A stretch of DNA of 20,000 bases from Chiloscyllium plagiosum (lineage: Eukaryota). The notes under the pieces are model-generated. The model was not told where the DNA came from. It saw only the letters and a program-made list of their open reading frames with translations, and made no database searches. The stretch covers positions 83,823,209-83,843,208 of the forward strand of contig NC_057718.1 of the NCBI RefSeq assembly GCF_004010195.1, in the 5' to 3' direction. The position numbers were made by a program, and so were the translations under genes. Shown here piece after piece: positions 1 to 20,000 of this stretch. Each line of letters starts with the position of its first letter. Position 1 is the stretch's first letter.

Positions 1-265
1 ATGTTTGAGCAGTGTCCAAGGTTAGCTCATCCTGATTTCCTGCATCCGTTGCTACCGATATGGTCTCCTCTACATTGGAGAGACCAAGCGCAGACTCTGG
101 AACCAATTCAGGGAACACTTACAGTCCATATGCTGTAAATCAACCCCACCTTCCAGTTATCATCCATTTCAACTCTGGCAATGACATGTCTATCCTGGGT
201 TGCCTCCACTATCAATACAAGGCAACTTGTAAACTGGAGAACGAACACCTCATCTTCGGTCTCAG
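1..265 (+). mobile_element. Penelope-like element, decayed GIY-YIG endonuclease C-terminal fragment
   Basis: Frameshifted translation gives CYRYGLLYIGETKRRL...FREHL and HLPVIIHFNS...MSILGCLH...KLENEHLIFGL, colinear with the GIY-YIG ORF at 14606-15364. Confidence 0.85.
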
Positions 266-279
266 ATGGCCTCATCCAA

Positions 280-1030
280 AAATTCATCAGGGCCTCATCC
301 AGCAGATTGTTGAGGCATCTAAGGAAGAAGCTGTGAGCTCTCGGGCCAACCTGGAGGGGAATGGAGGGAGAGGGGTATTGGATCTCCATGGTGAATAGGG
401 GGAGGGAACTGGAAATTATCAATAGGATGGAGGACACAGGAATCATGGATGTAGGTGGGCCGGGTCTGGACAAGTGGAGAGGAGTCATGTTGGGAGGGAA
501 TGAGCTCAGTGGGGCTGGAAGATGCTGATATGATGGGTCTATTGAGACAGTCTGATTTATGAATTTTGGAAAAGAGGTAGAAACAGGCTGTCTAGGGTGT
601 TGGGAGACGACTGGATTGGAGGTGGAGGTATTTCTGGAAGTACTGCGGTCGATGACTATCCTGGCAACAGGAGCTTGATGTTCACATCTGGGATCATGGT
701 CCAGGTGGCAATGGAAAGAAGTGTCTGAAAATTGGTGATGAGTCTTTGAAAGGGACTGATCACTGCGCCTGACTACAGTAACACTACATTTGTCAGCCAG
801 CTTGAAAACAAAGTTAGGGTTGGACCTATGTCAGTGAAGTACAGCTATTTCAGAAGCGGCCAGGTGAGTATCGGAGAGAGGGGCAAAGAAGTTTGAGATG
901 GCTGATGTCATGTCAGCAGTTTTCAATGAAGAGATTGAGGGCAGGCTACAGGCCAGATGGAGAGGTCCAAGTGGAGGGTGAACCATGAATGTGGGTGAAG
1001 GGATCAGTGGAACGTGGAGAATTTTTTCTC
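280..1030 (-). mobile_element. Penelope-like element, decayed N-terminal RT fragment, inverted relative to flanking pieces
   Basis: Minus-strand translation contains SPSTWTSPSGL*PALNLFIENC*HDISHL and RSNPNFVFKLADKCSVTVV, resembling the PLE N-terminal region with the IKPADKGG motif; many stops and frameshifts. Confidence 0.75.
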
Positions 1031-1034
1031 GACC

Positions 1035-1218
1035 AATACCCTACACCCACCATCACTATTCCTGCCAACTAGAGCACAAATGTTGTACCTCCACACTTCA
1101 GTTCTGAAGAAGTCATTTAAATGTTAGCTTGCTATCTCTCCATGATGCTGCCTGACCCTTTGTGATCTCCAGCATTTGTTTTCAGAACAGATTCCAGTGT
1201 CTTCAGTAATTTGTTCCT
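1035..1218 (+). mobile_element. Decayed Penelope pLTR with hammerhead remnant
   Basis: CTGAAGA at 1104-1110, then GATGCTGCCTGACC...CTCCAGCATTT...GATTCCAG...GTAATTTG, colinear with the pLTR at 14349-14484; stem II and GAAAC are eroded. Confidence 0.7.
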
Positions 1219-1226
1219 ATCACTTA

Positions 1227-1428
1227 AGGATGCAGGATAGGCCATTAAGAACGAAGTTGAGAAATTTCTTCACCTTAAGAAGTTAGGTCCAATGTAGGTT
1301 TTCAGGCTAAAGGGTACACAAAGCAGAAACTGTGTACAATCACTATTGGATAATCACCCATGAATATGCGGAATGGCAGAGCAAGCTTGGAGGGTTGAAT
1401 AGCCTGCTCCTATTATCTATGCTTCTAA
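1227..1428 (+). mobile_element. Old CR1 LINE 3' end fragment
   Basis: GAATGGCAGAGCAAGCTTGGAGGGTTGAATAGCCTGCTCCT followed by a short simple tail is a typical CR1 3' terminus. Confidence 0.65.
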
Positions 1429-2178
1429 CTGAATTAGATGTTTCGTGTTCACTGCTAATGTGTCAATAATATTTTGCATAAATATAAAAGGTACCAGTTT
1501 TCTCCAAAGGAAAAATACCTCAAATTAAGCAACAACAGAGCATTGGCATTCAGCATTTTTTTTTCTCCTGTAGCCTGTGAAGAAGAAAGCACTAAATGAC
1601 TGGGTTTGGTGAAGCTAACAATTAATGGTACCATTTAGTTGTATTCCAGATTTTGAGTACTAGCCTTTTTATGAATGATGAATTATAAGTTCATCTGCAC
1701 AATTATTAAACAAGATGGCGGGCAGGTTGTTGGAGGGAATCCTGAGGGACAAGATTCACATGTATTTGGAAAGGCAAGGACTGATTACGGATGGTCAGCA
1801 TGGCTTCGCATGTGGGAAATCATGTCTCATAAACTTGATTGAGTTTTCTGAAGAGGTAACGAAGAGGATTGATGAGGGCAGAGCGGTGGACGTGATCTAA
1901 TGGACTTCAGTAAGGCATTTGACAAGGTTCCTCATGGTAGACTGGTTATCAAGGTTAGATCTCATGGAATACAGGGAAAACTAGCTATTTGGATACAGAA
2001 CTGTCTCAAAGGTAGAAGACAGAGGGTGGTGGTGGAGGGTGCTTTTCAGATTGGAGGCCTGTGACCAGTTGTGATGGATCCACTGCTTTTTGTCATTTAT
2101 GTAAATGATTTGGATGTGAACATAGGAAATATAGTTAGTAAGTTTGTCGATGACACCAAAAATTGGAGGTGTAATCGA

Positions 2179-2395
2179 CCAGAGAAAGTGAGGGCTGCAG
2201 ATGCTGGAGATCAGAGCTGAAAATGTGTTGCTGGAAAAGCGCAGCAGGTCAGGCAGCATCCAAGGAACAGGAGAATCGACGTTTCGGGCATAAGCCCGAA
2301 GAAGCCTGAAGAAGGGCTTATGCCCGAAACGTCGATTCTCCTGTTCCTTGGATGCTGCCTGACCTGCTGCGCTTTTCCAACAACACATTTTCAGC
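2179..2395. mobile_element. ORF-less fold-back Penelope pLTR insertion with 12-bp TSD
   Basis: AGGTGTAATCGA at 2167-2178 and 2396-2407; inverted arms 2216-2297 and 2314-2395 (82 bp, 1 mismatch), 16-nt loop, 37-nt unpaired tail 2179-2215. Confidence 0.9.
2300..2339 (+). ncRNA. Minimal hammerhead ribozyme motif (PLE type)
   Basis: CTGAAGA 2306-2312, A, stem II GGGC-TTAT-GCCC 2314-2325, GAAAC 2326-2330, GTC 2331-2333; helix I is imperfect (AGAAGC / GATTCT). Activity not shown. Confidence 0.7.
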
Positions 2396-2461
2396 AGGTG
2401 TAATCGAGAGCCAAGAATGTTATCTCTGATCAAGATCCCGTTGTAATCGATGGGTGAATGG

Positions 2462-2988
2462 TTCTGGATTAGTGGTGCTAGAAGAGCACAGCAGTTCAGG
2501 AAGCATCCAAGGAGCTTCAAAATCGACGTTTCGGGCAAAAGCCCTTCAGGAATAAAGGCAGTGAGCCTGAAGCGTGGAGAGATAAGCTAGAGGAGGGTGG
2601 GGTTGGGGAGAAACTAGCATAGAGTACAGTGGGTGAGTGGGGGAGGGGATGAAGGTGATAGGTCAGGTCAGGGAGGAGAGGGTGGAGTGGATAGGTGGAA
2701 AATAGTCTCCTTTTCCACCTATCCACTCCACCCTCTCCTCCCTGACCTATCACCTTCATCCCCTCCCCCACTCACCCATTGGACTCTATGCTACTTTCTT
2801 CCCACCCCCACCCTCCTCTAGTTTATCTCTCCACGCTTCAGGCTCACTGCCTTTATTCCTGATGAAGGGCTTTTGCCCGAAACGTCGATTTCGAAGCTCC
2901 TTGGATGCTGCCTGAACTGCTGTGCTCTTCCAGCACCACTAATCCAGAATCTGGTTTCCAGCATCTACAGTCATTGTTTTTACCTCAA
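2462..2988. mobile_element. ORF-less fold-back Penelope pLTR insertion with 10-bp TSD
   Basis: GGGTGAATGG at 2452-2461 and 2989-2998; inverted arms about 2462-2702 and 2711-2949, 8-nt loop, 39-nt unpaired tail 2950-2988. Confidence 0.9.
2855..2890 (+). ncRNA. Minimal hammerhead ribozyme motif (PLE type)
   Basis: CTGATGA 2859-2865, A, GGGC-TTTT-GCCC 2867-2878, GAAAC 2879-2883, GTC 2884-2886; stem III is reduced to the palindrome ACGT. Confidence 0.75.
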
Positions 2989-3646
2989 GGGTGAATGGGC
3001 TGAGGCATGGTAGATGGAGTTTAATTTAGATTAATGCGAGGTGCTGCATTTTGGAATAACAAATCAGAGCAGGACTTAATGGTAAGGTCCAATGGAGTAT
3101 TGCTGAACAAAGAGACCTTGGAGTGCAGGTTCATATTTCCTTGAAAGTGGAGTCGCAGGTAGATCGGATAGTAAAAAAGGCATTTGGTATGCTTTCCTTT
3201 ATTGATCAGCGCGTTGAATACAGGAGTTGGGAGCTGTACAGGACATTGGTTTGGTCACCTTTGGAATATTGCGTGCAATTCTGGTTTCCTCCCTATTTGA
3301 AAAGATGTTGTGATACTTAAAAGGGTTCTGTAAAGATTTAGAATATGGCCAGGGTTGGAGGTTTTGAGTTATAGGGAGGGGCTGAGTAGGTTGGGGGTGT
3401 TTTCCTCGGAGTGGAGGCTGAAGGGTGACCTTAAAGAGGTTTACAAAATTTATGAGGGGCATGGATAGAATAAATAGACAAAGACTTTTCCCTGGGATCT
3501 GGGAGTCCAGAACTAGAGGGCGTAGGTTTAAGGTGAGACAGGAAAGATATAAAAAGGACCTAAAGGGTGACTTTTTCACACTGTGGGTGGTGCATGAATG
3601 GAATGAGCTGCCAGAGGATGTCGTGGAGGCTGGTACACTTACAACA

Positions 3647-3964
3647 CGGCACGGTGGCTCAGTAGTTCACACTGCTGCCTCACAGCACCAGGGTCCCGGG
3701 TTCAATTCCAGCATCGGGCGACTGTCTGTGTGGAGTTTGCACATTTTCTCCGTGTCTGTGTGGGTTTCCTCTGGGTGCTCTGGTTTCCTCCCTCAGTCCA
3801 AAGATGTGCAGATCAGGTGAATTGGCCATTCTAAATTGCCTGTAAAATTATGTGCATTAGTTAGAGGAATAGGTCTGGGTGGGTTACTCTTCAGAGGGTT
3901 AGTGTGGACTGGCTGGGGCGAAGGGTCTGTTTCCATACTGTAGGGAACCTAATCTCATCTAATC
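3647..3964 (+). mobile_element. tRNA-derived V-SINE (HE1-like) with 7-bp TSD
   Basis: A box TGGCTCAGTAG 3655-3665, B box GGTTCAATTCC 3699-3709, V-domain-like TGTGTGGAGTTTGCAC...GGTTTCCTCC...CAGTCCAAAGATGTGC, CR1-like tail GAAGGGTCTGTTTCCATACTGTA; TSD TACAACA at 3640-3646 and 3965-3971. Confidence 0.9.
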
Positions 3965-4659
3965 TACAACATTTAAAAGGCATCTGGATGGGTATATGAA
4001 CAGGAAGTGTTTCGAGGGAGATGGGCCAAATGTTTGCAAGTGGGACTATATTAGGTTTGGGTATTGGTCGGCATGGATGAGTTGGACTGAAGGGTCTGTT
4101 TTCATGCTGTACGTCTCTATGACTCTTAGAACTTTAATTAATCTAGTGGGTACACTAACTGTCATTTCGGTGCCATTAATGCTGAGCAATATACCAATAC
4201 GTGCAAAGCTGTTCAGGTGAATTAACTCTTAAAAGGTGGGAAAATTGTTGCTCCTGTGATGTACCTTGGAAAATGTTAAGGAAATAATTCTTTTTTAAGT
4301 CAAAAACAATCACATAACACTGAGGTATCGTTCAACAAGTTTATTAAAACCTCATCTAAAAAAGAAAAACTCATGCTCCTGAAAATATTCCATTATGTCA
4401 GTAACACAACAAGAAAAGACAACTTCCATTTTGTCATGATCTAGACTTGCAGAACGAAAACAGCGAGTTCCTTCATGCAATGATAAAATTAATCATTGCT
4501 GTTCCTCAATTCACTGGAGGTCCAGTTTCAAATTTTACCTGTAGTTTACAAACTGATGCCACTTATGTTTAAATGGCTTTTGGGGTTAAGCATTCAGTCA
4601 GGACATACTGACAAGGCTTGTATTCTCTCAAATGTAAATTATTAAGAAGAGATCCAAGT

Positions 4660-4955
4660 GTTTAATAACACAGAAGCAGGTTTATCAGATAGGTGGAAAT
4701 TAATTTCTGTGGTCAGAGAGATCAGAGCAAAACAGGTATTTTTTAAAATTAGATGTAAGCTGTTCTGAGCTGGTATCAGAAAGCACTCCTCATACAAAGT
4801 ATTGGACATCTGAAAGTACTTCCTCCAAAATGGTGTTGAGCCTTGATCAACTGAAGATTCACAAACTGAGGTTTGGTAGCATCCTTGCCTAACAAAATCA
4901 AAGGGCTGCAAAAACAAAAGGTGGTTTGACAGAATTAAAATGCTGATCAGCAAAG
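4660..4955 (+). mobile_element. Highly decayed CR1 3' region
   Basis: Weak colinearity with the CR1 ORF2 end and 3' UTR seen elsewhere in the window (e.g. CAGAAAGCACTCCTCATACAAAGTATTGGACATCTGAAAGTACTTCCTCCAAAA). Confidence 0.45.
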
Positions 4956-5188
4956 ATACAGATCCAAGGCTGCAAAAATTTACATGTATCCCTATATTTA
5001 ACAAGCGAACTGCCAACATCTCAACGCAAATCTTGACTCCAGCTGGAAAGATGGCTCGGTGAGCACATGATTAAGCCTGGTTGTTGTGACCAACATAGAC
5101 AAGCAGGTTTCTGATAATCTCAACAGAAGCTTGTGGAGAAGTACTGAATGACTGAAAACACTGCAAAAGGAGGAATGATTCTAGACTT

Positions 5189-5210
5189 GGGTGGGTGGGG
5201 GGGGGGGGGG
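5189..5210 (+). repeat. G-rich simple repeat
   Basis: GGGTGGGT followed by a run of 14 G. Confidence 0.9.
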
Positions 5211-7379
5211 AAACCTGAATATAATAAATAAAGCAATTCTTCCACAGATCCTATTTAACCTGACAAAAGAAGATAGATGACCGTTGTGCCCTGGGCTCCC
5301 TCCAACAGTTTTTTTTCATAGCAAATCTTGAGTAAAATGTTGATAGCATGCAGTGAACAGCATGTTTGGAGCATTATCACTGTTTGACTGGCCTGTTTCT
5401 GTGTTATTACACAACTATTTAAATAAAACTGAGTTCAGCCTCATGTGACCAGCTTCCAGCTTCCATGAAGTCAAATGCCAACAACAGATCTTACTTGTAG
5501 GCCAACCTTCCTGCTTGCTGATTTTCGAAAATTAGCAGTGATCTTTTTCCTCAATCAAAGCTCCCCAAATCTTGTGATCTGCTATGCCAGAAAATAACAT
5601 TTTAGAAATGAGTAATTTGATCTGTTGAATGTGCCCATCAAATCCAAAAATCACCCTTTTCTAATAACTAAAAGGTAAAAGTAAAATACCAATCAATAAA
5701 CAATCTTGATACAGAATACAAGTGTAAAAAAGGCACAAATGAGGACAAAACACCACACTTCCTGACTCTCTTGAGACACATTCATATGCTTCAGCTTTCC
5801 ATCTTGTTCCATCCAGACTTTGCATTTTCTTTTAAAAATGTTCAGCATTGCCCCTGTAAATTCAAAACCTGAGGAAGTTACATGATTTTAAATGCTAAAA
5901 TATACATTGTTTACGAAAAAGATTTGGCACTTCAGCTTCAAAACTACACCAAGTGAGTATACATGGTTTAGCAGCTGCAGTTTGTGACCATACACAAATG
6001 CAAAACAAAGTGACATCACAGGGAGGTGATGGGTTGATTGGATCATGATATTGAGAATACATTCTTGGAAGAAGGGGTTGATTGAGAAACAAGAAAAAGT
6101 ACAAGACCAGTAAATAAGCAAGAAAAGAATGGTAAAGGGAAATTAAGTTTCACACTAATGAAGATTAAGCATGGTGACACAGGTCACTCAATTGGAATGC
6201 TTTGTCTGGACTGTGTGGGAAGTCATGGACCCTACCAGGTTTTAAATGATTACATGCACAGTGTTTCCAGCTTCAGAAACCTAGATTTCATTTTAGAATT
6301 ATTTTATTCTTCTAGTAGTTCTGAACAGCAAGATGCTATAGTAGCTAGATATTGGATGCTTGTTTTGTGGAATAAAAACTCCGAGTCACTGATAGGTGCA
6401 ACTGACCAATCAGAAAGCTGATACTGAGTTGAGCTCTCCTGAAACCACAACACATGGTATCATTTTGTCTGGACTCTGTCTTTTTTTAAAAAAAGACCTG
6501 TTATTTGCATCATGTTTCATTTTATAATAAAGGTTTAAAAACAGCAAAGCTATGTCCATTTTTCTCATTTTCAATTCATAGTGTAAAGTGAAAAGATGTA
6601 GACTTTGCAACACTTCAGAAAGTGACATGCACAGTACGTGTTTCAACTCAACAGAATAGGTAACAGCCTTTTTCGATTCATTTCACTACAAAGCCCTGTC
6701 TAGACTTGCCTGGTCTAAAATCAAAGCCTGGGCGTTAACAGTCAATCATGAACTGGTTTCTGCTTGATGACAGCACCTTGTACAAGGGTGAGTTTACCAA
6801 TCAAATTAACAAAATTTGCTTTTCAAACTGGCTTTCCATCTTCTCTCTGTTCTTGACCATTGTTCTGATAAGCACAAGGCAAACCGCTTCAAAGAAACCA
6901 ATAAATTTCAAAACCCCAAAAGTTTGACTCCCAAATTTAAATTCTGCTCCAGTCATTTGAATAACGCTTAACAAATTCTTCGGTTCCACCAATAAGAAAT
7001 CGCATTCATCATGAAGATGGCAGAAATATTACCTTTATGCTATCGTGCATGAGAAATCAGCTGTTATTTGTACCAGACCAATCTTCAACAAAACAGGTAA
7101 CTGAATACCAATACCAGAAGCATCATCAAGCAGGAAGAATGTTGAATTTTCAGTCTTCTGGATAATATAATTTTCCCGTGCTCTCAAGAACACTGCTTGG
7201 AAGTATAACCTGCAGAATTACAGCCTTAACATCAAGCAGTCTACACTCCCAGAACATATTGCTGAAAAAGAGCAAAAAATATTTTTCTGCTTACTTTCAC
7301 AGCCACATGAAAATTCATTCTATTTTGTCTAATTCCATTTCAAAACTGTGAGCTGTTACGCATATTTTATCCTCCTGTC

Positions 7380-8187
7380 TCAATTGCAATTTATAAGTTT
7401 GCCGATGACACCACCACAGTCGGTCGAATCTCAGATGGCGACGAAACAGACTACAGATGGGAGGTGGAAGACCTGAAAAAAATGATGCAGTGAGAACAAC
7501 CTAGCGCTCAATGTCGGCAAAACCAAGGAACTCATTATTGACTTTTGGCAGGACATCACTCATGCTCTCTACACATTTAACCGCACAGAGGTGGAACGAG
7601 TGGAGATTGTCAAGCTCCTGGGAGTGGTCATCAACAACAAGCTTTCTTGGACTCCTCATGTGGATGCAGTGGTTAGAAAGGCCCAACAATGTCGCTTCTC
7701 CTCAGGCAGCTGAGAAAGTTTGGCATGATAGTGAATACCCTAGGCACCTTTTTATAGGTGTGTCATCGAGAGCATTCTGTCTGGATATATCACTACCTGA
7801 TATGGTAACTATCATTCAAGATCTGAGACTGTTACAGAGAGTGGTGAACTCGACCTGGACAATCACCAAGGCCAACCTCCAGTCTATAGAATCCATCTAC
7901 CAGGCCCGCTGTCGAGGAAAGGCTGCCAGCATTCTCAAAGATCCATCTCACCCTGGCAATGTTTTTCTACAGCCTCTACCATCAGGGATAAGGTACAGAA
8001 GCCTGAACACCAGCACCAACCGATTTTGCAATGGTTTCTACCCTATGTTGTTAGAATACTGAATGGACTCTCAAACTCTTAATATTTGCCTGGACCTGTT
8101 TTTGTTTTTGCCACTGTTTACCTATTATTTACTTAATTATGTGATCTGCCTGTATTGCCTGCAAGACAAAGCTTTTCACTGTGCCTC
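7380..8187 (+). mobile_element. Rex1/Babar-type LINE, 5'-truncated RT plus 3' end
   Basis: IYKFADDTTTVGRISDGDETDYRWEVE, NNLALNVGKTKELIIDF, LQRVVNS, KAASILKDPSHPGNVFLQPLPSGIRYRSLNTSTNRF; 3' UTR AAGCTTTTCACTGTGCCTC. Confidence 0.85.
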
Positions 8188-8546
8188 TTCAGTAGAAATC
8201 CACTATGGTAGGAAGCTCTTGCTGTTATTCCTCTGAATAAACTTTAAATAATAAACATTGAGGATAAATTGTGCTTGCCACAAAAACATGACAATAAGAA
8301 GGACTTTTGCTTCTAGTTCTGTACCAACACTGTTCCATGGCTTACTTTCGTTGTCTACTCTGTGAAAGCTACTTTCATTTTGCATCTGCCAGACTCTTAT
8401 GGAGTCATCCACTTGCATTGTTCGAAAGTTCTTTCTCCAGTTTACAATTATTTTCTAAAGCAAGTCACCTGCAGATTCTCTCAATATGTGTACTGCACTT
8501 AACTATTTTCCACGGCATCTAATTTGGTGAGAAGTTTGTCAGCTAT

Positions 8547-9298
8547 TGTTAGAACATAGCAGTGAATCCTCAAGTTAATTAAACCAAACACCCAGAAGAG
8601 CTCACCTCTCCTCGTAATCTGTTGAAATATGACTGACTGAACTCCCAAATTCCACTATTTAAAGAAAATAGTATCCATTTATTCTTTAATTCTAAAAGTG
8701 AACATTAAACAGCAACTCTAAGCCCACCTTTCTCTTAACTGCTTATTACCTGCCTCCAAATCTGTAACAATATGCTGTTCCAATAAAGCACTTATTAAAT
8801 CACATCAACTTAATTTCAAAACCACACAGCCACTGTCATCTCCAGTGTCTGTCTTCCGGATGAAGACCTCCCTGGGTTGTCTTTTTTTTTAACTGTGATT
8901 ATGTTTCATATGAAAAAGATACCTTGGATGGAGAGTGTTTCCTAATTTCTTGGATCTGTGTTGTTGGCAGTTGCTCTGCCTGATTTTCAAATTGTCTGCC
9001 TTTTTTATATCCCCAACATCGATCGTCTCATTGGTTTGATCTTGGCAAAACAATAAATTTAAACTCGATTGGGTTTTAGTATCCTGGAGGATAATGTAAA
9101 CTGATTAGTTCAATTTCAATTGTTGTCACAACAGTAACCAACTCAGGTATCCATTTCAGCCAAGTGTTAGGTATTTTCAATTTTCCAGTACACTCTGGGA
9201 CTGCCATATCATCATTTACACAGGTGCTTGTAAGCTCTCAGTGCAGAACAGCATTCATTCTCTCTTAAAGACACAGTCCATGCCTTCAATTTCATGCA
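8547..9298 (-). mobile_element. Probable solo LTR (old)
   Basis: About 750 bp non-coding block bounded by TGTTA...TGCA, with a minus-strand AATAAA at 8678-8683 about 130 bp from the putative 3' end; it resembles shark LTR-type repeats from memory. No TSD found. Confidence 0.4.
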
Positions 9299-10214
9299 TT
9301 TTAAATATTAGTTTTTCAAATGTTATGTGTAGCTTTTTCTCCATGTGCCACATTGTTGTCATTTTTATTCATTAAATCCTTCTGGAATATTTGCCAGCTC
9401 AGTACGCATGTTATACAATTGGCCTATGAACTTGATAGTTCTGTGCTGAATGTCATTGTCTTAATTTTGCCACCAACTAGTCCTGTTCCTCGGGACCATC
9501 ATCAATAAATGTCAGCTGGTAAGAGTCTGAGGTTTTTTTAAAAATTCCAAGTGATTGTAAGTGAATCTTATTACGCTGCTATTTTTGATTGGTACTGTAA
9601 TTACTCAATCAAAATCTATTAGCTCATATCAAATCAGGCTCAAATGGTCAGTATTCCATGAATTTTCTGAGTCCATGTCTTGTATAAAAGCCTATCATTC
9701 TGCATACAAGGCACTCAAATGTGCAGGAGGGAAAGAAAAAGTAATTGCAGTGTTGCAGGAGGACGATCGCACTGGATGCAAAACAAGTTTGGATTCCAGC
9801 CATAGGCTAACTAGAAAGGATATCTCTCCAACGGGAAAAGGTTCCTGGCATGCACTACCTATGCCAGGTGTTTGCTAATTCGGTCTGGTTATTCAGGTTA
9901 TAATCAACACACCATTTAAAAATCTATCTCCACATGGTTACTTTCATAAAAAGTGCTACCAAAAAGGATGTTCATGAGTACGAGATTCAGGTTCTAACTA
10001 CCACTGATTTTTGTCATAAGCAAAATTTATCTCCATTATCTGTCAATTCCCATAGAACTCGTACCCATAGAACACTCCTTGTCCATTTCTCCGCAATTTT
10101 GTTGATGAAATTCTCTTCTGTTCACATGATGTATCCGTGTTGAAATACTAAATCTGTTTACCAAGTCAATAAAATATTCAAATTTTATTTGAATAAAATA
10201 AAAGTGGGGGGCAG

Positions 10215-10617
10215 AACCAGATGGTGAGTAGCTTGGAGAGGAACTTGCAGGTTATGCGCTCCCATTTGTCTGTTTCAAGCTGGGAGTCGTCATTGATTAT
10301 GAAGATGCTGTCTTAGGATCTTCAGTCAATTTCTGCACTGCAGCTTGTGGATAATATACACTGCTGCTACTAAGCATCAGTAGTAGAGGGAATGGAAGCT
10401 TGTAAATGTGAAATGAATTAAATGGGCTCCTTTGTCCTGGATGGTGTTCAAGCTTCTTGAGTGTTCTTGGAGCTTCTCCCATCCAGACAAGTGTGGAGTT
10501 TTCCATTACACTCCTGACTTGTCAATGATGGGCAGAGTTTGGGGAACCAGGAGGTGATTTAGTCAATGCAGTATTCCTGGCCTCTGACCTGCTCTTATAG
10601 CTACTGCATTTACATGA
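10215..10617 (-). mobile_element. CR1/L2-group (ZfL3-like) LINE ORF2 C-terminal fragment
   Basis: QVRSVMENSTLVWMGEAPRTLKKL; same family as 16290-16915 and 18757-19873. Confidence 0.75.
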
Positions 10618-10693
10618 CACCACCAATTTTTCAAGGGTAACTAGGACAGGCAATAAATGCTACACCCACATATCACAAATGAATAAAACAAAA
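10618..10693 (+). mobile_element. 3' tail of the same ZfL3-like LINE family, opposite orientation
   Basis: CACCACC...TCAAGGGTAACTAGGACAGGCAATAAATGCT...CCCACAT...AATGAATAAAA. Confidence 0.7.
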
Positions 10694-10924
10694 GTTCCAT
10701 GGAACAAAGGGACCTTGGGCATTATTGTCCATAGATCTCAAGGCAGAAGGCCACATCAATAGGTTAGTGAAAAAGATAAATTGGGCACTTACCTTTATCA
10801 ACTGAGGCACAGATTACAAACGCAGGGAAGTCATGATGGAGTTGTATCAAAGTTTAGATCACAGCTAGAGTACAGTGTGCGGTTCTGGTTGCCATATTAC
10901 AGGTAGGATGTAATCGCACTAGAG

Positions 10925-11445
10925 TGAGAATGTGAATAGGGGTATGGGCAGGCAGGGAAAGAGTTATGTTCTGAGTTTTGTGAAACAAGAGGTTCATGAC
11001 CCCGATCAGATAATAATGGGATGCTGGTGGCAAGGGTAATGGGTTAACAAGGTGGAAAAGCATTCATTATGTCGAGCCATTTCACAATATTGGAAACATT
11101 TAATATGTACGGTCAATTTAACAAGGTGAAAAGTATTCATTATGTGAAGCCAGTTAAGGTTAAGAACATTCATTGTGTAACAACAGATGGCTTAATCTCT
11201 ATTATTGACACTTGCTGATTGTAATGGTCACCTAATCAATATCCACAAGCTGCCTTATCTGGATGCTCTTCCCAGTAAGTGACTATATAATTCCTTAAGA
11301 AACTGCTGTTCCAGAGAAGACAGTGCACTCACATCCATGTGCACATGGGTGAACGTTCTCTCTCCCTGCAGGGCCTGGAATAAAGATGGAGGTAAAACTA
11401 CACTGTTTCTAAGCATTTTGCTTCAATTAAGGTGGGGGGGGGGTG
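10925..11445 (+). mobile_element. Probable solo LTR (ERV/LTR retrotransposon) within CR1
   Basis: TG start, four ~36-bp tandem units 11044-11178, TATATAA 11284-11290, AATAAA 11379-11384 in U3-R-U5 order; the right boundary and TSD are unclear. Confidence 0.6.
11044..11178 (+). repeat. Imperfect tandem repeat, about 36 bp x 4
   Basis: CATTCATTATGT-like cores start at 11061, 11097, 11134 and 11167. Confidence 0.8.
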
Positions 11446-12375
11446 GGCGGAAGATGTGATGACTGGAGAACATGCAGAGTAGATTAACCACCATACTGCC
11501 TGGGGTGGAAAATTTAAGTTGTGAGGAAAGGTTGGATAGGTTGGGTTTTATTTTTGGAGCAGAAAAGAGTAAGGGATGATCTGATACATAATAGGACATC
11601 ATGAGGAGCACGGACAGAGTGGATAAGGAGCAGCAGCTTCCTTTATTTGAAGGTTTCGTCACAAAGAGGCATGGGGTCAAGGGAATGGGCAAGAATTTTT
11701 TTTAAGGGGGTGTGGGAGGGAGGACAAACCTTTTCACCCACAAGATGGTGACTGTCTGCGATGTGCTGCCTGGGAGGGCGGTAGAGTTGCATCATGTAGT
11801 TTAAATGGGATTAGATTGATGGTCAACTGTTTCCCACATCAGTGCAGACTCGATGGGCCAAAGGGCCTCTTCTGCACTCTACGATTCTATAATCGAACAC
11901 GAGGAAACGTTCCAACATGGCAAATTGCAGATTAGCTGATTTTTCCAAAAGTAGTTGCCCCCGTGTGCTTCGTGAAGTTTCATTTATGTCAAGAAGAAGT
12001 TGACTCAACAGTATAAGTGTCTGTCTAAAAATGGACTATACTTACTTGAGTATCTTGCATGCATTTACAACTGTCTTTGGTAGCTTCTGTATTATCAATA
12101 CAAACCTAAAGCAGTACTTTTAAAAGGCTAATCTTGTGTAGATCCTCACCCTAGTTCACCAAGTAACATTTTAACCAATCTGTCTCACATATTGTTGGAA
12201 ACACAGCCCTATCCAACAAAGCACAATTGAAGGAATATCTGCCAAAATGTTCACTTTAGTACTCAACTCCTCTTCACTAAGGAATATTACAGTACTACAG
12301 AAAGTTCATGGGATGCAAAACATTATGGGCTGCTGCCACAGCTTCCAAATTTCTTCAGCACTTTGTAATTTTTTT

Positions 12376-12468
12376 AAGGATTATCAACCTGAAATATTAA
12401 CGTTTTTCCTCCCCAGATGCTGCTGTAATAGCCAGATCCAAAGGTATTTTCCTTGTTTTACTATTAAT
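12376..12468 (+). mobile_element. Very decayed Penelope pLTR remnant
   Basis: CCTGAAATATTAAC...CCCCAGATGCTGC...GTATTTTCCTTGTTTT is loosely colinear with the GAAACGT...CAGATGCTGCC...CAGCATTTTC pLTR pattern. Confidence 0.35.
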
Positions 12469-13149
12469 TTTATCCTCCTGTTATAATGACACCTACATCC
12501 AATACCTGAACTATTTCCATTGAGCCTTTTTATACTTTGTGACAGGACAGTTCATTTCACTAGCTAAAAGTAAACACTTCTGGCATTTATTTTAAGGCAA
12601 TAGATATCTGATCCAATAACATTGCCTTCTCAGAAAACAAAGCACCAATTAGCTCCAGTTTGCTGTTCATATCACTCTAGCACAATTCAGCTATCGAAAT
12701 ACTGACACAGCTCTAGTATCCCAAAATTGAATTTTGACATCTTTTAATAAAAATTTATTAAGGTCCATGACATATTTTTCCATGGAATCTCAAATTTTGA
12801 TCATGCGTCATAGGCATTTAACAGGAAGTTTTTCTTTTATGTTCAATCCAGGAAACCAAAGAGCAAATGCAAACTTTGATCACTAATCATTTGGAAAGCA
12901 GCCATCTCAACACATACTTTACTTCTGATTTTGCTTTGAGTAGGAAGCAACAACTACAATGCCTTGACTTTTCTTTGGTATAATATTAACCAAATCTTCA
13001 TTTATTCTACTGATCATGTGGTTCACATTCCAAGAACATGAGACTACAAACTAAAAACTTGCCTTTACCATTTTCCACAATTGTCACGCAAAATTTAATT
13101 TAATGACTGGATTTAAAAAGAAAACTAACGGCATCCTTCAGCATCCTTC

Positions 13150-14165
13150 CATTTTTATTTGGTCATAGGATGTGTGAAGGCCAGTACAAAACCAGCATTT
13201 AATCCCTTTCCAAAGGATGTCGTGGGTTACAGAGGGACATGGATAAGCTGCAGAGCTGAGCTGAGAGGTGACAAATGGAGATTAATGTGGAAGCGTGTGA
13301 GGTGATTCACTTTGGAAGGCCGAACAGGAATACAGAGTACTGGGCTAATGGTCTGATTCTTGGTTGTGTGGATGAGCAGAAAGATATCTGTGTCCATGTA
13401 CGTAAATCCCTGAAAATTGCCACCCAGGTTGAGAAGGTTGTTAAGAAGGCATGGGCGTTGTTAGCTTTTACTTGTAGAGGGATTGACTTTCAGAGCCACG
13501 AGGTCATTCTGCAGCTGTACAAAACTCTGGTGCGACCGCACTTGGAGTATTGCATACAATTCTGGACACTGTGTTATAGAAAGGATGTGGAAGGTTCGAA
13601 AAGGGTGCAGTGGAGATTTACCAGGATGTTATGGAGGGCAGCTCTTATGAGGAAAGACTGAGGGATTTAAGGCTGTTTTTGTTAGAGAGAAGGTTGAGGG
13701 GTGACTTAATTGAGACATGTACAATAATCAGAGGGTTGGATATGGTGTACAGCGAGAGCCTTTTTCCTCGAATGGTGATGGCTAGCGCAAGGGGACAAAG
13801 CTTTAAATTGAGGGATGATAGATATAGGACAAATGTCAGAGGTAGGTTCTTTATTCAGAGTATTAAGGGTGTGGAACGGCCTGCCTGCAAGAGGAGTAGA
13901 CTCTCCAACTTTAAGGGCATTTAAATGGTCATTGGATAAACATAGGATGAAAATGGAATAGGCTTCAGATTGGTTTCACAGGTCGACGCAACATCGAGGG
14001 TCCAAGGGCCTGTACTGCACGGTAATGTTCTATGTTCTATCCCTAACTATCCATGACAAGCCATCTTCTACTCCTCCTGAGAAGCTGGTACATTCAGAGT
14101 ATTCAGAGTGGGGAGTTGCAGGATATCCAGTTGCAGTAACAAATGGTGATATTGTTCCAAGTGAG
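13150..14165 (-). mobile_element. Old ZfL3-like LINE 3' end, split by the CR1 at 13215-14040
   Basis: TTTTATTTGGTCATAGGATGTG...CCAGCATTTAATCCC to the left and CCCTAACT...GGGAGTTGCAGGAT...TTCCAAGT to the right match the reverse complement of the tail at 10618-10693 and its upstream UTR. Confidence 0.55.
13215..14040 (+). mobile_element. 5'-truncated CR1 LINE
   Basis: CEVIHFGR, LQLYKTLVRPHLEYCIQFW, YEERLRDLRLFLLERRLRGDLIE; ends in (TGTTCTA)2. Confidence 0.92.
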
Positions 14166-14346
14166 AAAGACCCACAAGACCAGAAGAAATAGTAACAGCC
14201 GTAGCTATCCAACTCCTTGAGCCTCCTCTGCCTTTCATAGGATCATTGCTGATCTGACATTTATCACATCAATTTTTCTTGCCTTACCCTGGTGACTCTC
14301 TCTTCCCCTACTGATTAAGAACTTAACTCAACCTTAAATACACACT

Positions 14347-15380
14347 GGATAAAAGCAAATTACTGCGAATACTGGAATCTGAAACCAAAAGAGAAAATGC
14401 TGGAAAATCTCAGCAGGTCTGGCAGCATCTGTAAGGAGAGAAAAGAGCTGACGTTTCAAGTCAAACTGACCCTTTGTCAAAGCTAAAAAAAGGGAGAAAT
14501 AGAGAGGTATTTATACTAGGCTGAGAGAAGGTGAGTCATGGCTCCAGAAGTAAAGGTAGCAATAAAGAGGTGATAATGACAGTGCATAGAGAGATTATGG
14601 GGGGATTAGGAGCTATGAATGACCAAGGCTGAAGCCAGTGCTATGTGACAAAATATGTGGGGCTGTAACATGCCTAGTCTGAAGATGAGATGCTGTTCTT
14701 CCAGTTTGCGTTGAGCTTCACTGGAACATTGCAGCAGGCCAAGGACAGACATGTGGGCATGGGAGCAGGATTGTGTGTTGAAGTGGCAAGCCACAGGAAG
14801 GTCTGGGACCTGATTGCATACAGACCAAAGGTGCTCAGCAAAGCGATCACCCAGTCGGCATTTTGTTTCTCTGATATAGAGGAGACCACATCGGGAGCAG
14901 CGAATGCAATAGACCAAATTGAAAGAGGTACAAGTGAAACGCTGCTTAATCTGAAATGAGTGTTTGGGGCCTTGGATGGTGAGCGTGGAAGAGGTAAAGG
15001 GGCAGATGTTACACCTGCGATTGCATGGGAAAGTGCCGTGTGTGTTGGGAGAGTTGTTAGGTGTGATGGAGGAGTGGACGAGGTTGTCCCGGAGGGAATG
15101 ATCTCTGCGGAGTGCAGGCAGGGGGAGGGAAGGGAAGATGTGTTTCGTGGTGGCATCGTGTTGGAATTGGCGAAACTGGCGGAGGATTATTCTTTGCATG
15201 TGAAGGTTGGTGGGGTGAAAGGTGAGAACAAGAGGGACCCTATCCTTATTCTGGGAGGGGAGGGAGGGGGTGAGGGTCGTGGCGAGGGAGATGGACCGCA
15301 CGCTGTTGAGAGCCTTGTCAACAACTGAAGGTGGGAAGCCACGGTTGGAGAAGAAGGAGCACATATTAAGAGCACCACTT
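14347..15380 (-). mobile_element. 5'-truncated Penelope-like element: RT thumb, linker, GIY-YIG endonuclease and 3' pLTR
   Basis: Open frame 14606-15364: FSNRGFP, RVPLVLTFHP, PCNRRCNIC, FTCTSFNLVYCIRCSRCGLLYIRETKCRLGDRFAEH, VACHFN, RKLEEQHLIFRLGMLQP; pLTR at about 14349-14600. Confidence 0.92.
14446..14484 (-). ncRNA. Variant or degenerate hammerhead-like motif in pLTR
   Basis: Minus strand AGCT-TTGACAA-AGGGTCA-GTT-TGACTT-GAAAC-GTC-AGCT: helices I and II are intact, but the core is UUGACAA instead of CUGANGA. Confidence 0.5.
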
Positions 15381-16289
15381 TAAGGACTCTGCACTCTCAG
15401 CTCTGTGTGGCAAGTTTCAGAGACACTCAATTCTCATAAGAAATTCTTCCTCAATTTTAAATTGGCACCCCTTTATTCTGAGGCTATCCCCTCTGGTCAC
15501 AGACTTTCCCATGAAGTGAAACACGTTCTCAGCATTTACCCTGTCAACCCCCAAAGAATCCTATATGCTTCAATAATATTTCTCATTATTCTGACTGTCA
15601 AAGAGGAGAGTCCTAACCTGTTCAGCCTTTGCTCACTGAACAGTCCCTCTATACGGAGTTTCATCTGACTGAAGCTCCTCTGAATTGCCTCCAATGGAAT
15701 GACATCTTTTCTTGAATAAAGGGAAACAAAACTGTTCACAGTACTCCAGATGTGGTCTCACTTGCATTTTGTACAGTTGAGGTAAGACTTGCTTACTCTT
15801 GTACTCCAAACCCTTTGAAAGAAGGGCCAATGTTCCATTTGCCTTCCTGATAACCTATGGCACCTTTATGCCAGCTTTGTATTTGATGAGCAAGTACCCC
15901 TAAGTTCTTCAGCTTTTTGTACATGTTCTTCATTTAGATGCTGTTCATTTGTTCTCCCCAAAATGACCTTCACCTATTGTTCCACAGTAAACAGTTGCAT
16001 CCAAGCACTGATCCCTGTGGAACTCCAGTGGTTACATGTTACCAACCTGGAAACAAAAACCCCTTATTCCCACTCCTTGTTTCCTCTCTATTAGGCAATC
16101 ATCTATCCCCAACAACGTACTACCACCAACAGTATGGAGTCTTATTTTTATGACTTAGCCTTTGAGATACTTGTTAAGTGCCTTCTGGTAGTCCAAACAC
16201 AACAAATCTACTGGTTCCCCTTTATCCATTCTGGTTGAGACTTCCTCAAAAAACAAATAAATTGTATGAATTGTAACTTCAAAAGTGAT

Positions 16290-16915
16290 CTCACAGACGC
16301 TGATATTCTCATGCAACTACACCTTTAATCTTACAGGCAGTAGAAGTTTGGGGGTTTGGAAAATGGATATTACAAGAGCATTCTAAAGGGTATTGCATCG
16401 CATTCTGGAACTGTATCTTGTAGATCGTAGACAAGGGAGACGACCTAGCTGAGGAATTTTGATCAGTTCTTGTAACCACTGTATTGGTATGAGAAGTCCA
16501 GTCAAGTTTCTGGTCAAGGGTAACCTTTAGGATGTTGATGCTGGTGGATTCAGCAATTATAGGTACAGTCAATGCCAGGGGGAGAAATGTTACTTAGCAT
16601 TGATCAGCCCAAGCCTGAAATGTTTCCTTGTCTTACTGTATGCAGGCATGAACAACCTCACTCTCAGTTGTGAACAACATGTGCAGTCACCAGTTTCATC
16701 CATATTTCTTCCCTGATTATACAAGAACGACCATTGGAAGATGCTCATGTTGTCGGGCCTAGGACGTGACTGAGAAACCTCTGCACTGATGTCCTGGGGC
16801 TGCAAAGACTGGTCTCCAAGCACCATACCTATCTTCCTTTGTGTCCAGTATGACTCCAACCAGTTGAGGGTTTTTCTCCTGATTATCATTGACTTCAAAC
16901 TTTACTAGGGCTCCT
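16290..16915 (-). mobile_element. ZfL3-like LINE RT fragments with internal deletions
   Basis: KTLNWLESYWTQRKIGMVLGDQSLQPQDISAEVSQ; ESTSINILKVTLDQKLDWTSH; LSTIYK. Confidence 0.75.
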
Positions 16916-17547
16916 AAATAACAAATTCAACTGCTGCACACATGGAAAGATTAGTCCTTCTGTTTTCAAATTCAGTTTTTAAAAAAAATCTTTTGACGAA
17001 GACTATGAAGAATGCAGAAGTTGTATGGTCCTGGCAGAGCAGAGACTGAGCAATGTGTTGCTGAGTAAATAAATGCTGCTTCATCGCAACCATTCTCTGG
17101 TATGATGGTATGTTCCAAAAAATCAGATTGAGGAAAGATGCAAATACAACCTATTCTTCTTACACTGTGTAAACTATTATTTACAGAGATCACATTACAA
17201 AGATGTGATTCAAAACTAAATGGAGATTGTGTCGTTACCTTCAAACTGGACAATCGACAATGGATCTTAATGTCTCATTGCCAAAAAAAATCAACTGAAT
17301 AAGCTTGGAAGCATTGAGAAGTAACCAGAACAAAAAAGGAATGGTGGCATACTGATTGGTGGGCACTATGGAAGTAATTAATTTTGAAGATTGGTTTTTC
17401 GGGAAGTAAGAAATAAAACATGTGTATAACACAGTTATGAGTCATATTATTGTGGTTGTATATGAAAGAATCAAATAAAACTAAGTCTGTTTTGTTAAAA
17501 CAACTGAAATCCTGTTGCTTCAAACTAATTTGTTCTTGATTCTTTTA

Positions 17548-17646
17548 ATCTACCTGTTCAAACACATTATGACACTTCTCGGACAGGTGGGACTTGAACA
17601 CAAATTTCCACCCCAGAAGTCGAGAGACTACCACTGCACCAAAGAC
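17548..17646 (-). mobile_element. tRNA-derived SINE head fragment
   Basis: Minus-strand A box TGGTGCAGTGG (17631-17641) and B box GTTCAAGTCCC (17589-17599) at tRNA-like spacing; no cloverleaf. Confidence 0.65.
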
Positions 17647-18208
17647 TGATGTTGATATAACCTAACTGGACTGCATTATTTGTGAATAACCTTTTCAGGT
17701 TTACTACATCGTAAATTTACTCAATGTTACTGGAAAATATGGAGAGATGTGCATGAAACTGAATAGCTCCAGTTCACCAAATATTCTAGATTCTTCATCC
17801 TAATCAAGGAGTCAATCATATGCTGTCCTCCACAAATGCTCTCCAATATTTTAGTACCCAGGCCTATAACATGGTACTTCAGGTCAATCTCCTCTTCCAT
17901 GTGAGATTCAAAATCAGACAGCAACCAGAGGATTTTATCTCCAATTCTGTCCTCCAAACATTTCACATGATTATAACATTTTTAAGAGCTGAGTACATAT
18001 GGATACCTCAAGAATCAGAATGATTTCTCTTCCTAAAGTCAGTTCCTCGCAACTGTTCATTGAACCATAGCTATGCATGTGCTATGATTTTTTTTTAAGC
18101 ATGGACAGGGTAAGGAAACAGTCTTCAAGTTGATCTGAGTTGGATTAAAGTTTCAGCTCTTGATGTTAATCTGAACCATAGGGTAATCATATGGCTAACT
18201 GGGATACG

Positions 18209-18309
18209 TAGAGTCATAGAGATGTACAGCATGGAAGCAGACCCTTCGGTCCAACTTGTCCATTCTGAGCAGATATCCTGAACTAATCTAGTTACTTTTG
18301 CCAGCGCTT
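18209..18309 (-). mobile_element. CR1 3' terminal fragment, same family as 1715-4126
   Basis: AGAGTCATAGAGATGTACAGCATGGAAGCAGACCCTTCGGTCCAAC is close to the reverse complement of 4081-4126. Confidence 0.85.
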
Positions 18310-18424
18310 TATTTTTTTAAAAAGCAAATGTTATTCAGCAGTCCATTCTCAACAGCAATTCTCAGTTCCAAACCCAGTGAGAAAAATAAAAGAAAAAATG
18401 TGAAGATATCAACAATAGCTAATG

Positions 18425-18755
18425 GAAAAGTCGAAAGAAGGGATCGATGAGGCCAATGCTGTTGATATTGTGTACATGGATTTCCAAAGGCATTTATTAC
18501 AGTGCCACCTCAAAAGACTTGTGAGCAAAGTCACAGGTCTGGAAGTAAAAGAGTCAGAGCAACATGGATATTAAATTGTCTCCTGTCACTCAGAGAGGTG
18601 GTCAATGGATGTTTTGAGCTGGAAGAAAAGTTTGTTTTGAGAATTCTCGAGTGATTGCTGTTGACACTCTTGCCCTTCCCATTATAGATTGATGACCAAG
18701 ACCTTGAAGGACATGGCATGATTTCAAAATTGGCACATGGTATCACGAACTGCGG
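18425..18755 (+). mobile_element. Old CR1 RT internal fragment
   Basis: IDEANAVDIVYMDFQRAF; a decayed ISKFADD motif (ISKLAHG). Confidence 0.75.
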
Positions 18756-18756
18756 A

Positions 18757-19873
18757 TAAGGTGGTGGTGAGCAGTTTGGTTGAACTCTTACAGTCTTTTG
18801 ATTGTAGGTGCACCCAGAATGATGTTATCCAGGTACGTCCAGGCATGAGTAGTGCTAAATGTTACGCAATCTTGGACAAATATCTCCACTTCTAACATTA
18901 TAATGGCGAGATGGTCATTGATGTGAGCTGAAGATAGTTAAATTGAGGACACTACCCTGAGCAACTCATTCAGAGATATGTTGGAGCTGATCTCCAACAG
19001 CCACAATCATCTTCCTCTGTGCGGATATGACTCCAAATCTTGGAGAGTTTGCCCCGATTCACATTGATTCCTGTTCTGTGAGGGTTCCTTGATGCCACTT
19101 GAACTAATGTTGCTGTAATGATGTCAAGGCTTGTTAAGCTTACCTCTGAAATTCAGTGTTTCTGTCTATCTAAAAACTAAGGCCGGAAGGAGATCAGGAG
19201 TTGAGTGGCTCTGGCAGAACCCAAATTGGGCATCAGTCAATAGGTTATTGCTGAGCAGGTGATGCTGATAGCACAATTGATACTTTGCATTACTTCACTT
19301 ATCAGGAGTACATTGATGGAACAGTAATTTGTCAGGATGCATTTGTCCTGCTTTTTGTTAACAGGGCATACCTGGGCAGTTTTCCACATTGTCGGGTAAA
19401 TGCCAGTATTGCAGCTGTATTCAAAGAACTTTGCTTGGGGAGTGGCAAATTCTGGAGCACAAGTCTTCAGCGTTATTGCTGCAATGTTGTCAGGACTCAT
19501 AGCTTTTGCAGTATCCAGTGCCTCCAACCATTTCTTGATATTAAGTTGCCTGAGGACTGATGTCTATAATGCTGGGAGCCACTGGAAGAGGACATGGTGG
19601 ATCAACCACTGGGCGCGGTGACTAAAGATTACTGCAAATACTTCAGCCTTATCTTTTGTGCTGATGTGTTGGCTGTTCCATTAATCAGATGGGGATATTT
19701 GTGGAGCTTCCTCCTCTGTTGCGTTCTCCACCATCATTTACTATTGGATGTAGCAGGACTGCAGAGCTTAAATCTAACCTATTTGTTTTGGGATCCCTGA
19801 GCTCTGCTTTTGCTGTTTTGGCTTACAAGTAGTAGCCCTGTTTGGTAGCTTCATTGGATTGACACCTCATTTA
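18757..19873 (-). mobile_element. ZfL3-like LINE RT region with deletions
   Basis: EALDTAKAMSPDNIAAITLKTCAPE...GIYPTMWKTAQVCPVNKKQDK..NY; VAQGSVL; a 3' UTR piece AAGGTGGTGGTGAGC near 18760. Confidence 0.8.
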
Positions 19874-19874
19874 T

Positions 19875-20000
19875 TGGATCAGTGGTGCTGGAAGAGCACA
19901 GCAATTCAGGCAGCATCCGAAGACAGGCAAAATCGACGTTTCGGGCAAAAGCCCTTCATCAGGAATAAAGGCAGAGAGCCTGAAGCGTGGAGAGATAAGC
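19875..20000 (-). mobile_element. Penelope pLTR (same subfamily as 2462-2988) with intact hammerhead core, running off the window
   Basis: Near-identical to 2465-2587; minus-strand CTGATGA-A-GGGC-TTTT-GCCC-GAAAC-GTC at 19962-19935. Confidence 0.88.

What the first reader, a model, noticed from the sequence alone, without database searches (positions are those of the whole stretch)
2167..2998. Two ORF-less, fold-back, hammerhead-bearing mini-retroelements with exact TSDs
Seen: each insert is only a pLTR and its inverted copy (82-bp and ~240-bp arms), has no ORF, is flanked by a perfect TSD (12 and 10 bp), and has one intact hammerhead core. Known: Penelope-like elements carry minimal hammerheads in their pLTRs and can insert with an inverted 5' pLTR. 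Inference: these are either extreme truncation products of Penelope integration or a non-autonomous, ribozyme-processed hairpin retroelement (retrozyme-like) mobilised by PLE RT/GIY-YIG, such as the type seen at 14347-15380.
Basis: partly seen in the sequence, partly recalled or inferred. Interest (0 to 1): 0.8.

Follow-up and report, generated by a model that had tools for sequence, protein, structure and literature searches.

The report
Truncated Penelope retroelement hairpin insertions
Two small hairpin-shaped inserts in a shark-like genome are stub ends of very abundant Penelope-type jumping genes, and their fold-back centres are not amplified in the sequencing data, so they are likely one-off products of the known way these elements land rather than a new self-copying RNA element.

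Summary
The anatomy is real: exact 12- and 10-bp duplications, arms of 82 and about 240 bp, one complete hammerhead core sequence each. Each insert also has a 37-39-nt tail outside the hairpin on one side only. Inverted copy plus tail plus duplication is the published insertion pattern of Penelope-like elements.

In contigs of three DNA runs, the loop of insert 2 has summed depth 45, 0 and 11 against 257,000-499,000 on the adjoining arm. Neither insert's junction is among the 27 best-supported joints shown (of 416 rows), while eight head-to-head joints at seven other coordinate pairs are. This evidence is weaker for insert 1.

Retrozyme membership fails: no same-sense tandem ribozymes, minimal cores, helix I of 1-2 contiguous pairs, and the cores are predicted to be buried in the hairpin.

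Likely mechanism: both target ends prime reverse transcription at two start sites one tail-length apart, and the two short cDNAs are joined head to head. Earlier notes of this scan report the same class elsewhere in this genome. Ordinary for the class.

The parts
2167..2178 (.). Insert 1, left copy of 12-bp target-site duplication
   Evidence: exact repeat of 2396-2407
2179..2215 (-). Insert 1, 37-nt one-sided tail (element 3' end)
   Evidence: outside the inverted repeat; the same tail start is the loose-end consensus of 432 RNA reads behind 2395
2216..2297 (-). Insert 1, tail-bearing pLTR arm, 5'-truncated at hammerhead stem II
2298..2304 (.). Insert 1, 7-nt junction filler repeating the head of the other arm
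   Evidence: period-10 duplication at 2292-2314; sequence
2305..2395 (+). Insert 1, tail-less inverted pLTR arm with minimal hammerhead core at 2306-2333
2396..2407 (.). Insert 1, right copy of duplication
2408..2451 (+). Host LINE DNA between the inserts, with a micro-inversion of about 22 bp (2427-2448)
   Evidence: flipping it raises the alignment score to the LINE copy at 13201-13340 from 52 to 73
2452..2461 (.). Insert 2, left copy of 10-bp duplication
   Evidence: exact repeat of 2989-2998
2462..2702 (-). Insert 2, tail-less inverted pLTR arm; 3-nt deletion in the hammerhead core, 5-nt duplication
   Evidence: private changes seen against other copies
2703..2710 (.). Insert 2, 8-nt loop (fold-back junction), not amplified
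   Evidence: depth 45.1, 0, 11.3 in three DNA runs and 0 in RNA reads for bin 2704-2710
2711..2949 (+). Insert 2, tail-bearing pLTR arm with minimal hammerhead core at 2859-2886
2950..2988 (+). Insert 2, 39-nt one-sided tail
   Evidence: outside the inverted repeat; aligns with the tail of insert 1
2989..2998 (.). Insert 2, right copy of duplication
1700..4120 (+). Decayed LINE reverse-transcriptase region that hosts both inserts (limits read by eye; the CR1 label is recalled)
   Evidence: Pfam RVT_1 E 0.00094, below the curated cut-off; tblastn to P0045; removing the inserts in a script gives continuous RT-like peptide
19875..20000 (-). Third copy of the insert-2 family, tail-less inverted arm, cut by the window edge
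   Evidence: 89-92% alike; outer end 3 nt short of the tail boundary
14347..15380 (-). 5'-truncated GIY-YIG Penelope-like element of a related family (Neptune/Nematis-type linker motif), with its own pLTR and tail
   Evidence: 257-aa open stretch, top hits 59-60% identical proteins of rays; CX3CxxC motif before the endonuclease (criterion from PMC8557442)

Best explanation
The two inserts are separate, heavily shortened insertions of two very abundant Penelope-like retrotransposon families, each made of an end repeat, its mirror copy and a one-sided tail between duplicated target bases, and each hairpin was likely built during its own integration rather than copied as a unit. Likely mechanism (inferred, about 60%): the element's GIY-YIG endonuclease makes staggered nicks 10-12 bp apart. 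Each target 3' end primes reverse transcription of the end-repeat RNA at one of two start sites that lie one tail-length apart. Both cDNAs run to about the same point upstream (the front edge of the hammerhead in insert 1, 148 nt upstream of it in insert 2) and are joined head to head with a short filler; gap repair gives the duplication. Shown: anatomy, family abundance, low copy of the insert-2 junction, varied junctions in other copies. Inferred: the enzyme, the double priming, the RNA template and where it begins. The hammerheads are likely passengers and are predicted to be inactive in a hairpin transcript.
For: Published pattern: adjacent inverted pLTR, optional 31-bp tail on one side and 8-10-bp duplications in rotifer PLEs (PMC3846280); inverted 5'-truncated copy and 30-40-bp tail as general features (PMC8557442); paired minimal hammerheads 100-700 bp apart on opposite strands in Schistosoma, with dispersed motifs read as truncated PLEs (PMC4209133). 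In vitro, an anole PLE protein cuts and extends both strands and starts at two RNA sites that delimit the tail (PMC11167929). Here: tail-less arms end at +89 and +90 from the hammerhead start in the two families, and the third copy 3 nt short of that. Loop of insert 2: depth 45.1, 0, 11.3 against 478,878, 256,766, 499,033 on the adjoining arm and 18-122 on the spacer. Eight of 27 shown joint rows are head-to-head joints at seven other coordinate pairs, the deepest 378. In insert 1 each arm holds sequence that the other lacks (tail; 9 nt of hammerhead front), which simple self-copying does not give. Five of nine arm differences in insert 2 are left-arm letters that 94-99% of other copies lack and the right arm lacks too, as expected of mutations after insertion.
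Against: No genome was held, so copies could not be tabulated with flanks. Summed contig depth is not a copy number, by the tool's own note. Only 15 of 111 and 12 of 305 joint rows were shown, and for X1 some joints were not counted. The insert-1 junction is not resolved by depth: its bin also holds 7 family bases, and the RNA-read residual is up to about 34 per base. Perfectly palindromic centres would be poorly seen in de Bruijn contigs (inference). No listed contig spans the stretch, so presence of this exact locus in the runs is not shown. Six of the eight head-to-head joints are symmetric within 4 nt, which self-priming fold-back explains at least as well as double priming. No coding partner was linked to either family.
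Confidence: 0.82

Rival explanations
1. Same origin (one-off Penelope-like insertions), but the mirror arm comes from fold-back self-priming: one truncated cDNA turns back and is copied toward the tail boundary.
For: Near-symmetric centres at varied places: 6 of 8 head-to-head joints within 4 nt, insert 2 at offset 0. Both arms of insert 2 share the same subfamily letters at 2516-2518. Self-priming was proposed for head-to-head PLE structures (PMC3846280).
Against: The tail-less arm of insert 1 has 9 nt that the tail-bearing arm lacks. The fixed outer end at the tail boundary (3 of 3 arms within 3 nt) needs an extra rule, while two RT start sites are shown in vitro (PMC11167929).
Confidence: 0.3
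2. The hairpin is itself a non-autonomous mobile unit (retrozyme-like), cut out by its hammerhead and mobilised in trans.
For: Clean duplications around ORF-less units. Some head-to-head joints recur at about 5-17 spacer-depth equivalents, several near the hammerhead front. pLTRs can mobilise other DNA in trans (PMC3846280).
Against: Insert-2 junction not amplified. One same-sense core per strand, so no unit can be released. Minimal hammerheads showed no cleavage as single motifs (PMC4209133). Cores are predicted paired in the long hairpin on both strands, MFE about -172 and -473 kcal/mol. Helix I is 1-2 contiguous pairs.
Confidence: 0.06
3. Each insert began as a longer element with an inverted end, and the middle was deleted later because long inverted repeats are unstable.
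For: Duplications and outer ends would survive such a deletion; the filler in insert 1 looks like a repair scar.
Against: Two independent deletions would have to be centred to within 0-9 nt, and short symmetric joints are common in other copies.
Confidence: 0.07
4. Assembly or library fold-back artefact.
For: Long palindromes are a known artefact type (general knowledge); no listed contig spans the stretch.
Against: Arms differ by 9 substitutions and 2 indels, tails are one-sided, duplications are exact, and head-to-head joints of these families occur in three independent runs.
Confidence: 0.01

Closest known systems
Insertion units of endonuclease-bearing Penelope-like elements (Pen2a_Av and relatives, PMC3846280; general scheme in PMC8557442)
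   Same: Inverted pLTR next to a direct copy, head to head; 30-40-bp tail on one side; short duplication; 5' truncation.
   Different: Here no ORF is left and only one direct pLTR piece remains; duplications are 10 and 12 bp against 8-10 bp in the passages read; the families are several orders of magnitude more abundant than the rotifer ones.
Minimal hammerheads of metazoan PLEs (Cervera and De la Pena 2014, PMC4209133)
   Same: Core letters, extra base between positions 9 and 10.1, G10.1-C11.1 pair, no loop 3; dispersed single motifs and pairs on opposite strands 100-700 bp apart.
   Different: Helix II is 4 bp and helix I only 1-2 contiguous pairs, shorter than the 7-8 and 4-5 bp given for Schistosoma motifs; one of the two cores in each insert is broken; the parts read do not mention elasmobranchs.
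Poseidon element of Anolis, in vitro mechanism (Frangieh et al. 2024, PMC11167929)
   Same: Two RT start sites that delimit the tail; both target strands cut and extended; hammerhead not needed for insertion.
   Different: Other clade and host; that paper does not demonstrate hairpin products, so the joining step here is my inference.
Non-LTR retrozymes (PMC7229834; bioRxiv 10.64898/2026.07.22.740005)
   Same: ORF-less, type I hammerhead motif, pLTR-related, similar size, duplication longer than 4 bp.
   Different: Retrozymes are head-to-tail repeats with a hammerhead in each unit (canonical type in the cases read) and give circular RNA; these inserts are head-to-head, with a minimal core and one complete core each.

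Membership tests
Penelope-like element insertion (EN+) | End repeat (pLTR) bearing a minimal type I hammerhead core | tested here: met
   cores at 2306-2333 and 2859-2886; fit to features in PMC4209133; alignment to the end repeat of the GIY-YIG fragment at 14347-14520
Penelope-like element insertion (EN+) | Inverted 5'-truncated copy adjacent at the 5' end, head to head | tested here: met
Penelope-like element insertion (EN+) | 30-40-bp tail on one side only | tested here: met
   37 and 39 nt
Penelope-like element insertion (EN+) | Short target-site duplication | tested here: met
   12 and 10 bp, exact; removal restores continuous host sequence
Penelope-like element insertion (EN+) | Same family has full-length copies with an RT plus GIY-YIG ORF | tested here: inconclusive
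   none of 57 proteins hit the inserts; families continue upstream of the laid arms (loose ends) but no link to an ORF was seen; no genome held
Neptune/Nematis clade | CX2-5CxxC motif between RT and endonuclease | tested here: inconclusive
   met by the neighbour at 14609-15379; the inserts have no coding part; no tree was built
Non-LTR retrozyme | Head-to-tail repeats with a complete hammerhead in at least two consecutive units | tested here: not met
   head-to-head, one complete core per insert; no such array by TRF in 2000-3200
Non-LTR retrozyme | Canonical, foldable type I hammerhead | tested here: not met
   no loop 3, helix I 1-2 contiguous pairs, core predicted buried in the hairpin
Non-LTR retrozyme | Unit-length linear and circular RNA | not testable with these tools
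   only a poly(A) single-cell library was laid, about 2% of it
Self-propagating hairpin unit | Same fold-back junction at many loci | tested here: not met
   insert 2: loop depth 0-2 times the spacer
Self-propagating hairpin unit | Same fold-back junction at many loci (insert 1) | tested here: inconclusive
   absent from the 27 shown of 416 joint rows; not resolved by depth
MITE / fold-back DNA transposon (definition recalled) | Inverted repeats at both termini, abutting the duplication | tested here: not met
   a 37-39-nt tail separates one arm from the duplication in both inserts

The most novel reading that the evidence does not exclude
A subset of these hammerhead-centred hairpins, of the insert-1 type with the centre at the ribozyme's front edge, has become a non-autonomous fold-back retroelement: a host transcript through the hairpin still offers the tail as an RT start site and is re-inserted whole by a Neptune-type RT/GIY-YIG, giving small amplified lineages that share one centre. 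Recurrent centres at about 5-17 spacer-depth equivalents, and the poor visibility of perfect palindromes in contigs, leave this open.
Probability: 0.07. Interest if true: 0.6.

Novelty: new member of a known kind. Interest (0 to 1): 0.2.

Why it matters
As single loci these are ordinary. Their value is as data: how Penelope-like elements make inverted ends and tails is still described as unresolved (PMC8557442, PMC3846280), and a genome with a very large number of short copies allows double priming and self-priming to be told apart by comparing arms. If a hairpin lineage did spread as a unit, it would be a fold-back non-autonomous retroelement unlike tandem retrozymes; the evidence here makes that unlikely.

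Tried and rejected
No whole genome was held. The 29-nt and 22-nt hammerhead-region patterns found 0 matches in viral contigs, metagenome contigs and prokaryote genome contigs, so no flanked copies could be fetched. Rfam at E up to 5 gave 70 matches, none reaching its family's gathering score, nearly all microRNA models on the hairpins; no hammerhead family matched, so the hammerhead call rests on motif search and the paper's description. No RNA holder listed in the run search; not used as evidence. Pfam gave no family for the 257-aa endonuclease-side fragment or for 57-320. A shared target motif was considered: the same 9-mer lies beside both insertion sites, but the second copy overlaps the micro-inversion and the inferred nicks are on opposite strands, so no target preference is claimed. 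Closeness of the two inserts: two of five random sites fall within 55 bp in 20 kb with probability 0.055; not treated as a hot spot. The RNA joint 2348/2519 (58 reads) was read as a subfamily mosaic between the two reference arms, not a fold-back (inference from coordinates). Searches for a described shark or hairpin non-autonomous PLE (3 and 6 papers, listings only) showed nothing on point beyond PMC3846280; Repbase, Dfam and most subscription papers were not searchable, so absence from print is not shown. Look-up of earlier findings by sequence returned nothing.

Full report
Observation. Both inserts are in the sequence as described. Insert 1 lies between exact 12-bp repeats (2167-2178, 2396-2407) and insert 2 between exact 10-bp repeats (2452-2461, 2989-2998); chance at given boundaries is about 7e-6 and 1e-4. 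Arms are 82 nt with one mismatch, and 236 aligned nt with 9 substitutions and 2 indels. Each insert also has a tail outside the hairpin on one side: 37 nt at the left of insert 1 and 39 nt at the right of insert 2. The elements therefore face opposite ways. They belong to two families about 81-84% alike in the shared part. Met-started open stretches of 70 and 80 codons exist, but none of the 57 proteins hit the inserts.

Setting. The host DNA is a decayed LINE reverse-transcriptase region (Pfam RVT_1 at E 0.00094, below cut-off; the CR1 label is recalled). Removing both inserts and one copy of each repeat in a script gave continuous RT-like peptide apart from a frameshift, stops and a micro-inversion of about 22 bp between the inserts; flipping that segment raised the score against the window's second LINE copy from 52 to 73. 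So the repeats are duplicated target DNA. The fragment at 14347-15380 encodes a 257-aa stretch whose two best of 57 hits are ray proteins at 59-60% identity, with a CX3CxxC motif before the endonuclease, the Neptune/Nematis mark given in PMC8557442. The host is thus likely an elasmobranch. That element's end repeat is related to the inserts (32-nt matches at 84-91%; gapped alignment) but is a different family and is not shown to be their partner.

Hammerheads. Each insert has one complete core (2306-2333, 2859-2886) of the minimal type: an extra base before stem II and no loop 3, as described in PMC4209133. The mirror arm's core is broken in both: truncated at stem II in insert 1, 3-nt deletion in insert 2. 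Helix I pairs one position (insert 1) or two (insert 2) before a mismatch. Folding either strand of either insert buries stem II and the cleavage site in the long hairpin. A single minimal motif showed no cleavage in vitro and tandem copies only low activity (PMC4209133). Ribozyme release of these units is therefore unlikely; this is prediction, not assay.

The decisive test. With no genome and no hits in three collections, I laid four public runs on 2298-2710, which holds one arm of each family and both junctions, at 80% likeness (4 of 24 runs listed; three are contig sets from organisms A and B, one is raw poly(A) RNA). The DNA runs laid 63,717, 63,253 and 67,651 contigs. Summed depth peaked at 1.7-2.4e7 on the insert-1 arm and was 2.6-5.0e5 on the insert-2 arm next to the loop, against 18-122 on the spacer. 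The loop bin of insert 2 had 45.1, 0 and 11.3, that is 2.1, 0 and 0.1 times the spacer, and 0 among 3,094 RNA reads. The families are hugely abundant but this junction is not.

Joints. The tool showed 15 of 111 joints and 12 of 305 joints with filler. Eight of these 27 rows are head-to-head (antisense piece, then sense piece) at seven coordinate pairs; the deepest is 378. Converted to hammerhead coordinates, six are symmetric within 4 nt and two are offset by 18 and 37 nt. I left out 19 rows: 8 tail-to-tail skips, 6 direct goes-back rows, 3 opposite-strand rows and 2 rows of one internal skip. Neither insert's own junction is shown. Limits: depth is not copy number; X1 did not count all joints; coordinates come from cross-family alignment; the reference ends at the hammerhead front for family 1, which biases where centres can be seen; perfect palindromes are likely under-seen in contigs; the insert-1 filler is not resolved by depth; no listed contig spans the stretch.

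Mechanism. Tail-less arms stop at +89 and +90 from the hammerhead start in the two families, and the third copy at 19875 stops 3 nt short of that. In vitro, a Poseidon protein cuts and extends both target strands and starts reverse transcription at two RNA sites that delimit the tail, without needing hammerhead cleavage (PMC11167929). I infer that both target ends primed synthesis, one at each site, and that the cDNAs were joined head to head. Insert 1 favours this: each arm has sequence the other lacks, and the filler is a 10-nt duplication of one arm's head. Insert 2 is symmetric and fits self-priming (PMC3846280) equally well. I put double priming at about 60% and self-priming at about 30%. 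Earlier scan notes suggest that the template RNA begins just upstream of the hammerhead; my data agree in part: the largest loose-end class is before 2305 (546 RNA reads; 994-1,066 contigs per DNA run) with low agreement of 0.36-0.5, and RNA depth on the insert-2 arm falls from 371 to 90 at 2549/2550. Other subfamily sequences upstream could give the same picture.

Age. Five of the nine arm differences in insert 2, and apparently both indels, are left-arm changes that the right arm and (for the substitutions) 94-99% of laid X1 depth lack. They are best read as mutations after insertion, which also argues against an assembly artefact. Insert 1, with 1 difference in 82, may be younger, but the count is too small to say.

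Comparison with what is known. Inverted pLTR, optional 31-bp tail and 8-10-bp duplications are described in PMC3846280. Inverted 5'-truncated copies and 30-40-bp tails are given as general PLE features in PMC8557442. Pairs of minimal hammerheads 100-700 bp apart on opposite strands are reported in PMC4209133. Retrozymes are defined by head-to-tail units, each with a hammerhead, and circular RNA (PMC7229834; bioRxiv 10.64898/2026.07.22.740005); the first feature is not met and the second could not be tested. The inserts work like ordinary truncated PLE insertions and meet four of five membership features; the link to a coding copy is open.

What I read. PMC11167929 parts 1-2 of 4; PMC4209133 parts 1-2 of 4; the bioRxiv preprint part 1 of 5 plus passages; PMC8557442, PMC3846280 and PMC7229834 passages only; other papers as search listings. 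No supplements were read; those of PMC4209133 and of the preprint (which sampled one chondrichthyan) may already list these families. Earlier notes of this scan report the same class in many windows of this genome; they are unchecked AI notes and are not counted as support.

Verdict. Real, well-formed and ordinary for Penelope-like elements: new members of a known kind, interest 0.2. A self-propagating hairpin lineage of the insert-1 type is not excluded (about 7%).

Noticed in passing
window 2427-2448: A micro-inversion of about 22 bp in the host LINE lies between the two insertion sites, 3 nt from the second duplication; it may be linked to one of the insertion events.
   Followed up: partly
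window 2305-2362 (joints): Direct head-to-tail joints return to the hammerhead front from 2333, 2336 and 2362 at depth 119-286; one leaves exactly at the predicted cleavage position 2333. These may be very short tandem hammerheads, the arrangement in which minimal cores could pair as dimers.
   Followed up: no
window 1-1225: Another Penelope-like remnant: endonuclease end on + (1-about 290), an RT-like piece on the minus strand (about 300-1030, read by eye from six-frame translation), then a decayed end repeat with tail on +.
   Followed up: partly
window 19875-20000: Third copy of the insert-2 family entering as a tail-less inverted arm with an unbroken hammerhead core; the rest lies beyond the window.
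   Followed up: partly
window 3648-3969: A SINE-like insert in the same LINE with a short, partly matching flanking repeat; the tRNA-derived V-SINE/HE1 label is recalled, not tested.
   Followed up: no
window 14668-14676: The Penelope-like element at 14347-15380 appears to have an internal deletion just after the endonuclease end: similarity to its protein hits stops there.
   Followed up: no
window 2369-2396 to 2462-2464 (joints): Eight joint rows show a sense end repeat followed by an antisense one starting at its outer end (tail-to-tail neighbours) elsewhere in these genomes, at depth up to 194.
   Followed up: no
window 7380-8170, 10690-10920, 13213-14040, 18400-18750: Further decayed LINE reverse-transcriptase fragments, read by eye.
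   Followed up: no

Follow-up and report, generated by a model that had tools for sequence, protein, structure and literature searches.

We analysed a 20,000-nt stretch of DNA (the window) and identified, within an old LINE, two separate head-to-head insertions, A (2179-2395) and B (2462-2988), each of which carries one intact hammerhead core on the plus strand; the minus strand of 2100-3100 contains 0 intact cores. Both plus-strand cores lie inside near-perfect inverted repeats, which a first-pass annotation of this DNA did not mention. Inverted-repeat searches and alignment delimit insertion B as a head-to-head pair of what are likely 5′-truncated PLE ends, with its tailed arm on the plus strand. 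The tail-less arm (2462-2702, 241 nt, minus strand) lies antisense on the plus strand, an 8-nt loop (2703-2710) forms the centre of the hairpin, and the tailed arm (2711-2949, plus strand) consists of a pyrimidine-rich upstream part, core B and a shared 3′ block. A 39-nt tail (2950-2988, plus strand) is present at the right end of B only, and a 10-nt target-site duplication (TSD) borders the insertion (2452-2461 and 2989-2998, given on the plus strand). The two arms share 230 identities over 242 aligned positions, with 12 mismatches plus gaps, and in the core of the tail-less arm (minus strand, 2549-2525) a deletion of 3 nt has taken away part of CUGAUGA.

Insertion A is a head-to-head pair from a sister subfamily and runs opposite to B, its tailed arm being on the minus strand. 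Its 37-nt tail (2179-2215, minus strand) is found at the left end only, followed by a tailed arm (2216-2297, minus strand) that is antisense to core A and ends at the first G of stem II, without CUGANGA. The tail-less arm (2305-2395, plus strand) holds the intact core A (2306-2333). The arms of A are 99 % complementary over 82 nt and a 12-nt TSD encloses them (2167-2178 and 2396-2407, given on the plus strand). In a chance control of up to 2000 random flank pairs, words of at least 12 nt were shared in 0 pairs and words of at least 10 nt in 8. As the tails lie on opposite ends and each is one-sided, A and B represent independent events of opposite orientation. A piece of the host LINE (2408-2451, plus strand) separates them, and the LINE empty site aligns with another LINE copy at 13213-13620.

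The two hairpins are only 44 nt apart, measured from TSD to TSD, in a single LINE copy, and a 9-nt word of the A TSD reappears at about 2442-2450. Positions 2426-2448 are likely a 23-nt inversion, since the alignment to the LINE copy at 13213-13620 gains 46 query bases once this segment is inverted; the segment stops 3 nt short of the left TSD of B and may date from the insertion of B. The 5′ strand of helix I in core A (2300-2304) likely stems from the junction and not from the family. In the middle of this hairpin (2298-2314) we observed a 7-nt duplicate, GAAGAAG, of the sense-strand core, which accidentally yields the 5/6 paired helix I of core A; this duplicate suggests template switching at the junction.

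A pattern scan of the 20,000-nt window returned three cores with 0 mismatches, namely A (2306-2333, plus strand), B (2859-2886, plus strand) and C (19962-19935, minus strand), together with a fourth match with 3 mismatches at 2552-2525 on the minus strand, while 200 shuffled sequences gave a mean of 0.00 matches. All three cores are exactly where the first-pass annotation had placed them, and C17, the predicted cut site, sits at its proposed positions 2333, 2886 and 19935. Pattern scan and folding both outline core B as a minimal type I hammerhead (2855-2890, plus strand) with C3 at 2859, G8 at 2864, an extra A at 2866, G12 at 2879, ACGU at 2882-2885 and C17 at 2886. Its stem II comprises 4 bp (2867-2870 with 2875-2878), of which G2867-C2878 corresponds to G10.1-C11.1. 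Core A has A at N7 and a UUAU loop. The type I order CUGANGA, GAAA, UH is present in the three intact cores, and the extra nucleotide between 9 and 10.1 that belongs to the definition of minimal hammerheads (min-HHR) is A2866 in core B. Helix I is short and imperfect, as had been noted before, with 3/4 pairs in cores B and C and 5/6 in core A, where 4-5 bp are expected of a min-HHR. The palindromic ACGU (15.2-16.2) occurs without a helix III in core B (2882-2885) and core A (2329-2332); since A15.1-C-G-U16.1 lacks a loop, a monomer is unable to close stem III, again in agreement with the earlier reading.

The first-pass annotation had further described the pairing of stem II as kept. Stem II is indeed paired in all three cores, but this reflects mere identity: GGGC/GCCC is the same in A, B and C, there are zero compensatory changes and stem II therefore shows no covariation. 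In an Rfam search, which the annotation had proposed as a check, none of the 60 window matches at E ≤ 1 was to a hammerhead, and 2845-2900 on its own gave 0 matches at E ≤ 10, as may be expected of a motif that lacks helix III. Pattern scans of metagenome contigs, viral contigs and prokaryote genomes gave 0 matches to the core.

Assignment to the PLE-type minimal hammerheads with a palindromic stem III, which was the class first suggested for 2855-2890, is supported by the features of the motif. Min-HHR were defined by Cervera and De la Pena (2014, PMC4209133), in whose account they number thousands per genome, mostly as single motifs, with some in opposite-strand pairs 100-700 bp apart; monomers are described there as inactive and dimers as having low activity. 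The dimer work of Lunse et al. is treated in a review (PMC6765202). The cores reported here resemble the min-HHR of metazoan PLE pseudo-LTRs (PMC4209133) in their type I core, the extra nucleotide between 9 and 10.1, G10.1-C11.1, the palindromic 15.2-16.2 without helix III, the putatively short helix I and their occurrence in mostly truncated dispersed copies. They differ from the Schistosoma families of the same paper, in which helix II has 7-8 bp, in a helix II of 4 bp that is known here from sequence. The main text of PMC4209133, as far as it was covered, names no shark min-HHR family, and its supplements may list related ones; a literature search, with subscription journals, Repbase and Dfam outside its scope, found no paper on shark PLE hammerheads. 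The motif class has already been described, and the locus would add to it a likely shark or ray PLE example of a minimal hammerhead within hairpin insertions.

Copy C (19875-20000, minus strand), found by alignment and pattern scan, belongs to the same subfamily as B. It has no tail and extends beyond the window edge, and is therefore likely the tail-less arm of another pair. A decayed PLE on the minus strand (14340-15379) is made up of an ORF piece, a worn hammerhead and a tail. Its ORF (14606-15379, minus strand) covers the C-terminal part, with a C-x3-C-x2-C linker and a GIY-YIG region, and shows 54-62 % identity to 4 shark and ray RT/GIY-YIG proteins; a fifth match is weak (E 8e-5). According to Pfam, all 4 strong relatives contain GIY-YIG (4/4, one of them above the curated cut-off) and 2/4 contain RVT_1, and in a protein atlas the peptide from the window falls with GIY-YIG clusters at 0.96. 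To judge from the strong relatives, the host is likely a shark or ray. Pfam searches with pieces of the window ORF itself gave 0 families for 10/10 pieces and, in a looser rerun, 0 for 2/2, so that the PLE call for this ORF, itself without a Pfam match, draws on its relatives and the atlas. The linker fits the CX2-5CxxC motif between RT and EN that is a trait of Neptune and Nematis (PMC8557442), and belongs to the ORF of the remnant, not to A or B.

The 3′ end of this remnant (14398-14480, minus strand) joins a decayed hammerhead (14480-14450), in which C3 and G8 are changed and stem II has 6 bp of a different sequence, to the shared 3′ block. The block common to A and the remnant (14398-14429) is 91 % identical over 32 nt (E 1.5e-5). 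The upstream part of B showed a weak likeness to the C-terminus of a shark protein (E 0.12; tblastn E 0.003-0.018) in low-complexity sequence, and no contiguous ORF was found for subfamily A or B. Homology, through the 3′ block shared with an RT/GIY-YIG element, and architecture suggest that A and B are likely PLE-derived.

The C-terminus of a shark RT/GIY-YIG protein model, P0003 (residues 509-518), reads LMKGLRPKRQ, which is what translation of such a core would give, and its gene model runs through the PLE 3′ end into the hammerhead; a search with this C-terminal read-through returned only P0003 itself. "Uncharacterized proteins" of this kind are likely misannotated PLE pieces. Two further models that match the PLE peptide, P0002 and P0005, are nevertheless annotated under the names of host genes. 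A second decayed PLE is scattered over 32-263 (plus strand), about 270-1080 and 1100-1221 (plus strand), with a GIY-YIG piece at E about 1e-14 and a 3′ end that combines the shared block with a worn core near 1100-1160; the sequence separating its pieces may belong to this element in inverted orientation. SINE-like and LINE 3′-end repeats lie at 3660-3960, 4045-4126 and 18210-18292, and presumably these resemble the shark HE1/HER1 elements.

The architecture of A and B agrees with the insertion unit described for EN+ PLEs, in which an inverted 5′-truncated copy sits head to head at the 5′ end of the element, a tail of 30-40 bp is often found at one end, TSDs measure 8-10 bp and inverted junctions are palindromic (Craig 2021, PMC8557442; Arkhipova 2013, PMC3846280). 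An inverted truncated copy in head-to-head arrangement is present in 2/2 complete insertions, and the likeness to the unit in those papers (PMC8557442, PMC3846280) extends to the one-sided tails of 37 and 39 nt, the short TSDs and the palindromic junctions. In contrast to that unit, the arms at this locus are too short for an ORF, the whole insert being a hairpin of 217 or 527 nt, and one TSD has 12 nt.

Short, non-coding inserts with inverted arms and flanking TSDs could also belong to a MITE-like or retrozyme-like family whose mobile unit is the palindrome itself, and in two DNA runs strand-switch joints at 2855/2896 were seen repeatedly (24 and 11 contigs). Their ends are asymmetric, however, with a tail on one side only, A and B are unlike in length, centre and orientation, and there are no head-to-tail tandem units, the defining trait of non-LTR retrozymes; we consider such a family very improbable. 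Non-LTR retrozymes have been found in the one chondrichthyan sampled (Li 2026, bioRxiv 10.64898/2026.07.22.740005), and A and B resemble them in being non-coding and PLE-derived with a type I hammerhead. Whereas those elements consist of at least 2 head-to-tail units, each with a complete hammerhead (Li 2026), the insertions here pair their arms head to head and each retains a single intact core. Membership of that class was considered and rejected on the grounds that the locus contains no consecutive head-to-tail units.

Long palindromes are also a known class of artefact, and no contig covers the whole 2700-3120 stretch. An origin of these palindromes in assembly or amplification nevertheless has a probability close to nil, as both insertions have a TSD and a one-sided tail and the arms of B diverge by the 12 mismatches plus gaps noted above.

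Two intact cores on the same strand, with C17 residues 553 nt apart, invite the reading put forward in the first-pass annotation that they pair as a double hammerhead within one read-through RNA and cleave. Both ACGU/ACGU and the crossed helix I strands would allow such pairing, and the structure can be imposed in folding. Yet each core has its own insertion, the two being opposite in orientation and from different subfamilies, and any RNA with both cores always includes 2462-2702, the 241-nt near-perfect antisense arm of B. It is because this arm lies between them that we do not regard cores A and B as a double hammerhead. Folding, which was computed from nearest-neighbour energies that omit tertiary contacts, kinetics and proteins, points the same way: the predicted probability of stem II of B was ≤ 1e-4 in 4/4 RNAs carrying both cores, in all four of which core B was predicted to pair with 2525-2549, and forcing the double hammerhead cost a predicted 55, 103 and 161 kcal/mol in the three RNAs tried (3/3). 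In snapshots of a growing RNA that starts at 2298, past A's own antisense arm, the antisense arm of B holds core A in the first 4 of 6; later, core A is freed only once core B displaces it, and both are free in 0/6. The 2300-2900 RNA is accordingly predicted not to cleave, and the cis double hammerhead, for which we find no support, ranks as extremely improbable.

RNAs starting at 2711 or later, that is inside the loop of hairpin B, leave core B free in prediction, with a probability of stem II of 0.75-0.89. For such free monomers a forced homodimer (-15.1 kcal/mol) compares with -24.2 kcal/mol for two monomers and -30.3 kcal/mol for the free cofold.

We surveyed copies of the family using 2700-3120 as query (421 nt, the right arm of B plus 132 nt of LINE flank) at 80 % likeness. 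Contigs matching this query, LINE flank included, numbered 78,231 and 61,800 in two DNA runs with two species labels and 5,232 in a third run, guessed to be RNA; a raw single-cell RNA run contributed 0 reads, which says nothing on transcription. Among the 40 variants listed out of 86, 27 lie inside the element and 5 within 2855-2890, and all of these 5 are CpG transitions; non-CpG variants inside the motif amount to 0/21 among those listed (p about 0.06 if uniform). G12, the general base in the hammerhead (PMC6155905), is changed from G to A in 11.5 % and 18.2 % of the depth in the DNA runs and 10.3 % in the run guessed to be RNA, these shares being depth-weighted contig counts and not per-copy counts; a CpG in the flank at 3038 gave 11.5 %, 25.2 % and 8.3 % in the same runs. 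Decay at the catalytic G12 is similar to that at a CpG in the flank, which gives the copies the appearance of relics. Comparison of the window copies gave a weak contrast, with 2/28 differences in the core against 11/53 in the flank for A versus B (p 0.10) and 0/28 against 8/53 for C versus B (p 0.03). The first-pass annotation had held that a core no better conserved than its flanks would speak against its reading. At CpG positions, G12 included, the core is kept no better, whereas subfamily-type differences show a weak tendency to avoid the motif. This pattern fits neutral decay of copies from a parent with a selected motif, the half of the statement that concerns selection in the parent being weak.

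Contigs enter mixed flanks before 2855 in 984 and 888 cases in the DNA runs and in 128 in the run guessed to be RNA, with an agreement of 0.32-0.34, and none of the six strongest loose-end places listed for each run is the cut site at 2887. Relative to DNA, depth in the run guessed to be RNA is 16-20 per 1000 over the core versus 37-58 per 1000 just 3′ of the cut site, an approximately 2-fold dip, but the run consists of contigs only, with neither ends nor strand, and such depths are a poor measure. Cleavage of some copies could produce this dip, which is a hint inseparable from artefact. Over 2715-2834 the relative depth in this run is some 40-fold lower than 3′ of the core, for which subfamily make-up or library bias is a possible cause.

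Our preferred interpretation, to which we assign a probability of about 0.85, is that a repeat of very high copy number, likely a PLE, carries in its 3′ end the minimal type I hammerhead seen at 2855-2890 and that this hammerhead is here likely an inert relic. Core B is likely inert at this locus on account of its own antisense arm, which is predicted to pair with the core in any longer RNA. Core B may instead be live in other contexts, where RNA beginning inside or after the hairpin loop would cut together with a partner copy or a PLE protein. The predicted formation of stem II in the free core, the great abundance of the family, the weak 2-fold dip in the run guessed to be RNA and the protein-assisted cleavage of a PLE from the anole (PMC11167929) are all compatible with this. 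Set against them are the forced homodimer, less stable than either two monomers or the cofold, the decay of G12 like that of a neutral CpG, and the report that at the cut site of the anole PLE no RNA reads begin or end (PMC11167929). We give a live core B only a small chance.

A related system is this element of the green anole, PAc, a Poseidon PLE (Frangieh 2024, PMC11167929). PAc is reported to use two RT start sites that bound the tail and to have both DNA strands extended; its cleavage was seen only with protein, its main template was uncleaved RNA and no RNA reads ended at the cut site (PMC11167929). The insertions described here are like PAc in having the hammerhead upstream of the tail, copies that apparently derive from uncleaved RNA and two end points one tail apart (PMC11167929). 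PAc was tested biochemically, in contrast to A and B, which are known from their sequence, and the window remnant has a C-x3-C-x2-C linker of the kind described for Neptune/Nematis.

Within the interpretation of core B as a relic, the literature suggests that an active parent element in tandem arrangement would use ACGU to pair two of its cores and would cleave weakly, probably with help from the element's protein. The insertions were likely copied from uncleaved RNA, given that each of the five arms extends upstream beyond C17. Reverse transcription would have started twice and run a short way each time, once from the end of the tail and once from the tail-less site, and the two resulting short cDNAs were likely joined head to head between staggered nicks; self-priming fold-back offers an alternative explanation of palindromic junctions (Arkhipova 2013, PMC3846280). 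In the resulting hairpin the core is predicted to be buried.

The role of PLE hammerheads is still regarded as open (PMC8557442; PMC11167929). We tentatively raise the idea, more probably wrong than right, that the shark-type PLE hammerhead serves mainly as a copying boundary and not as scissors: reverse transcription of uncleaved RNA would stop, or the template would begin, where the fold begins on its upstream side, and priming on the two cut DNA ends would make head-to-head inserts whose ribozyme is silenced as double-stranded RNA. Both arms of A stop within or right beside the motif, one at G10.1 and the other 1 nt short of C3, and the 984 and 888 DNA contigs described above diverge at 2855, 2887 being absent from the listed loose ends.

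The locus itself is of small import, being one among very many relic copies. It corrects a tempting error, in which two cores on the same strand are taken for a double hammerhead despite the antisense arm between them, and the abundance of the family provides a large natural set of insertion ends that bear on whether cleaved or uncleaved RNA is copied and on where copying stops. The purine/pyrimidine-skewed hairpin at 2600-2800 reached up to 105 bits against Rfam miRNA families, all below gathering. These matches likely reflect the long hairpin, which would give rise to false miRNA calls, and the hairpin is a possible source of double-stranded RNA.
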